Counted from the stretch's first letter, positions 1-64,000 are shown. The stretch is DNA of 64,000 bases from an uncultured Bacteroidales bacterium (GCA_963785325.1 CAWAVC010000025.1:202051-266050); one strand, 5' to 3'. The notes: generated by a model from the sequence alone, not told the origin. A program made the numbers and translations.

Positions 1-216
1 AATGAAAATAAAAATATAAAACATTGCGTCAAGTAAAGATAGAACTATAGAACAGAGGTCGATATCCAGTCACGATAAGGAATTTTATTTTTTATTTCCT
101 AAGGAATATTGATCAACGATTTTTGAAGTCAGAGCGAAATTCAGAATGTCAAGATGGCAAGATAGTAAAATGGTAAAATGGTAAAATTAAGTTCAGCTAT
201 TTAAGTGGCTAAGACT

Positions 217-1179
217 CTATTCCTTGATCCATTTCCCGGTCTCAATAATCCTGTCGTTAAAAACGATTCGCCAGACATAGGTCCCTGAAGGCAGAGATTT
301 CGTCTCCAATGTTGTTCTTCTTTTATCGAGTGTTTTAGCAATTACCTGTTTCCCTTCAATGGAAGTCATCATGAATTGTGCTCTTGAAATTTGCGGACCT
401 GATTCAATGATCAGGTAATCTGAACCGGGGTTGGGAAAAACAATGGCATCGTGAACCGATGGGTCTGTTTTGTTATCGTTTACACCGACCAATCCGTTGT
501 GATCCACTTTAATTACATAGACATCTCTTTCATTAACCTGTGTTACAGAATCATAAATAGATCCAAACAACAGACAACCACCGTCTTTTGTAGCTCTGAT
601 ACCCATTAATACATAATACGCATTACCCCCATAGAATTTTTCCCATCTGACATTTAGTAAAGAATCCATATTGGTAAGTGAGAACCAACTAATTTGGTTA
701 CAAATTTCATATTGGCAAAAGTTATGTGTGCCACCAATATATATGTTATTTGTATCAATATAATCAAGATTCTTCCATTTACCTGGCCATTCAATAGTGT
801 CATGATCACCTATATAAAGTTCATGATTAAGGGAGTAACTCGTATCAAGTGAAAAAACACCGATACAACGATCGTTAGGAAATGGTATGGAATCCTTTCT
901 CCCGGTGAGGATAAATGTTTTTTTATTAATCCATTTGGAATTTAATGTTTCTGAAAGTTCATGAGGCACACCAGTAACATTTACGATTGAAAATGAATTG
1001 TCAAGATCGAGAATTGCTTCATTATAATTTGCCCACATAGAATGATATCCGGTAAGGAACAAGGTTGAATTTGTTTTAACATTGAATCGTTTCCTCAACT
1101 TAGCCATCATCTTGGCAATTGCAGATTCAGTAATGAGTATTTTCTCCGCAATTTGTTGCAAATTCATATCTTGTAACAT
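217..1179 (-). CDS. T9SS C-terminal sorting-domain protein with an N-terminal LuxR/GerE-type HTH remnant (chimeric or decayed gene)
   Basis: C-terminus VFPNPGSDYLIIES...GTYVWRIVFNDRIIETGKWIKE resembles a Por_Secre_tail sorting domain. The N-terminus (KPREKEILSL)MLQDMNLQQIAEKILITESAIAKMMAKLRKRF is a GerE-type HTH whose first helix lies upstream of the only ATG. No signal peptide. Confidence 0.5.
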   Translation of the reverse strand: MLQDMNLQQIAEKILITESAIAKMMAKLRKRFNVKTNSTLFLTGYHSMWANYNEAILDLDNSFSIVNVTGVPHELSETLNSKWINKKTFILTGRKDSIPFPNDRCIGVFSLDTSYSLNHELYIGDHDTIEWPGKWKNLDYIDTNNIYIGGTHNFCQYEICNQISWFSLTNMDSLLNVRWEKFYGGNAYYVLMGIRATKDGGCLLFGSIYDSVTQVNERDVYVIKVDHNGLVGVNDNKTDPSVHDAIVFPNPGSDYLIIESGPQISRAQFMMTSIEGKQVIAKTLDKRRTTLETKSLPSGTYVWRIVFNDRIIETGKWIKE

Positions 1180-1288
1180 GAGCGAAAGGATTTCTTTCTC
1201 CCTTGGTTTAAGAAAGGGCTCATTTTTATTTGAATAAAAGGCTATTACTTTTCCTTTTCTGACCGATTAATCGGGAAATGCCAGGGGG

Positions 1289-2125
1289 ATGGTTATAAAC
1301 CGGACTATTTTATGTTTCGTTTTCTTTGTTTCCAATTGTGTTTATGCTGCCGGAGATTACAAAGCCACAGGTGGCAGGGCTGCTGCTTTGGGCTATACGT
1401 CAGTAAGGCAATCGGATGAATGGTCGGTGTTCAACAATCAGGCCGGATTGGCATGGTGCAAACAGTTCAGTACCGGTATCTATTTCGAGAATCGTTTCTT
1501 TTTAGAAGATCTTAGCGGGAAAGCCCTGGCTTTAACGCTTCCGGTTGGTAAAGGCGCCTTTGGCGTTTCCTTTTTTCAGTTTGGGTTTTCCCTGTATTCC
1601 GAGATGAATACCGGTATTGCTTACGGAATGCATCTGACGAAAAGGTTTTCCGCCGGAGTACAGGCAGATTACCTGCGCCTGCATGTGGCCGACGGTTTTA
1701 AAGATAACAGTGTTTTTTCCTGTGGGATCGGGTTGCAATTCAGGGCCAGTGACCACCTTTGGCTCGGATTGCATATTGCTAACCCTGTTCCGGTAAAACT
1801 CTCTCCTTTGGCTAATGACAGACTTCCTACCCTTATGAGATTCGGGATAAGCTGGAGAATCTCTGAAGTACTGCACTGCGATGCCGAGGTGGAAAAGGAT
1901 CTTATTCTTAAACCGTCATTGAAGGCAGGAATTGAATATTGTCCGATAAAATCATTTTCCATCCGTATGGGATTTCTTTCTAATCCGGCAACGTTCACTT
2001 TTGGATTTGGACTTGCGATCGGGAACCTGCAGTTTGACCTGGCGTCATCGTATAATTTGATACTGGGTTATTCACCTCAGGCGTCGATGGTTTATTATTT
2101 CGGAAAGGTCAAAGCGGGAAAGTGA
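1289..2125 (+). CDS. outer-membrane beta-barrel protein (FadL/PorV/PorQ-like signature)
   Basis: Hydrophobic N-terminus ending VYA. GGRAAALGYTSV...FNNQAGLA motif. Alternating beta-strand pattern throughout. Confidence 0.45.
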   Translation: MVINRTILCFVFFVSNCVYAAGDYKATGGRAAALGYTSVRQSDEWSVFNNQAGLAWCKQFSTGIYFENRFFLEDLSGKALALTLPVGKGAFGVSFFQFGFSLYSEMNTGIAYGMHLTKRFSAGVQADYLRLHVADGFKDNSVFSCGIGLQFRASDHLWLGLHIANPVPVKLSPLANDRLPTLMRFGISWRISEVLHCDAEVEKDLILKPSLKAGIEYCPIKSFSIRMGFLSNPATFTFGFGLAIGNLQFDLASSYNLILGYSPQASMVYYFGKVKAGK

Positions 2126-2130
2126 GTCAA

Positions 2131-2733
2131 GTTGGGTGTTGGGTGTTGGGTGTTGGGAATCAGGCACTGGGTACTGGGCACTGGGTACTGGGTACTGGGT
2201 ACTAGGTACTGGGTACTAGGTACTGGGTACTGGGTACTGGGCACTGGGTACTAGGTACTGGGTACTGGGTACTGGGTACTGGGTACTGGGCACTGGGTAC
2301 TAGGTACTGGGTACTGGGTACTGGGTACTGGGTACTGGGTACTGGGTACTGGGTACTGGGTACTGGGTACTGGGTACTGGGTACTGGGTACTGGGTACTG
2401 GGTACTGGATACTGGGTACTGGGTACTGGATACTGGGTACTGGGTACTGGGTACTGGGTGCTGGGTACTGGGTACTGGGTACTGGGTGCTGGGTACTGGG
2501 TACTGGGTGCTGGGTACTGGGTACTGGGTACTGGGTGCTGGGTACTGGGTGCTGGGTACTGGGTACTGGGTACTGGGTACTAGGTACTGGGTACTGGGTG
2601 CTGGGTACTGGGTACTGGGTGCTGGGTACTGGGTACTGGGTACTGGGTGCTGGGTACTGGGTACTAGGTACTGGGTACTGGGTACTGGGTACTGGCTACT
2701 GGGTGCTGGGTACTAGGAACTGGATACTGGATA
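2131..2733 (+). repeat. heptamer tandem array, about 85 units of GGGTACT (variants GGGCACT, AGGTACT, GGGTGCT, GGATACT; begins with 3x GTTGGGT)
   Basis: Direct reading. The array starts 6 nt after the stop of the preceding ORF. It is open in all six frames, which produces the artefactual ORFs at 2486-2753. Confidence 0.97.
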
Positions 2734-2821
2734 TTAGCTATTTTCCAATATAGAGAGGGAGGAGAGGTGATACAAAAAATATTTTTATATGTAGTTATTG
2801 TTTGAATTAGTAAAAAAGCCT

Positions 2822-4897
2822 ATGAAAAGTGTACTGGAATTCTGTCTGGCATTACTTTTTATTATTCCTGTTGACGGACATTCACAGGATGAAAACCGGG
2901 ATCTACTCGAAAGAATGACAGAAAAGTTATCAGAAACATCTGATAAACCTATCGACTTTTCAGAAATCTCAGAGTGTCTTGACCACCTGAAAGACCATCC
3001 TATCAATCTGAACAACACGACCCAGGAAGAGCTCAGTCAATTAGTGTTCCTGGATGACAGGCAGATCAGCAATCTCATCCGGTACATTGTTACTTATGGA
3101 ACAATCTATTCTGTATATGAACTCAAAGTGGTAGATGGTTTTGATTCTGCAACCATTCGAAAAATTCTACCCTACGTGTCCATTGGGCCGGAAAAGGAGA
3201 AACATCCAATCAGGATAAATGATCTACTGAAATCAGGAAGACACCAACTTGTGATAAGAGCCGGGCAGGTTGTCCAGAAGCAGGCCGGATACCATGTTTC
3301 AGATTCACTGCTTAAGAAGAATCCCAATGCCGGATATGAGGGTAGTCCTGCGAGACTTTATTTCCGCTATTCCTATTCCTTTTATAATCGTCTTTCGATA
3401 GGCTTCAGCGGACAGAAAGATGCCGGTGAACAGTTTTTCAGGGGAGCTCAGAAATATGGGATGGATTTTTATTCCGGGTATATCAGTCTTCAAAATACAG
3501 GCATACTCAAACAGATTACGATCGGTAATTTTAATGTTGACTTTGGACAGGGACTTACTTTCAGTTCCGGCATTTCAGCGGGAGCCATTCCAGGAACGGG
3601 AAACGTAAGAAGATATGCACGGGGCATCGTGCCAAGCCAGTCGGTCAATGAAGAGAATTATCTCCGGGGAATTGCCATGGTGTTAAAAAAATGGAAATTC
3701 AGGTTATCCCTTATCTGTTCAACTCATAAGCGAGATGCAAATGTGACGGGGGTAGATACGGTTACCGGCGATGCTGGAATCGTTAGTTCATTTACTGAAA
3801 CCGGATATCACCGGATCCCAAGGGAAATTGAAGACAAGAATTCCATCCGTGAATCCATCCTGGGAGGCAATGTCAACTTTAAGAACTCTTTCTTTTCCAT
3901 CGGTTTTACCGGTTTCCATAGCCACTGGAGCGCAGACCTGGAGCCAAAGATCTATCCCTACAACCTTTTTACTTTTCATGGAAAGGAAAACATGAATGCC
4001 GGGGTTGATTTCCAGGTCGCGTTGCCTGATATATATATATCCGGCGAATGTTCCCGAAGCAGGAATGGAGGAATGGCATTTGTTTCCGGTATCCAGTTTA
4101 CTCCCGATCCAAGGATGATGTTTTCTGTTTCATTGCGTGACTATCAGCGCAATTACCAGGATCTTTTATCAAATGCGCCAGGACAAAACAGTTCAAATGA
4201 AAATGAAGAAGGGGTACAGGTTACCTTCAATGCCGGGATTGCGCCAGGTTTGGGTTTGACCGGCTATGCCGATATTTACCGGTTCCCCTGGCTGAAGTAC
4301 AGAACCGACAGCCCATCCTATGGAAGTGAATATCAAATGCAGTCAAATTATACTGCCGGCAGATTTATTAAGATGTTCTTACGACTCAGGATCAGGTCTA
4401 AACAGATTAATAGTACTGAGGCATCGCGGCCGGTCAATGTATTGCAAGAAGAAAAAATAATCACGCTGCGTTACCAGGCTGATTGGCAGGTAACCGAATT
4501 TTTGCTTTTAAGAAGCTGTTTTGATTGGCTGCAAAACCGTTATAAAAAATCCACTCCAGCTTATGGTTATTTACTCAGCCAGAACCTCGTGTACAAACTC
4601 CCGGTACATCATTTTTCATTTATTTTACTTTATGCCTTGTTTGATACCGACTCCTATAACGAAAGGATCTATTCTTATGAAAGTGATGTACAGTACAGTA
4701 ATTCAATTCCTTCTTATTATGGGAAGGGAATTCGTTGTATGATCATGATCGATTGGGCGCCTTATCACTGGTTTGATTTTTCCCTGAGATACGGACAGAC
4801 CTGGTATTCCGACAGAAACGTAATTGGTACCGGTCTCGACCAGATCAACGGCAGTACAAAATCGGAAGTAGAGTTGCAGTATAAGATGAGGTTCTGA
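2822..4897 (+). CDS. helix-hairpin-helix domain-containing outer-membrane protein
   Basis: Signal-like N-terminus MKSVLEFCLALLFIIPVDGHS. ComEA-like HhH segment INLNNTTQEELSQLVFLDDRQISNLIRYI. Long beta-rich region ending ...QYKMRF. ATG 2822 preferred over TTG 2798. Confidence 0.6.
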   Translation: MKSVLEFCLALLFIIPVDGHSQDENRDLLERMTEKLSETSDKPIDFSEISECLDHLKDHPINLNNTTQEELSQLVFLDDRQISNLIRYIVTYGTIYSVYELKVVDGFDSATIRKILPYVSIGPEKEKHPIRINDLLKSGRHQLVIRAGQVVQKQAGYHVSDSLLKKNPNAGYEGSPARLYFRYSYSFYNRLSIGFSGQKDAGEQFFRGAQKYGMDFYSGYISLQNTGILKQITIGNFNVDFGQGLTFSSGISAGAIPGTGNVRRYARGIVPSQSVNEENYLRGIAMVLKKWKFRLSLICSTHKRDANVTGVDTVTGDAGIVSSFTETGYHRIPREIEDKNSIRESILGGNVNFKNSFFSIGFTGFHSHWSADLEPKIYPYNLFTFHGKENMNAGVDFQVALPDIYISGECSRSRNGGMAFVSGIQFTPDPRMMFSVSLRDYQRNYQDLLSNAPGQNSSNENEEGVQVTFNAGIAPGLGLTGYADIYRFPWLKYRTDSPSYGSEYQMQSNYTAGRFIKMFLRLRIRSKQINSTEASRPVNVLQEEKIITLRYQADWQVTEFLLLRSCFDWLQNRYKKSTPAYGYLLSQNLVYKLPVHHFSFILLYALFDTDSYNERIYSYESDVQYSNSIPSYYGKGIRCMIMIDWAPYHWFDFSLRYGQTWYSDRNVIGTGLDQINGSTKSEVELQYKMRF

Positions 4898-4990
4898 GAT
4901 CAGAAATAATAAATTTGTTCACAATAAGTGAACTTTTATAGCAAATGACCATATATTTGCATTCTGTTGATGATTATTAAGACAATTTAG

Positions 4991-5440
4991 ATGAAAACGT
5001 TGAAATATAAGATAATCAAATCCCTAAAGCAGTATCAACAGTATTGCAAAACATTAGAGATACTGGTTGGTACAAAGTCAAAGAGTAAAGAGGTCAGGGA
5101 TGAAATTGAACTTTTGACTTTTTTAATTTTTAAATGGGATTCTGAAAATTCTTCTACCAAGGATCTTGATCCAATTGAACTGTTTCATTCGCTTATGAAG
5201 GAACATAATCTCAGAGCCAAAAACCTGGTCAATATATTAGGCGTAAGTAAAGGGATGATCTCGGATATTTTAAATTACAAAAAAGGTTTATCAAAGGATA
5301 TTATCCGAAATCTGGCTGGATATTTCAAGGTTTCCCAGGAAGCTTTCAACCGCACTTACAAATTGAAAAATCCTGTAAATTCCCGGTTACAGGATGCAAG
5401 TTTGATGAATACGTCCAAAGAGCTTGAAATGATTTATTAA
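4991..5440 (+). CDS. XRE-family HTH protein, HigA-like antitoxin (no partner toxin ORF seen)
   Basis: HTH segment NLVNILGVSKGMISDILNYKKGLSKDIIRNLAGYF preceded by a helical N-domain, as in HigA-type antitoxins. Confidence 0.5.
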   Translation: MKTLKYKIIKSLKQYQQYCKTLEILVGTKSKSKEVRDEIELLTFLIFKWDSENSSTKDLDPIELFHSLMKEHNLRAKNLVNILGVSKGMISDILNYKKGLSKDIIRNLAGYFKVSQEAFNRTYKLKNPVNSRLQDASLMNTSKELEMIY

Positions 5441-5460
5441 ACTATAACCTATCGGGTAAT

Positions 5461-6039
5461 TCACTTTAATAAAATTTCCAGTACAACATTCGCCTGCATA
5501 TTTGCGACCATCCCCACCCTTGGGGCAATTGGAGGTAAATCAGAGGTAATTTCAGAGATTTCATCTCCACAGATAAACATATTATCGACCTGCCGGCAAT
5601 GAATAGTATCATTTCCGCCCCACCCTGCTACACCAAGTCCCACAATGAGTGGTTTTTCAGGAAATGTCGTAAGAATGGTTCCGATGAGTATCTCTTTTTG
5701 ACCAGCCTGGTCAAATGCTTCTACGATGACATCGCAATCCTTGAAGAGAGCAGGAATATTTTTCTCCGTAAGACGGATCTTGTGAGAAATTACATTTACT
5801 AATGGATTGATCTTTTGAATATTTTCCTTTAATGCATCTACCTTTGGTAACCCGATCTGGTCATAGAAAAAATACTGACGATTCAGGTTGCTCTCGCTTA
5901 TCACATCAAAATCAGCGATGATCAGGGTACCGATCCCGACCCTGGCAAGTGCCACAGCGCAATTGGATCCAAGTCCACCGGCGCCTGCAATCCCGACAAT
6001 TTTTTGCTGAAGGATTTTTTTTATCTCATTGAAGGTCAT
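5461..6039 (-). CDS. thiF: ThiF-family (family 2) adenylyltransferase
   Basis: Rossmann motif IVGIAGAGGLGSNCAVALARVGIG, DFDVISESNLNRQ, about 190 aa. Start moved to the internal Met (MTFNEIKK). Confidence 0.7.
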   Translation of the reverse strand: MTFNEIKKILQQKIVGIAGAGGLGSNCAVALARVGIGTLIIADFDVISESNLNRQYFFYDQIGLPKVDALKENIQKINPLVNVISHKIRLTEKNIPALFKDCDVIVEAFDQAGQKEILIGTILTTFPEKPLIVGLGVAGWGGNDTIHCRQVDNMFICGDEISEITSDLPPIAPRVGMVANMQANVVLEILLK

Positions 6040-6242
6040 GGTGTGGTTTGAGACTAAAGGATGATGGACAAAGACCAACACCTCACCTCCAGACTCCCTC
6101 TCCTGAAGGAGAGGGGGTAAGATAGATGTGACTTGATCCCAGACAAAAATAATAAATCCGGATGAATGAAAATCACTAACTTTGCAATAGTATCCTGAAA
6201 TGTAACTTATCCGGAAGTATTTTCTATCAACTCAACCTTACT

Positions 6243-7976
6243 ATGTCAAGAAGAAAATTGCTCATAAGGGATTTGACTTTGCGTGATGGACAGCAATCCC
6301 TTTTTGCCACTCGGATGACCCAGGAGCAGGTCGACCGTGTTCTACCTTATTATAAAGATGCGAAATTTTATGCCATGGAAGTCTGGGGCGGCGCTGTTCC
6401 CGATTCCGTTATGCGTTACCTGGGTGAAAATCCATGGGAGAGGTTAGAAAAAATCAAAGCAGCTATCGGAGATGTTTCGTTTCTGACTGCTCTTTCAAGG
6501 GGAAGAAATCTTTTTGGATACAATCCTTACCCGAATACGGTCATCGAGGGGTTTAACCGGAATGCCATTCGTTCAGGCATAGGGATCATGCGGATTTTCG
6601 ATGCCCTGAATGATCTCGATAACATGAAATCCACCATAAAATATGTGAAGGAAAATGGAGGATTGGCCGATTGTGCTTTGAGTTTTACTGTGGATCCGAA
6701 ATTTTCAACAAAACAAAAATTCCATTCATGGATAAAGCTGAAATCCCTTCCCCATCATATTTTCACCCTGGATTATTTTACAGGTAAGTCAAAGGAACTC
6801 GAAGCCATGGGCGCCGATATGATAAGTATCAAAGACATGGCCGGGCTTATAACTCCTTCAGTATCCGGGCAACTTGTCCGCAAACTAAAGGAAGAAGTCG
6901 GGGTTCCCATTGATTTCCATACGCATTGCACACCGGGATTCGGTCTTGCTTCAGTGCTTATGGCAATCGTCAATGGAGCTGATGTGGTTGATACCTCCAT
7001 CTGGAATTTTGCAGGAGGGCCTGCTGCTCCTGCTTTTGAGCTCATTCAGATCTTTGCCGACCGCATGGGAATTGACACGGGGGTTGATCTGGATGCTGTT
7101 GTTAAAATCAATAAAGAGCTCAGGGTCATCCGGGAAGAATTGGGAGATTTTGATACCTCCCGTCAGTTTCCAAAGGAGTTCGATATCACAAGAGACAAAC
7201 TTCCCAGGGAAATTAACCGTCAGTTCACCAAAGCCATCTATATGGCAATACACGAAAAGGAAGAAGAGCTGCTGGAAGCCTGCCGTGAGATTGAAGACTA
7301 TTTTCAATTTCCCCAACCGGATGAAACAATCCGGAAAGCTGAAATACCAGGGGGAATGTACACGAATATGCTGGCCCAGTTAAAACAACTCAAAATGGAT
7401 CACCTCTTCCCAAGGGTACTTGAGCTGGTTCCCCTTGTAAGAATAAAATCGGGGTGCCCTCCTCTTGTTACACCGACCAGCCAGATTGTCGGGGTTCAAG
7501 CAGTGAACTGCGTAATCGACGAAAACAAAGGACAACCTTTCTTTACCACAAAATCAATCCAGTATGTCAACCTTGTAAAAGGTCTTTATGGCAAAACACC
7601 TATTCCGATAGATCCTGATTTCAGGGAACATCTTACCGGAGTCAGAGAAGAAACCTCCTATGATTCAAAGAATTATAAAAAGCAGGAGAATACGGTCTTT
7701 GAAGATTACGGCGACATGAAACTGGCACAGAATGAAAAGGAAGAACTGCTGCTGGAACTGTTCCCGACTGTTGCCCGCGATTTTCTGACCCGGTGCGTCG
7801 AAGAAAGATACACGGAAAATATATACAAGATCGAGGAAGAAAAACGTCGGAAACAACAGGAAGCACACGATGCCTATGAAAGACTTACTCCCGAAGAAAA
7901 ATTCAAACGTATCGAAAAAGGTTTGTATAATTATCCATGGCTTTCATATCCGGATGAAGACCTGGGAAGATCTTAA
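6243..7976 (+). CDS. carboxyltransferase, oxaloacetate decarboxylase alpha / transcarboxylase 5S-like, without a biotinyl domain
   Basis: N-terminus LIRDLTLRDGQQSLFATRMT...AMEVWGGA is typical of the HMGL-like pyruvate carboxyltransferase domain. No AMKM biotinylation motif. Confidence 0.7.
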   Translation: MSRRKLLIRDLTLRDGQQSLFATRMTQEQVDRVLPYYKDAKFYAMEVWGGAVPDSVMRYLGENPWERLEKIKAAIGDVSFLTALSRGRNLFGYNPYPNTVIEGFNRNAIRSGIGIMRIFDALNDLDNMKSTIKYVKENGGLADCALSFTVDPKFSTKQKFHSWIKLKSLPHHIFTLDYFTGKSKELEAMGADMISIKDMAGLITPSVSGQLVRKLKEEVGVPIDFHTHCTPGFGLASVLMAIVNGADVVDTSIWNFAGGPAAPAFELIQIFADRMGIDTGVDLDAVVKINKELRVIREELGDFDTSRQFPKEFDITRDKLPREINRQFTKAIYMAIHEKEEELLEACREIEDYFQFPQPDETIRKAEIPGGMYTNMLAQLKQLKMDHLFPRVLELVPLVRIKSGCPPLVTPTSQIVGVQAVNCVIDENKGQPFFTTKSIQYVNLVKGLYGKTPIPIDPDFREHLTGVREETSYDSKNYKKQENTVFEDYGDMKLAQNEKEELLLELFPTVARDFLTRCVEERYTENIYKIEEEKRRKQQEAHDAYERLTPEEKFKRIEKGLYNYPWLSYPDEDLGRS

Positions 7977-7977
7977 G

Positions 7978-8088
7978 AAAATGAAGAATGAAGAATGAAG
8001 AATGAAAAATGAAGGATGGAGTATAAAGAATGAAGAATGAAGAATGAAAAATGAAGAATGAAAAATGAAGGATGGTGGATTGAATGAC
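7978..8088 (+). repeat. heptamer array GAATGAA (with GGATGGA variants)
   Basis: Direct reading. Starts at the stop codon of the preceding gene. Confidence 0.9.
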
Positions 8089-8198
8089 ACCGGGCGATAT
8101 GCAGCATTTACCCTATCGAACTTTTTGAATGACTACTAGTTACATTGATCTTTTTATTATTTTTACAATCGGAATCGTTTGCTTTAAATCCGATCGTT

Positions 8199-10361
8199 AT
8201 GAAACTTGAAGAATTCACGGAGAAACACAAACTACTCGCAACTTACAAGTACACCTGGGCTCCAATCGACAAAGGTTACAATAACCGTACGCTATACGTT
8301 AATGTGGGTGATCGCACGTTCAAAGAGAAGCCGATCACACAGGAAATGAAAGATAAATTTATCGGAGGGAAGGGATTTGACCTCCGGCTTTTGTGGGATG
8401 CTACTCAACCCCAGACAAAATGGAATGATCCGGAAAACGAGATCGTTATTTCCGGAGGGCCTTGTTGCGGAATCACTCAATATTCGGGAGCAGGGAAAGC
8501 CATTTGTTGTGCTATCAGTCCGGAAACCGATATTGTCATCGACTCCAACGTGGGGGGGTACTTTGGTCCCTTTCTGAAATTCTGCGGGTTTGATGCCATT
8601 GAATTGCAAGGAAAATCGGATCAGGAAATCCTGATATTATTGGATGAAGAACGTGAAGTCACCGAGATCTATGAAGCCGGTGATTTGCCTTCTGATAGTC
8701 ATGTTCTCGGAGAAATACTTCATGAGACATTTGCAAAGGAAAACAACGAGAAGGACAAAATAAATGTGGCTGTTGTCGCTGCGGGTACAGCTGCGGAGCA
8801 TTCGCTCATCGGGATGCTAAATTTCACCTTCTATGATATGAAACGCAAGCTGGTCAGGCTGAAACAGGCTGGTCGCGGGGGGATTGGCACGGTTCTTCGC
8901 GATAAGAAAGTGAAGGCGATGGTCGCAAAGGTTAAGTCTATCGGAGGCAACCGTAACAATGTGGCGAATCCTGAAGCTATCCAGGAACGCGGACGCCGCT
9001 TTAACAAAGAGATGCGCGAGTTGGATGACCAGCAGAACGAAATGCGTTCAAAAGGAACAGCCCACCTCACCCTGATCATGAATGACTATGATCTTTTACC
9101 GGTTAAAAATTTTCGCTTCGGGAGCCATCCTGATGCTGTAAGGATAAGCGGGGAAGTCTGGAAATCGCACTTTACACAAAATGTACCCGATGGATGCTGG
9201 ATAGGCTGCAATATGGCCTGCGCCAAAGGTGTGGATAATTATGAACTGCGTACCGGTCCATACAAAGGAGATAAGGTAATTGTCGATGGACCCGAATATG
9301 AAACAACTTCTTCACTGGGATCCATTGCCGGGATCTTTAACCCGGATTATACCATCGAAGCAAACTTTTATTGTGATACTTATGGTATCTGCACTATCAG
9401 TTGGGGAACCATCCTTGGTTTCGTCATGGAATGTTATGAGACCGGTATCCTGAATGAGGAGCGTACAGGGGGACTGAAACTTAATTTCGGGAATGCCGAT
9501 GCAGCCATGAGCCTTCTGCACCAGGTATCAAAGGGTGAGGGATTTGGACTCATCGCCGGACAGGGGGTCAGAAAGATGAAAGAAATCTTTGCAAAGAGCG
9601 GCTGGGGAGATCCGAAATTTATGCAGGACATAGGAATGGAAAACAAAGGCCTGGAGTATTCACAATATGTTTCCAAAGAATCACTTGCCCAGCAGGGCGG
9701 ATATGCAATGACAAATAAAGGTCCGCAACACGATGAAGCATGGCTGATCTTTATGGATATGGTAAATAACCAGATACCTACATTTGAAAAGAAAGCAGAA
9801 GCGCTTCATTACTTCCCGATGTTCCGGACCTGGTTTGGCCTGGCAGGATTCTGCAAACTTCCCTGGAATGATGTTGAGCCCGAAGACAATCCCAAAACTT
9901 CCGAACCCGCAAAAGTACCCGAGCACGTCGACAATTATGTGACCATATTTAATGCTGTTACAGGCAAGAACATAGATAAAACCGAATTGTTAAGGCAATC
10001 GGAAAGGGTTTATAATTTTCAGCGGATCTTCAATCTTCGCAGGGGCTATGGCATGCGGCAGCATGATGCTCAGCCTTATCGTGCATGCGGACCGGTGACA
10101 AAAGAAGAGTATGAATCGCGTGCTGAACGTTATAACAAACAGCTTTTAGAGAAGGTAAACTTTGACCCTGCGGGGAAAACAACTGAAGAGAAGATGGCAA
10201 TGCTGAGGAAATACAGGGAAGACCAGTATGAGAAACTATTGGATGCGGTTTATGAGCGCCGCGGATGGAATAAAAACGGAGTTCCAAAGATAGAGCATCT
10301 GAAAAACATCGGCATGGATCTGCCGGAGTTGATTGAGACCGTGACACCGTACCAGGAGTAA
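8199..10361 (+). CDS. aor: aldehyde:ferredoxin oxidoreductase family protein (tungstopterin enzyme type)
   Basis: AOR N-domain (NRTLYVNVGD..., GGKGFDLRLLWD), GRGGIGTVLRDKKVKAMV, and C-terminal domains with EYETTSSLGS and GICTISWG motifs. Start moved to MKLEEF. Confidence 0.85.
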   Translation: MKLEEFTEKHKLLATYKYTWAPIDKGYNNRTLYVNVGDRTFKEKPITQEMKDKFIGGKGFDLRLLWDATQPQTKWNDPENEIVISGGPCCGITQYSGAGKAICCAISPETDIVIDSNVGGYFGPFLKFCGFDAIELQGKSDQEILILLDEEREVTEIYEAGDLPSDSHVLGEILHETFAKENNEKDKINVAVVAAGTAAEHSLIGMLNFTFYDMKRKLVRLKQAGRGGIGTVLRDKKVKAMVAKVKSIGGNRNNVANPEAIQERGRRFNKEMRELDDQQNEMRSKGTAHLTLIMNDYDLLPVKNFRFGSHPDAVRISGEVWKSHFTQNVPDGCWIGCNMACAKGVDNYELRTGPYKGDKVIVDGPEYETTSSLGSIAGIFNPDYTIEANFYCDTYGICTISWGTILGFVMECYETGILNEERTGGLKLNFGNADAAMSLLHQVSKGEGFGLIAGQGVRKMKEIFAKSGWGDPKFMQDIGMENKGLEYSQYVSKESLAQQGGYAMTNKGPQHDEAWLIFMDMVNNQIPTFEKKAEALHYFPMFRTWFGLAGFCKLPWNDVEPEDNPKTSEPAKVPEHVDNYVTIFNAVTGKNIDKTELLRQSERVYNFQRIFNLRRGYGMRQHDAQPYRACGPVTKEEYESRAERYNKQLLEKVNFDPAGKTTEEKMAMLRKYREDQYEKLLDAVYERRGWNKNGVPKIEHLKNIGMDLPELIETVTPYQE

Positions 10362-10380
10362 GCCGTGACGTAAAGTTTGT

Positions 10381-10435
10381 GAATAGTGAGAAGTGAGAAG
10401 TGAGAAGTGAGAGGAAATAGATGAGAGTTGAAGGA
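10381..10435 (+). repeat. heptamer array AGTGAGA/GGTGAGA
   Basis: Direct reading. Confidence 0.85.
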
Positions 10436-10499
10436 AATTAATTATTTTGTAATTTGGTGGCGGATAGAATGATTAAAAAGTCATCAAAAAAACAAAATC

Positions 10500-10850
10500 A
10501 TGAAAGAAATTGTAGAAAACACCAGTATGATAGCATACTGCGGCCTGTATTGCGGTGCGTGTAAAGCTTATTTGAAAGAGAAATGTATGGGGTGTCATGA
10601 AAATTCAAAGGCTTCCTGGTGTAAAGTTCGTTCCTGCAACATTGAGCATGGATATAAAAGCTGTGCGGATTGCACTGAATTTACCGATCCCCGGGAATGT
10701 AGGAAATTCAATAATTTCTTCTCTAAGATATTTGCCTTGTTCCTGGGCTCGGATCGCCCGGCATGTATCACTAAGATCAAAGAATCAGGCTACGAAGAAT
10801 TTACCCGCTTCATGACTGAACATCGCCTGCAAAGTATCAAAAGAAACTGA
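10500..10850 (+). CDS. Cys-rich DUF3795-like protein
   Basis: CGLYCGACKAYLKEKCMGC...CKVRSC...CADC pattern in about 115 aa. Confidence 0.55.
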   Translation: MKEIVENTSMIAYCGLYCGACKAYLKEKCMGCHENSKASWCKVRSCNIEHGYKSCADCTEFTDPRECRKFNNFFSKIFALFLGSDRPACITKIKESGYEEFTRFMTEHRLQSIKRN

Positions 10851-10912
10851 ACTTTGCAAAACCTCAAGATTTTCGAGTCAAACGTCACTATTTTTCCATT
10901 TTGCTATTTTAC

Positions 10913-12553
10913 TTAATGGCATCGGTCTTCTTTCATGAATGGATAAGTAAATTCATCAGGTGGGATCAGGGTTTCTTTTATTGTCCTGGGGCTGGTCCAG
11001 CGTAAAAGGTTCAGGAAACTTCCCGATTTATCATTAGTGCCCGAACCCCTGGCTCCACCGAAAGGCTGTTGTCCAACCACGGCGCCGGTGGGCTTATCAT
11101 TAAAGTAGATGTTCCCGGCAGCATACCTGAGAATACGAAAGGCATGGTTCAGTGCATCCCTGTCATTTGCAAAGACTGATCCGGTCAGGGCATACGGTGA
11201 GGTCTGATCGCAAATCTTCAGCGTTTCTTCAAAATCTTTATCTTTATAAACATAGACAGTCATCACAGGACCAAAAATCTCTTCTTCCATCGTTTTAAAA
11301 TGAGGATCTTTTGTCAGAATCACTGTAGGCTCCACAAAATATCCTATTGATTTGTCCCCATTTCCTCCAAAGATCACTTCCGCATCCTTCGATTTCTTTG
11401 CATAATCGATGTAGCCCATGATGTTATCGAACGACTTCTCATCAATAACGGCATTCATAAAATGGCCAAATTCGTTAACATTCCCTAATGTAATCCTGGA
11501 AATCATATCACCCATCCTGGTTTTAATATCATTCCACAATGATTCCGGGATATAGGAACGGGAGGCAGCCGAACATTTTTGACCCTGATACTCAAATGCA
11601 CCTCTTACAATGGCAACGGCAACTTCCTGCGGACCGGCAGAAGGATGAACAAAGATGAAGTCTTTTCCTCCAGTCTCGCCAACGATCCTGGGATATGATC
11701 TGTATATCTGCATATTTTCCGCGATGGATTTCCATATCCCGTTAAAGGTGCCGGTTGAACCGGTAAAATGGATCCCTGAGAAATCACGGTGTTTTAATAC
11801 AGTTTTACCAATCAGGCTTCCCGATCCCGGTAAGAAATTGATCACTCCGTCAGGAATGCCGGCTTCCTGATAGATCTTCATTAGATAATAATTAGATAAC
11901 AGGCTGGTAGAAGAAGGCTTCCATACGACCGTATTCCCCATCACCACCGGAGCCATGTTCAGGTTGGAGCCAATGGCGGTAAAATTAAATGGAGAAACCG
12001 TAAAGATAAATCCTTCCAGTGGGCGGTATTCTGTGCGATTGATGACGCCCGGTTGTGAAGTAGGTTGAAGCTTGTATATTTCAGAAATAAAATAAGCATT
12101 GTACCGAAGATAATCAATGGTTTCACAGGCAGAGTCGATCTCGGCCTGATAAGCATTTTTCCCCTGGCCAAGCATGGTAGCGGCATTCATCACGAACCGA
12201 TATTTTTTTGCTATCAGATCTGCAATCTTCAGACTGATGGAGACGCGTTCTACCCATGAAAGAGATGCCCATTCCCTGTGGGCATTAAGAGCTGCATCGA
12301 TGGCCATCTTCACCTCCTTATCTCCCGCCATATGATAAACGGCAAGTACATGCTGATGATCATGAGGCATGATGACCTTCTTTGTATTACCTGTCCTGAC
12401 TTCCTTTCCATCGATGATAAGCGGAACGTCGATCACCTCGTTGCTCATACGGCTAAGTTCTGCATTCAGCGTTTTCCTTTCTTTACAACCTGGCGCATAA
12501 TCCAATGTATGCTCATTAACCGGTCGCTCCATATTAAAAATCGCATTATTCAT
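10913..12553 (-). CDS. pruA: L-glutamate gamma-semialdehyde (1-pyrroline-5-carboxylate) dehydrogenase
   Basis: Aldehyde dehydrogenase fold with ETGGKDF and QKCSAASR catalytic motifs. About 540 aa PruA-type length and N-terminus. Confidence 0.85.
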   Translation of the reverse strand: MNNAIFNMERPVNEHTLDYAPGCKERKTLNAELSRMSNEVIDVPLIIDGKEVRTGNTKKVIMPHDHQHVLAVYHMAGDKEVKMAIDAALNAHREWASLSWVERVSISLKIADLIAKKYRFVMNAATMLGQGKNAYQAEIDSACETIDYLRYNAYFISEIYKLQPTSQPGVINRTEYRPLEGFIFTVSPFNFTAIGSNLNMAPVVMGNTVVWKPSSTSLLSNYYLMKIYQEAGIPDGVINFLPGSGSLIGKTVLKHRDFSGIHFTGSTGTFNGIWKSIAENMQIYRSYPRIVGETGGKDFIFVHPSAGPQEVAVAIVRGAFEYQGQKCSAASRSYIPESLWNDIKTRMGDMISRITLGNVNEFGHFMNAVIDEKSFDNIMGYIDYAKKSKDAEVIFGGNGDKSIGYFVEPTVILTKDPHFKTMEEEIFGPVMTVYVYKDKDFEETLKICDQTSPYALTGSVFANDRDALNHAFRILRYAAGNIYFNDKPTGAVVGQQPFGGARGSGTNDKSGSFLNLLRWTSPRTIKETLIPPDEFTYPFMKEDRCH

Positions 12554-13009
12554 AAATTCAAATTTTTAGGTACAAATATACTGTTTATTTAGAACGTTTC
12601 CAATTAAACAACATGTTTTTACGATATGTTATTATTGACATATCGGGATCAAAAGTAATAAAATGAAGGTTATGTTGGCTTACAAGAAGAATTAAAAGGA
12701 TTAACCAAATCATCTCACAAGTGAAATGGATGAGTTGGAATCGGGCTAAAATAAAATCGGATATGCAAAAAACGGCTTGTGGAAAAAAGAAATAACTTTG
12801 TATAAAGATCATAGTCCGTGGAAAAAACATTCAAGAATGGTTTATCTGATATTCATCTTCATTACAAAATATGGATGTCGGATAAAGATAACAATGGAAT
12901 CCTTGGTGATGGGAAATGGCAGATCCTGAAACTGATTGAAAATTAAGAATGAAAAATGAAAAAGTAAAAATGATAATTGAAAATTATAAAACTTGTTAAT
13001 ACTTGCGTT

Positions 13010-13972
13010 ATGGTGAAAAAAATTACTCTCTTATTAATTGCAGTTATTACATCTATCAGTATGTACTCTCAACCAAAAAACAATGCTATCTCAGGTGATC
13101 TGATAATTTATCATGCCGGGAGTCTTTCGATGCCTTTTAAGGAAATTGTAGCGGAGTTCAATAAAATATACCCAAAAGTGAATGTTTTGACGGAAGCAGC
13201 AGGCAGTGTAGCTTCGGCACGCAAGATCACTGACCTCAACCAGCCCTGCGATATACTGGCATCTGCAGATTATGGAGTTATCGATAACATGCTTATCCCG
13301 AAATATGCAGACTGGGATATCAAGTTTGTAAGCAATGAACTCTCGATCGTTTATGACGAAAAATCGCGGCTTTCCAATCATATCAATTCCAAAAACTGGT
13401 ACACTATCCTAATGAATAAAGAAGTTTCTTTTGGCCGTTCCGATCCCAATGCCGATCCTTGCGGCTACCGTACTATCCTGTCGCTTGAGCTGGCTGAGAA
13501 ATATTATAAAAAACCGGGACTTGCCAAAATGATCTCCGGAAAGGATCAGAATTACATTCGTCCGAAAGAAGTGGATCTGCTTGCTTTGCTGGAATCAGGC
13601 AGTATCGATTACATTTTCCTTTATCGCTCAGTTGCTATTCAACACAACCTGAAATATATTACCCTGCCTGATGAAATTAATTTAAAAAGCATGGGCCTCG
13701 CTGCACAGTATGCCACTGTCGCTACCGAGATCAATGGAAAAGAACCGGGAAAGAAAGAAACGGTCAAAGGCGAACCAATGGTATATGGCGTTACGATGCT
13801 GCGCGATGCACCGAACAAACCTGCAGCCATTGCATTTTTACAATTCCTCCTTTCAAAGGATAAAGGGATGAAGATCATGGAGAAGGATGGGCAGCCATCA
13901 GTAATTCCAATGGCTGTTCAAAATTATGATAAGCTTCCGAAGGAGCTGAAGGAATTCGCGAAGGCGAAGTAG
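13010..13972 (+). CDS. periplasmic tungstate/molybdate-binding protein, WtpA/ModA type
   Basis: Signal peptide. IIYHAGSLSMPF, AAGSVASARKI and SDPNADPCGYRT motifs resemble WtpA-type oxyanion binders. Permease and ATPase genes follow. Confidence 0.65.
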   Translation: MVKKITLLLIAVITSISMYSQPKNNAISGDLIIYHAGSLSMPFKEIVAEFNKIYPKVNVLTEAAGSVASARKITDLNQPCDILASADYGVIDNMLIPKYADWDIKFVSNELSIVYDEKSRLSNHINSKNWYTILMNKEVSFGRSDPNADPCGYRTILSLELAEKYYKKPGLAKMISGKDQNYIRPKEVDLLALLESGSIDYIFLYRSVAIQHNLKYITLPDEINLKSMGLAAQYATVATEINGKEPGKKETVKGEPMVYGVTMLRDAPNKPAAIAFLQFLLSKDKGMKIMEKDGQPSVIPMAVQNYDKLPKELKEFAKAK

Positions 13973-14012
13973 TGAGAGGTGAATGGTGAGAAGTGAGAGG
14001 TGAGAAGTGAAT
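13972..14012 (+). repeat. short mosaic array GGTGAGA/GGTGAAT
   Basis: Direct reading. The stop codon TAG of the binding-protein gene lies inside the first unit. Confidence 0.8.
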
Positions 14013-14024
14013 ATTTAATTACAG

Positions 14025-15101
14025 ATGAGATACTTTTTTAACATTTCGATAATTCTTTTTATATCTTCTTTGCTAATAAACAATGGTATAATGGGACAAG
14101 ATTTCAGGAAAGGCGATTCCATTAAAAACATTATCCCGGCTGCTGATGCCGGTGATTTAAACAATAACTTTTATGATAATACGGAAACCTACAGGTTATC
14201 CGGTGGTGAGATCGAGGTTGCAGGTGAAATAGAGAATCCGGGGAAAGTTGATCTCTCAAAGTTACCAAAACACGCGGTAATCGTTAAAGAAACCTTGATC
14301 AAGGAAGATGGGACCGATGCTTTTGTCGGCGCTTATCGCTACGATGGATATTCTTTGTTCGATATCCTTTGTGACAGGATAGTCAGAAAAAAGAATGCTG
14401 CTGAATTTAAGCTTATCATTGATCTTTATGTCGAGATCGAAAATCAAAAAGGCGATAAAGTCGTCCTTAGCTGGGGAGAGATCTATTACCCAAATTCCCT
14501 TCATAATTGTATAATTGCTACCGATGTAGCACGAATTGTCCCCAGCAAATCGAAAGATCTGTGGCCATTACCAGCTGAACGAAAGCTGGTTGTCGGAAAT
14601 GATCTTATCACGGAAAGAAATATTTCCAATCCAGTAAAGATCACTGTCAGGTCCTGGTCCCATTCAATTCCGGTTAACCGTGATCTTGATCCTTTGTATT
14701 CTCCGGAATTCAATATTTTTAATGGAGATAAGATCCTGACGACGGTCAGTGAAAGTCCTAAGTTACAACCTGAGACTGTCCATACCATTTTCTATGGCCG
14801 TGGCAGGGGAATTCACAGTACACAGCCATATACAGGGTTCTACCTGAAAGAGTTTCTGGGCAAATATTTTACTCCGGAAAAAAAGAACCTGCAGCAGGGG
14901 CTGGTGACCATCGTTGGGAAAGATGGTTATCGAGCTGTATTCAGCTTTAGTGAGATCATGAACCGTAATGACCAGTCGGAAGTGTTGCTAATACCTTGTA
15001 AAGAAGAGAAAGACGGTGGAAAATTCAGGATCTTTCCCGCCGGTGATTTTTTCTCGGACAGAGCGGTGAAGGCGGTTTCTGAGATACGGGTAACTTGGTA
15101 A
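14025..15101 (+). CDS. secreted protein of unknown function with two tandem modules resembling the SUOX/YedY-type molybdopterin-oxidoreductase fold
   Basis: Signal-like N-terminus. Two internal modules each carry a DGY...F/L..I and ...R.VK.V..I.V-type pattern (YRYDGYSLFDIL...NPVKITV; GKDGYRAVFSFSEIM...RAVKAVSEIRV). Confidence 0.4.
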   Translation: MRYFFNISIILFISSLLINNGIMGQDFRKGDSIKNIIPAADAGDLNNNFYDNTETYRLSGGEIEVAGEIENPGKVDLSKLPKHAVIVKETLIKEDGTDAFVGAYRYDGYSLFDILCDRIVRKKNAAEFKLIIDLYVEIENQKGDKVVLSWGEIYYPNSLHNCIIATDVARIVPSKSKDLWPLPAERKLVVGNDLITERNISNPVKITVRSWSHSIPVNRDLDPLYSPEFNIFNGDKILTTVSESPKLQPETVHTIFYGRGRGIHSTQPYTGFYLKEFLGKYFTPEKKNLQQGLVTIVGKDGYRAVFSFSEIMNRNDQSEVLLIPCKEEKDGGKFRIFPAGDFFSDRAVKAVSEIRVTW

Positions 15102-15102
15102 A

Positions 15103-15207
15103 ATCGTGACGCGTGACGCGAAAGAATTGGCGAACTGGTGAACTGGCGAACTGGTGAACTGGCGAGTGAAAAAGTAGTGAATTGGTGATGTTGTGACGCA
15201 GTGAACT
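15103..15207 (+). repeat. mosaic array: GCGTGAC x2, then octamers GGCGAACT/GGTGAACT
   Basis: Direct reading. Confidence 0.85.
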
Positions 15208-15280
15208 AAAAAAATATTTTGTAACTCTTTGTAAATCTGTTACTTTTTTATTCGATAAAGATCTAAATACAGTTTTAACC

Positions 15281-16114
15281 TTGAAACGGTATCAGCCAAT
15301 ACAATTAGTATTCATTTTATTAGGAGCGCTTGTCCTATTATTTATTCTTGCACCCTTGTTGGGGATGTTTTTAAAAACCAGTCCTCAAAGTCTATTTGAA
15401 ACTGCAAAAGACGAGGAAGTTACAAACAGTATCTGGCTAACTATATGGATCTCTGTTGTATCCACATCATTATTTGCATTGGCTGCCATTCCGCTCTCTT
15501 ATCTACTGGCGAGAAAGAAATTTCCACTTAAAAAGCTGATAACGGGCATTATCGATCTTCCGGTTGTAATTCCTCATTCTGCTGCCGGGATCGCTATCCT
15601 GGGATTTGTTTCCAGGGATACTATCCTTGGCAAAATGGGTTCGGCCATAGGGCTGAATTTTGTAGGGAATCCGGCGGGGATAGCTGTTGCCATGGCATTT
15701 GTGAGCATCCCCTACCTCATAAATTCTGCACGTGACGGTTTTGCCGGCGTTCCTGAGCGTACTGAAAAGGCAGCACTTACATTGGGCGCTACACCAGCCC
15801 GTGTTTTCTTCACCATTTCGCTGCCACTTGCCTGGAGAAATGTTGTTTCAGGCCTGATCCTTATGTTTGCCCGTGGAATGAGTGAATTCGGCGCTGTAAT
15901 TGTAGTTGCTTATCACCCCATGATAACGCCTGTACTGATCTATGAGCGTTTCGGTGCTTTCGGGCTGAAGTACGCACGGCCGGTTTCGGTTTTATTCATC
16001 CTGATCTCACTTACGTTGTTTATTTTACTGAGATGGCTGGCGAGAGAAGAGGACGGAGGACGGAGAACGGAAGACAGAGGACGGAGGGTTGAGAAGGGTG
16101 AAATAGAGAAATGA
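15281..16114 (+). CDS. ABC transporter permease (ModB/WtpB type); the 3' end runs through a GGACGGA heptamer array
   Basis: Six-TM profile and an EAA-like loop ARDGFAGVPERTEKAALTLGA. TTG start. The tail EEDGGRRTEDRGRR is encoded by 5 heptamer units at 16047-16098. Confidence 0.8.
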   Translation: MKRYQPIQLVFILLGALVLLFILAPLLGMFLKTSPQSLFETAKDEEVTNSIWLTIWISVVSTSLFALAAIPLSYLLARKKFPLKKLITGIIDLPVVIPHSAAGIAILGFVSRDTILGKMGSAIGLNFVGNPAGIAVAMAFVSIPYLINSARDGFAGVPERTEKAALTLGATPARVFFTISLPLAWRNVVSGLILMFARGMSEFGAVIVVAYHPMITPVLIYERFGAFGLKYARPVSVLFILISLTLFILLRWLAREEDGGRRTEDRGRRVEKGEIEK

Positions 16115-16127
16115 TGAAAGAAGAAAG

Positions 16128-17180
16128 ATGTTAGAGGTTAGGAATATTTCAAAGCGATTCCCGGATTTCTGTTTGAGGAACGTTTCTTTCTCGGTTGAAG
16201 AGGGAGATTATTTTATTCTGCTGGGGGAATCGGGGGCAGGTAAATCCATGTTGTTGGAAACTATTGCCGGACTGGTTCATCCGGAGAGCGGATCGATTTT
16301 ATTGGAAGGCAACGATATTACGCATCAAAAGATCCATGACCGGAAGATTGGGTTGGTATTCCAGGACTATGCAGTTTTCCCGCACATGACTGTTTACGAG
16401 AACATTGCATTTTCCCATCACGGGCAAAAATTAACCCGCAAAGAAAAAAAAGAATGCGTTTATCAGATTGCAGAGCAACTAAGTATCTTGGGACTTCTTG
16501 CCAGACGGCCTTCTACTCTATCGGGCGGCGAACTGCAAAGGATTGCATTAGCGAGGACGCTGATCCAACAACCGCGGGTATTGTTGCTTGATGAACCGCT
16601 GGCTTCACTCGACAGTCGTATTAAATCTGAACTTCGAAGTCAGTTAAGGAAGATCCACCGTCAAGGACAGACCATTCTTCATGTGACCCACGACTATGAA
16701 GAAGCCCTATCACTAGGAAACAGGATTGCCGTGATCAATAATGGATCAATCGTACAGGAAGGTACACCGGATGAGGTGTTCAAAACTCCGAGATCTGAGT
16801 TTGTAGCGCATTTTACTGGAGCCGGTAATTTTTTCAAAGCCTGGTTGACGGGAGAAAACAATAACAGCATTGCTCTTGCAGAGAATGTACTTCCTGTCAG
16901 GCTGCTTCCTCCTGAGGCCGGACCTGAAGGTTTTATCCTGATCAGGAGTGAAGATATCTTTCTTTCAAATGAATCTTTTGATTCCAGCGCCACAAATAAT
17001 TTCGAAGGAACTGTAACAGAGATCATTCCCGGAATCAGGGGAACCGAAGTAGTGGTTAATACCGGGGTCATCTTTCATGCGCTGATCACTGCTGAATCAC
17101 TGGTTCGTCTTGAACTCACAGAAGGCAAAAAGATATGGCTTCATTTCAAGGCGACGGCGGTAAGATTCATTCCGGGTTAG
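16128..17180 (+). CDS. ABC transporter ATP-binding protein with a C-terminal TOBE-like domain (ModC/WtpC type)
   Basis: Walker A GESGAGKS, signature LSGGELQR, Walker B LLLDEP, plus a roughly 110-aa C-terminal beta domain. Confidence 0.85.
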   Translation: MLEVRNISKRFPDFCLRNVSFSVEEGDYFILLGESGAGKSMLLETIAGLVHPESGSILLEGNDITHQKIHDRKIGLVFQDYAVFPHMTVYENIAFSHHGQKLTRKEKKECVYQIAEQLSILGLLARRPSTLSGGELQRIALARTLIQQPRVLLLDEPLASLDSRIKSELRSQLRKIHRQGQTILHVTHDYEEALSLGNRIAVINNGSIVQEGTPDEVFKTPRSEFVAHFTGAGNFFKAWLTGENNNSIALAENVLPVRLLPPEAGPEGFILIRSEDIFLSNESFDSSATNNFEGTVTEIIPGIRGTEVVVNTGVIFHALITAESLVRLELTEGKKIWLHFKATAVRFIPG

Positions 17181-17197
17181 TCGTATCTTTGCAGATT

Positions 17198-17797
17198 GGG
17201 TACTGGGTACTGGGTTCTGGGTTCTGGGTACTGGGTTCTGGGTACTGGGTTCTGGGTTCTGGGTTCTGGGTACTGGGTACTGGGTACTGGGTACTGGGTT
17301 CTGGGTTCTGGGTTCTGGGTTCTGGGTACTGGGTACTGGGTACTGGGTACTGGGTTCTGGGTACTGGGTTCTGGGTACTGGGTTCTGGGTACTGGGTTCT
17401 GGGTACTGGGTTCTGGGTACTGGGTTCTGGGTACTGGGTTCTGGGTACTGGGTTCTGGGTACTGGGTTCTGGGTACTGGGTTCTGGGTACTGGGTTCTGG
17501 GTACTGGGTTCTGGGTTCTGGGTTCTGGGTTCTGGGTACTGGGTACTGGGTACTGGGTACTGGGTACTGGGTTCTGGGTACTGGGTTCTGGGTACTGGGT
17601 ACTGGGTACTGGGTTCTGGGTTCTGGGTACTGGGTACTGGGTTCTGGGTACTGGGTTCTGGGTACTGGGTTCTGGGTACTGGGTTCTGGGTACTGGGTTC
17701 TGGGTTCTGGGTTCTGGGTACTGGGTACTGGGTACTGGGTTCTGGGTACTGGGTTCTGGGTACTGGGTTCTAGGTACTGGGTACGGGGTACGGGGTA
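17198..17797 (+). repeat. heptamer array, about 85 units, binary mix of GGGTACT and GGGTTCT
   Basis: Direct reading. Long stretches alternate strictly (14-bp period) and others form blocks of 4+4. The array is open in six frames, which produces the artefactual ORFs at 17135-17803. Confidence 0.97.
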
Positions 17798-17818
17798 ATT
17801 CATAATTTATAATTAACC

Positions 17819-18991
17819 ATGATATTGTTTGAGGAGGCTTACCGGATTGTGATGGATCATGTTACCGTTTTTCCAACGGAACGGGTCAACATGATGGATT
17901 GTCCGGGCCGTATTCTGGCAGAGGATATCTATTCGGATACTGATATGCCCCCTTTCAACAAATCGGCAGTTGACGGATTTGCCTGCAAGATTGCTGATCT
18001 TGGCCGCGAGCTTGAAGTAATTGAGACTATTCCGGCAGGTAAAATACCTGAGTTCAGGGTTACTGAAGGAAAATGTTCAAGAATTATGACCGGTGCTACA
18101 CTTCCTGAAGGATCTGATTGTGTGGTTATGGTTGAAGATACACAAATTCTGGATAATGGAATGATGCGATCGAATGGAAAGCCCGGCTCGCCGAACGTCT
18201 GTTACCAAGGTGAAGATATTAAGGCAGGCGACGTGGTCCTCCAGAAAGGAACACTTATAAAGCCTCAACACATTGCAGTCCTTGCTTCAACAGGAGCTGT
18301 CACTCCGAAAGTATCGAAACAGCTTCACGTCGGAATACTCTCAACCGGAGATGAGCTGGTAGAACCTGAACATCTCCCCTCTCCTTCCAAAATAAGAAAT
18401 ACAAACGCATACCAACTTATCGCTCAGGTCACCAACACAGGAGCAATTCCACAGTATGGGGGAATTGCTTCAGATACTGAGATCTCCTTATCGGCGATGC
18501 TTTCTGATTCGCTTGACCGGAATGATATTGTTCTCCTCACCGGGGGTGTTTCGATGGGTGATTTTGACTATGTTCCCAAGGTGATAGAAAACATGAATAT
18601 CAAGATTCTTTTTAAAAGTGTTGCCATCCAACCCGGGAAACCCACAGTTTTCGGGAAACGCGGGGACCAGTTTATTTTTGGATTGCCAGGGAATCCGGTT
18701 TCCTCATTTGTGCTTTACGAAGTTCTTGTAAAACCTTTCCTGCTAAGGACGATGGGATGCCAGGAAGAACCATTAATTATCGCGCTGCCTTTAGGAATTC
18801 CTTTTAAAAGGAAAAAATCTTCACGAAAATTGCTTATCCCGGTAAGAATTGAGAACGGGTTGGTTTTTCCGGTTGAATATCATGGTTCGGCCCACATCAA
18901 TGCATATTCTGAAGCTAAAGGCATGATTGCCATTGATATCGGGAAAACGGAATTGGTAAAAGGAGAAATGACAGATGTTCGATTCCTATAA
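17819..18991 (+). CDS. moeA: molybdopterin molybdenum/tungsten transferase MoeA
   Basis: MoeA domain order. STGDELV, LLTGGVSMGDFDY and GLPGNPVSS motifs. Confidence 0.85.
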   Translation: MILFEEAYRIVMDHVTVFPTERVNMMDCPGRILAEDIYSDTDMPPFNKSAVDGFACKIADLGRELEVIETIPAGKIPEFRVTEGKCSRIMTGATLPEGSDCVVMVEDTQILDNGMMRSNGKPGSPNVCYQGEDIKAGDVVLQKGTLIKPQHIAVLASTGAVTPKVSKQLHVGILSTGDELVEPEHLPSPSKIRNTNAYQLIAQVTNTGAIPQYGGIASDTEISLSAMLSDSLDRNDIVLLTGGVSMGDFDYVPKVIENMNIKILFKSVAIQPGKPTVFGKRGDQFIFGLPGNPVSSFVLYEVLVKPFLLRTMGCQEEPLIIALPLGIPFKRKKSSRKLLIPVRIENGLVFPVEYHGSAHINAYSEAKGMIAIDIGKTELVKGEMTDVRFL

Positions 18992-19775
18992 CCGTTCCCT
19001 TAACTATCTGCGGGTCTCCGTTACTGACCGCTGCAACCTGCGATGTATTTATTGTATGCCTGCGGAAGGTATCCGGCTGATAGATCATTCAGATATCCTA
19101 TCTTTTGAAGAAATCTATAAAGTGATCCTTGAAGGGATCCATCTGGGAATCACCAAAGTACGGATTACAGGCGGTGAGCCGCTTGTAAGAAAAGGTGTTG
19201 TCAACCTGGTAAAAATGGTATCTCAGTTGGAAGCAATCACTGATTTTGGAATGACCACAAACGGAATCCTTCTTGGACAGTTTGCGGTAGAACTTTCAAA
19301 AGCGGGACTTCACAGAGTGAACATCAGTCTCGATACGATCAATCCTGAAAAATACCGCCAGATCACACGTGGTGGAGAAATTGGAAAAGTCTTTGCCGGG
19401 ATTTATGCCGCACAAGAAGCCGGGATCTCCCCTATCAAGATAAATTGTGTTGTTAATAATTCCTCCACGGAACCTGATGCTGTGGAAGTCAGGAACTTCT
19501 GCTTCCAAAATGGGCTTGAGGTCAGGTTTATTCATGAAATGGATCTGGACACGGGTTGTTTTACCCTGGTGGAAGGTGGCGAGGGAGGAAACTGCAGTCA
19601 TTGTAACCGGTTGAGATTGACTGCAAACGGAATGATCAAACCTTGTCTGTTCTCCAATCTTGAATACAGCATCCGTGAGTTTGGGATAAGGGAAGCCCTG
19701 CTGCATGCGATTCATACAAAACCGGAAAAAGGGATAGCCAATAACAGAGATTTATTTCATAATATTGGAGGATGA
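18975..19775 (+). CDS. moaA: GTP 3',8-cyclase MoaA (radical SAM)
   Basis: CNLRCIYCMP radical-SAM cluster, a second cluster CSHCNRLRLTANG...C, and a C-terminal GG tail. Confidence 0.85.
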   Translation: MFDSYNRSLNYLRVSVTDRCNLRCIYCMPAEGIRLIDHSDILSFEEIYKVILEGIHLGITKVRITGGEPLVRKGVVNLVKMVSQLEAITDFGMTTNGILLGQFAVELSKAGLHRVNISLDTINPEKYRQITRGGEIGKVFAGIYAAQEAGISPIKINCVVNNSSTEPDAVEVRNFCFQNGLEVRFIHEMDLDTGCFTLVEGGEGGNCSHCNRLRLTANGMIKPCLFSNLEYSIREFGIREALLHAIHTKPEKGIANNRDLFHNIGG

Positions 19776-19804
19776 AAAGAAATGACGAAATAGCTAGAAT
19801 GGGG

Positions 19805-19876
19805 AGGTACTGGGTACTAGGTACTAGGTACTGGGTACTAGGTACTGGGTACTGGGTACAGGGTACTGGATACTGG
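19805..19876 (+). repeat. heptamer array GGGTACT/AGGTACT
   Basis: Direct reading, between moaA and moaC. Confidence 0.9.
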
Positions 19877-19910
19877 AAAAATGAAAAAGAGGTAATATTA
19901 ATTTTCAATT

Positions 19911-20390
19911 ATGAAAAAACTTAGTCATGTATCTTCTGAGGGGAAGGCGGAGATGGTTGATGTGAGCAACAAGCCCGATCAACTAAGGATAGCCAGGGCC
20001 GCAGGTCATATCACTCTTCTGCCTGAGACTATCAAACTGGTCAGGGAAAACAAAATGAAGAAAGGAGATGTACTTACAGTTGCTGAGATTGCAGGGATCC
20101 AAGGCGGAAAAAAGACAAGTGAACTGATTCCGCTTTGTCACCCTTTACAGATCACAAAGATTGACGTTAAGGCATCCCTTGATCAGACGGGAGTTTTCGT
20201 TGAGAGTGAAGCCCGCTGTATCGGGCCAACCGGCATTGAGATGGAAGCGCTGACCGCCACCGGCATAGCCCTCCTAACCATATATGACATGTGCAAGGCA
20301 GTGGATAAGGGCATGGTAATTGATGAAATTAAGCTTATCGAGAAAAGGAAACAGGAGAAGATCGTGACACGGAAGGGAAATGAAAAATGA
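19911..20390 (+). CDS. moaC: cyclic pyranopterin monophosphate synthase MoaC
   Basis: KGDVL..A.IAGI.., LIPLCHPL and EALTA..IALLTIYDMCKA motifs. Confidence 0.9.
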   Translation: MKKLSHVSSEGKAEMVDVSNKPDQLRIARAAGHITLLPETIKLVRENKMKKGDVLTVAEIAGIQGGKKTSELIPLCHPLQITKIDVKASLDQTGVFVESEARCIGPTGIEMEALTATGIALLTIYDMCKAVDKGMVIDEIKLIEKRKQEKIVTRKGNEK

Positions 20391-20512
20391 AAGATGAAAA
20401 ATAGAGGACGAGCGGATAAGCGGATAAGCAGACGGACGAAGTGGTGAGTAGTGAACGGAGGATGGAAGATGGAGAATGAAGAATGAAGAATGAAAAATGA
20501 AGAATGAAAAAT
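20378..20512 (+). repeat. mosaic array: AATGAAA, AAGCGGAT, GGATGGA, GAATGAA
   Basis: Direct reading. Overlaps the moaC stop codon and the next start codon. Confidence 0.85.
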
Positions 20513-21434
20513 GAAAGAGTTAAAAGTTATTTCGGTCAATGTGTCTGAGACTAAGGGGACGATAAAGCACCCTGTTGAGTCAATTCATTTGACTGATATG
20601 GGGGTGGAGCATGATGCTCATTCGGGAGCCTGGAACAGGCAGGTGAGTTTGCTTGGGATTGAAAGCATCCGGAAGTATGAAAAAGTAACAAGCAGGAAAG
20701 TATCTCACGGTGAATTTGCTGAAAATATTACGACGGAGGGATTTGATCTTTGGAAAATGAACCCCCTAGATAGGTTCACCGTTGGGGATGCCGAACTTGA
20801 AGTGACCCAGATCGGTAAAGAATGTCATGGGACTTCGTGCGCAATTTTTAAGGAAACCGGAGATTGTATAATGCCTAAAGAAGGGATTTTCTGCCGTGTA
20901 ATCCGGCCGGGAGTGATTCGACCGAGTGATGTACTCGAATATCATCCGAAAGTTTTTTTAATCCGGATCATTACTCTCAGTGACCGTGCCAGTCGCGGTG
21001 AATATGAGGACAAGTCGGGTCCTCTAATCAAAGAACTCCTCATGGAATTTTTTACCAGTCACCATTTACAATTCACAATTCACAATTCACTAATCCCTGA
21101 TGATCCTGATCAACTTAGAGACTTTATGAACCGGGCAAAGCAGGATAAAACTGATTTTGTTTTCACTACCGGGGGTACAGGAATCGGTACTAAAGATCTC
21201 ACTCCGGAAGTTGTTAAACCTTTGCTGGATAAGGAAATCCCGGGTATTATGGAGTTGATCCGCACCAAGTATGGGGCAGAAAAACCGAATGCTCTTGTCA
21301 GCCGGAGTATAGCAGGTGTCATGAGGGAAAGTCTTGTTTTCACGTTACCAGGTAGTGTGAAGGCTGTAAATGAATACATGACCGAAATCTTACCCACCAT
21401 CAATCACCTGGTATTTCATGCTTCATGGCATTGA
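20511..21434 (+). CDS. MOSC domain fused to a MogA/MoaB-type molybdopterin adenylyltransferase domain
   Basis: N-terminal half has a MOSC-like beta barrel (ENITTEG...GDAELEVTQIGKECH). C-terminal half has ITLSDRASRGEYEDKSGP...TTGGTGIGTKDLTPE. An in-frame 3x ACAATTC array lies at 21068-21090. Confidence 0.75.
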   Translation: MKELKVISVNVSETKGTIKHPVESIHLTDMGVEHDAHSGAWNRQVSLLGIESIRKYEKVTSRKVSHGEFAENITTEGFDLWKMNPLDRFTVGDAELEVTQIGKECHGTSCAIFKETGDCIMPKEGIFCRVIRPGVIRPSDVLEYHPKVFLIRIITLSDRASRGEYEDKSGPLIKELLMEFFTSHHLQFTIHNSLIPDDPDQLRDFMNRAKQDKTDFVFTTGGTGIGTKDLTPEVVKPLLDKEIPGIMELIRTKYGAEKPNALVSRSIAGVMRESLVFTLPGSVKAVNEYMTEILPTINHLVFHASWH

Positions 21435-21509
21435 CATTCATTGAGAAGTGAAATAGTAAAATACGAAATTAAAAAAGTGATGGAATGTTGAAACCTGCCT
21501 GCTGGATAA

Positions 21510-22379
21510 TTAAAAAGCCCGGACGGCACGTACATTGATTGTGGTGTCCCCCTTATCGGCATTGCGCTGGAGGAGACTACCGACGTAGCTGGTCCATGCA
21601 TTGTCAAGACTGCTCTCTGATGAACTCCAATAGAAACCGCCAAGAGCAAAACGACCAATAACATCAGTGTGAATAATCATCTGATTAAGTTCTTCCTGTG
21701 ATGGTAGAAACCAATCACTGTAACCGTTCAGTACGAGAGCATCACAAATCCGGGCTGCTGTACCTGCCATATTACATCCGCTAACAATAGCCTTAGTATT
21801 GGCTTGTCCTGTGCCAATGGTCGTTCCTGTGCCACCAATAAGAATTCCTTTACAACCCCAAACTGCTCCCATACATTGGTCGCTTGTTGCCGAGATAAGT
21901 CCGTGCTGGCCTGTTTTATCAATATAGAAGATTATTCCACCTTCATAACTTTGACCAATATGGAATACTGTCTTAAAACTTACAAGATTGCCATAACCAG
22001 TTCCGCTGCTGTTGGTGGCATAGGCCCGTATATAGTAAGTCGTGTCGTAATTTAATCCTGTAATAAAACTGGTAAAATTGCCAATATTTGCACCACTTGC
22101 AATTTTATTAAGACATTGTTCTATCGTACAGGATTGACTACTGGTACTCCAGCATACCCCTCTAATGATAATTGCTGTTCCTCCACCCCAGGTTATATTA
22201 CCACCACAGATAGCAGTGTGTGGCGTTATACCGGTCACCGCTGATGTTGTTAGTACAGGTATTGTCGGAGGTTGAATGACATCACCAGTGACCCCGGATT
22301 TATTACAGTTGCTTGTGAATATTAAAAGAAAAGCTATTATGACAAATGCGAGAATCCGGATTATTGATTTTTTTTTCAT
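21510..22379 (-). CDS. lipoprotein with a DUF1566 (Lcl C-terminal-like) domain
   Basis: Lipobox-like FTSNC. C-terminal GYSDWFLPSQEELNQM...YWSSSE...VRAVRAF is typical of DUF1566. Confidence 0.65.
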   Translation of the reverse strand: MKKKSIIRILAFVIIAFLLIFTSNCNKSGVTGDVIQPPTIPVLTTSAVTGITPHTAICGGNITWGGGTAIIIRGVCWSTSSQSCTIEQCLNKIASGANIGNFTSFITGLNYDTTYYIRAYATNSSGTGYGNLVSFKTVFHIGQSYEGGIIFYIDKTGQHGLISATSDQCMGAVWGCKGILIGGTGTTIGTGQANTKAIVSGCNMAGTAARICDALVLNGYSDWFLPSQEELNQMIIHTDVIGRFALGGFYWSSSESSLDNAWTSYVGSLLQRNADKGDTTINVRAVRAF

Positions 22380-22879
22380 GGTTGTTTAATTAATTTTACC
22401 CTAATAATTTCACCCTATGATAAAAAAACTGGCATTTATTTACAAAGTAATATTTAATTTTGATATCAATAGGGTCAGACTCATATAATTTTTGCACAAG
22501 TTGTTGTTAATCATTTTGCATGCTCATCCGGCATCCATATAAAAAAATCTAAACTATTTTGAATCAGATCAGAAAAAAAATTTACAAGAAATGGGGGTGC
22601 GTCCCGGGGAAGGACATACAATAATTGCTACATTAAGACTTAAAAGAAAAGATTGTTTTTGATGACACCCCCATAGCTGATCACAAATGTAAATAAGGGA
22701 GATCACCAATCAACGACGTTTTAAGAAAGTTATTGACAGGTGACAGTGAATTAAATTAATAAACCATGATCTCATCGCAAATTAATGAAAGAAAAAATCA
22801 TAAAATGAAAGGCAGGATAAGGAAAGATGAACGTTTAAGTAATAAAATGCACATTGGATACAGAATCATGTAATTTATT

Positions 22880-24237
22880 CACAGCTGTCCAAAATAAATT
22901 TAACTTCTCATAATTACTATTGATAACCAGATATATAGGTTATCGTTTTATCGATTTTCAAGATTAACCCTCCCCATCAAACAGTAATAATTGTTCTATT
23001 TTATTGCTATTTGGACGGATAAACGGCTCATTAATCCAAGCCCATAGGTCAATTTTCACGAATAGATTCAATCGAATAAATGTGATCAGGTTTGACATGT
23101 GCCATTTGTATTGTGCCTTTGTCTTCAGGAATGCTAGTAGTAATATCGTGATTAAAGCTGTCCAGATTTGTATTTGAACTGCATTCTCAGAGGTTCCAAC
23201 AAATGATTTGATTTTCAGGTTCTGTTTAATCATCTTGAAAAAAGATTCAATATACCACCGCTCCTTATAGATCATGGCAACGGTCGTTGCTGTCCAAGAT
23301 CGGTTATTGGTTATAAAGACAAGTTCTCTTTGATGCTCTTCATCCCAATACCTTACCATTCTAAGCATTTTGGGGTATTCTTCTTGGGCTTTTACCCCTT
23401 TCAGTCGAATATTGCAGTCCTGGAGCACATTCTTATCCTTCTCGTCCGACAAATCAAAGTCTTCAACGATTTCATAATCCATGTTGTCTTTCGCACGGGT
23501 CACAAACCAGTTGTTTATGCTGTCCAAATTATACCACCAAGAAAAATCATAGTAGCCCATGTCGAACACCAGAATGCTATCCAAGGGCAACCTCATCTTT
23601 CGTGCAACCTTTATTTCATGTACTTTCCCATGGGTAAGATCAGCGAATGCTGGTAAACAACCCTCGTAGTCAAGTAACAGGTGAAGTTTTACAGCCCCTT
23701 TGCGAGTACGGAACTTAGCCCAGTCATAAAGCGAAAGCGATAAGGAGATCACGCTGGCATCTAGCAGGAATACTTTGCGTTTAATCTTCTTCAACGCAGG
23801 TTTGGAGAACTTTGTCTGGGTACGGAAATAATCGGCAAGAACATAATAGAACTCTTGAAAAATCTCATAGTTGCGGTGCTCGTTAACATAAGACACGGTG
23901 GATTTGGCGGGTGCATGGCTACATCCAAGATGTTTTATGTTCCCCGTGATGCTTCGCAAACCGTTTGAAATGTCTCTTACTGAATTTGCATGACCCAGAT
24001 GGCAGAAAAGCATACTGACCAGATGCGTCCAGCTATCAATTCCTTTGCTGTATTTATCAGTACCGTACTTTTTAACAATATTGCTGAACAATTCTCTGGG
24101 TATTAAACTTGTCATTTGTGAAAAAAGAGATAATTTTACCATAGGGATTGGTTTTTGTCGATATTGTAAAATTACCCCTTTCAGGGGTATCTCCAATCCC
24201 TTCTTTTTTTCTTAAAAATTTATTTTGGACGGATGTG
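22880..24237 (-). mobile_element. IS4-family insertion sequence, 1358 bp, 22-bp imperfect terminal IRs, 9-bp target duplication
   Basis: IRL 22880-22901 is CACAGCTGTCCAAAATAAATTT. The reverse complement of IRR 24216-24237 is CACATCCGTCCAAAATAAATTT (20/22 match). TAATTTATT is present at both 22871-22879 and 24238-24246. Confidence 0.85.
22964..24142 (-). CDS. IS4-family DDE transposase
   Basis: N-terminal DUF4372-like MVKLSLFSQMTSLIPRELF. DDE region with FLLDASVISL, LVFDMGYYDF and YKERWYIESFFKMIKQ (Y-R-E-K signature). Confidence 0.85.
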   Translation of the reverse strand: MVKLSLFSQMTSLIPRELFSNIVKKYGTDKYSKGIDSWTHLVSMLFCHLGHANSVRDISNGLRSITGNIKHLGCSHAPAKSTVSYVNEHRNYEIFQEFYYVLADYFRTQTKFSKPALKKIKRKVFLLDASVISLSLSLYDWAKFRTRKGAVKLHLLLDYEGCLPAFADLTHGKVHEIKVARKMRLPLDSILVFDMGYYDFSWWYNLDSINNWFVTRAKDNMDYEIVEDFDLSDEKDKNVLQDCNIRLKGVKAQEEYPKMLRMVRYWDEEHQRELVFITNNRSWTATTVAMIYKERWYIESFFKMIKQNLKIKSFVGTSENAVQIQIWTALITILLLAFLKTKAQYKWHMSNLITFIRLNLFVKIDLWAWINEPFIRPNSNKIEQLLLFDGEG

Positions 24238-24742
24238 TAATTTATTTTAACTTTGTATAAACATACAAACGATTAACAATGAGGTACAGTTCAATATTTG
24301 TAAAAATATGCAAACCAACTTACAACCTTAGCAGGATAATGTTACCTATCGGAACTATCTTATTAGTTATCGGACTGGCGACAAATCTATTCTTCGATAA
24401 AGGATGGGTGGTATTCCTGATTGGAATTTGTCTGCTTTGCAGTCTGGATCATTTTACATTATCTCCCAGTAGGATATTTGACATTTTTAATTAAATCGAT
24501 CGATGAATCTTTGACTGCAAAAAAGGTGATAAAAATCGTAGAGCGCCATTTGAATGATCATAATGTGAATAATTCTTTCTATTTCCTTTCAGACTTTTAT
24601 AACGAGATTCAAGAGAAGAATAAGAACAATATTAGCGAAAAAGAAAGAAAAAGGCTTCAAAAATTTGATACTATGTTAAAGATCAGGCACAGAATAAAAA
24701 AAAGGAAAATGTAATGACCATTTTTTCTGTGTTATATGAATG

Positions 24743-26903
24743 TTAATCTTTGATTATCTTTCCCACTTCAACCGTTCTATCATTGGTTAATCGCACAAAA
24801 TAAACTCCACTTTGCAAATTGCTGATATTTATTTTTGTTTCAGGCTCAGTGATTTGGCGGTTCAATACCTCCTGACCGCTTAAGTTCAGAATGGATAATC
24901 GGCTTTGGGTATGAGTTTCTGATGTTTCGATGGTTACAAAGCCGGATGAAGGGTTGGGGTGAATGTTCAATTTGCCGGAGTTAAATGGTAATACAATGAA
25001 ACCCGCCGGATAACCTCCTCCGTTTGTAGTTTTTAAAATTGTTCCATTTTCTCCGACTGCATATCCTGTATTGGCATCAGTAAAATAAACTGAAGATAAA
25101 CTATTAGTTGTTCCGCTTGTTAATAAACTCCAGTTTGTGCCTCCATCAACGGTTTTAAAAATTCTTCCAATAGAATTGGACCAATTTATATTACCACTCA
25201 TAATATATCCTGTATTGGCATCTGTAAAGTATACTGAATTAAGCCAATCAGTTGTTCCGACCGATGAAGTAGTCCAGGTTTCACCTCCATCGATGGTTTT
25301 TAATATAATTCCTGTAGAAGAAGCAGACCCAATTATACTATCGCCTACCACATACCCTGTATTGGAATCAGTAAAATATATGGAATTTAAAAAATCATTT
25401 GGATCGTTAAATGCAACTGTCCAGTTTGCTCCTCCATTGATAGTTTTTAAAATGATCCCATAATTTACCACTACATACCCTGTTTCAGAATTAGTAAAGT
25501 AAACCGAATTAAAATTTTCACTTGAATCGCTATATATAATTGTCCAGTTTATGCCCCCATTGATAGTTTTTAAGATGGTCCCATTTTGCTGAGAACAATA
25601 ATTACCACCTGTCACATACCCGGTACTGGCATCGGGAAAGGAAAGTGAATATAAATCATTAGAAGTTCCGCTCGATAAAGAAGTCCCAGGTTTCACCTCC
25701 ATTGATGGTTTTCAAGATTGTTCCACTATCTCCAACTGTGTATCCTGTATTAGCATCGATAAAGCGAGCCGAAGATAAACTATTAGAAGTTCCGCTCGTT
25801 AAAGAAGTCCAATTTTCACCTCCATTGATGGTTTTTAAGATTGTTCCGCCTGTACCTATTGCATACCCAGTATTGGCATCGGCGAAGAAAACCGAAGATA
25901 AATAATTATAAGTTATTCCAGTTGATAAAATGGTCCATGTGGTACTTCCATTAATGGTTTTTAAGATAGTTCCACCGTTACCCACTACGTAGCCTGTATT
26001 GACATCGGTAAAGTAAACTGAATATAAACCGTTAGAAGTTCCGCTCGATAAAGAAGTCCATGTTTCACCTCCATTGATGGTTTTTAAGATGGTTCCGCTA
26101 TCGCCTACCGTATAACCCGTATTAGCGCCGATAAAGTAAACTGAAAATAAATCAATAGTGGTTCCGCTCGTTAAAAAAGTCCAAGTAGTGCCACCATTAA
26201 TGGTTTTCAGGATGGTTCCATGATTCTCCACTATATATCCTATACTGGCCTCGGTAAAGAAAACCGAAGATAAATCAACATACTGGTAACTCGGTAATAT
26301 AGTGGAAGTCCAGTTTGAACCTCCATCGATAGTTTTTAAGATGATTTCAATTGAATTAGACCCAACCAGACTATCTCCAACAACAAAGCCTGTATTGGCA
26401 TCCGTAAAGTAAACTGATAATAAAGGAGTAGTTGTTCCGCCCGACAAAGAAGTCCAGGTTTCACCTCCATTGATGGTTTTTAAAATTGTTCCACTATCTC
26501 CTACTGCATACCCTGTATTGGCATCGGTAAAGAAAACCGAAGATAAACAATTAGTTGTTCCGGTTGATAAAACAGTCCATGTTGTACCTCCGTCAATGGT
26601 TTTTAAAATAGTTCCGTTTTCCGGAAAATTATAATTACCACCTACTGCATAACCTGTATTTACATCTGTAAAGTAAACTGAAAATAAATAATCAGAAGTT
26701 CCGCCCGATAAAGAAGTCCAGGTTTCACCTCCATTAATGGTTTTCAAAAGTGTTCCACTTGTACCTACTGTAAACCCTGTATTGGCATCGATAAAGAAAA
26801 CTGAAGATAATGGATTGCCTTGTGGTAAGGGGTTTTGCCATATCCATTGTGAAAAAGCGGCAAATGGAAAAAAGGAAAAGAAAATGCAGATAACTTTTTT
26901 CAT
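24743..26903 (-). pseudogene. secreted BNR/Ycf48-like repeat protein with a T9SS sorting domain, split by a 1-nt indel (or a sequencing error)
   Basis: ORFs 25659-26903 (signal peptide, repeats GTILKTINGGETWTSLSSGTSN.LYSVYFTD) and 24743-25702 (the same repeats plus a Por_Secre_tail). The repeat phase is restored by removing one C from CCC at 25685-25687. Confidence 0.75.
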
Positions 26904-27074
26904 AAATTTTTCTTACTGTACTTAACTTATTCTAAATGCCATGAAAGGTAAGAAATTAGTTTCTAAAGTCAAGAATAAAGTGGACAAAAACAGATTTTCC
27001 CGTCCTCTTTATCGTTCCCTGGAAAAAAAACGCCGTAAGTGATTAGCTTACGGCATGATAAATTGAAATGTATG

Positions 27075-27159
27075 TACCCGGAGCGGGAATTGAACCCGCA
27101 CGGCCGCAATGGCCACAGGATTTTAAGTCCTGCGTGTCTACCAATTCCACCATCCGGGC
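27075..27159 (-). tRNA. tRNA-Leu (anticodon UAA), long variable arm, no encoded CCA
   Basis: The reverse complement GCCCGGATGGTGGAATTGGTAGACACGCAGGACTTAAAATCCTG...GCGGGTTCAATTCCCGCTCCGGGTA folds as a class II cloverleaf. Confidence 0.9.
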
Positions 27160-27204
27160 GTATGAAACGTGATGCGCCCGCGGAAAGAAGGTTTGAGAAA
27201 AAAA

Positions 27205-27228
27205 ACCCTCTTCAGAGGGTTTTACTTT
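27205..27228 (-). terminator. hairpin AACCCTC-TGAA-GAGGGTT flanked by A/T runs (possibly bidirectional)
   Basis: Seen between the two tRNA genes. T-run follows on both strands. Confidence 0.35.
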
Positions 27229-27233
27229 TTTAG

Positions 27234-27306
<73 letters not shown>

Positions 27307-27390
27307 GTTTACATTGGGTTTGCAAATTTATTAAAATTTTGAAAAACACAAGGATTTTTATTGGTTAAATCTTATTTTAATGTGCCGGAG

Positions 27391-27495
27391 TGAAAAGATA
27401 ATTTACGATTGGACAATGTTAATTTACGATTGGACGATTTCAGATTTCAGATTGAATCTTTTGATTGATGATTTACGATTGAAGTCAAGACGACT
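27391..27495 (+). repeat. AT-rich repeat patch (AATTTACGATTGGAC x2, GATTTCA x2, GATTTACGATTGAAG)
   Basis: Direct reading. Confidence 0.7.
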
Positions 27496-27555
27496 GATGA
27501 ATGGCCCCAGCCTTGTGATGCGGAGGGTGGAAGGAATCGGAGAAGGAAACGGACT

Positions 27556-30226
27556 CTATTTACCAAGCAGCTTTTTAATTTCATTGAGTTTCATCAGTGC
27601 TTCTACAGGAGTGAGGGTATTGATATCGGTGTTCAGGATGTCTTCCTTGATCTGGAGAAGGGTTGGGTCGTCAAGTTGGATAAAGCTGAGCTGGTAGCCG
27701 GACGCTTGTTGTCTGGATTTGGATGGTGGATGCTTGGCACTGGATAATGGGTACTGGGTACCGGGTACTGGATTTTGGTTTCCTAATTCCCGGGCGTTAT
27801 GGGATTCTTCCAGTTGGTGAAGGAGGGTGTTGGCATTTTCTATCACAGTACCCGGCATGCCGGCCATTTTTGCAACATGGATCCCAAAACTGTGTTCACT
27901 TCCTCCTGGTAAGAGCTTCCGGATAAAAATGACCTGGTTCTGGATTTCTTTCACTGCCACATGATAATTCCTGATCCGAGGGAAAAGTTCGGCCATTTCA
28001 TTTAGTTCATGGTAATGCGTGGCAAAAAGGACTTTCGGTCTGAACAAGGGATGCTCATGAAGGTACTGGGCAATAGCCCACGCAATGGAAATACCATCAT
28101 AAGTGCTGGTACCTCTTCCGATCTCATCGAGGAGGATCAGGCTGCGATTGGAGATGTTGTTCAGGATGCTGGCTGTTTCATTCATCTCGACCATGAAGGT
28201 CGATTCGCCGGAAGTGATGTTGTCGGATGCCCCCACACGGGTGAACACCTTGTCTACGATGCCCAATTCCGCAGATTCCGCAGGCACATAGCTGCCCATC
28301 TGGGCCATTAATACGATAAGGGCTGTCTGTCGAAGTAACGCGGATTTCCCTGACATATTCGGCCCGGTGATGATCATGATCTGCTGGTTCTTATCATCCA
28401 GGTGAACGTCGTTGGAAATATATTCTTCACCCTGCTTCATCTGCTGCTCTATAACAGGATGCCTTCCGCCTTTAATATCCAGAACATAAGAATCGTTCAG
28501 GACGGGACGGGTATAATTGTTCTTCTCTGCAATGACAGCAAAGGAAACCAGAACATCGAGCCGGGCGGCAAGAATGGCATTCAGCTGGATCGGACGGATA
28601 TAATCATTAAGGAACAAAACCAGGTTTTCGAAAATACGGGTTTCCAGTGCAAGGATCTTTTCTTCAGCCCCAAGAATCTTTTCTTCATATTCTTTAAGCT
28701 CTTCAGTAGTGTACCTTTCAGCATTCACCAGTGTTTGTTTTCGTGACCATTCGGGTGGGCACCTTGTCTTTATGCGCGTTGGTGACCTCAAGATAGTACC
28801 CGAAAACATTGGTATATCCGATCTTCAAGGAAGAAATCCCCGTTCGTTCGATTTCACGTTGCCTGATCTTCACCAGGTAGTCTTTTCCTGAATATGCCAG
28901 CTTCCGCAATTCATCAAGTTCCTCAGAAACCCCTTCCCTGATTATATTGCCTTTAGAAACGAGTGCCGGAGGGTCGGGCTGGATCTCCTTTTCAATCTTT
29001 TCCCTGACGAGCTGGCATATATTAAATTGTTCCCCGATCTTCTTCATTCCTTCATTGCCGGAAGATTCACAGGCATTTTTCATGATGTCGATGCACTCGA
29101 GTACCCTGGCCAGATGTACTATTTCGCGGGGGATGATTTTTCCGACAGAAACCTTTGAAATGAGCCGCTCCAGATCACCGATACGTTGGATATTTTGCCG
29201 GATGAGTTCACGGGTATCGGGATTGGCTATAAACCAGGTCACTATATCCAATCTTTCCTTGATGGGCAGATGGTCTTTGAGAGGAAGGATGATCCAACGT
29301 TTCAGGAGTCGCGAGCCCATAGGTGAAACCGTATGATCGAGGGTACTCAGAAGGGTCGCCGCATTTTCACCGGATGAATTCAGCAGTTCGAGGTTCCTGA
29401 TCGTAAAACGGTCGAGCCAGACATAATGATCTTCCTCGATCCGTGATAGTTTGGTGATGTGACTTACCCGGTCATGCTGAGTCTCGGCAAGATAATGCAT
29501 GGCCGCCCCGGCAGCGATCACGGCAGGTTCCATGTTGCTGACCCCAAAACCTTTCAGGGATGTGGTCTGAAAATGTTTCCGGAGTATATCATTGGCAAAA
29601 TCAGACGTAAAAACCCAATCTTCAAAAGTGTTGATATAATATTTATTACCAAACAATTCACAGAATTTCTGACGTTTGTTCTTCTGCACGATGATCTCGC
29701 TGGGACGAAAGGTCTGGATCAGTTTGTCAATATATTCTATTGATCCCTGGGCAAGATAAAATTCGCCGGTCGATACATCCAGGAAAGAAATTCCGGATGT
29801 TTTTGGCTCCAGATTCACACTTGCCAGGTAGTTATTTTCCCGCTGTTCAAGGATCTTATCGTTATAAGAAACGCCGGGGGTTACCAGTTCGGTGACCCCT
29901 CTTTTCACAATCGTTTTAGCGAGTTTCGGATCTTCCAATTGGTCACAAATGGCCACTCTCAAGCCAGATTTTACGAGCTTGGGAAGATAAAGATCGAGTG
30001 CATGATACGGAAATCCGGCAAGTTCGACATAAGAGGCCGCGCCGTTGGCCCGGCGGGTCAGTACGATACCGAGGATGCCGGATGTTTTAACAGCATCCTC
30101 ACCAAATGTTTCATAAAAATCACCCACCCTGAATAGCAGCAATGCATCCGGGTATTTTGCCTTGATGTTGTTGTACTGGCTCATCAGCGGAGTGACAGAA
30201 GAATTTTTTACTATGTCCTTGGACAT
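27556..30226 (-). pseudogene. mutS: DNA mismatch repair protein MutS, interrupted by a 1-nt indel (or a sequencing error)
   Basis: The N-terminal ORF ends ...[11 protein letters not shown] and the C-terminal ORF resumes [15 protein letters not shown]. The junction is at 28752-28762 (GTGCCCACCCGAATGG on the coding strand). Walker A GPNMSGKS is intact. A heptamer patch at 27738-27778 encodes NPVPGTQYP in the C-terminal linker. Confidence 0.85.
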
Positions 30227-30242
30227 TACGTGTTATGTGTTA

Positions 30243-30382
30243 AGTGAGGGGCGAGAATCGTGAAGCGTGACGCGGAAAAGTGAATGGTGAATGGGGGGCA
30301 GAGGGCGGACAAGCGGACGAGTGAAAAATCGTGAAGCGTGACGTGAAAAAGTGAATGGTGAGTGGTGAAAAGTGAGTGGGAA
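30243..30382 (+). repeat. mosaic array (AATCGTGAAGCGTGACGCG x2, GGTGAAT, CAAGCGGA, GGTGAGT)
   Basis: Direct reading, upstream of mutS. Confidence 0.85.
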
Positions 30383-30459
30383 AAAAGTTTAATTTTACCA
30401 TTTTCGTTTTTTATTATGAATGATCAGGATCAATACACAAAAGTATATTAAATTCTTAC

Positions 30460-31017
30460 ATGCGAAAACTGAAAACTTCAGAAATGAACCGCCTGACTAT
30501 TGACGAATTCAAGTCGTCGGCAAAGGCGCCCTTGATCATTGTGCTTGACAATATCCGCAGCCAGAATAATGTAGGATCGGTTTTTCGCACTGCCGATGCT
30601 TTCAGGGTCGAAGCCATCTATCTCTGTGGTATAACAGCTACGCCACCGCACAGGGAAATTAACAAAACAGCTCTGGGTGCAACAGATTCCGTAAGCTGGA
30701 AATATTTCCCTGAAACATCCGTCGCCCTTAAATCCCTCCATAATGAAGGGTATTGCGTTATCGGTGTCGAGCAAACAAATACCAGTCTTCCTCTGCATCT
30801 TTTTCATCCTGACAAAGAGAAAAAATATGCTCTTGTTTTTGGAAATGAAGTCAACGGACTCGATGAATGTCTGATCCCTTTCTTTGATGATTGCGTTGAG
30901 ATCCCCCAATATGGGACGAAACATTCGCTGAATATTTCCGTTGCGGCAGGAATTGTGATCTGGGACGTGTTTGTCAAACTTGATCCAAGCGGGAAAATGG
31001 TGAGAGGTGAGAGGTAA
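30460..31017 (+). CDS. TrmH/SpoU-family RNA 2'-O-methyltransferase
   Basis: NVGSVFRTADAF, ALVFGNEVNGL and SLNISVAAGIVIW motifs. The last codons and the stop lie in a GGTGAGA array. Confidence 0.8.
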   Translation: MRKLKTSEMNRLTIDEFKSSAKAPLIIVLDNIRSQNNVGSVFRTADAFRVEAIYLCGITATPPHREINKTALGATDSVSWKYFPETSVALKSLHNEGYCVIGVEQTNTSLPLHLFHPDKEKKYALVFGNEVNGLDECLIPFFDDCVEIPQYGTKHSLNISVAAGIVIWDVFVKLDPSGKMVRGER

Positions 31018-31290
31018 ATGGGTACTGGGTACTGGGTTCTGGGTTCTGGGTTCTGGGTACTGGGTTCTGGGTACTGGGTTCTGGGTTCTGGGTTCTGGGT
31101 TCTGGGTTCTGGGTTCTGGGTTCTGGGTTCTGGGTACTGGGTTCTGGGTTCTGGGTTCTGGGCACTGGGCACTGGGCAAAAAAGAAATGGCAAAATGGCA
31201 AAAATAGTGAATGGTGAGAGGTGAATGGTGAATAGTGAGTAGTGAGTAGTGAGTAGTGAATGGTGAGTAGTGAAAGGTGGGGGGGGTGAA
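30999..31290 (+). repeat. mosaic array: GGTGAGA x2, GGGTWCT x about 20, GGGCACT, AAATGGC, then GGTGAAT/AGTGAGT
   Basis: Direct reading. Confidence 0.95.
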
Positions 31291-31573
31291 AAAGATTTTT
31301 GAAAAATGTAACTAATCGGTAAATGACCCGTATAATTCAACAAAATTGTGTTTTTTTATTGCAGATTTAGTAAAAAGCTATAATTTTGCGAGTAGGGAAG
31401 AAAATAATTCGATTTTATCTAACTAAAAATCAATTATTTGAAGACAGAATGGAGTTCTATAACAACTCATTGCAAAAAAAAACGATGGGAAATATGTTGT
31501 TTTTCCTTCATTAATCAATATATTTGTAAAATCAATATGCAAAACTTTAAATTATAATTAAAATTTCGGTTGT

Positions 31574-34195
31574 ATGAAAAAACTTTATGAACAATTGTCA
31601 AAGGCACTAATTGTCATGCTTGTGACAATCATTCCGTTGGTTTCGTTAGCTCAAACCACGCCAACGAAAAATGATACAAAAGCAACGAAAGACCAGGCAA
31701 AGAAAGAAGAACCCAAAAAGGAAGAACAGAAAAAGGAAGAACAGAAAAAAGTCAGGGATCTGGCTCCGAGCAACACCTATTGGGCTGTAACAGCTTATGG
31801 CGCCCTCGATCAGTTTAACGGAGATCTTTCCAAGAATCTCTTGTTTAATGATAAATGGATGTTTGGTGCCGGCGGTATAGTAACAAGGCAATTTGGCAGG
31901 GTGATCGGAGCCCGGGTTAATATTGGATGGGCACCTCTTTCAAGTAGTGTGACCAATAAATATCTTCCTGAAGCAGGATATGTTTCTCCATACATCAGTC
32001 AAAAGTTTACCTCGTATGTAATTCAAACCGACCTTGAAGTAACCGTTAACTGGATAAACTGGATCCTTGGATCCAAGCCCGAAAGGTTCTTCTCTTCCTA
32101 TCTCATAGGGGGTATTGGTTTTGACCATGCTCAGGGAACAAAGTGGGATACCAAAGCAGATACCATCCTGGCTTATCTTGGTTATCCTACACACAAGGGA
32201 GCGGCTAACCTGGGCACTGGAAATAACAGCGGTATTGGCGGCTGGAATCTTCAATTCCAAGCCCTTGCAGGAATCGGTTTTGATTTCAACATCAACAAAC
32301 ATTGGTCCATCAACCCTGAATTCACCTGGAGATGGACGGATGGAGATAATCTTGACCTTACAAATGGAGGTTCCAAGCCAATTAAACAAGACATGTATAG
32401 TGGTGTACAGGTTGGGCTGACCTATAAATTCTGTTACGGCGGTTGCAGCCTGAAAACGATGGAAAAGAATTATACGCTAGTTAAATTCGAAACCACTCCG
32501 GCTGTCCTTGTTGAAAAAGGCGATTCTGTCACAGTGACTGTTAAAGGAACTTTCCCCGAAAAATACTTCTGTCCAAGAGTTGCTATGTATTTCCAGCCTA
32601 CGCTGAAATATGACGGCGGATCTTATGTACTGAAACCGATCACTATTATGGGTGAAAAGGTGACCGGCGACGGACCACAGATAAAATACAAAGAAGGTGG
32701 CTCTTTCACTTATACCACTACGTTCCCATACAAACCGGAAATGGCTTCATCCGAGCTTACTGTTTCCCCGCTCATCTATGAACCAAAAGACTATAAAGCC
32801 ATACCGAAAAAAGATGACATCAAAACCAACACAAAATCCATGGAGCTTTCTTTCAGGGATCTTGCACCCGGGATCATCCACACTGCAACGCGAATCAATC
32901 CTGATTTTATCACCGAGATTGCCGATCATGGTTACCAGAAAGAAGTCATCATATCAAAGAATGGCGTTCTTTACTTCCCGATCAATGTATACAGATTGGA
33001 CCTGAAATTCGGTATCAATAAAACCCAGGCTGCAAAAGATGCACTTTCACAGCTGGATGAATTCATTCAGAAATCCTGGAAAATGAAGGATATTACCATC
33101 AACGGCTGGGCATCTCCGGACGGGGAAGAAACTTTCAATGTCGGATTATCCGAAAACCGTTCAAAGGCAGGAAACACCTATATGATCGACCAGTACAAGT
33201 CATGGGCAAAGGATGCTGAAAAAGGCAATAAAAACAGGAAAGAAGTTAAAGAAAAAATAGAAGCTGCAGGAAAAGATGTCAACTTCGTCATCAACCACCA
33301 TGGCCCGGATTGGAATGGGTTACTCGCAAATATCAAAGCCAGCAACATCAAGGATAAAGATAAAATCCTGAATGTGATCAATTCAGCCGGCGATAATAAA
33401 AAGAAGGAACAGGAAATCCGGAATATGATCGTGATCTATCCTGAACTGGAAAAAGAACTACTTCCACCACTCAGAAGGGCCGAGATCACTGCCAATGCTT
33501 ATGAAAAGAAATACACCGATGAAGAACTCTCCAAAATGGCTGTCAGCAGTCCTGATAAGCTGAAAGTGGAAGAACTCCTTTATGCCGGTACTCTCACCAA
33601 TGATCCCGATACCAAGCTTGCCATCTATGAAAATGCAGCAAGGCTATATCCGGACAACTGGAAAGCTCAAAACAATGCAGGATGTGCAAACATTGCCAAG
33701 GGGAATCTTGACAAGGCTGCCAACAACCTTCAGAAAGCACAGGCTCTCGCACCAAACAACGGAATTATCGAAAACAACCTTGGCGCTGTAGCCGGTAAGA
33801 AGAAGGATTATAAGAAAGCTGAAGACCAATTCAAGAAAGCTCAATCACTGGGTGAAAATGAAAATTACAACCTGGGTGTGCTGATGATCCCGAAAGGCGA
33901 TTATTCAAAAGCAAACAGTTTGTTGTCGAATTCAAAGTGCAGCTATAACCTTGGTTTGGCACAACTTGTTTCAGGGAATACCAGTACAGCAGTTACTACT
34001 CTGCAGTGTGCTCCTGCAACACCGCAAACAGCTTATTTGTTAGCTATTTGTGGCGCACGCACATCAAACACCAAGATGTTGTATGATAATCTCAAGAAAG
34101 CCGTTGTTGATCCTGGTCTTAAAGCAGATGCAAAGACTGACAGGGAATTCTTCAACTACGCCAACGCACAGGATTTCCAGAATATTGTTAAATAA
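31574..34195 (+). CDS. outer-membrane protein: N-terminal barrel-like region, OmpA-like segment, C-terminal TPR repeats
   Basis: Signal peptide. Lys/Glu low-complexity stretch KKEEPKKEEQKKEEQKK. ITINGWASPDGEETFNVGLSENRSKA resembles an OmpA-like domain. TPR-like AQNNAGCANIAKGNLDKAANNLQKAQALAPNN. Confidence 0.55.
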   Translation: MKKLYEQLSKALIVMLVTIIPLVSLAQTTPTKNDTKATKDQAKKEEPKKEEQKKEEQKKVRDLAPSNTYWAVTAYGALDQFNGDLSKNLLFNDKWMFGAGGIVTRQFGRVIGARVNIGWAPLSSSVTNKYLPEAGYVSPYISQKFTSYVIQTDLEVTVNWINWILGSKPERFFSSYLIGGIGFDHAQGTKWDTKADTILAYLGYPTHKGAANLGTGNNSGIGGWNLQFQALAGIGFDFNINKHWSINPEFTWRWTDGDNLDLTNGGSKPIKQDMYSGVQVGLTYKFCYGGCSLKTMEKNYTLVKFETTPAVLVEKGDSVTVTVKGTFPEKYFCPRVAMYFQPTLKYDGGSYVLKPITIMGEKVTGDGPQIKYKEGGSFTYTTTFPYKPEMASSELTVSPLIYEPKDYKAIPKKDDIKTNTKSMELSFRDLAPGIIHTATRINPDFITEIADHGYQKEVIISKNGVLYFPINVYRLDLKFGINKTQAAKDALSQLDEFIQKSWKMKDITINGWASPDGEETFNVGLSENRSKAGNTYMIDQYKSWAKDAEKGNKNRKEVKEKIEAAGKDVNFVINHHGPDWNGLLANIKASNIKDKDKILNVINSAGDNKKKEQEIRNMIVIYPELEKELLPPLRRAEITANAYEKKYTDEELSKMAVSSPDKLKVEELLYAGTLTNDPDTKLAIYENAARLYPDNWKAQNNAGCANIAKGNLDKAANNLQKAQALAPNNGIIENNLGAVAGKKKDYKKAEDQFKKAQSLGENENYNLGVLMIPKGDYSKANSLLSNSKCSYNLGLAQLVSGNTSTAVTTLQCAPATPQTAYLLAICGARTSNTKMLYDNLKKAVVDPGLKADAKTDREFFNYANAQDFQNIVK

Positions 34196-34211
34196 TTGTT
34201 TATTTTCTTAG

Positions 34212-34245
34212 AAAAAAAGCCGCTCCCAAGAGCGGCTTTTTTTTT
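34212..34245. terminator. Rho-independent terminator, bidirectional (A-run, GCCGCTC-CCAA-GAGCGGC, T-run)
   Basis: Perfect 7-bp GC-rich stem followed by T9, located between convergent genes. Confidence 0.8.
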
Positions 34246-34310
34246 GAGAAGCAGTGAAGTTGCGAACTGGTGACGTGGTGAACTGGTGACGTGGTGAAAT
34301 AGTGAGGTGG

Positions 34311-34812
34311 TTACAGGAATTTCCGGACTTCTTTCGTGTCTTTGCATTCAGCGAGAAGTTGTTTGATGGCCTTTCCGGAAAGGGGATGGATCAGGCGGGG
34401 TGCTATTTCATTGAGAGGAACGAGAACGAATTTCCGGTCCTGAATGCCGGGATGAGGAATTTTCAAGATGTCATTGAGCAATATAATGTCGTCATAAAAC
34501 AAAATGTCAACATCCATAGTTCTTCGAAGAATAGCCACCTTTATATCTTTTCCTTCCAAAGGTTTTTTCAATTTCATCGATCTTCATCAATATCTCTTTA
34601 GGAGAAAAAAATGTTGATATTTTCAATACCCTGTTCAGGAAGGAATCTTTCGAAGAAAAGCCCCAGGGTTCGGTTTCATAGATTGAAGAATGCCTGATAA
34701 CAGGGCCGATCATTTCACGGATCAAGCCCTGGGCTTTATCCATTTGTTTTTTCTTATCCCCCAGGTTACTGCCGAGGACGAGATACAGAATATGATTCTT
34801 ATTCTGCTTCAT
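34311..34812 (-). pseudogene. folK: 2-amino-4-hydroxy-6-hydroxymethyldihydropteridine diphosphokinase, split by a 1-nt indel (or a sequencing error)
   Basis: LYLVLGSNLGD...SSIYETEPWG in one frame and RTMDVDILFYDD...IPHPGIQDRKFVLVPLNEI in the next. The junction is near 34525-34531. Confidence 0.8.
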
Positions 34813-34962
34813 GATTACAAAAATAGCGAAATAAAGGACAGGCGGACAAGGGGACAAATTGTAATTACAAATTACGAATTACGAAGTATGTGGAATGTTG
34901 GAAAGCGGACAAGCGGACAGGTTTTTGTTTATCTTTGTCCTGACAATCTTATCCTTATCATT

Positions 34963-36726
34963 ATGAAAGATTTTTTTAAATTCATGTTTGCTTCGATGCT
35001 GGGATTTTTTCTCACCATCATGCTGCTTTCTATAATTCTGTTTACGGTTGTGGTTTCATTAGTTGCACTGGCGACTACTGAGGAGGTTAAGACTCCGCGA
35101 AATTGCATCCTCCAGATCAGACTTGACAACCCCATCAGCGACCGCAGTCCCAAGAATCCCTTATTCGTCGATCTGCGTGCCTGGAGCAGAAGAAACGGTT
35201 TGACCGATATTCTGCACAATATCCATAAAGCCAAGAATGATAACAACATTAAAGGTATCTTACTTGACGTCAGTGTCATACAGGCAGGTTATTCTACCAT
35301 CGGCGAGATCCGTGATGCTCTAATTGATTTTAAAAAGTCAGGAAAATTTATCGTCAGTTACAGTGAATTTTATTCGCAGGGAGCTTATTATCTTGCTTCG
35401 GTTGCTGATCGCATTTACCTTCAGCCTCAGGGGATGATCCTGTTCAAGGGACTGGATGCTGAAGTTACGTTCATCAAAGGTACCCTCGACAAGCTCGATA
35501 TCAAGATGCAGATCCTCCGGCATGGAAAGTTCAAATCAGCAACAGAGCCTCTCTTTCTGGACAAAATGAGTCCCGAAAACCGAAAGCAGTGGACGGAACT
35601 GATCAATAATTTCTGGGCTAAAATCGTTGAGGGAATCTCTGTTTCAAGGGGCATCAGCACCGTCAGGCTGAACCAGATTGCCGACAGCCTGAAAGCAGAG
35701 ACACCCGCGTATGCGTTAAAAAATAATCTTGTCGATCAACTCGCATACCGGGATGAGCTTATGAATGACCTTCGCCAGAAGCTGGGTCTTGTAAACAAAA
35801 AAGAAATTAATTTCATCACCATTGAGAAATATGACAATGTTGCTGATCTTCATCGTAATTTTTCAGAAAAAGATGGAAGAATTGCAATCATTTATGCGAC
35901 CGGCTCAATAGATGGAGGAAATGGCGATGATCAGTCAATCGGATCAGAAAGACTCAGCAAGGCTTTCCGGAAAGCCAGGGAAGATAAAAAGGTCAAGGCC
36001 ATCGTATTCAGGATCAATTCTCCCGGAGGCAGTGCATTGGCATCTGATGTGATCTGGCGGGAAGTAATGCTTACTGCAAAAGAAAAACCTGTAGTGGCCT
36101 CATTTGGGGATGTCGCCGCTTCAGGGGGTTATTATATTGCCTGTCCATCCACTAAGATCCTTGCCGATCCCACAAGCATCACCGGATCGATAGGGGTGTT
36201 CGGAGTAGTTCCAAACCTGAAAGGATTGTTCAATAATAAACTCGGGATCACCTTTGATGAAGCAAAAACCAATGTCAACTCCGATTATATCAGCATATAC
36301 AAGCCGATGCCTCCCTACCAGTTAAATGTTCTGCAGGCAGAAATTGAAAATATCTATTCTTCATTTGTCTTAAAAGTGGCCGAAGGAAGACACCTCTCAG
36401 AAGCGACGGTGGACAGTATCGGCCAAGGCAGGGTATGGAGCGGAACAGATGCAAGAAAGATCGGGTTGATTGATGATTTCGGCGGATACGAACGGGCTAT
36501 AGAAGTTGCTGCTGATCTTGCAAAGATGAAAAACTACGGTCTCATTTACCTGCCTGAACAGAAAGAGCCGATCGAGGAGATCATCGATCGTTTGACAGGC
36601 AATGAAACACAGGCAATTCTTGAGAAAGAGATGGGCGAATACTATCAGTATTTCCAATATCTCAAGGAAATGCAGCGGATGAAAGGGGTGCAGGTACGAA
36701 TGCCGTTTGACGTCAGCATTGAGTAA
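34963..36726 (+). CDS. sppA: signal peptide peptidase SppA, 67K type
   Basis: N-terminal TM segment and two ClpP-like halves. INSPGGSALASD and GDVAASGGYYIA motifs. Start moved to MKDFFKF. Confidence 0.85.
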   Translation: MKDFFKFMFASMLGFFLTIMLLSIILFTVVVSLVALATTEEVKTPRNCILQIRLDNPISDRSPKNPLFVDLRAWSRRNGLTDILHNIHKAKNDNNIKGILLDVSVIQAGYSTIGEIRDALIDFKKSGKFIVSYSEFYSQGAYYLASVADRIYLQPQGMILFKGLDAEVTFIKGTLDKLDIKMQILRHGKFKSATEPLFLDKMSPENRKQWTELINNFWAKIVEGISVSRGISTVRLNQIADSLKAETPAYALKNNLVDQLAYRDELMNDLRQKLGLVNKKEINFITIEKYDNVADLHRNFSEKDGRIAIIYATGSIDGGNGDDQSIGSERLSKAFRKAREDKKVKAIVFRINSPGGSALASDVIWREVMLTAKEKPVVASFGDVAASGGYYIACPSTKILADPTSITGSIGVFGVVPNLKGLFNNKLGITFDEAKTNVNSDYISIYKPMPPYQLNVLQAEIENIYSSFVLKVAEGRHLSEATVDSIGQGRVWSGTDARKIGLIDDFGGYERAIEVAADLAKMKNYGLIYLPEQKEPIEEIIDRLTGNETQAILEKEMGEYYQYFQYLKEMQRMKGVQVRMPFDVSIE

Positions 36727-36727
36727 A

Positions 36728-37215
36728 GGGGTACTGGGTACTAGGCACTGGGTACTGGGTACTGGGTACTGGGTACTGGGTACTAGGTACTAGGCAACTG
36801 GGTACTAGGTACTGGGTACTGGGTACTAGGCACTGGGTACTGGGTACTGGGTACTAGGCAACTGGGTACTAGGTACTGGGTACTGGGTACTGGGTACTGG
36901 GTACTGGGTACTGGGTACTAGGCAACTGGGTACTAGGCACTGGGTACTAGGCAACTGGGTACTAGGCACTGGGTACTGGGTACTAGGTACTAGGCACTGG
37001 GTACTGGGTACTAGGTACTAGGCACTGGGTACTGGGTACTAGGCAACTGGGTACTAGGCACTGGGTACTGGGTACTAGGCAACTGGGTACTGGGTACTAG
37101 GTACTGGGTACTAGGCACTGGGTACTGGGTACTGGGTACTGGGTACTAGGCACTGGGTACTGGGTACTAGGTACTGGGTACTATGCACTGGGTACTAGGC
37201 AACTGGGTACTGGGA
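36728..37215 (+). repeat. heptamer array, about 68 units: GGGTACT, AGGTACT, AGGCACT and the 8-mer AGGCAACT
   Basis: Direct reading. This array has its own private variant set. Its 3' edge supplies the complement of the stop codon of the minus-strand gene. Confidence 0.97.
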
Positions 37216-37216
37216 G

Positions 37217-38230
37217 CTAGCGTTGGGGGTAGCGGATGAAGATCTCTTCGGATTTCATCAGGATATCAATATATTGAGCACGTTTGTAGACAAAGGGGTC
37301 TTTTATATTCTTTCTTGAAAGTTTGCCATGAAACTTATCAATGGAATCATATTTCTTATGATCCATCCAGTTGGTGATTTCATTCAACATCTTAGTGATC
37401 TGATCGATTCCATTCTTATACAGGGTGCTGACCACCTGAACACAATCGGCCCCGGCAAGGAGCATTTTAATCACATCGGCACCGGTAAAGATCCCGGTGT
37501 TGGCACAAATGGAACCGCGAGTTTCTCCATAAAGCAAGCCCACATACTTCAGGGGTAAACGCATATCGTCGGGATTGCTGAGGTGCCAGGGGAAATGATG
37601 TACTTCCTTTTCGATATCAATGTCAGGCTGGAATAAACGGTTGAATAATACAAACCCGTCAACGCCTTCAAAGTACATCACCTGGATCAAATTCAGGACA
37701 TTTGTATAGAAAGGGCTGAGTTTGACACTTACAGGGATCCGGAGGTTTTTCTTCACCTGATTAACTACATCCAATTGTTCATTGACGATGGATTTCTCTT
37801 CTTTCTTGAAATCGCCGGGGATAGAATAAAAATTCAGTTCAATGGCATTGACGCCAGCCTGCTCAATGGCTTTAGCATATTCCACCCATGTTTCCCCTAA
37901 GGTGCAGTTCAGGCTTGCAATGACCGGTATTGTCACAGCATCGACCGTTTTCCTGAGGTGCATCAGATGCTCCTTAGGACCGGCATGTTCGATATCCGGA
38001 AAGAGGCTGATCATCTCTGCATGCCGTTCGTTGTATTGGTTCAGCTCTTCTGATAGCTGAAGCCGTTCCAGTTCGATCTGTTCTTCGAAAAGGGTCTTAT
38101 AGACGATGGCTGCCGCACCGGCTTCTTCAATTTTCTTAATGTTATCAAGGTCTTTAACAAAATTGCTTGCACCGACGATAATGGGGTTCTTCAGATTTAA
38201 ACCCATGTAAGTTGTGGTAAGGTTGGCCAT
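37217..38230 (-). CDS. dihydroorotate dehydrogenase-like protein (class 1 DHOD fold)
   Basis: [21 protein letters not shown] and [10 protein letters not shown].. motifs, about 335 aa. Confidence 0.75.
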
Positions 38231-38616
38231 TGGTTCTGGGTATTGGGTACTGGGTTCTGGGTACTGGGTTCTGGGTTCTGGGTTCTGGGTACTGGGTACT
38301 GGGTATTGGGTACTGGGTACTGGGTACTGGGTTCTGGGTACTGGGTACTGGGTTCTGGGTACTGGGTTTTGGGTACTGGGTACTGGGTACTGGGTACTGG
38401 GTACTAGGTACTGGGTACTGGGTTCTGGGTTCTGGGTTCTGGGTTCTGGGTACTGGGCTCTGGGTACTGGGTTCTGGGTTCTGGGTTCTGGGTACTAGGT
38501 ACTGGGTACTGGGTACTGGGTACTGGGTTCTGGGTTCTGGGTTCTGGGTTCTGGGTACTGGGTTTTGGGTACTGGGTACTGGACTTTGCCTAGTACCCAG
38601 TACTTAGTACCTAGTG
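38231..38616 (+). repeat. heptamer array GGGTTCT/GGGTACT/GGGTATT/GGGTTTT, ending in a short inverted segment (38590-38616)
   Basis: Direct reading. The array fills the whole gap between the nifJ stop and the start codon of the DHOD-like gene. The terminal inverted part pairs with the adjacent units (about a 14-bp stem). Confidence 0.97.
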
Positions 38617-41600
38617 CTATTTTGAAAATACCATTTCTGATAGTCGTTTGTAGTTCGCGTAACGCCATTTTGCATTTTCTTCTGCTGCTTTGAAGAGGAT
38701 GTCGGCTTCTTCAGGGAACATCTTTTTTAGCGAGGTATAACGGACTTCGCCATCAAGAAATGGCTGGAATTTAGTCCAATCGGGTTCTTTTGAGTCGAGG
38801 GTGAATGGATTTTTTCCTTCTATTTCGTTGAGTGGGTTGTACCGGTAAAGATGCCAGTAGCCTGCCTGGACGGCGCGGTCCATTTCGTCCTGGGTCTTTC
38901 CCATTCCTGCGCGCATTCCGTGATTGATACAGGGGGCATACGCGATAAGGATGGAAGGACCGGGATAGGCTTCGGCTTCTTTCATAGCCCGGAAAAGCTG
39001 GCTATTGTTGGCGCCCATGGCAACCTGTGCAACATATACATATCCGTAGGTCATGGCCATGGCACCCAGGTCTTTTTTTCTGACCTTCTTGCCGGAAGCC
39101 GCAAATTTAGCTACAGCGCCCTCCGGAGTAGATTTTGATGCCTGTCCGCCCGTATTTGAATAGACTTCGGTATCGAGCACGAGAATGTTGACATCTTCAT
39201 CCTGGGCGATCACATGATCGAGACCGCCATAGCCTATATCATAAGCCCAGCCGTCGCCTCCAAAGATCCAGATGGATTTTTTTACGAGGTACTGTTTCAG
39301 GTCAAGGATATCTTTTGCCAGCGGGTTCTTTTCTTTTGCCAGCAGGGGAATGATCTTAGAGGCTGCAGCCTTTGATTTTTCCGGATCATCTTTTCCATCC
39401 ATCCATTCCCGGAAGGCATCCAGAAGCTCGATAGACATCATATTTTCTTTTATGGCCTCTGTCATCTTCTGTGTTATTCGTTTTCTCAGGTTGCGCACGC
39501 CAACTGCCATTCCAAAGCCATATTCTGAATTGTCTTCAAACAATGAATTTGCCCATGCCGGTCCTTGTCCTTCACGATTCTTTGTGTATGGAGTAAATGG
39601 GGCAGTTCCACCATAGATTGAGGAACATCCTGTGGCGTTGGCAACCATCATACGTTCGCCAAAGAGCTGAGTAATCAGTTTTATATAAGGAGTTTCACCG
39701 CAACCAGAACAGGCGCCTGAGAATTCAAAGAGCGGCTGTACAAACTGGCTGTTCTTAAAAGTTCTCAAACGTGGGGCGACATCCGGTTTGTAAGTAACTT
39801 TCGAAATGAGGTAATCCCAGTTCACGGTTTCTTTCATCTGCGATTCCAGTGGTTTCATTTCCAGCGCTTTGATCTTGGCAGAACAAACATCGATGCAATT
39901 GCCACAGCCTGTGCAGTCGAGCACTGTGACCTGTATCCTGTACTCAAGTCCGGCCAATTCTTTTCCTATTGCTTTCAGGGTAACCATGTCTGACGGTGCA
40001 TTTTTTTTCTCCTCAGGATTGAGCAGAAAAGGACGGATAGCAGCGTGAGGACAGACATAGGCACATTGGTTACACTGAATACAATTTTCAGGGATCCATT
40101 CAGGAACGGTAACGGCGATGCCTCTCTTCTCCAGTTGTGTCATTCCAACCGGGAAGGTACCATCTTCGCGTCCGAGGAATGCGCTAACGGGAATATCGTC
40201 GCCTTCAAATTTATTGACCTTATCGAAAACCTGTTTGACAAATGCTGAACGGTTGGGATCGTCAATCTCAGGTTTAATTTCTATATTGGCCCACTCGGCC
40301 GGAACGGGAATTTCTTCAACTTCTCCTCCCCTGTCGATAGCCATGTTGTTCATATTAATAATATCTTCCCCTTTTCTTCCATAAGTCTTCTTTATGGCAT
40401 ATTTCATTTCTTTCACTGCCATTTCGTAAGGGATTATATTGGCCAGACGGAAGAAGGTCGATTGCATGATGGTGTTTGTCCGGTTCCCAAGGCCTATCTC
40501 CACGGCGATCTTGGTGGCATCGATAATAAAAAAGCTGATTTTGTGTATGGCAAGATATTTCTTCATATGATCGGGAAGCCGTTCTTTAGTTTCTTCTGCG
40601 TTCCAGATACTGTTCAGCAGGAAAGTGCCCCCGTCCTTCAGTCCTTTCAGCATATCATATTTCTCCAGATAAGCCGGAACATGACAAGCCACGAAATCAG
40701 GAGTAATAACCAGGTAAGGCGCGCGGATAGGCCTGTCGCCAAAACGAAGGTGAGATACCGTGATTCCTCCCGACTTTTTGGAGTCGTAGGCGAAATAAGC
40801 CTGTGCATATTTATCGGTCGATTCGCCGATGATTTTGATCGAATTCTTATTGGCGCCCACCGTTCCGTCGGAACCGATGCCAAAGAATTTTGCCGAGAAG
40901 GTGCCGGGCTGATCAATGCTGACTTCCGGAAGAAGCGGTAATGAATGGAAGGTGACATCATCGACAATACCGATGGTAAAATGATCTTTCGGCTCTTTGG
41001 CTTTGAGGTTGTCAAATACGGAAATGATCTGTGAGGGGGTAGTATCTTTTGAACTTAATCCATAACGGCCGGCATAAATCATTGGTCTGTTTTCCCTGTC
41101 GTAGAACAGGTCGCGGATATCAAGGTAGAGCGGATCACCATTGGCTCCGGGCTCTTTCGTACGGTCGAGCACCGTGATCCTTTTAACTGACGAAGGAAGT
41201 ACCTTGAAGAAATATTTTGCGGAGAAGGGTCTGTACAGATGTACCGAGATCAGGCCGACTTTTTCTCCTTTTTCAATCATGTGATCGATCACGTCCTTTA
41301 TAGTATCGGTCACAGAGCCCATTGCAATGATAATGTTTTCGGCATCCGGGGCACCATAATAGGTGAAAGGATGATATTCCCTGCCGGTAAGCTTTGTGAT
41401 CTGCTGCATATAACTTTCAACGATATCGGCAACCGGCTCATAGAAACGGTTCACGGCTTCTTTTGCCTGGAAGAAGATATCCGGGTTCTGGGCAGTACCG
41501 CGGGTTACAGGATGTTCGGGGTTGAGAGCTCTGTCGCGGAATTCCTGTAAAGCCTTGTAATCGATCAGCCCAGCCATGTCTTCATTGGAGAAGGCTTCAA

Positions 41601-42153
41601 TTTTCTGGATCTCGTGGGAGGAACGGAAGCCGTCAAAAAAATGAAGAAAAGGAATGCGTGAAGTGATGGCGCTGAGGTGAGCTATTCCTGCCAGATCCAT
41701 GATTTCCTGAACGCTGCCGCTGGCCAGCATGGCAAAACCGGTTTGCCGGGTTGCATAGATATCTGAATGATCTCCAAAGATCGACAGTGCATGGGCAGCA
41801 ACTGTCCGTGCACTAACGTGGAATACACCTGGAAGTAATTCACCTGCAATCTTATACATATTCGGGATCATCAGCAAGAGTCCCTGGGAAGCGGTAAACG
41901 TGGTAGTCAATGAACCCGACTGAAGAGAGCCATGAACGGCGCCAGCAGCGCCAGCTTCCGACTGCATTTCGACAACTTTTACTTCATCACCGAAAATGTT
42001 CTTTCTCCCATGAGCAGCCCATTCGTCGACATTTTCGGCCATATTTGAAGAGGGGGTTATCGGGTAAATTGCCGCCACTTCACTAAACATATAGGCCATA
42101 TGAGATGCGGCCTGGTTTCCATCGCAGGTGATGAAATTTTTTTTCTTTTCCAT
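38617..42153 (-). CDS. nifJ: pyruvate:ferredoxin (flavodoxin) oxidoreductase
   Basis: 1178 aa. Two ferredoxin-type CxxCxxCxxxCP motifs (CIQCNQCAYVCP, CTGCGNCIDVC) and a TPP-binding region GGDGWAYDIGYGG. Confidence 0.95.
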   Translation of the reverse strand: MEKKKNFITCDGNQAASHMAYMFSEVAAIYPITPSSNMAENVDEWAAHGRKNIFGDEVKVVEMQSEAGAAGAVHGSLQSGSLTTTFTASQGLLLMIPNMYKIAGELLPGVFHVSARTVAAHALSIFGDHSDIYATRQTGFAMLASGSVQEIMDLAGIAHLSAITSRIPFLHFFDGFRSSHEIQKIEAFSNEDMAGLIDYKALQEFRDRALNPEHPVTRGTAQNPDIFFQAKEAVNRFYEPVADIVESYMQQITKLTGREYHPFTYYGAPDAENIIIAMGSVTDTIKDVIDHMIEKGEKVGLISVHLYRPFSAKYFFKVLPSSVKRITVLDRTKEPGANGDPLYLDIRDLFYDRENRPMIYAGRYGLSSKDTTPSQIISVFDNLKAKEPKDHFTIGIVDDVTFHSLPLLPEVSIDQPGTFSAKFFGIGSDGTVGANKNSIKIIGESTDKYAQAYFAYDSKKSGGITVSHLRFGDRPIRAPYLVITPDFVACHVPAYLEKYDMLKGLKDGGTFLLNSIWNAEETKERLPDHMKKYLAIHKISFFIIDATKIAVEIGLGNRTNTIMQSTFFRLANIIPYEMAVKEMKYAIKKTYGRKGEDIINMNNMAIDRGGEVEEIPVPAEWANIEIKPEIDDPNRSAFVKQVFDKVNKFEGDDIPVSAFLGREDGTFPVGMTQLEKRGIAVTVPEWIPENCIQCNQCAYVCPHAAIRPFLLNPEEKKNAPSDMVTLKAIGKELAGLEYRIQVTVLDCTGCGNCIDVCSAKIKALEMKPLESQMKETVNWDYLISKVTYKPDVAPRLRTFKNSQFVQPLFEFSGACSGCGETPYIKLITQLFGERMMVANATGCSSIYGGTAPFTPYTKNREGQGPAWANSLFEDNSEYGFGMAVGVRNLRKRITQKMTEAIKENMMSIELLDAFREWMDGKDDPEKSKAAASKIIPLLAKEKNPLAKDILDLKQYLVKKSIWIFGGDGWAYDIGYGGLDHVIAQDEDVNILVLDTEVYSNTGGQASKSTPEGAVAKFAASGKKVRKKDLGAMAMTYGYVYVAQVAMGANNSQLFRAMKEAEAYPGPSILIAYAPCINHGMRAGMGKTQDEMDRAVQAGYWHLYRYNPLNEIEGKNPFTLDSKEPDWTKFQPFLDGEVRYTSLKKMFPEEADILFKAAEENAKWRYANYKRLSEMVFSK

Positions 42154-42208
42154 AATAAATTGGTTGTTAATATTTTATGTGTGCTCTTGTGAATTCAATA
42201 ACAAGGTG

Positions 42209-42216
42209 CAAAGGTA
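42209..42216 (-). promoter_or_regulatory. candidate Bacteroidota -7 box TACCTTTG upstream of nifJ
   Basis: Matches TAnnTTTG about 55 nt upstream of the start. No clear -33 TTTG. Confidence 0.35.
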
Positions 42217-42294
42217 CGATTTCTTTTTTTTTGAATGGCAAGGGAAGGGGGAAATTATTTGGTACTGGGTGCTCTGGGTACTGGGTGCTGGGTG

Positions 42295-44560
42295 CTAGAA
42301 CCTGAATCCAACTATGGTGACCCCCGCTCCACCGTGCTCAAGTTCCTCATCCCCGAATTTCTTAACCTCCTTAACACTTGCAAGAATAATCCCTCGTGAC
42401 CTGTCGGAGGACTCCATTTCCTTTACCGTGCAGGATCCTGACTTCGGGAATGTTCAGGAGAATGGCGTCATCAATGTACTTCTGCAATAAGGCGTGGGCT
42501 TCGTCGGCCCGTTTCCCTCTCAAATCCAGTGTGAGCTCAAAATGAAGAAGCTTCCTCTGAAGATCGTCATAAAACGACTGATAGGGTCCGCGGGTAGTGG
42601 TGACCGCCGACTGTTTCGGGATCAGTGGTACAAACTTTTTCCCCTTTTGATCCTTTTTATCTTCTTTAGGAGCATCCTGTTCAATCCTGGCTTTTAGTTC
42701 CTGGATTTCCTGTCTCACTTCTTTTGTCCGGTTTTTATCTGCCTGGCTCTCCCTGATCTCTTTAATGGTCTTTTCAATGAGGCGGTTTGATTCATTCAAT
42801 ATATTAAGGGCTTCCTCCTTCGCCTTCCGGAGGATTTCTTTTTGTGAGATTTCCAGTTCTTCTTTCAGTCTGGTATATTTGGTGATCATCTCATTCAGAA
42901 ACTCATCTGCCACTTTAATTTCTGTGGATTTCTGTATCAGTTCTGTCTTTTCAGCTTCCAGGTTTTGGAGTTCCCGGTCGAAATCAAGCTGACTGGTCCC
43001 GGTCTTACCGGCAGCAGCCTTAAGCACCTTTGATGGAAATCCGATCTGACGTGCAATCTCAAAAGCAAATGAACTTCCGGGTTTGCCAATCTTTAACAGA
43101 TACAGCGGCTTCATTTTTACGGTGTCATATAGCATGGCACCATTAGCAATCCCGGGGGTCTTCCCGGCCAGAAGTTTAAGGTTTGAATAATGGGTGGTGA
43201 CCAGCCCGAATGCGTTTTTACGGTTCATCTCCTCAAGACTGGCTTCGGCTATAGGACCACCCAGGGCGGGATCGGTACCGGTTCCGAATTCATCGATCAG
43301 GAAAAGAGAATTTTCATCCAGGTGTTCAAGGAAAAATTTCAGGTTCAGCAACTTTGAAGTATAGGTGCTGAGGTCATTTTCGAGAGATTGTTCATCACCG
43401 ATATCGATGAAGATATTCCTGAAAACGCCAAAGACAGAATCTTCCTTTGAAGAAGGCAGCATCCCGCATTGAAACATATACTGTAACAATCCTGCTGTTT
43501 TGAGACAAACCGACTTACCGCCGGCATTCGGGCCTGAGATGATCAGAATCCTGTTCTCAGTATCCAGCTCGATGGAGAGTGGCACGACCTTTTTTTTCTG
43601 TCGCTGATGAGCAATGTACAGGAGAGGGTGAACTGCTTCTCTCCAATGAATAAGTGGCTTTTCTGAAAGAGTAGCAGGCAGTATTCCGTTGATCCGGATT
43701 GCCATCATGGCCTTGGCACGGATAAAGTCTATGGTTCCCAGGAAGTTGTATGCACGGATCAGTTCCCCGCAGCTTGGCCTGAGGCTATCGGTAAAGTCAG
43801 TCAGGATGTGGATAATCTCTCTGCGTTCAGCATAATCTAATTCACGAATCTCGTTATTGGTTTCAAGAACATCTGCAGGCTCAAGGTAAACGGTTTGCCC
43901 CGTAGCTGATTCGTCATGAACAAATCCCTGTAGTTTTCTTTTATGAGTACTTAATATTGGGATGACGAGTCTTCCGTCGCGCAAGGTCAATTCTGCATTT
44001 TCAGGAGTCCAGCCTGAATGCCTGGCCAGTTTCAGGTTCTGGGCAATCTTTTTTTCCACTGTCGCCAGCTTCGATCTTTTTTCCTTCCTGATCTTCTTCA
44101 AAGCTGCCGATGCCTCGTCCCTGACCTGCGATTTTTCGTCGATGATCCTGTCTATTCCCCTGATCAACTCCTTGTCGATGCTTATCTCTCCGCAGAGTAA
44201 GGAAAGATAAGGAAAATCATCCTCCGGATGCTTCCGGAAGAAATCAATGATCTGTGAGATGGAAGAGAGCGAAAGTTTCAGCAAGGATAGATTTTCAGGC
44301 TCGATAAATGTTCCTTCGATCCTTATCCTGAGTAGTTCAGAGGTCAGGTCATAATAATCCTGAGAAGGAAAATTTTCTTCCGATAAAAGGATGCGGCGCA
44401 ATTCCTCTGTCTGTCCCAGGAGCTGCCTGATCTCAGAAAGATCATCAGAAAACCCCATTTCCTCTGCATGGATTTTACCGGGACCGATACAGAATTCTTT
44501 CACAAGTTCCCGTATAGCATCAAATCCAATTTTCGATTCGAAATCAGAAGGAAAAACCAC
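42295..44560 (-). pseudogene. mutS2: endonuclease MutS2 with a frameshifted Smr-domain tail (or a sequencing error)
   Basis: Walker A GPNAGGKS and Smr motif ILHGKGNGVLRQ. After ...TRDY the conserved tail LASVKEVKKFGDEELEHGGAGVTIVGFRF continues in another frame down to a TAG inside a heptamer unit. The junction is near 42380-42392. Confidence 0.8.
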
Positions 44561-44590
44561 GATTAAAGTTTTGTGTAAAGGTACTATTTT

Positions 44591-44707
44591 ACTAGGTACT
44601 GGGTACTAGGTACTGGGTACTAGGTTCTGGGCACTGGGTACTGGGTGCTCTGGGTACTGGGTACTCTAGGTACTGGGTACTGGGTACTGGGTGCTGGGTA
44701 CTGGGTT
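44591..44707 (+). repeat. heptamer array GGGTACT/AGGTACT/GGGTGCT (5' arm of cassette D)
   Basis: Direct reading. Confidence 0.95.
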
Positions 44708-44765
44708 ATTAAATAAAAAATTCGTATTACTTTTTTGATTTTAGCCGATTAAGTTAATAAAAACC

Positions 44766-45140
44766 ATGAGCTATAAAAATCTTGAAATCTGGAAACTATC
44801 CAATGAACTGGTAAAAGAAATTCATCTGATGACAATAAATAAGCTACCTGGTTTCGAATTGTATGAAACAGGAAGCCAAATAAGGCGATCTAGTAAATCT
44901 GTGAAATCAAACATTGTTGAAGGCTATGGCAGACGAATATATAAACAAGAATATGTTCATTTTCTGATTATTGCAATTGCATCAAATGACGAAACGGTTG
45001 ATCATTTGGAAACGTTGTACATTACAGGTTCTTTAAAAGATGAGGTGTTATATCTTTCACTCACGTCAAAATATGAAAAACTCGGAAAAATGATTAATTC
45101 ATATATTGAAGCTGTAAAAAATGATTACAAAAAAAGATAA
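44766..45140 (+). CDS. four-helix-bundle protein (23S rRNA intervening-sequence protein / Avd-like family), divergent copy D
   Basis: LEIWKLSNELVKEIH...SQIRRSSKSVKSNIVEGYGR...FLIIAIASNDE has the family signature (W..a..l, Q..RAa.Si..NIaEG, a.gS..E). Confidence 0.8.
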   Translation: MSYKNLEIWKLSNELVKEIHLMTINKLPGFELYETGSQIRRSSKSVKSNIVEGYGRRIYKQEYVHFLIIAIASNDETVDHLETLYITGSLKDEVLYLSLTSKYEKLGKMINSYIEAVKNDYKKR

Positions 45141-45160
45141 TACCCAAGAACATAGAATCG

Positions 45161-45246
45161 AGCACCCAATACCCAGTACCTAGAGTACCCAGTACCCAGT
45201 ACCTAGTACCCAGAGTACCCAGTACCCAGAGCACCCAGTACCTAAC
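45161..45246 (-). repeat. inverted heptamer array (AGTACCC on +), 3' arm of cassette D
   Basis: AGTACCCAGTACCTAGTACCC is the perfect complement of GGGTACTAGGTACTGGGTACT in the 5' arm. Confidence 0.95.
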
Positions 45247-45252
45247 ACCTGA

Positions 45253-45284
45253 TTTGCTATTTAGGTATTTTGATACTACCTTTG
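45253..45284 (+). promoter_or_regulatory. Bacteroidota-type promoter TTTG-N20-TACCTTTG
   Basis: TTTG at 45253-45256 and TACCTTTG at 45277-45284, 23 nt upstream of the start codon. Confidence 0.55.
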
Positions 45285-45306
45285 CACGTTTTCGAAAATC
45301 CCGACC

Positions 45307-46853
45307 ATGAGTTTACGTCAAAAAAGAAATGACCTTAAAAAAAGAATGCAGGAAGCATTCAAAGGAGGTGGCGAGAAGGCTACCGAGAAACAAAAGGCAT
45401 CCGGGAAGATGACCGCCCGTGAGCGGATCGTCGAATTGCTCGATGCCGATTCGTTTCATGAGTACGATCTTTTTGTCAAGCATGCAGGGGTGGATTTCGA
45501 CATGGACAAAAAATATCTTCCGGGCGATGGGGTTATCACCGGCACCGGATCTATCGATTCACATCCTGTTTGTGTTTTCGCACAGGACTTCACCGTAGCG
45601 GGAGGATCTTTGGGTTATATGCATGCCAAGAAGATCGGCAAGATCATGGATCAGGCGATGAAGATGAAAGTGCCGCTCATCGGGATCAACGATTCCGGGG
45701 GCGCCCGTATCCAGGAAGGAGTAAATTCACTGGCCGGTTATGGCGAGATCTTTTACCGTAACACTCAGGCCTCCGGCGTCATCCCACAGATCTCGGTAAT
45801 CCTTGGTCCCTGTGCCGGCGGAGCAGTATACTCACCGGCCCTGACTGATTTTGTTTTTGTGGTGGACAAGATCTCGAAGATGTTCATCACCGGGCCCGAA
45901 GTGATCAAGACTGTTCTCGGCGAAGAGATCTCCATGGAAGATCTTGGAGGCGCACGGGTTCATGCTGAGATCACAGGAAATGCCCATTTCTTCGCAGAGA
46001 GTGAAATAGAATGTTTCGAACAGATCAAGAGACTGGTCAGCTTTATTCCCTGGAACAACGAAAAAAGAGCCGATACCTTTCCGAGTAAAGCCCCGAAATC
46101 AAGGCAGTACAAGATCGACCAGATCTTCCCGTCGATCAAATGCAGGCCTATGATGTCAGGGATATCATAAAAGCTATCTGCGACGACTCAGATTTCTTTG
46201 AAGTTCATGAACACTGGGCAGCCAATATCGTGGTCGGCTTTGCAAGGCTCGATGGACAGACCGTAGGGTTTGTCGCCAACCAGCCCATGGTGCTTGCGGG
46301 AGTGCTCGATGTCGATTCATCAGATAAAGCCGCTCGTTTTATCAGGTTCTGCGATGCATTCAATATTCCACTTGTGACCTTTGTCGACCTTCCCGGTTAC
46401 CTTCCAGGCGTTGACCAGGAATATGCCGGTGTTATCCGTCACGGTGCCAAAGTACTTTATGCTTATTCCGAAGCTACCGTTCCAAAGATGACTGTGATTC
46501 TCCGTAAGGCTTATGGAGGAGGATATATCGCTATGTGTTCCCATCACCTTAAAGCTGATTTTGTGTTTGCCTGGCCTACCGCAGAAATTGCAGTCATGGG
46601 ACCTGAGGGAGCAGCCAATATCATCTTCAGGAATGAAATAAAAGCTGCGGAGAATCCTGAAGAGACCCGTAAAAAACTGATCGAGGATTATCGTAGTAAA
46701 TTTGCAAACCCCTATGTAGCTGCAGCTTATGGATATGTTGATGCAGTAATTTTACCGTCGGAAACCCGTGGTTTTCTTATCCATTCACTCAGCATAGCTG
46801 CCAACAAGGGTGAGGCAAGGCCAAAGAAGAAACATGGAATTCCTCCATTTTAA
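45307..46853 (+). pseudogene. acyl-CoA carboxylase carboxyltransferase (PccB / methylmalonyl-CoA decarboxylase alpha / transcarboxylase 12S type), split by a 1-nt indel (or a sequencing error)
   Basis: GKMTARERI, DFTVAGGSLG and SVILGPCAGGAVYSPA in ORF1. YDVRDII, VGFVANQP and AYGGGYIAM in ORF2. The frames overlap at 46089-46170, with a CCCC run at 46091-46094. Confidence 0.85.
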
Positions 46854-46968
46854 ATGGTGAATGGTGAAAAAGGTACTGGGTACTAGGTACTGGGTGCTGG
46901 GTACTGGGTGCTGGGTACTGGGTACTAGGTACTGGGTGCTGGGTTCTGGGTACTGGGTACTGGGTTTT
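46854..46968 (+). repeat. mosaic array GGTGAAT x2, then GGGTACT/GGGTGCT/AGGTACT
   Basis: Direct reading. Starts at the stop codon. Confidence 0.95.
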
Positions 46969-47016
46969 TGTTTTCTTACTTTGTGACTTTTTAATGCTAC
47001 AATTAAATTAACAATT

Positions 47017-47343
47017 ATGGATAACGAATACCAAGAGCCTGAATATAAAATCTTTAATTTCGAGGAAGGTCAATACCAGACTACCTTTACCAAAAAGTTC
47101 CTGAACCGGAAAGTGTATGTTGCTCCTGATCCTAAAAAGGTTTTTGCTTTCATCCCGGGAACTATTGTGAAGGTTTACGTTAAAGAAAGACACCGGGTGA
47201 AGAAAGGAGATCCCCTGCTCACTTTCCAGGCTATGAAGATGAATAACATTCTCACCGCTCCCATAGATGGTCGTATCAAGAAGATCAGTGTCAAGGTTGG
47301 CGATTGCTTCCCAAAATCGCAGATACTGGTGGAGTTCAGTTAA
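47017..47343 (+). CDS. biotin carboxyl carrier (biotinyl domain) protein
   Basis: LLTFQAMKMNNILTAPIDG contains the AMKM biotinylation motif. Confidence 0.8.
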   Translation: MDNEYQEPEYKIFNFEEGQYQTTFTKKFLNRKVYVAPDPKKVFAFIPGTIVKVYVKERHRVKKGDPLLTFQAMKMNNILTAPIDGRIKKISVKVGDCFPKSQILVEFS

Positions 47344-47482
47344 TAAATGGCGAAAATCGTGACGCGAAAAAATGGTGAATGGTGAATAGTGAGTGGTGAG
47401 TAGTGAGAAGACTAACACAATTGAAAAAAATGGTGTTTGTCTTTTTACCATTCACTTGTCTGCTTGTTCGCGACAGGAATTT

Positions 47483-47513
47483 TTTGTGGATTAATGAATA
47501 ATAATTATCTTTG
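47483..47513 (+). promoter_or_regulatory. Bacteroidota-type promoter TTTG-N19-TATCTTTG for rpsT
   Basis: TTTG at 47483-47486 and TATCTTTG at 47506-47513. Confidence 0.55.
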
Positions 47514-47545
47514 CAACCCTAAAAAAATTAAGACCCTTTAAAAAG

Positions 47546-47821
47546 ATGGCAAATCACAAGAGTTCAAAAAAACGAATCCGTTCAACCGAAACAAAAAAAG
47601 CACAAAACCGTTACCAGGCCAAGACTATAAGGAATTCTGTTAAAAAAATGAGAGCCACGACTGAAAAGGAAGAAGTCGTGAAGAGTCTTCCTGATGTGGT
47701 TTCTCATCTGGATAAGCTTGCAAAGAAAAATGTGATCCATAAGAATAAGGCGGCTAACCTGAAGTCGAAGATGATGAAGAAGGCGAACTCAGTGTCGAAG
47801 GTCGTGACGGAAAATTCGTGA
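47546..47821 (+). CDS. rpsT: 30S ribosomal protein S20
   Basis: [29 protein letters not shown]..., basic, 91 aa. Confidence 0.9.
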
Positions 47822-47857
47822 CGTGTGACACGAAGAGCCCCACCCCCGTCCCCTCCC

Positions 47858-49366
47858 CATTCGGGGCGTAATGGCGCTAACATAATATAATTATTATTAT
47901 CTTTGGCAAATAATTAAAACCAAAGATTATGACACCAAACCAATCATTAGAACGGAGCAACCAATTAAGAAAGTTCTTTAGAGCAGACTATTTTCAAGGG
48001 ATGTACAGTGTTTTTCCATTTGAAGTAATAGAACAGTTTGATACTTCAGGTACCAGGGATAGAGTATATAGTTGCGAAAACACGATCTTGACTATGGTAT
48101 ACTCTTCCACCCAAACAGATAAGACACTCCAAAATTCAGTAAACATTTTTAGCAAGATTCATCAAAACCAATCCGTGCGAATAATTAATGAAGCGGGAGC
48201 AGCAATTGAGCGGGAGAAAATGGAGGATTTGAGAAACGTTGAAGTTCGTAGAGGTCCAAAGAAAAAGTACAAGGTAAAAGTACCCAAAAGTAAAATTTCT
48301 GAAATATCAGTCAATACTGCAGGATATTCAAAAGCACGGAAGCGGATAAAATTCGAATTATTTCAGGAAATATTTAATAAAACAAAAGAGAATGACAGTT
48401 CAACGGCATTATGGCACGGAAAGAGAACTTTCATAACAGATGGCACTTATGTTCAAATGCAAGACACGGAGGAACTTCGAAAGATTTACAATGTCAACCA
48501 CAATGATGAAGAACATAAAGATAGCTATCCTCAGGGCCTGATACAGGCCATAATAGAACAAGGCAGTGGATTTATTCATGATTATACTTTATCAGACAGA
48601 CATTCCTCAGAGTTGTTCTTGATTTACCAATTAATAAAAAGTATTCCAAAGGATTGTTTTTTGCTGGCTGATGATTTGTATAACTGTTATGCAATATTTG
48701 CATTGGCCAGGAAACAAGGCTTTGATCTGATTGTTCCGGGCAAAAGAGTGAAAAATTATACTGTTTTAAAAGTGCTCGCTAAAGGGGATGAAATAGTTGA
48801 AGTGCAAAAGAGAGAGCATCCGAAATGGTTACCCAAGAGTGAAATTTTACCGGCGAAATTGTTACTTAGAAGATTGTCTTTTCTTTCTCCTGATGGTGCT
48901 ACTACACTGGTTATATACACTACATGGATGGATAAGAATATTCCTGCAAGTGAAATAATCCTAAAATATTTTACACGATGGGACATTGAAATAACAATAC
49001 GTGAAATAAAAACAATAATGGATGTCAATGTACTTAGAGGAAAAACGGATGATATTGTCAAAAAGGAGCTTATTTCGGCATTCATTGCCTATAACCTGAT
49101 AAAAAAGATAATAATGCAGTCAACCGAAAAGACTGCTTTTTCCCCCGAAAGAGATATCATTCAAGAATTCTTTGAGAACAATAAGGACATTCTTATTGAC
49201 AGAAAAGGTAGAGTTTACACCAGATGGTCTCCAGGTAGATATGGTAAAACTGGGAAAAGAAATCCTTAAGCATGTTATTAAAAGAAAACAAGGCAGACAA
49301 TACCCAAGAAGAACAAAAAAAGGTGCTTATAGAAAATACAAATAATAAGTTATGTTAGCGCCATTA
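47858..49366 (+). mobile_element. IS4-family insertion sequence inserted into a C-rich/G-rich hairpin element
   Basis: Perfect 17-bp IRs TAATGGCGCTAACATAA (47868-47884, and 49350-49366 inverted). TCCCC is present on both sides (47853-47857, 49367-49371). Whether the left boundary is 47858 or 47868 is uncertain. An internal TATCTTTG box lies at 47897-47904. Confidence 0.75.
47929..49269 (+). CDS. IS4-family DDE transposase
   Basis: FITDGTYVQM, FLLADDLYNCY and YFTRWDIEITIREIKT (Y-R-E-K signature). Confidence 0.8.
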   Translation: MTPNQSLERSNQLRKFFRADYFQGMYSVFPFEVIEQFDTSGTRDRVYSCENTILTMVYSSTQTDKTLQNSVNIFSKIHQNQSVRIINEAGAAIEREKMEDLRNVEVRRGPKKKYKVKVPKSKISEISVNTAGYSKARKRIKFELFQEIFNKTKENDSSTALWHGKRTFITDGTYVQMQDTEELRKIYNVNHNDEEHKDSYPQGLIQAIIEQGSGFIHDYTLSDRHSSELFLIYQLIKSIPKDCFLLADDLYNCYAIFALARKQGFDLIVPGKRVKNYTVLKVLAKGDEIVEVQKREHPKWLPKSEILPAKLLLRRLSFLSPDGATTLVIYTTWMDKNIPASEIILKYFTRWDIEITIREIKTIMDVNVLRGKTDDIVKKELISAFIAYNLIKKIIMQSTEKTAFSPERDIIQEFFENNKDILIDRKGRVYTRWSPGRYGKTGKRNP

Positions 49367-49499
49367 TCCCCCAAGAGGGAGGGGAGAAGCGAAAAGTGTT
49401 AAGTTTTAAGTGTTAAGTCATTAGGTTATTAGTTATTAATGACTATTTTGTGACTTTTCCCACGTCACGATTAAAATCCCAACCGGACAAACAAATTTC

Positions 49500-50363
49500 A
49501 TGGACGAACCTGTTGAAATAACCAGGAACTTTATTGATGTAAAGTCTCTATTTGCGGCTAAAAACCCACGGCTGCTAAAAATCATCCCTGGTTTTATTTT
49601 TTCCCTCATCAAGAAAATCGTTCACCAGGATACCATTAATGGTTATATTTATAAACATCGTGATAAATCCGGGCTTACTTTTGTAAGTGCGATGCTTCAG
49701 GAGTTCGGAGTGAAGCTGGTAGTTATGAAAAGCTCCGGAGCAATTATTGAGGGTGACAATCTGCGAAGTATTATCCCTCCTTACGGAGGATATATTCTCG
49801 CATCCAATCACCCGCTGGGGGCATTAGACGGTCTCGCGCTGCTGCATATTGCAGGACTATCGCGCCCGGATGTAGTTTTTCCTGTTAATGACCTACTGAT
49901 GTTCGTCCCCGGCCTGAAGCCGCTCTTCATCCCGATCAATAAACATGGAAAGAATACAGAAAATATAGAGATCATCCACCAGACCTTTGCCTCCAAAAGG
50001 ACTATCCTTTACTTTCCTGCAGGACTGGTGTCGAGAAAACAAAAAGGAGGTAAGATCCATGACCCCGAATGGAAAAAGACCTTTGTCACACAGGCCAAGC
50101 AGTACCAGCGTGATATAATCCCTGTCTATATCTCGGGACGAAATACCAATTTCTTTTATAACCTTGCCAACCTGAGGAAAAAGCTGAGGATCAAAAGCAA
50201 TATCGAGATGATCCTTCTTCCCGATGAGATGCTCCGGCAGAATGATAAGACCATCCGGCTGATCTTCGGAGAACCTATCTCATGGACTTCATTCGATAGT
50301 TCGCATTCCGATACGGAATGGGGACGGATTATCATGGAGAAAGTCTATGAGATGGGGAGTTAG
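49500..50363 (+). CDS. lysophospholipid/PlsC-type O-acyltransferase (OlsA/GlsA-like)
   Basis: ILASNHPLGALDG acyltransferase motif and FPAGLVSR. Paired with the next gene. Confidence 0.55.
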   Translation: MDEPVEITRNFIDVKSLFAAKNPRLLKIIPGFIFSLIKKIVHQDTINGYIYKHRDKSGLTFVSAMLQEFGVKLVVMKSSGAIIEGDNLRSIIPPYGGYILASNHPLGALDGLALLHIAGLSRPDVVFPVNDLLMFVPGLKPLFIPINKHGKNTENIEIIHQTFASKRTILYFPAGLVSRKQKGGKIHDPEWKKTFVTQAKQYQRDIIPVYISGRNTNFFYNLANLRKKLRIKSNIEMILLPDEMLRQNDKTIRLIFGEPISWTSFDSSHSDTEWGRIIMEKVYEMGS

Positions 50364-50468
50364 TGAAAGAGTGACAGAAACAGAGTCACAAAGTCACAAA
50401 GTCACAAAGTCACAAAGCGGACGGGCGACAAGCGGACAATTTGTAATTACAAATTACGAATTACGAAA
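50363..50468 (+). repeat. mosaic array: AAGTCACA x4, CAAGCGGA, AATTACG units
   Basis: Direct reading. Confidence 0.9.
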
Positions 50469-50700
50469 ACATTTTAGATTAACGATTACAATGTCCTTAT
50501 AATATTCCCGTTAATGTTATGAAATATTAATATTTGGATTTCTGCATTGTTTTTTTATTTCTTACTTTTGAAATCGTGACGCGAAACAATGACCCACCCC
50601 CTGCCCCTCCCCCAAGAGGGAGGGAGAGATGAAGGGAGAATATTGCGACGCGAATATCGAAATTCGTAATTTCAATTGTTATTCGTAATTCGTAATTTTT
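50440..50700. repeat. MITE-like palindromic element with AATTACG-array arms and a central C/G hairpin
   Basis: AATTACGAATTACGAA at 50452-50467 is perfectly complementary to 50682-50697. The centre carries CCCCTCCCCCAAGAGGGAGGGA (about 50604-50625). No ORF. Confidence 0.6.
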
Positions 50701-50707
50701 TACTGCC

Positions 50708-51685
50708 ATGGAACCAATCATTCCCCCGTTAGAGAAGGCATTGCTGGAAGAGGAGATTGCCGAGGCTGATTTCGTGCGCAATACCAACAACGGTCACAAC
50801 AAGATTTATATCTTCACGGCGCACAGCTCGCCAAACCTGATGCGTGAAGTCGGCAGGCTCAGGGAAGAGACCTTTCGTGATGCAGGCGGCGGTACGGGTA
50901 AATCCATTGATATTGATGAATATGATACGGCAGAGAAGCCCTTTGTCCAGCTTATCGTCTGGAACCCATTTGAGAAGGAAATCATCGGAGGTTACCGGTT
51001 CATTTATGGAAAAGACATTCCCTGCAATAAGGATGGAGCACTGAACAGCGCCACGGCTGAACTTTTTAATTATTCAGACCACTTCATCCGCGATTATCTT
51101 CCTATATCCATCGAGCTAGGACGGTCGTTCGTTCAGACCGAGTACCAACCCACGGTGAACCTGAAAAAAGGGTTGTATTCACTGGATAACCTCTGGGATG
51201 GGCTTGGCGCCATGGTTATCGATAATTCAGATATTCAATATTTTTTTGGTAAGATGACTATGTACCCCGACTATAACCGGGTTGCAAGGGATATCATCCT
51301 CTATTTTCTGAAGATCTATTTTCCCGATCATGAACAACTGATGACGCCGAAAGAACCGGTTACCCTGGAGACAGATGAAGAATACCTGAAAAGCCTTTTT
51401 ACCGGTAAAGATTACAACGAAAACTACAAGATCCTGGTTCATGAGATCCGCGGCCATAATGAGGGCATCCCACCGCTCGTCAATGCATACATGAACCTTT
51501 CTCCTACCATGATTACTTTTGGCACGGCCATTAACCGTGATTTCGGGGATGTGGAAGAGACGGGTATCATGATCAGGATCCCTGATATCTATCCGGGGAA
51601 AAAGGAAAGACATCTGATGACATATATACGGAGGTTCTCATCGTGGACGAGTATCAAGCTGGAGGAGGAAGAGAGAAAGTCGTGA
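50708..51685 (+). CDS. GNAT-fold N-acyltransferase of the OlsB/GlsB (hemolysin-like) type
   Basis: [24 protein letters not shown] motif is typical of lipid amino-acid N-acyltransferases. Adjacent to a PlsC-type gene. Confidence 0.55.
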
Positions 51686-52245
51686 TGCGTGACGCGGAAA
51701 AGAGTGAGAGGTGAGAGGTGAGAGGTGAGAGGTGAGAGGTGAGAGGTGAGAGGTGAGAGGTGAGAGGTGAGTGGTGAGAGGTGAGAGGTGAGAAGTGAGA
51801 AGTGAGTGGTGAGTGGTGAGAGGTGAGTGGTGAGAAGTGAGTGGTGAGTGGTGAGAGGTGAGAGGTGAGAGGTGAGAAGTGAGAGGTGAGAGGTGAGAGG
51901 TGAGAAGTGAGTGGTGAGTGGTGAGTGGTGAGAGGTGAGAGGTGAGAGGTGAGAGGTGAGAGGTGAGAGGTGAGAGGTGAGAGGTGAGAGGTGAGAGGTG
52001 AGAGGTGAGAGGTGAGAGGTGAGAGGTGAGTGGTGAGAGGTGAGAGGTGAGAGGTGAGAAGTGAGTGGTGAGAGGTGAGAGGTGAGAGGTGAGAGGTGAG
52101 AGGTGAGTGGTGAGTGGTGAGAAGTGAGAGGTGAGAAGTGAGAGGTGAGATGTGAGATGTGAAATGTGAGATGTGAAAGGTGAGAAGTGAATGGAAGATG
52201 GAGGATGGAGGATGGAGGATGGAAAATGAAGAATTAAGAATGAAA
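51679..52245 (+). repeat. heptamer array, about 75 units of GGTGAGA/GGTGAGT/AGTGAGA, then GATGTGA and GGATGGA, GAATGAA
   Basis: Direct reading. The minus strand is open in three frames, which produces the artefactual ORF at 51654-52433. Confidence 0.97.
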
Positions 52246-52834
52246 ATGCAAATATTTACTGCGAGGTTTGTTTCGAGTAGTCCTTCACTGAAACTTTGTC
52301 CGATAGGCAATCTTCCGGAATTTGCTTTTATCGGGCGGTCGAACGTCGGGAAGTCTTCTTTGATCAATATGATCACCGGGAGCAGAGCCCTGGCAAAAGT
52401 ATCGGGCACTCCAGGGAAAACGCGGCTGATCAATCATTTTCTCATCAATGAGTCGTGGTATATGGTCGACCTTCCGGGATTCGGGTTTGCAAGGATATCC
52501 AAAGAAGAGAGCCGTAAGATAAGAATCATGATCGAGAGTTACCTGCTTCACCGTGATAGCCTTCGCCTTACCTTCTTACTCATCGATTCCCGCCACCTGC
52601 CACAAAAGAATGATCTTGAATTTATGGCCTGGCTTACGCGTAAACATATCCCCTTCGTCATCCTCTTCACCAAGGCCGACAAGATCACTAAAGCCCACCA
52701 TACAGATAATCCTTACCAGTACCGGAAAGCCCTCATCGAAATGCTGAAATATAGACCCTGAGTTTATTCTGACGTCAGCGGAAAAGAAGATGGGGGGAGA
52801 AGAAGTACTTAAGGTTGTTGAGAGGGAGAAGTAG
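52246..52834 (+). pseudogene. engB: ribosome-biogenesis GTPase EngB/YihA with a frameshifted C-terminus (or a sequencing error)
   Basis: G1 [18 protein letters not shown] and TKADK motifs. After ...EMLKY the conserved tail DPEFILTSAEKKMGGEEVLKVV continues in another frame. The junction is at 52748-52756. Confidence 0.8.
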
Positions 52835-52936
52835 TGAGAGGTGAGAAGTGAGAAGTGAATAGTGAATGGTGAGTGGTGAATGGAGAGCGGACGGGTGAAC
52901 AAGCGAACGAGCGGACGGGAGAAAATCGTGAATATT
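52834..52936 (+). repeat. mosaic array GGTGAGA, AGTGAAT, GAGCGGAC-type units
   Basis: Direct reading. Confidence 0.9.
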
Positions 52937-53015
52937 TGAAAAATTATTAACATTTTTTTGGAGAAGTTAATTTTTCGAGTAAATTTGTTACTCATTTTCA
53001 CGAGATCAATGCCTT

Positions 53016-53535
53016 ATGGAGAACTTGCAGCATTGGTATGCCGTTTACACGAAACCCAGGAGTGAAAAGAAATTAGCCGAACGGTTGAGCGATCAGGGTA
53101 TCGAGGCCTATCTTCCCATGCGCAAAACCCTGAAACAATGGTCGGACCGGAAGAAGATGGTTAGTGAGCCGCTGATTTCTTCTTATGTTTTCGTTAATAT
53201 TTTCCAGAAAGATTATCTTGAAGTACTCAAGAAATGCCCGAAGCGCGTGAGGTATATGTGGTTCTGCGGCAAGCCTGCTGTTATTCCTTCAAACCGAGAT
53301 CCAGTCATTGAAGCTTATCATAAAACCAGGACCTTGATATCCAACGTGTTTCGTCATCTTTTCCCACAAGGTACCCGTGTGCAGGTGGTCTCGGTCATTT
53401 GAAGGGACTTACGGCGAACTGCTGAACCATGCCGGGAAACATAGAGTCATGATCAGGCTCGATAATCTGGATAAGGCGCTACTGCTGACGATTTCACCAC
53501 GGCTGTTGGAGGAAGTGAATGTGAGTAGTGAATAG
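53016..53535 (+). pseudogene. UpxY-family (NusG-like) transcription antiterminator, disrupted by at least one and probably three frameshifts
   Basis: The NGN domain WYAVYTKPRSEKKLAERL...SYVFV is intact. EIQSLKLIIKPG, FPQGTRVQVVS and FEGTYGELLNHAGKHRVMIRL (KOW region) lie in alternating frames between 53294 and 53400. Confidence 0.7.
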
Positions 53536-53592
53536 TGAGAGGTGAGAGGTGAGAGGTGAGAGGTGAGAGGTGAGAGGTGAGAGGTGAGAAGG
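53515..53592 (+). repeat. heptamer array AGTGAAT, then GGTGAGA x8
   Basis: Direct reading. Confidence 0.95.
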
Positions 53593-53816
53593 TAATTACT
53601 CATTTTTGTGTGCTAAGTTTTGGTATTTTCAGAGATGGGACTGGACAGGGCGAAGCTGTAAATGGTGAAAAGTGAGAGGTGAGAGGTGAGTGAGGGTGTG
53701 GGTGAGTGGAAAATGGTTAGTAGTGAATGTGGTCATGGAGAGTGGAGAATGAAATTTCAATAAAAAATCAAGATTATTTTGTATTTTTGAAAACATGTTA
53801 CAATAAATCACCTGGT

Positions 53817-54020
53817 ATGACAACCATTGTTATTAAGCCAAAAACAAAAACAGAAAGGGATTTTATTACCCGTCTGTTAAAAAAAATGAATATTGAAGTT
53901 GACCTGATTGAAGAACCTGAACCTAATTATAAAACCCGAAAAGCAATGGAAGAGGTTTATCATAAAAGGGGCACCAAGGTCAAGGATTCCAAAGAACTCT
54001 TTAAAGAGCTTGGAATCTGA
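53817..54020 (+). CDS. DUF2683-like antitoxin candidate
   Basis: MTTIVIKPKTKTERDFITRLLKKMNIEVDLIEE... The stop overlaps the start of the toxin remnant (ATGA). Confidence 0.45.
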   Translation: MTTIVIKPKTKTERDFITRLLKKMNIEVDLIEEPEPNYKTRKAMEEVYHKRGTKVKDSKELFKELGI

Positions 54021-54139
54021 TGTTTCAACTGGTCTACACCAATAGATTCAAAAAAGACATAAAACTTCTTCAGAAAAGAGGCTTTGACCTGAACTTGCTA
54101 AAAATCGTCATCTCCATTCTGGAAGAAAATAGTGAGTAG
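54020..54139 (+). pseudogene. YafQ/RelE-type toxin remnant (first ~37 codons only), cut off by the repeat arm of cassette A
   Basis: MFQLVYTNRFKKDIKLLQKRGFDLNLLKIVISILEEN matches the N-terminus of YafQ-type toxins (about 90 aa expected). The ORF then runs into AGTGAGT units and a TAG. Confidence 0.55.
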
Positions 54140-54161
54140 TGAGTGGTGAATAGTGAATGGT
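54131..54161 (+). repeat. 5' arm of cassette A (AGTGAGT, GGTGAAT, AGTGAAT)
   Basis: GTGGTGAATAGTGAATGGT at 54143-54161 is the perfect reverse complement of 54579-54597. Confidence 0.95.
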
Positions 54162-54177
54162 AAAAAAATGAATTTTC

Positions 54178-54524
54178 ATGGATCATAAAGATCTGGAGGT
54201 TTGGAAAGAATCAATGCTTCTTGCAAAGGAGGTATATTTTTTGACAAAAGGGTTTCCCAAAGAAGAAATATATGGGATTACCTCCCAAATCAGAAGAGCA
54301 TCGGTATCAGTTCCATCAAATATCGCTGAAGGCGCTGCAAGAAGTAGCGATAAAGAATTCATTCAATTTCTTTATATTTCCCTTGGTTCTCTCTCTGAAT
54401 TGGAAACTCAATTATTGTTATCCCGGGATTTGGAATTCATGAGGAATCCAGATATCTTACCAAAAATCGAATCGACAAAAAGAAAATTTTAGGTCTGATC
54501 AAATATCTGAAAAACAAAATTTAG
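54178..54524 (+). pseudogene. four-helix-bundle protein (23S rRNA IVS protein / Avd-like), copy A, with a 1-nt indel in an A-run near the 3' end (or a sequencing error)
   Basis: About 85% aa identity to copies B and C. After ...IESTK the tail KKILGLIKYLKNKI continues in another frame. The junction is at 54478-54490. Confidence 0.8.
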
Positions 54525-54548
54525 AAATAATGTAGTCGAATTCCCGCA

Positions 54549-54597
54549 CCCACACACACTACTAACTATTCACCTCTCACCATTCACTATTCACCAC
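54549..54597 (-). repeat. 3' arm of cassette A (inverted GGTGAAT/GGTGAGA units)
   Basis: See the 5' arm: 19-bp perfect complementarity. Confidence 0.95.
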
Positions 54598-55134
54598 TTG
54601 TTAGATACCCTTATCACAAGCAAGACGCGGATTAAGCTGCTGCTGAGGTTTTTCCTGAACAGCAACACTACTTCTTATCTGCGAAACCTGGAGACGGATT
54701 TCGACGAATCTACCAACTCCATCAGGATCGAGCTGAACAGGTTTGAGAAAGCCGGTTTGCTGGTTTCCGGGAAAGAACAGAACCGGAAGGTTTATAAGGC
54801 CAATACCAACCATCCCCTATTTCCCGATATCAACAATATCCTGAGGAAGTACATCGGGGTCGATCAGATCATCGATAAGGTGCTCGGACACCTGGGATCT
54901 GTAAATAAGGCATATATCACGGGTGATCTTGCGAGAGGAAAGGACGCCGACAGCATCAACCTCTACCTCATCGGCACTGAACTCGATCTCGACTACCTCA
55001 AACATCTCATAAAGAAGACTCAAACGCTGATACACCGCGGTATCAAGTATAAACTGCTGGACGAAGGGGAAGAAGCGGAATTTCTCAAAGAGAATCCAGA
55101 TGCATTTGTTATTTGGAAGGGGAATGGTGAATAG
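54598..55134 (+). CDS. winged-helix transcriptional regulator with a C-terminal nucleotidyltransferase-like domain
   Basis: MLDTLITSKTRIKLLLRFFLN...YLRNLE...IRIELNRFEKAGLL (ArsR-like wHTH). The TTG start directly abuts the repeat arm. Confidence 0.55.
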   Translation: MLDTLITSKTRIKLLLRFFLNSNTTSYLRNLETDFDESTNSIRIELNRFEKAGLLVSGKEQNRKVYKANTNHPLFPDINNILRKYIGVDQIIDKVLGHLGSVNKAYITGDLARGKDADSINLYLIGTELDLDYLKHLIKKTQTLIHRGIKYKLLDEGEEAEFLKENPDAFVIWKGNGE

Positions 55135-55238
55135 TGAATGGTGAGAGGTGAGAGGAGAAAAAGTGAGAGGTGAGAGGTGAGAGGAAAAAAAGTGAGAGGT
55201 GAGAGGTGAGAAGACGTGAGATGTGAGAAGTGAGAAGT
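55122..55238 (+). repeat. 5' arm of cassette B (GGTGAAT, then GGTGAGA blocks, GATGTGA, AGTGAGA)
   Basis: GTGAGAGGTGAGAGGTGAGA at 55192-55211 is complementary to part of 55628-55655. Confidence 0.95.
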
Positions 55239-55255
55239 AAAAAAAAAAGAATTTT

Positions 55256-55609
55256 ATGAATCATAAAGAGTTGGAGGTTTGGAAAGAGTCAATGATTCTT
55301 GCAAGGGAAGCTTACCTTTTGACTAAAGGTTTTCCTAAGGAAGAATTGTATGGAATTACTTCACAGATAAGAAGAGCATCGGTTTCTATACCATCAAATA
55401 TTGCAGAAGGTGCTGCACGAAGCAGTGATAAAGAATTCATTCAATTTCTATATATATCTCTGGGGTCACTCTCTGAACTTGAAACCCAATTCTTATTATC
55501 AAAAGATTTGAAATTTATTGAAAACCTTGAGGTTTTACATAAAATCGAATCGATAAAAATGAAACTTCTCGGCTTGATAAAATACCTGAAAAACAAAAAG
55601 AAAAAATAA
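55256..55609 (+). CDS. four-helix-bundle protein (23S rRNA IVS protein / Avd-like), copy B
   Basis: LEVWKESMILAREAY...SQIRRASVSIPSNIAEGAARSSDKEFIQFLYISLGSLSELETQ, 117 aa. Confidence 0.85.
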   Translation: MNHKELEVWKESMILAREAYLLTKGFPKEELYGITSQIRRASVSIPSNIAEGAARSSDKEFIQFLYISLGSLSELETQFLLSKDLKFIENLEVLHKIESIKMKLLGLIKYLKNKKKK

Positions 55610-55627
55610 CATCATACCTGTATTTAC

Positions 55628-55655
55628 ATCTCACCTCTCACCTCTCACCTCTCAC
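55628..55655 (-). repeat. 3' arm of cassette B (inverted GGTGAGA x4), followed by an AAACTTA array to 55710
   Basis: Direct reading. Confidence 0.95.
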
Positions 55656-55710
55656 AGCTTAACACTTAAAACTTAAAACTTAAAACTAATAACACTTAAA
55701 ACTAATACTT

Positions 55711-56413
55711 TTGAAAGCAGTAATTCTGGCGGGGGGTAAGGGAACGAGGTTGAAACCTTATACTACCGTTATTCCGAAGCCATTGGTGCCGGTTGGGGAG
55801 ACTTCGATTATCGAGATCCTGATCAGGCAACTTAAAAAGTCGGGAATTGAAGAGGTGGATGTGTGCCTGGGCCACTTTGCCGAAATCATCATGGCCTTCC
55901 TCGGAGATGGCAGCAAATGGGGAATAAAGATCAGGTATTCCGTTGAAACAAAGCTTATGGGGACAGTTGCTCCTCATTAAACTGCTCAGCGACCTGCCTG
56001 AGAATTTCCTGGTCATGAATGGCGATCTGCTGACAAATCTTGACTTTATGAATTTGTATGCTACCCATCTTAATAATGATTCATTGCTGACCGTTTCAAC
56101 GTATCAGCGGACGACAAAAATTGATTTTGGCGTTATCGAAACTGAAGGACAATCTGAGAAAGTTACCGGTTTTAAAGAAAAACCTGAATATAACTTCGAA
56201 GTCAGCATGGGGGTTTATGTGATGAACAGGAAGATCCTTGACTTTGTTCCCGATGACCAGCCTTTTGGGTTTGACGACCTGATGATCACACTGATTCAGA
56301 AGAAACAACCTATCTCAATCTACCGCTTCAATGGTTATTGGCTCGATATCGGGAGGCCGGATGATTATGAGAAGGCGAATGAGGATGTGGGAAAGGTGAG
56401 AGGTGAGAGGTGA
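55711..56413 (+). pseudogene. sugar-phosphate nucleotidyltransferase, split by a 1-nt indel (or a sequencing error)
   Basis: ILAGGKGTRLKPYT..IPKPLVPV in ORF1 and LVMNGDLLTN...WLDIGRPDDY in ORF2. The junction is at 55969-55977. TTG start. The stop lies inside a GGTGAGA unit. Confidence 0.8.
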
Positions 56414-56417
56414 GAAG
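56394..56417 (+). repeat. 5' arm of cassette C (GGTGAGA x3)
   Basis: Direct reading. Confidence 0.9.
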
Positions 56418-56434
56418 AAAAAAAATAAAAAAGT

Positions 56435-56788
56435 ATGAATCATAAAGATTTGGAAGTTTGGAAGGAATCGATGCTTCTTGCAAAGGAAGTATATCTTGTG
56501 ACAAAAGGTTTTCCTAAGGAAGAATTGTATGGAATTACTTCACAGATAAGAAGAGCATCGGTTTCTGTACCATCAAATATTGCAGAAGGCGCTGCACGAA
56601 GCAGTGATAAAGAGTTTATTCAATTTCTATATATCTCTCTTGGTTCCCTTTCTGAACTTGAAACCCAATTATTATTATCCCGGGATTTGAAATTTATTGA
56701 AAATCTGGATTTTTTACCAAAAATCGAATCGGTAAAAATGAAACTTATCGGCTTGATAAAATATCTTAAAAACAAAATGAAAAAATAA
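56435..56788 (+). CDS. four-helix-bundle protein (23S rRNA IVS protein / Avd-like), copy C
   Basis: 117 aa, about 90% identical to copy B. The nucleotide tract 56507-56566 is identical to 55328-55387. Confidence 0.85.
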   Translation: MNHKDLEVWKESMLLAKEVYLVTKGFPKEELYGITSQIRRASVSVPSNIAEGAARSSDKEFIQFLYISLGSLSELETQLLLSRDLKFIENLDFLPKIESVKMKLIGLIKYLKNKMKK

Positions 56789-56806
56789 CATCATAGTTGC
56801 ACTTAC

Positions 56807-56834
56807 ATCTCACCTCTCACTTCTCACTTCTCAC
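56807..56834 (-). repeat. 3' arm of cassette C (inverted GGTGAGA/AGTGAGA units)
   Basis: Direct reading. At least 13 bp is perfectly complementary to the 5' arm. Confidence 0.9.
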
Positions 56835-56844
56835 AATTTAAAAC

Positions 56845-57916
56845 TTGAAGATCGTAACGGTTATCGGGGCAAGGCCGCAGTTTATTAAGGCGGCGACTTA
56901 TGTCACGGTTACTTTGCATGTATCCTGATGTTGAAGAGATCCTCGTGCATACAGGGCAGCATTATGATCCGAATATGTCGGATATCTTTTTCGAGGAGCT
57001 GGATATTCCGCATCCTGATTTTAACCTGGAGGTCGGCTCAGGTTCTCACGCTGTTCAGACCGGTAAAATGCTCAGGGGTATAGAGACTATCCTTATGGAT
57101 AAAAAACCAGATTGGACACTGGTGTACGGTGATACAAATTCGACCCTTGCCGGTGCGCTTGCTTCCACGAAACTCAATATCCCCGTGGCTCATGTTGAGG
57201 CAGGGCTTCGATCCTTTAACCGGAAGATGCCTGAAGAGATCAACCGGATCGTGACAGACCATATTTCCGACCTCCTCTTCGCCCCTACCCCCACGGCTAT
57301 GGTCAACCTTGAAAAGGAAGGGCTGCTCGGATCAAGCTTCCAAACCGGAGATGTGATGTTCGATAGTACGCTATTTTACAAAGAGAAAATACTCAGGAAT
57401 CCTGACACGTATAAGACTAATGGACTTCCGGATAAATACCTGCTGGCTACGGTGCATCGTGCCGAAAATACCGATAACATCAATAACCTGAGAAACATTT
57501 TCAAGGCATTCTCTGAATCCCGGGAGACCATTGTGTTGCCCATCCATCCACGAACCCGGAAAAGCATCGCCAATATCATTCAGATTCCTGAAAATGTTCA
57601 CCTCATCGATCCCGTCGGATACCTTCAGATGCTTTATCTGACGATACATTCAGTCAAAGTCCTTACTGATTCAGGAGGCTTGCAGAAAGAGGCTTATTTT
57701 CTTGGTAAACAATGTATTACCCTGCGTACGGAAACGGAATGGCTGGAGACAGTTCACGATAATTGGAATATCGTTACAGGAACAGACCCGGATAAGATTC
57801 TGGGGGCTATACGGTCGGAAGTTCCTGATAAGCCTCAACATTCATCGTTTGGAGATGGACATGCGGCGGAGGCGATCGTTGAGAAGATAAAATGGGTACT
57901 GGGTACTGGGTACTAG
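56845..57916 (+). pseudogene. wecB: UDP-N-acetylglucosamine 2-epimerase with a frameshift after codon ~17 (or a sequencing error)
   Basis: (TTG)KIVTVIGARPQFIKAAT lies in one frame and SRLLCMYPDVEEILVHTGQHYDPNMS... in the next. There is one extra nt at 56896-56902 relative to the paralogous fragment at 62984. The tail WVLGTGY and the stop lie in a GGGTACT array. Confidence 0.8.
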
Positions 57917-58158
57917 GTACTGGGTACTGGGTACTGGGTACTAGGTACTGGGTACTGGGTACTGGGTACTGGGTACTAGGTACTGCAGACAAAGCGACGT
58001 GGTGAACTGGTGACAGAGTGATGTGGTGAACTGGTGAGAAGTGAATGGTGAGAGGTGAATAGTGAGTGGTGAATAGTGAGTGGTGAATAGTGAATGGTGA
58101 ATGGGAAAAAGTAATAAAGTGACAAAGTAACAAAGTAACAAAGTAACAGAGTAACAAA
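57894..58158 (+). repeat. mosaic array: GGGTACT x about 12, GGTGAACT/GGTGACAG, GGTGAAT/AGTGAGT, AAGTAACA octamers
   Basis: Direct reading. Confidence 0.95.
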
Positions 58159-58172
58159 TAATCACTGAAAAA

Positions 58173-59291
58173 ATGAACCCATTCAGTTACGGATCTATAG
58201 TCAGGGGGCCATATTTTTACGACAGAGTTCCGGAATGTAAGCGTATTGTTTCAACTTTATCAGGGGGAAACAATTTAGTGTTATTTGCACCCCGCCGTTA
58301 TGGAAAGACCTCTCTTGTTTTTCGAGTTATTGAGGAATTGGAAAAGATGGATTACACCTGCATCTATTTCGATTTTATGCCTGTTTATTCAAGAGAGTCA
58401 TTTATCGAAGCTTACTCAAAAGCCATTCTCGCAAAGCAAAGCAATCTTCAGCGTGCTGTTAAATCCATGGCCATCTGGGTAAAAGGCATCCGCACTAAAA
58501 TAGCATTTAACCAATCCGGAACCCCTGAATTCTCAATAGATTTTACAGACGATATCCTGACTGAAAAAACATTGGAAGATATTGTTGATTTACCCGAAAA
58601 ACTTGCTTCGGAAAGGAAACGATTTGTCATAATTTTTGATGAGTTTCAGGAAATAAATAAGTTGAATGGTGAGAATTTCGAAAAATTATTGCGCAGTAAG
58701 ATACAGCAGCAGCAATATATAACTTACATGTTTCTGGGAAGCCGTACCCATTTACTCAGTGATATGTTCAATAATAAGGCACGTTCGTTTTACAATGCTG
58801 CAATGTTGATGCAGTTGGACACTTTGCCTGAAAATGAAACCATCAGTTTTTTGAAAAACAGATTTGCCTTGTCAAATATTACCATTGATGAAGCTACGGC
58901 TATATTCCTTATTAAGCAAGCAGGAAATATTCCTTACTATATACAACTATTAGCTGCCGAAGTATGGCAAAATCTGGTATCATCATCTAAGAATTTAAAC
59001 ACAACTATTATTGCAGATTGTGCTGAGGGTATTGTTGATTTGAAAAGCGATTTTTACTTTGAGCTTTATGACAGGCAATCATCCTATCAGAAAAAATTAT
59101 TAAAATCTCTTCTGATCAGCGGTGAAAATGTATTTTCAGCAGATTATACAAAACGATTTCGTTTATCCGCCACATCGACAACTCAAAAAGCGTTACTGGG
59201 GTTGATAGAAACAGGTATCATTGAGAAATTGGGAGGTACATATTTTATTAGTGATCCATTTTTCAAACGATTTCTTTCACGTTACGCCTGA
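58173..59291 (+). CDS. AAA-type ATPase (archaeal-ATPase/DUF234-like)
   Basis: FYDRVPECKRI..., Walker A APRRYGKTSL and Walker B VIIFDEFQE. Confidence 0.65.
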   Translation: MNPFSYGSIVRGPYFYDRVPECKRIVSTLSGGNNLVLFAPRRYGKTSLVFRVIEELEKMDYTCIYFDFMPVYSRESFIEAYSKAILAKQSNLQRAVKSMAIWVKGIRTKIAFNQSGTPEFSIDFTDDILTEKTLEDIVDLPEKLASERKRFVIIFDEFQEINKLNGENFEKLLRSKIQQQQYITYMFLGSRTHLLSDMFNNKARSFYNAAMLMQLDTLPENETISFLKNRFALSNITIDEATAIFLIKQAGNIPYYIQLLAAEVWQNLVSSSKNLNTTIIADCAEGIVDLKSDFYFELYDRQSSYQKKLLKSLLISGENVFSADYTKRFRLSATSTTQKALLGLIETGIIEKLGGTYFISDPFFKRFLSRYA

Positions 59292-59317
59292 TGGCGTTAC
59301 GCCAAAAAGCGTAAAAA

Positions 59318-60665
59318 CAGGCGGACGAAAAAAAGTCACAAAGTGATAGAGTGATAGAGTGACAAAGTAAAAAAGCGGACAAGCGGACAAGCGGACGGAC
59401 GAGGTGGTGAGAAGTGAGAGGTGAGAAGTGAATGAAAAATTAATAAAAAGTCACAGAATTCACAAAGTAAAAAAGCGGACAAGCGGACAAGCGGACAAGC
59501 GGACGGACGAGGTGGTGAGAAGTGAGAGGTGAGAAGTGAATGAAAAATTAATAAAAAGTCACAGAATTCACAAAGTAAAAAAGCGGACAGGTGAACAAGC
59601 GGACAAGCGGACAAGCGGACAAGCGGACAAGCGGACGGACGAGGTGGTGAGAAGTGAGAGGTGAGAAGTGAATGAAAAATTAATAAAAAGTCACAGAATT
59701 CACAAAGTAAAAAAGCGGACAGGTGAACAAGCGGACAAGCGGACAAGCGGACAAGCGGACAAGCGGACGGGCGAGGTGGTGAGAAGTGAGAGGTGAGAAG
59801 TGAATGAAAAATTAATAAAAAGTCACAGAATTCACAAAGTAAAAAAGCGGACAGGTGAACAAGCGGACAAGCGGACAAGCGGACAAGCGGACGGGCGAGG
59901 TGGTGAGAAGTGAGAGGTGAGAAGTGAATGAAAAATTAATAAAAAGTCACAGAATTCACAAAGTAAAAAAGCGGACAGGTGAACAAGCGGACAAGCGGAC
60001 AAGCGGACAAGCGGACAAGCGGACAAGCGGACGGGCGAGGTGGTGAGAAGTGAGAGGTGAGAAGTGAATGAAAAATTAATAAAAAGTCACAGAATTCACA
60101 AAGTAAAAAAGCGGACAAGCGGACAAGCGGACAAGCGGACGGACGAGGTGGTGAGAAGTGAGAGGTGAGAAGTGAATGAAAAATTAATAAAAAGTCACAG
60201 AATTCACAAAGTAAAAAAGCGGACAGGTGAACAAGCGGACAAGCGGACAAGCGGACAAGCGGACGGGCGAGGTGGTGAGAAGTGAGAGGTGAGAAGTGAA
60301 TGAAAAATTAATAAAAAGTCACAGAATTCACAAAGTAAAAAAGCGGACAGGTGAACAAGCGGACAAGCGGACAAGCGGACAAGCGGACAAGCGGACAAGC
60401 GGACAAGCGGACAAGCGGACGGACGAGGTGGTGAGAAGTGAGAGGTGAGAAGTGAATGAAAAATTAATAAAAAGTCACAGAATTCACAAAGTAAAAAAGC
60501 GGACAAGCGGACAAGCGGACAAGCGGACAAGCGGACAAGCGGACGGGCGAGGTGGTGAGAAGTGAGAGGTGAGAAGTGAATGAAAAATTAATAAAAAGTC
60601 ACAGAATTCACAAAGTCAGAGTCACAAAGTAAAAAAGTGACAAAGTAAGGAAGTGAGAACCTTGA
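59318..60665 (+). repeat. higher-order repeat: 10 composite units of about 108-157 bp
   Basis: Each unit has (CAAGCGGA)n with n about 3-8, with or without GGTGAAC, followed by a constant module CG(A/G)GCGAGGTGGTGAGAAGTGAGAGGTGAGAAGTGAATGAAAAATTAATAAAAAGTCACAGAATTCACAAAGTAAAAAAGCGGA. The constant module was counted 10 times. Confidence 0.95.
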
Positions 60666-60689
60666 GCTTGAAACCTTGAATTATAGAAG

Positions 60690-61544
60690 ATGAATACCCA
60701 TGTAGACATAGGTGAAATAATCTTATATCAGCCGGACGATAAATCCACACAACTTGAAGTCCGCATAGATGAAGAAACTGTATGGTTATCGCAAAGCCAA
60801 ATGGTTGAGCTTTTCAGTTCTACAAAGCAAAATGTAAGTTTGCATATTAGCAATATTTTTAAGGAAAATGAATTAGACCCAACTTCAACTGTCAAGGAAT
60901 ACTTGACAGTTCAATTGGAAGGAACAAGAAGGGTAAAGCGAAAGATGACCGTTTATAATCTTGACGTCATCATATCTGTAGGATATCGGGTTAAATCTCG
61001 GCGTGGTACGCAGTTTCGGATTTGGGCTAACCAGGTACTGAAAAATTATTTACTGAAGGGATATGTTCTGAATCAGCGTGTCGACAGGATTGAAAAAAAG
61101 CTGTTGGATCATGATCAAAAATTTGACTTAATGATAAAGACCAACCTGCTGCCAAACGAAGGGATTTTTTATGACGGGCAGATTTTTGATGCGTACCAGT
61201 TTGCATCGGATTTAATCAAATCTGCTAGCAAATCCATTGTGCTGATTGACAACTACGTGGATGAAAGCGTATTGACATTACTTTCGAAAAGAGCCACTGG
61301 AGTGACAGCTATGATATACACAGCCTCAGTTTCAAAACAACTGGCACTGGATCTGAAACGCTTTAATGCCCAATACCCGGTAATTAATGTGAAAACTTTT
61401 ACCAGATCGCACGACCGTTTCCTGATCATTGACAATTCTGCAATTTATCACATTGGGGCTTCATTAAAGGATCTTGGAAAGAAATGGTTTGCCTTTTCCA
61501 AAATCAAGTTTGATGCAATGGAGATGATTAAAAAATTGAAGTGA
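60690..61544 (+). CDS. RhuM-family protein (virulence-RhuM N-domain plus a C-terminal HxD/PLD-like segment)
   Basis: EVRIDEETVWLSQSQMVELF...NLDVIISVGYRVKSRRGTQFRIWANQVLK. C-terminal SHDRFLIIDN..IYHIGASLKDLGKK. Confidence 0.65.
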   Translation: MNTHVDIGEIILYQPDDKSTQLEVRIDEETVWLSQSQMVELFSSTKQNVSLHISNIFKENELDPTSTVKEYLTVQLEGTRRVKRKMTVYNLDVIISVGYRVKSRRGTQFRIWANQVLKNYLLKGYVLNQRVDRIEKKLLDHDQKFDLMIKTNLLPNEGIFYDGQIFDAYQFASDLIKSASKSIVLIDNYVDESVLTLLSKRATGVTAMIYTASVSKQLALDLKRFNAQYPVINVKTFTRSHDRFLIIDNSAIYHIGASLKDLGKKWFAFSKIKFDAMEMIKKLK

Positions 61545-61730
61545 AAGTCATAAAGTCAAGAAGTCACAAAGTAACAAAGTGACAAAGTGATAAACGGACA
61601 AGCGGACAGGAGAAAATCGTGACGCGGAAATCGTGGGAAGTGAGAGGTGAGAGGTGAGAGGTGAAAAAGTGAGAAGTGAGAGGTGAGAGGTGAGAAGTGA
61701 GTGGTGAGAAGTGAGTGGTGAGATGTGAAA
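61545..61730 (+). repeat. mosaic array: AAGTCA(C/T)A octamers, CAAGCGGA, AATCGTGACGCGG, GGTGAGA/AGTGAGA
   Basis: Direct reading. Confidence 0.9.
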
Positions 61731-61848
61731 AAGGCTTTTCGGAGCAAGTTCAAGTTTTAGGTGTATTGTTGTATATTTGTACTAAAGTATAAAATTATAG
61801 CTATCGGATATTTGATAGATCTTCAGGATGAGATAATACTAAACAAAA

Positions 61849-62268
61849 TTGGCACTTCAAACAATTGACATTCCTAATCTGACTAAAATCCTGGAACAAC
61901 AGTTTCAAGAGATTTTATTTGCTTTTATTTTCGGTTCTGCGAAAGATGGATTAATCAGAACAGAGGGAGATGTCGATATTGCCGTGTGGATAGACGACCC
62001 CAAAAAAAAGATGGATTTGATACCGCGGTTAACAGGAATAGTGGAGTCAATAACTCAAGGCACACCGTGTGATCTTCTACTGCTTAATGAAGCCGGCAGC
62101 CAATTGGCCTTTGAAGCGCTTCAGGGGCAGCTCCTTTTTGTAAGGGATGAAGCGATGGACCTCTATTCAGGGTTTTATGCACAGACTTGCAGGGGGTATG
62201 AAGATGCTATAGGCTGGATGAAAAAACAACTTCAATACCGTGGATATGAAGTACAATGGGATCATTGA
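61849..62268 (+). CDS. MNT-type minimal nucleotidyltransferase (type VII antitoxin candidate)
   Basis: FIFGSAKDG...GDVDIAVW nucleotidyltransferase motif. TTG start. Overlaps the next ORF. Confidence 0.7.
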   Translation: MALQTIDIPNLTKILEQQFQEILFAFIFGSAKDGLIRTEGDVDIAVWIDDPKKKMDLIPRLTGIVESITQGTPCDLLLLNEAGSQLAFEALQGQLLFVRDEAMDLYSGFYAQTCRGYEDAIGWMKKQLQYRGYEVQWDH

Positions 62269-62650
62269 ATCGAAACTAAGAATTATCGAGCAGAAATTGG
62301 GAGAGATTGAAAGCTGGAATATTCAATCATTTGAACAGCTTAAAGAAAGTTCGTTATTGCAAAATGCCCTGGAAAGAGCCCTCCAGGTGAATATCGAAGT
62401 AATGATCGATATCAGCGAACGTATCCTTGCATTAAACAAGGAACGGCCGCTCCCCACAGCGCAGGATAATATCATCAGATTACAGGAGTCAGGAATTATA
62501 TCCACAAGGCCTGAATATAGTGAAATGGTAAAATTCAGAAACTTTATTGTACACCGGTACGAAAAAATTGACCTTGAAATTATTTATGGTATCCTGAAAA
62601 ATAAACTTTTCCTATTCAGGGAATTCATTAATGATATCAGAAAGAGTTGA
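62240..62650 (+). CDS. HepT/DUF86 HEPN-domain toxin candidate
   Basis: RNFIVHRY (the R-x4-H HEPN motif) near the C-terminus, about 130 aa. Confidence 0.7.
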   Translation: MDMKYNGIIESKLRIIEQKLGEIESWNIQSFEQLKESSLLQNALERALQVNIEVMIDISERILALNKERPLPTAQDNIIRLQESGIISTRPEYSEMVKFRNFIVHRYEKIDLEIIYGILKNKLFLFREFINDIRKS

Positions 62651-62689
62651 AGGGTTTGAAGTTTGGATTTCGGATATAGACATCTTGAA

Positions 62690-62955
62690 AAAGTCACAAA
62701 GTCACAAAGTCACAAAGTCGCAGAGTAAAAGGCGGACAGGTGAACAAGCGGACAAGCGGACGAAAAAGGTCACAAAGTGACAGAGTGACAGAGTGACAAA
62801 GTAAAAAAGCGGACAAGCGGACAAGCGGATAAGCGGACGAAAAAAATCACAAAGTCACAGAGTAAAAGGCGGACAGGTGAACAAGCGGACAAGCGGACGA
62901 AAAAGGTCACAAAGTGACAGAGTGATAGAGTGACAAAGTCACAAAGTAAAAAAGG
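62690..62955 (+). repeat. second higher-order repeat (two units of about 120 bp built from AAGTCACA/AGTGACAG octamers and CAAGCGGA)
   Basis: GTAAAAGGCGGACAGGTGAACAAGCGGACAAGCGGACGAAAAAGGTCACAAAGTGACAGAGTGA occurs twice. Confidence 0.9.
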
Positions 62956-62983
62956 GAAAAAAACAGTAAACAGTACTTAACAC

Positions 62984-63318
62984 TTGAAGATTGTAACGGT
63001 TATCGGGGCAAGGGGGCAGTTTATTAAGGCGGCAACTATATCACGGTTACGAATTCATGATTCTGATGTTGAAGAAATATTGGCCCATACCGGGCAGCAG
63101 TATGATCCGAATATGCTGGATATCTTTTTCGAGGAATTGAATATCCCACATCCTGATTTTAATCTGGGGGTGGTTCAGGTTCTCATGCTATTCAGACCGG
63201 TAAAATGCTAAAGGGCATAGAGACTATCCTCCTGGATAAAAAACCAGACTGGACACTGGTGTATGGCGATACAAATTCGACGCTTGGCGGAGCAGTTGCT
63301 TCCATGAATTTAAACTAA
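62984..63318 (+). pseudogene. 5' fragment (about 105 codons) of a second UDP-GlcNAc 2-epimerase gene, frameshifted and truncated
   Basis: MKIVTVIGARGQFIKAAT...HTGQQYDPNM. There is a frameshift at the G-run 63166-63170, then SGSHAIQTGKMLKGIETILLDKKPDWTLVYGDTNSTL..., ending MNLN*. By eye it is roughly 80-90% identical to 56845-57185. Confidence 0.8.
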
Positions 63319-63333
63319 TTTAATTAACATCTT

Positions 63334-64000
63334 ATGAAAGTCCTAATCCTTGCAGGTGGTGTTGGTTCCAGATTATCTGAAGAAACACTGGTTAAACCTA
63401 AACCAATGATTGAAATAGGAGGCAAACCTATTCTTTGGCATATAATGAAACTATATTCTTTTTATGGCCACGATGATTTTATAATATTGTGCGGCTATAA
63501 AAGCTATTTAATTAAAGAATATTTTGCAAACTATTATTTTCATGAGGCGGATCTGACTGTTGACCTAAAAAATAATGCTATTAATGTTCATCATTCGAAT
63601 GCTGAGCCCTGGCAAATAACAATGGTAGATACTGGATTGGATACAATGACCGGAGGAAGAATTAAACGGGTATCAGATTACATTGGGAAGGAGACTTTTC
63701 TCCTGACCTATGGAGACGGCGTTGGGAATGTCAACATCGGGGAACTAATTGCGTTTCATAAACAACATAATAAAAAAGCGACTGTCACGATTGTTCAGCC
63801 ATCAGGAAGATTTGGAACTATAAACTTTGATGATAAAGAGGAGGTTACGGTCTTTTCATTCCAAGAAAAACCTGCTGGAGACGGTTCTTGGATAAATGGC
63901 GGTTTTTTTGTTTGTGAACCTGATGTCTTGAATTACATAAGAGATGACCAAACAATTTGGGAAAAAGAGCCGCTTGAACATTTAGCGAAAGAAAAAGAAT
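63334..64000 (+). CDS. rfbF: glucose-1-phosphate cytidylyltransferase (partial, runs off the window)
   Basis: My own translation gives MKVLILAGGVGSRLSEETLVKPKPMIEIGGKPILWHIMKLYSFYG...LLTYGDGVGNVNI...WINGGFFV. This ORF is not in the supplied track because no stop codon is reached. Confidence 0.8.
   Translation, partial: MKVLILAGGVGSRLSEETLVKPKPMIEIGGKPILWHIMKLYSFYGHDDFIILCGYKSYLIKEYFANYYFHEADLTVDLKNNAINVHHSNAEPWQITMVDTGLDTMTGGRIKRVSDYIGKETFLLTYGDGVGNVNIGELIAFHKQHNKKATVTIVQPSGRFGTINFDDKEEVTVFSFQEKPAGDGSWINGGFFVCEPDVLNYIRDDQTIWEKEPLEHLAKEKE

Follow-up and report, generated by a model that had tools for sequence, protein, structure and literature searches.

A gene of the PF05635/TIGR02436 family, together with the inverted arms of short tandem repeats on either side of it, forms a cassette that is conserved as a unit family-wide and across phyla. 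Four such cassettes (A–D) lie in the window (the whole 64-kb stretch of DNA that was analysed). We read them, at a probability of about 60%, as elements of the same kind as the ORF-bearing intervening sequences (IVSs) of rRNA, lodged in intercistronic operon spacers, with arms that would pair and be cut by RNase III. A preliminary description of cassettes A–C had proposed this likeness to ORF-bearing 23S rRNA IVSs, and it is upheld by the shared protein family, the complementary ends around the ORF and the Coxiella-like heptamers.

Cassettes and host genes in the window

Genes A–C are interleaved with genes for a regulator, a sugar nucleotidyltransferase and wecB (Table 1), and each is flanked by a G-rich heptamer array and an inverted copy of it; profile matches and arm alignment confirm the previously described alternation of cassettes and polysaccharide-locus genes with flanking inverted arms. 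ORFs A–C score 123–128 bits against Pfam PF05635, and all four window ORFs score 90.9–128.5 bits against this profile (cut-off 33.8) and 92–125 bits against TIGR02436 (cut-off 24). Cassette B has a PDB relative in 2GSC (XCC0516; E = 4.7e-24), an entry that contains five chains. The annotated neighbours comprise NusG-like, antitoxin/toxin remnants, the ArsR-like regulator, NTP_transferase, wecB, an ATPase and RhuM. Homologues of the 178-aa regulator carry the NCBI name of ArsR-family regulators, the identities given before for the nucleotidyltransferase and wecB hold, and the evidence for a YafQ remnant 5′ of cassette A is a weak Pfam match. The split ORFs of the nucleotidyltransferase (frameshift at ~55975) and wecB (N-terminal indels) reflect single-base indels relative to L001, a 99.4%-identical independent assembly that has neither defect. 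The frame break of ORF A, whose C-terminal tail runs on in another frame to ~54521, and its 104-aa call are also found in L001.

Table 1. Positions of cassette arms, ORFs and host genes in the window.
Feature	Position	Strand	Remarks
Cassette D 5′ arm	44590..44711	+	GGGTACT heptamers
Cassette D ORF	44766..45140	+	124 aa, PF05635/TIGR02436
Cassette D 3′ arm	45160..45250	+	AGTACCC heptamers
Outer array	53665..53712	+	GGTGAGA-type; directly 3′ of conserved leader (53637-53665)
Cassette A 5′ arm	54128..54161	+	AGTGAGT/GGTGAAT heptamers; 34 nt at 82% complementary to 54558-54591
Cassette A ORF	54178..54521	+	Including tail; 104 aa to stop at 54492 (54178-54492), PF05635/TIGR02436
Cassette A 3′ arm	54557..54598	+	Inverted heptamers; ends at TTG start of regulator gene
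Regulator	54598..55134	+	Host gene between A and B; 178 aa, ArsR-like; used for empty/filled-site comparison
Cassette B 5′ arm	55122..55244	+	GGTGAAT then GGTGAGA arrays; includes regulator stop codon
Cassette B ORF	55256..55609	+	117 aa, PF05635/TIGR02436
Cassette B 3′ arm	55623..55655	+	TCTCACC, four copies; pairs with 5′ arm in RNA minimum-free-energy fold
Sugar-1-phosphate nucleotidyltransferase (NTP_transferase)	55711..56413	+	Host gene between B and C
Cassette C 5′ arm	56388..56420	+	GGTGAGA, three copies; encodes last codons and stop of nucleotidyltransferase
Cassette C ORF	56435..56788	+	117 aa, PF05635/TIGR02436
Cassette C 3′ arm	56803..56835	+	TCTCACC/TCTCACT; ends ~10 nt 5′ of wecB start
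wecB (UDP-GlcNAc 2-epimerase)	56846..57916	+	Host gene 3′ of C

The arms of cassette A pair perfectly over 20 nt (54142-54161 with 54579-54598), which retains the pairing reported earlier but corrects its length from 19 bp, and the extended stem is the 34 nt of Table 1. The arms of cassette B pair over 22 nt at 100% (55163-55184 with 55634-55655), the 20-bp pairing given previously (55192-55211) being another register of the same arrays. The arms of cassette C are complementary over 33 nt at 82% (56388-56420 with 56803-56835), including 15 nt at 93% and a 13-nt perfect core, in agreement with the earlier value of at least 13 bp.

Cassette D, outside the range of the preliminary description, holds a paralogue 38% identical to B between GGGTACT and AGTACCC heptamers. 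Its 5′ arm is complementary to 45184-45242 over 59 nt at 95%, and irregular units are mirrored too. Inverted arms are therefore present at 4/4 PF05635 paralogues of the window. MutS2, the gene adjoining cassette D, is inverted compared to three relatives.

Both heptamer families, GGTGAGA and GGGTACT, have also spread, as solo arrays, to almost all intergenic regions of this genome, with three or more tandem 7-nt copies in intergenic DNA, as in bacterial heptamer or STRR-like arrays. On the + strand of the window, some 60 arrays are G-rich, regardless of gene strand, and just seven are C-rich, four of them immediately 3′ of the four PF05635 genes. The claim that the cassettes have the sole inverted arrays holds for about 51–62 kb, but not window-wide, as others lie at 21061, 38589, 45164 (cassette D) and 50657.

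The alternation means that the host genes of this locus are bracketed equally well: the A 3′ arm is complementary at 27/27 positions to 55125-55151 (the start of the B 5′ arm), and the B 3′ arm to the C 5′ arm over 34 nt at 88%. Competing arm pairings are thus possible, and the locus alone cannot tell which unit is bracketed; the family-wide survey below does so.

Relatives contain the site of cassette A in different states. A leader (...GCTGTGAAAG) runs straight into the regulator start in L082, an empty site; the same leader, GCTGTGAAAG, is followed directly in L084 by a 5′ arm, a truncated IVP, a 3′ arm and the regulator start; and in the window, cassette A occupies the site between leader and regulator. 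The outer array of the window may be the older 5′ arm of cassette A, from which DUF2683-like and YafQ-remnant genes now separate it. Cassette B is absent from L084, and cassette D is missing from the orthologous junction in L167, L168 and L169, with homology to cassette-free L167 restarting right at the end of the D 3′ arm. These precise empty and filled sites show that arms and ORF are gained and lost as one unit. Of the earlier suggestion of a mobile cassette, with boundaries and any target duplication to be defined against cassette-free relatives, the cassette status and the precise junctions stand, but no mobilising enzyme was found: no transposase lies in or adjoining the cassettes, no integrase was seen, and the TIRs of the one IS present in the window (47929-49269) are unrelated. 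At the junctions compared among L082, L084 and the window, and between L167 and the window, we saw no target-site duplication; these relatives are 80–93% identical at the protein level.

Arms, operon context and selection across the family

We surveyed 156 cases, comprising 152 homologous loci from many phyla and the four window cassettes, with a threshold for flanking inverted repeats at the 99th percentile of 2063 shifted controls (score 24). Repeats above this threshold flanked 105 of the 156 (67%) compared to 1% of controls (binomial p about 1e-169), including 57/82 in the GTDB set (78 loci plus the window cassettes) and 48/74 in an independent metagenome set. About a third of the family cases had no detectable arms, and homologues on viral contigs were mostly weak-armed or armless (~6/18 with arms). 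In the preliminary description the arms looked like part of the cassette and not of the background, and the proposal was to be refuted if most family genes lacked inverted flanks; the survey and the divergent paralogue D instead support it. A chance origin, in which a genome saturated with heptamer arrays (~1 per kb across the window, bracketing host genes as well) happens to have three or four of them inverted beside small genes, is refuted by these counts and by the scarcity of other arrays at most loci, and is at odds with the placement of four of the seven C-rich arrays and the mirrored irregular units of cassette D.

Significant arms had a period of 7 in 79 loci and of 8 in 21, the G-rich arm came first in 100/103 loci, and the units share an nGTGAnw core (4.92 bits, compared to 3.56 ± 0.19 for the null). 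The density of 7- or 8-mer arrays was 1.20 per kb up to 300 nt from the gene and 0.15 per kb elsewhere, and 105/160 loci had none outside the gene vicinity. Outside the window, 12/164 loci contained several PF05635 copies. We found no description of this family-wide inverted-arm architecture in the literature searched.

The cassettes sit co-directionally within operons and occupy almost the whole spacer. In 96 of 107 loci (90%, compared to about 65% expected; p = 4e-9) the PF05635 gene had the same orientation as the genes on either side, and the median gap to each neighbour was ~75 nt. The ORFs are under purifying selection (dN/dS 0.07–0.15 at dS 0.38–1.33; 0.15 for C compared to B), and arm complementarity has been retained although the paralogues' synonymous sites are near saturation.

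Arm pairing and competing readings

In predicted RNA folds the arms close all four cassettes (z = −4.0, −4.6, −5.4 and −14.9), the last value belonging to cassette D with a closing stem of ~70 bp read off the dot-bracket structure. The arms pair in both minimum-free-energy and centroid folds, over 20–22 nt perfectly or 33–59 nt at 82–95%; folding, suggested earlier as a check, predicts the stems. Arm mismatches, however, show no G:U excess (G:U 92 vs A:C 130, p = 0.013 in the opposite direction), and thus give no support to selection acting specifically on the helix of the sense RNA. Moreover, a stem needs neither a 7–8 nt period nor a conserved nGTGAnw core; something sequence-specific is also at work.

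One alternative, which we consider unlikely but the strongest of those weighed, is that the arms are arrays of protein-binding sites, instead of or besides an RNA stem, with the cassette's own four-helix-bundle protein as candidate binder. Bound to nGTGAnw units spaced 7–8 nt apart, in DNA or RNA, on either side of its own gene, the protein could function in autoregulation, in maintaining or expanding the arrays, or in propagation of the cassette; its activity would also target, or have produced, the solo arrays found across the genome. Its relatives XCC0516 and Avd have been described as pentamers. Preservation of core and period across phyla, beyond what complementarity requires, fits such binding, as do the lack of G:U bias, the 8-fold enrichment of arrays beside PF05635 genes with usually none elsewhere, and the strong purifying selection on a protein that is the sole conserved cassette component. 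Different paralogues within one genome also have different units (A–C compared to D here; L049 compared to L077 in Adhaeribacter soli), but this pairing could come from co-inheritance alone. Some units lack the core (GGGTACT, AGGATTCA, TTTTCGA), proteins 55–63% identical to that of cassette B carry quite different units, and binding by itself gives no reason for the arms to be inverted. To our knowledge, sequence-specific nucleic-acid binding has not been reported for PF05635 proteins.

A distinctly less probable alternative is a non-autonomous, transposon-like DNA element mobilised in trans, with the arms as its terminal inverted repeats and perhaps as substrates for inversion or recombination; any RNA stem would be incidental. 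Presence/absence polymorphism at precise sites, ends that always face inward in the same orientation, the missing RNA wobble signature, the multiple copies in the window locus and some others, and the inverted MutS2 are compatible with such an element. Against it, the compared junctions lack a visible target-site duplication, no transposase or integrase is consistently nearby, and arm length and unit vary so widely within one genome that they are hard to fit to one trans-acting transposase. The 90% co-orientation within operons, in addition, argues against free flipping via the arms and points to constraint at the level of the transcript.

Our preferred reading, of IVS-type elements between cistrons, starts from the order 5′ tandem-heptamer arm, short A-rich leader, PF05635 four-helix-bundle ORF and inverted-copy 3′ arm. 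Transcription would come by read-through from the host operon, and base pairing between the arms, over 20 to about 70 bp, would leave the ORF in a closed loop. The resulting duplex would be cut by RNase III, as in the IVS stems of Coxiella, Leptospira and Salmonella, a step that we infer from duplex length and the Coxiella precedent. The cut would free the cassette RNA without religation, which would be harmless where RNA continuity is dispensable, as at rRNA helix tips and in gaps between cistrons. Tandem repeats would allow the arms to re-pair in many registers and to be re-homogenised by slippage or conversion, so that the stem would stay intact over long periods.

Relation to known elements and significance

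IVSs of rRNA lie inside the rRNA gene (in 23S helix 9, 25 or 45, or in 16S) and are excised by RNase III without religation. ORF-bearing 23S rRNA IVSs of Leptospira were reportedly described by Ralph and McClelland in 1993. The Coxiella burnetii 23S IVS has an ORF of the PF05635 ('S23p') family and a 28-bp terminal stem that RNase III cuts in vitro; it contains tandem GACAGAT heptamers, variable in number among strains, that start at the 5′ RNase III cut site, and is regarded as selfish and horizontally transferred (PMC4990558). The window cassettes share with rRNA IVSs a PF05635 ORF within complementary termini that form a long stem, and with the Coxiella element the tandem heptamers in its 5′ part. 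Unlike rRNA IVSs, they lie between protein-coding operon genes rather than in an rRNA helix, both of their arms are long tandem arrays, and purifying selection acts on their ORFs, whereas the Coxiella ORF is regarded as decaying by the authors of that study (PMC4990558). In the window, where protein-coding genes flank the cassettes, Rfam found two tRNAs and no rRNA. The surveyed loci L001-L086 contain no conserved 23S or 16S segment; none of these is in an rRNA gene, and the link to rRNA IVSs thus comes from the literature.

The arms also resemble cyanobacterial STRR, GGGAATC and TAACTGA repeats, which are intergenic tandem 7-mers of variable copy number that often abut start or stop codons. 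Xanthomonas GGGAATC arrays include 70–75 convergent (inverted) pairs (PMC4692102), and TAACTGA repeats occur in Beggiatoaceae, cyanobacteria and Bacteroidetes (PMC4679880). The text of both papers contains neither 'intervening' nor '23S' and does not tie the arrays to gene cargo or PF05635, whereas the arrays described here form both arms of a gene cassette and do not occur outside it in most surveyed genomes. Avd, an accessory protein of diversity-generating retroelements, has a homologous four-helix-bundle fold (PMC10053308). No reverse transcriptase domain occurs among the annotated neighbours of the cassettes. We know of no Avd genes with inverted heptamer arms.

Like MITEs, other TIR-bounded elements and integron cassettes, the cassettes are small units with inverted ends that lie between genes, leave the operon undisrupted and are polymorphic for presence; terminal inverted repeats, as expected of TIR elements, are present. 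They differ from these elements in their conserved, selected ORF, in tandem-repeat ends of variable length and sequence, in showing no visible target duplication at the compared junctions, and in lacking a single attC-like 3′ site and any partner integrase or transposase.

A broader proposal, possible but in our judgement not probable, is that PF05635 genes with inverted nGTGAnw arms are widespread, unrecognised and autonomous 'IVS cassettes' whose protein acts on the arrays and which are a source of genome-wide heptamer repeats. If so, IVS cassettes would colonise any site at which RNA need not be continuous, both at the tips of rRNA helices and in intercistronic spacers; the four-helix-bundle protein would bind, maintain or seed heptamer arrays; and the cassettes would be the source of STRR-like arrays in this Bacteroidota genome, cyanobacteria, Xanthomonas and Beggiatoaceae.

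Four cassettes with inverted arms in one region

The three genes of the PF05635 four-helix-bundle family that the preliminary description placed between inverted heptamer arms were confirmed in that arrangement: ORFs A, B, and C each have a G-orientation array on the 5' side and a C-orientation array on the 3' side, with perfect pairing of 20–22 nt for A and B and a 13-nt core for C. The arrangement extends to a fourth paralogue, cassette D, which has its own heptamer, different from that of A–C, and irregular units mirrored between its two arms. C-orientation arrays number just seven in the 64 kb, and each of the four family genes has one of these seven immediately on its 3' side.

Features of the window, with the best and extended arm pairings of each cassette
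Feature	Position	Assignment or relation	Arm pairing
Cassette A ORF	54178-54492	PF05635 and TIGR02436, far over cut-off	20 nt perfect; extended 34 nt at 82%
Cassette B ORF	55256-55609	PF05635 and TIGR02436, far over cut-off	22 nt perfect; extended 26 nt at 92%; other registers exist
Cassette C ORF	56435-56788	PF05635 and TIGR02436, far over cut-off	13-nt perfect core, 15 nt at 93%; extended 33 nt at 82%
Cassette D ORF	44766-45140	38% identical to B; found by tblastn with cassette B	GGGTACT (44590-44711) versus AGTACCC (45160-45250), 59 nt at 95%
ArsR-like regulator gene, 178 aa	54598-55134	Homologues' NCBI names	
Sugar-1-phosphate nucleotidyltransferase gene	55711-56413		
wecB	about 56846-57916		
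Regulator leader	53637-53665	Approximate locus coordinates in relatives: L082, 4971-4999; L084, 4617-4645	
MutS2 gene	42371-44560	- strand	
Insertion sequence	47851-49384	DDE_Tnp_1 transposase, 47929-49269	
Higher-order tandem repeat	59373-60616	About 9 copies of a 124-132 nt unit	
ORF-less inverted pair	50444-50699	AATTACG / TCGTAAT arrays	
C-orientation TCACAAT array	21061-21096	Within ORF of MOSC / MoCF_biosynth fusion protein (20511-21434)	

The 3' arm of A (54570-54596) is complementary at 27 of 27 positions to the start of the B 5' arm (55125-55151) across the regulator gene, and the 3' arm of B (55623-55656) pairs with the C 5' arm (56388-56421) over 34 nt at 88% across the nucleotidyltransferase gene. 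The alternation of cassettes with host genes means that the latter are bracketed too, and the complementarity of neighboring arms across them makes alternative RNA pairings or conversion between arms possible. Homology among A, B, and C spans the 5' arm to the 3' arm and ends there. In pairwise comparisons of these genes, dN/dS was 0.07-0.15 and dS was 0.38-1.33, indicating that the proteins are functional and the copies old. Perfect arm complementarity of 20-22 nt is still kept in each old copy, which implies either selection for complementarity or ongoing conversion between arms.

The cassette locus is preceded by a NusG/UpxY-like gene and by antitoxin and YafQ remnants. An independent assembly of the locus (L001; ENA ERZ25039480) was 99.4% identical to the window, had equal array copy numbers, and identified the splits in the nucleotidyltransferase and wecB ORFs as single-base indels. 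Clusters of single-base indels and substitutions separate the two assemblies at 53228-53647, 55975, and 56898-56921 and split the ORFs of the NusG-like gene, the nucleotidyltransferase, and wecB; errors in the long-read consensus of one assembly or both are the likeliest cause. At Rfam gathering thresholds, the window contained two tRNAs only and no known RNA family at the cassettes, ruling out a known family as their identity. In the PADLOC anti-phage defense annotation, the cassette proteins had no match; the 178-aa regulator matched candidate defense family PDC-M05A (E = 1.9e-23). The insertion sequence in the window is an ordinary one, with 35-nt terminal inverted repeats unlike the heptamers.

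Arms across the PF05635 family

We collected 80 homologue loci from GTDB species representatives and 80 more from JGI metagenomes and scored loci by aligning the 200-nt flank upstream of the ORF to the reverse-complemented 200-nt flank downstream. The GTDB loci included Omnitrophota, Nitrospirota, Ignavibacteriales and Melioribacteraceae MAGs, Bacteroidota, Cloacimonadota, Beta-, Gamma-, and 'Delta'-proteobacteria, Melainabacteria, Blastocatellia, Neomarinimicrobiota, lineages of the Candidate Phyla Radiation (CPR), Acutalibacteraceae, and Dialister. Controls, in which the identical geometry was moved along the locus, numbered 2063 for the GTDB set (99th percentile, 24) and 625 for the metagenome set (99th percentile, 26), and loci scoring above 24 were counted in both. 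This score was exceeded by 57 of 82 GTDB loci, the four window cassettes included, and by 48 of 74 metagenome loci, whose own control percentile is the 26 just given; for both sets combined, the binomial p was ~1e-169 against 1%. Thus, inverted flanks occur in most loci sampled, the opposite of the refuting outcome named in the preliminary description, and its proposal that the arms are part of the cassette rather than background is borne out. Viral contigs had weaker arms (about 6/18 over threshold). The best match to the family protein among GTDB species representatives was 63% identical, and a search of the metagenomes for close paralogues gave one match only, at 91% (L087).

Arms contained a median of 24 paired positions, with the 5' arm ending ~26 nt ahead of the start codon and the 3' arm starting ~19 nt past the stop (all GTDB set). 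They are tandem repeats with a period of 7 in 79 loci, 8 in 21, and 9 in 3, and in 100 of 103 the G-rich arm precedes the ORF; this layout is strand-symmetric and therefore reflects conserved inward-pointing ends, not sense-strand polarity. Units vary between lineages (CGTGAAT, GTTATGA, GTAATCT, AGTGATGG, GTTGATA, GTGACAC, CGTGACT, AGGATTCA, and more), and after rotation 71 period-7 units gave the consensus nGTGAnw with 4.92 bits, compared to 3.56 ± 0.19 (maximum 4.12) for a letter-shuffled null. In one locus inspected by eye (L099), ~20 GGTGAGT/GGTGAAT units, the ORF, and ~15 inverted units abut both neighboring genes. Up to 300 nt from the gene, 7/8-mer arrays had a density of 1.20 per kb, compared to 0.15 per kb elsewhere, and 105 of 160 loci had none away from the gene. 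Most genomes thus have the arrays only at the cassette, and the window's genome, with arrays everywhere, is an unusual case. Chance or background arrays are excluded as the source of the arms by the shifted-geometry controls and by array density.

The family gene was co-oriented with both neighbors in 96 of 107 loci, compared to ~65% expected (p = 4e-9), with a median gap of ~75 nt to each neighbor. The cassettes thus lie in line within operons and fill the spacer. Two or three copies occurred within a few kb in 12 of 164 loci, always on the same strand.

Gain and loss of cassettes and the arrays around them

For cassettes A and B, we compared homologues of the 178-aa regulator that share an upstream leader, GATGGGACTGACCGGGCGAAGCTGTRAA, in relatives labelled Bacteroidetes or Bacteroidales MAGs. 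The leader consensus is GATGGGACTG(A/G)(C/A)C(G/A)GGGCGAAGCTGT(A/G)AA; it sits between the upstream NusG/UpxY-like gene and the ArsR-like regulator that heads the polysaccharide locus. In relative L082 (regulator 90% identical), the leader runs directly to the regulator start codon. In L084 (80% identical and also syntenic with the window upstream of the leader), a 5' arm comes next, then a family ORF truncated at its 5' end and a long 3' arm, before the start codon. In the window, the leader is followed by an array, by remnants of toxin/antitoxin genes, and then by cassette A. The position that cassette B occupies in the window, after the regulator, has no cassette in L084. The L084 segment at 4640-5000 is a decayed cassette in which the 5' arm is joined to mid-ORF, ~35 N-terminal codons are gone, and the long 3' array is kept; evidently, arms can survive loss of the gene. 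Elsewhere in L082 (9490-9990), a small PDDEXK_3 (PF13366) gene of the polysaccharide locus is flanked by ACAGAT-type heptamers in direct, not inverted, orientation; this unit is similar to GACAGAT, the heptamer found in the Coxiella rRNA intervening sequence (IVS).

At the site of cassette D, three relatives with carboxyltransferases 82-93% identical to that of the window lack a family gene at the MutS2/carboxyltransferase junction, and homology of L167 to the window picks up exactly where the 3' arm of D ends. Comparison with cassette-free relatives, suggested earlier as a way to define insertion boundaries and target duplications, therefore yielded empty and filled sites and one exact boundary; no target duplication was visible at the compared sites, between relatives too distant to decide the matter. 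MutS2, co-directional with the downstream carboxyltransferase in L167, L168, and L169, is inverted in the window, coincident with the presence of cassette D. A simple flip mediated by inverted repeats is a misfit, as the flanking arrays are now in direct orientation.

Intergenic tandem repeats of 7-8 nt (GGTGAGA, GGGTACT, AATGAAG, AAGCGGAC, and others) crowd the window, with about 60-67 arrays or ~1 per kb; other loci have 0.15 per kb in their flanks. On the + strand almost every array is G-rich, independent of the strand of the adjacent gene, a pattern suggestive of a process oriented by the chromosome or by replication and not by transcription. The two heptamer families of the cassettes also occur as solo arrays in the window's genome, at ~1 per kb, which suggests but does not show that the arrays derive from cassettes, and the decayed L084 cassette suggests the same. 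The unit of the higher-order repeat combines AAGCGGAC octamers, a GGTGAGA/GGTGAAT block, and an A-rich segment. The ORF-less inverted pair encloses ~190 nt, including a G+C-rich hairpin (CCCCTCCCCCAAGAGGGAGGGAG), in a spacer that is 100-180 nt shorter in relatives, and could represent a MITE or a cassette that lacks an ORF. One C-orientation array lies inside a coding sequence (see table).

RNA structure, alternative roles, and significance

In predicted minimum-free-energy and centroid structures, the arms form the closing stem of all four cassettes, as expected from the earlier proposal of stem-closed elements, with fold z-scores of -4.0 (A), -4.6 (B), -5.4 (C), and -14.9 (D) and a closing stem of ~70 bp, read from the predicted structure, for D. 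Perfect duplexes of at least 20 bp are generic RNase III substrates. Arm mismatches had no excess of G:U over A:C (92 versus 130), and this lack of a wobble signature gives no sign of selection for a sense-strand helix. Scans for sigma-70 promoters and intrinsic terminators gave shuffle-level results, the scan not covering Bacteroidota promoters, and a search of related loci for rRNA context returned no matches.

The closest described system is the Coxiella burnetii 23S IVS, a 428-nt element in helix 45 with an ORF of the same family ('S23p'), a terminal stem of 28 bp that RNase III cleaves in vitro, and two to four tandem GACAGAT heptamers, strain-variable in number, with the 5' cleavage site at the first of them (PMC4990558). 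Its authors cite earlier proposals that IVSs are mobile elements or leftovers of transposition. The best-supported reading is an IVS-type cassette in intercistronic spacers, with arms and ORF as one conserved unit. The cassette would be transcribed by operon read-through and closed into a stem-loop by its arms; by analogy with rRNA, its excision by RNase III, with no religation, is then probable and would be harmless between cistrons, as at rRNA helix tips.

The preliminary interpretation of an rRNA-IVS-like element, possibly processed by RNase III or mobile, is supported in part: the IVS-type cassette is the reading best supported, and a stem alone leaves the tandem repeats, their 7-8 nt period, and the nGTGAnw core unexplained. 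These features, which go beyond the needs of a stem, would fit a second layer in which the cassette's own protein, or some other factor, may recognize the units. They would also suit a role in DNA, where the arms may act as transposon-like ends.

Heptamer arrays have been described as GGGAATC arrays in Xanthomonas, with 70-75 convergent pairs among them (Rehm et al., PMC4692102), and as TAACTGA arrays in Beggiatoaceae, cyanobacteria, and Bacteroidetes (MacGregor, PMC4679880); they were not linked there to the PF05635 family. In full-text literature of incomplete coverage we found no inverted heptamer arms at non-rRNA PF05635 genes, and an earlier description is possible. Family genes are known from cas operons (PMC3936711, PMC10910872) and CPR rRNA insertions (bioRxiv 2024.02.27.582315), and the proteins are Avd homologues (PMC10053308).

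Two puzzles date from the early 1990s: the identity of the 'intervening sequence protein' family, spread over genomes, rRNA genes, and cas operons, and the tandem heptamer repeats strewn over some bacterial genomes. The locus and survey join them, as the heptamer arrays are arms of a conserved cassette around a PF05635 gene. Generalization to the family is potentially important and directly testable. It bears on the segmentation of operon mRNAs and carries a caveat for guilt-by-association screens, in which a 'CRISPR-associated' listing (PMC3936711, PMC10910872) may stem from the insertion of cassettes into operons and not from function.

Follow-up and report, generated by a model that had tools for sequence, protein, structure and literature searches.

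A ten-unit higher-order tandem repeat between an ATPase gene and rhuM in an uncultured Bacteroidales bacterium

The BIMEs of E. coli, the NIMEs of Neisseria and the pneumococcal BOX elements (boxA-boxB(n)-boxC) consist of palindromic, hairpin-forming units and are present in many dispersed copies. Mosaics of the BIME/NIME type are recognized by their imperfect palindromes (REP, dRS3), the orientation of which often alternates. Dispersed arrays of tandem heptamers have been described in cyanobacteria, Xanthomonas, Beggiatoaceae and a few Bacteroidetes, and there is no agreement about their function (PMC4679880, PMC4692102). Neither of these papers describes a second level of array organization, and a literature search for bacterial higher-order repeats returned no specific description. 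Tandem heptamers are also present in the 23S IVS of Coxiella, where they lie just upstream of the S23p ORF, within a stem that is cleaved by RNase III, and vary among strains (PMC4990558). PF05635, the family of this ORF, is the Avd-like family of diversity-generating retroelements (PMC10053308). The locus described here lies in a stretch of 64,000 nucleotides from an uncultured Bacteroidales bacterium (GCA_963785325.1 CAWAVC010000025.1:202051-266050), referred to below as the window, and positions are counted from its first letter.

Decomposition by script resolved positions 59403..60616 of the + strand into ten constant cores of 66 bp (GGTGGTGAGAAGTGAGAGGTGAGAAGTGAATGAAAAATTAATAAAAAGTCACAGAATTCACAAAGT), with nine variable tracts between them. 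The ten cores are 100% identical and start at 59403, 59511, 59643, 59775, 59899, 60039, 60147, 60271, 60427 and 60551. A whole unit comprises, in order, four GTGAGAR heptamers, an A-rich junction (GTGAATGAAAAATTAATAAAAA) and three degenerate AAAGTSAC octamers, which together make up the core, followed by a AAGCGGAC tract. The inter-core tracts contain 3, 5, 5, 4, 6, 3, 4, 8 and 5 CAAGCGGA octamers, and because of this variation in octamer number (3-8 per tract) the unit lengths range over 108-156 bp (in order, 108, 132, 132, 124, 140, 108, 124, 156 and 124 bp). Each of the nine inter-core intervals starts with AAAAAAGCGGA and ends with GGACGA or GGGCGA. TRF, run on the array, returned periods of 108, 124, 132, 156 and 264 with scores of 1390-1603. 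A 25-mer from the core gave 10 matches at three or fewer mismatches, compared with 0 expected from 100 shuffles, and the rest of the window contained no match. Sequence variation between units is confined to the octamer tract, the cores being invariant; the variant octamer CAGGTGAA, which is CAAGCGGA with three substitutions, fills the first octamer position of units 2, 3, 4, 5, 7 and 8. The + strand of the array is 43% A, 32% G, 13% C and 11% T (76% purine). From block to block the cores are completely alike while the heptamers and octamers inside them differ from each other, as in a higher-order repeat. In the manner of long simple-sequence repeats, CAAGCGGA is repeated head to tail 3 to 8 times in the nine tracts and GTGAGAR four times in each core, and these unit families recur at many loci across the window, most of them intergenic.

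These data bear out the original prediction of a ten-unit higher-order repeat with 3-8 octamer copies between modules, built from the small array families of the window and amplified as a block. The 77-bp module string given there occurs 9 times rather than ten because the tenth copy meets a different right flank. Of the two allelic differences that had been proposed, GGACGGAC versus GGACGGGC is real; the forms "with or without GGTGAAC" involve no indel and are accounted for by the variant octamer CAGGTGAA. The left flank (59318..59402, + strand) consists of degenerate AAAGTSAY octamers and then a first AAGCGGAC tract with GGACGGACGA at its end. It is a paralogue of 62757-62830 plus 62895-62950 (family D3) and forms the seed composite that leads into the array. 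The right flank (60617..60665, + strand) is made of degenerate AAAGTSAC octamers and one GTGAGAA and ends 25 nt before the rhuM start codon.

The repeat block fills the entire spacer from the stop codon of an ATPase gene to the start codon of rhuM within a co-directional gene cluster. Its predicted placement, in the accessory part of a polysaccharide locus and between AAA ATPase and RhuM-family genes, agrees with the gene content and with the Pfam assignments. The upstream gene (58173..59291, + strand) encodes an AAA ATPase (PF01637 ATPase_2, E=4e-14), and its stop codon is 27 nt before the repeat block. Downstream is a gene of the RhuM family (PF13310, 60690..61544, + strand, E=2e-26), the product of which matches the PADLOC candidate defence family PDC-S05 (E=1e-124). 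The cluster opens with a NusG-like (UpxY-type) gene (53016-53402) and contains nucleotidyl-transferases, epimerases and three PF05635 genes; an MNT/HepT pair follows rhuM. The 5' end of a wecB-type epimerase gene (56838-57171) has a duplicate at 62977-63308, a frameshifted fragment that is 84-92% identical, so that a 6.1-kb accessory segment is flanked by direct repeats of this gene end. Between the two copies are the ATPase gene, the repeat block, rhuM and the MNT/HepT pair, which suggests that the polysaccharide locus was recently rearranged or received an insertion. At the syntenic locus of a relative (L128) the ATPase_2 gene is directly followed by short arrays and then by wecB, and the large array is absent. 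The MutS2 protein of the window (42371-44560) shares 90% identity with its counterpart in an uncultured Prolixibacteraceae MAG and 81% with those in two Bacteroidales MAGs. A DDE_Tnp_1 transposase gene (IS element) is present at 47929-49269, about 10 kb upstream of the polysaccharide cluster.

The module had been described as a mosaic of the window's repeat families plus an AT-rich core. The first part of this description stands, and the AT-rich segment (59426-59475) proved to be no separate element. Its best local alignment is with 58096-58143 (score 46, compared with a maximum of 36 for 30 shuffles), the junction at which a GTGAATR heptamer array meets a AAAGTAAC octamer array in the preceding spacer, 1.3 kb upstream. 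The composite to which this junction belongs (58025..58165, + strand), delimited by TRF and alignment, consists of GTGAGWR/GTGAATR heptamers, an A-rich junction and AAAGTAAC octamers and is, as judged from the alignment, the nearest relative of the AT-rich segment. An origin of this segment as a remnant of an IVP leader was considered and rejected, the best match being an array junction. A single-copy composite at 61544..61730 (+ strand; TRF; families D3, D4 and D6) contains AAAGTCAY octamers, AAGCGGAC and GTGAGAG heptamers; the order of families matches that of one array unit and occurs once. Taken together with the junction paralogue at 58096-58143, this order indicates that the unit is an ordinary composite spacer of the genome. 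The smaller two-unit relative that had been reported at 62690..62955 (+ strand) is real, although half of the module is missing from it. It consists of alternating AAAGTSAC and AAGCGGAC tracts (TRF period 60 x2.2) in units of about 137 bp, with 62706-62824 and 62843-62961 90% identical (family D7), and shares with the array only these tracts and the CAGGTGAA variant, lacking the GTGAGAR tract and the AT-rich junction.

The window contains 48 blocks of short arrays, which amount to 6.4 kb or 10.1% of its length, and the block under study is the largest of them. They often take up nearly a whole spacer, leaving only a few bases after the preceding stop codon and before the following gene. GTGAGAR clusters at about 18 sites in the window and GGGTWCT at 10. 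The numbers of copies on the + and - strands are 133:11 for GTGAGAR, 285:12 for GGGTWCT and 68:0 for AAGCGGAC, and when array blocks are counted 29 are G-rich on the + strand versus 3. Nearly all of the minus-oriented GTGAGAR and GGGTWCT copies are the downstream arms of four PF05635 genes described below, and several of the exceptions to the G-rich + strand orientation are arms of PF05635 cassettes. The G-rich strand is the + strand even between two minus-strand genes (38232-38582), and orientation is therefore not simply tied to transcription. A rule by which orientation follows transcription (Rho avoidance) was tried and rejected: among 118 mixed metagenome loci 34 were same-sense and 25 antisense, and the rule is contradicted by L128 as well as by the interval 38232-38582. 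An orientation that follows replication fits the 29 and 3 blocks of the window; the cause may also lie in the polarity of recombination or in selection.

Arrays of (GGGTACT)n and (GGGTTCT)n, with up to about 85 units, are located at 2166-2730, 17197-17796, 36729-37214, 38232-38582 and other positions. These G3N4 repeats constitute a canonical G-quadruplex motif and resemble the GGGNATC repeats of Xanthomonas and Nostoc (PMC4692102). Repeats of 123-141 bp with 72-79% identity occur on the minus strand at 25350-26756, inside the ORFs 24743-25702 and 25659-26903; they are coding domain repeats and bear no relation to the short arrays.

Composites that resemble the array were found in related and metagenome contigs, all of them smaller than the one in the window. 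In a long-read relative (L006) an 83-bp unit, made of TAGTGAG heptamers and a G/C-rich motif, is repeated 5.3 times. Octamer tracts and a fixed linker make up a 96-bp unit repeated 4.1 times (L098 and L071) and a 72-bp unit repeated 3.1 times (L098). A 42-bp unit, mostly four octamers and a 10-nt linker, is repeated 2.5-6.5 times at about ten loci, and in L128 a 183-bp unit is repeated 2.2 times. The statement that the block is unusual for a bacterial chromosome is thus fair with respect to size and nesting, but its design recurs in these smaller composites. Most of the contigs that bear them are probably short-read assemblies, which would break at repeats of this kind. Exact (AAGCGGAC)3 is present in 118 metagenome stretches, usually beside other short arrays, which is hard to reconcile with a purely local, accidental origin of the octamer family. 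In L098 (6300-7900), and also in L071, the 72-bp and 96-bp arrays flank or interrupt a gene of the fumarate-lyase family (GSSIMPGKINP motif). The L098 units are multiples of 3 with one open frame; possibly the gene is disrupted, or else the array is an insertion that is translated.

Some of the families that make up the array also occur beside PF05635 genes, which encode four-helix-bundle proteins. The window contains four PF05635 (23S_rRNA_IVP) genes, at 44766, 54178, 55256 and 56435, each of which lies between an array and its reverse complement, and the corresponding cassettes occupy 44590-45242, 54125-54599, 55133-55660 and 56382-56835. These four neighbours have what is characteristic of an IVS-like cassette, an ORF in the loop of a predicted long stem (fold z = -14.1 and -6.0), located here between protein genes and outside rRNA. 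Eleven further genes, on unrelated contigs (L007, L028, L094, L128, L130, L132, L133, L134 and L135) that include MAGs of Dehalococcoidia, Sericytochromatia and Halobacteriota, gave the same result. All 15 of the PF05635 genes sampled, from four phyla, have a 7-8-nt tandem array on one side and the reverse complement of that array on the other; these fifteen are not all independent, because some of the Bacteroidales loci overlap. The arm family differs by locus, each having its own 7-8-nt family, and one of these is AAGCGGAC/AAGTGAAC. A literature search did not find an association of PF05635 genes with repeat arrays outside rRNA, the paper on the Coxiella IVS being the nearest. In the Sericytochromatia MAG (L132, 4994-5350) the cassette lies between AAA-ATPase_like (PF09820) and PDDEXK_9 (PF08011) parts, as if inserted into a gene that usually encodes one PF09820-PF08011 protein.

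The repeat block is non-coding. There are stops in all six frames of the array, and no frame is preserved across units of 124 and 140 bp; together with the lack of gene calls in the array region of L001, a second long contig described below, this led us to reject a coding repeat protein. One unit folds no better than shuffled sequences (z = +0.57 and +0.97 on the two strands), and the block is less structured than shuffled sequence. A proposed role for the AT-rich core as promoter or terminator found no counterpart in the predictions: no promoter-like or intrinsic-terminator-like site was detected within the array by a sigma-70-type scan, which does not model Bacteroidota promoters. Rfam yielded no match to the array at E <= 1. 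A search for the module in other genomes, which had been recommended, gave 0 exact 36-mer matches in GTDB species genomes, JGI metagenomes and IMG/VR. Among plasmids and phages the 5.4-kb accessory segment was unmatched. The possibility raised earlier that the block is part of a known mobile element is answered by its absence from the plasmid, phage and viral records searched; terminal inverted repeats, dispersed copies and mobile-element records were not found, and the module is present at a single locus only. The inter-core intervals are octamer tracts rather than the unique spacers of a CRISPR, and the block has neither the PF05635 ORF nor the inverted arm of an IVS-like cassette.

It is conceivable in principle that the repeat was expanded or mis-joined during assembly. 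The short-read contigs from ERR11748453 end at the array edges (L002 and L126), one of them, L002, beginning within the last core and running on into rhuM, and repeat size can be wrong in a long-read consensus. However, an identical RhuM protein is also encoded by a 24-kb contig (L001; ENA ERZ25039480 contig_38709), in which there are ten cores with nine spacings equal to those of the window, all nine tract lengths and octamer counts being identical. Over 13.3 kb the two sequences differ in 151 alignment columns. About 45 of these differences are substitutions clustered in the ATPase gene (58307-59239), which implies that L001 is a different haplotype and no mere copy. Two differing long contigs thus share the 10-unit layout, so that the expansion of a single unit in assembly, against which the original prediction had cautioned, is already largely refuted and we consider an artefact extremely improbable. 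Within the array the two haplotypes differ by 5 substitutions only; these are confined to the CAGGTGAA octamers in units 2 and 3, where L001 reads CAAGCGGA and CAAGTGGA. The shift is towards CAAGCGGA and looks like conversion to the consensus octamer rather than independent point mutation. Exact-protein look-ups with RhuM, the ATPase, the MNT protein and an IVP gene returned the same three sources only, with two array haplotypes. The comparison reveals no copy-number variation between haplotypes, a weak test with n=2 (window and L001). It bears nonetheless on the idea of a phase-variable contingency locus, in which slippage in the octamer tracts, or a change in unit number, switches expression of rhuM or of downstream genes. 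Octamer numbers do range from 3 to 8 and differ by unit, and heptamer number in the Coxiella 23S IVS differs among strains (PMC4990558). Since the counts are identical in all nine tracts of the two haplotypes, and since the tracts lie outside ORFs and outside any promoter spacer recognizable by a scan not modelled on Bacteroidota promoters, we regard phase variation as very unlikely.

Two other readings assign the block a present role or a different past. As a cis-regulatory array, the block would control rhuM or read-through in the polysaccharide cluster, either through a protein that binds the module or its RNA or by serving as a series of promoters or terminators; in one version, a C-poor spacer would evade Rho on the sense strand. 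The spacer is filled to within 25 nt of the rhuM start codon, a NusG-like gene heads the cluster, and the purine content of the + strand, with C at only 13%, is what the Rho version would call for. Moreover, the G-rich heptamer repeats near stop codons in Xanthomonas are reported to be transcribed (PMC4692102). Against this stand the lack of promoter- or terminator-like sites in the scan just mentioned, of RNA structure and of Rfam matches, the failure of the module to appear in any of the collections searched and the absence of such an array from the syntenic L128. Evasion of Rho is further opposed by the sense-oriented C-rich arrays that lie between + genes in L128 and by the G-rich array of the window that is antisense between two minus-strand genes. 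On balance a regulatory array seems to us quite improbable. Nor do we think it likely that the block is a relic or by-product of the IVS-like PF05635 cassettes, its units being decayed arms and leaders left after loss of the ORF, or having been laid down by the process that builds the arms. Three PF05635 cassettes 3-5 kb upstream have arms of the GTGAGAR family, a PF05635 gene in L028 is enclosed by inverted arms made of AAGCGGAC/AAGTGAAC arrays, and inverted arrays bracket every PF05635 gene in the sample. But the block contains no inverted arm, as the 68:0 distribution of AAGCGGAC illustrates, and no ORF remnant, and its core aligns to an array junction and not to a cassette leader.

Our preferred reading is that the block, a satellite-like, non-coding higher-order tandem repeat, is probably a by-product of recombination rather than a working device. 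An ordinary composite spacer would have multiplied when adjacent arrays of one family underwent out-of-register homologous recombination or replication slippage. Later exchanges would have taken place mostly within the octamer tract, which offers the longest perfect short-period homology. Each such exchange would alter the number of units and re-deal the octamer count, leaving the 66-bp core untouched, and exchange within the tract would therefore produce identical cores beside differing tracts. Gene conversion among the units may maintain the homogeneity of the array. The markers at the two ends of the tract, presence or absence of CAGGTGAA at the 5' end and GGACGGAC (A) or GGACGGGC (G) at the 3' end, can be used to look for such exchange. 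Absent/A is found in units 1 and 6, present/A in 2 and 8, present/G in 3, 4, 5 and 7, and absent/G in 9. The occurrence of all four combinations, a positive four-gamete test, points to exchange between the tract ends. On the other hand, the identical counts in the two haplotypes mean that no copy-number instability was seen, which is unexpected if exchange is frequent. The perfect identity of the ten cores could also reflect selection, as an alternative to recency or conversion, and the near-uniform orientation of the arrays is not explained by neutral slippage. If the cluster is transcribed as one operon, the block would be carried passively as a purine-rich, unstructured spacer. Most likely it has no sequence-specific function and would be neutral.

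The block may be viewed as an extreme outcome among the short arrays that populate the genome, the families of which also form the inverted arms of the IVS-like PF05635 cassettes. It indicates that the short-repeat arrays of bacteria are able to recombine into satellite-like higher-order structures. Since short-read assemblies break at such arrays, these will be invisible in most MAGs, and long-read MAGs merit screening. Of greater importance than the repeat block itself is the pattern that links PF05635 genes with strand-biased arrays. Tentatively, and as a possibility about which we are more doubtful than confident, the 7-8-nt array families of many genomes could be the terminal arms of widespread, barely described IVS-like selfish cassettes, with solo and higher-order arrays as their debris or recombination products. 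Each cassette may consist of a PF05635/Avd-like ORF in the loop of a stem formed by inverted heptamer arrays, in the manner of a 23S IVS. If this were true, the unexplained heptamer repeats seen in Bacteroidota, cyanobacteria and other groups would have a common origin, and PF05635 proteins would have a cognate nucleic-acid partner. A causal link between arrays and PF05635 would explain both where bacterial heptamer repeats come from and what role is played by a very large protein family of unknown function.

As a whole, the block falls under the definitions of long simple-sequence repeats and of a higher-order repeat, and it shares some features with other known systems. Like BIMEs, NIMEs and BOX elements it is intergenic, probably transcribed and modular, composed of short motifs with one module variable in number. 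It differs from them in having no palindromes, as the positive folding z-scores attest, in the co-orientation of its motifs (68:0 and 133:11) and in the restriction of its module to a single locus. The 23S rRNA IVS of Coxiella and Leptospira, with its S23p/PF05635 ORF, is matched by the neighbouring PF05635 genes, which likewise have an ORF in the loop of an inverted-repeat stem and tandem heptamers just upstream of it (PMC4990558); the repeat block, in contrast, has neither the ORF nor the inverted arm. As in eukaryotic satellite higher-order repeats and compound minisatellites, its blocks are far more similar to each other than are their sub-repeats, a microsatellite is nested in a longer unit, and unequal exchange or conversion probably homogenizes the whole. 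Unlike those satellites, it measures only 1.3 kb, has ten units, occupies a bacterial intergenic spacer and plays no structural role in a chromosome. The block also resembles the prokaryotic 5-11-nt repeats (cyanobacterial STRR-type heptamers, TAACTGA and GGGNATC), which also form dispersed 7-8-nt arrays with several families per genome, mostly intergenic and often just past stop codons among co-directional genes (PMC4679880, PMC4692102). What distinguishes the block from these is that it joins three such families into a unit of 108-156 bp, repeated ten times, within which an octamer tract of variable length is nested.
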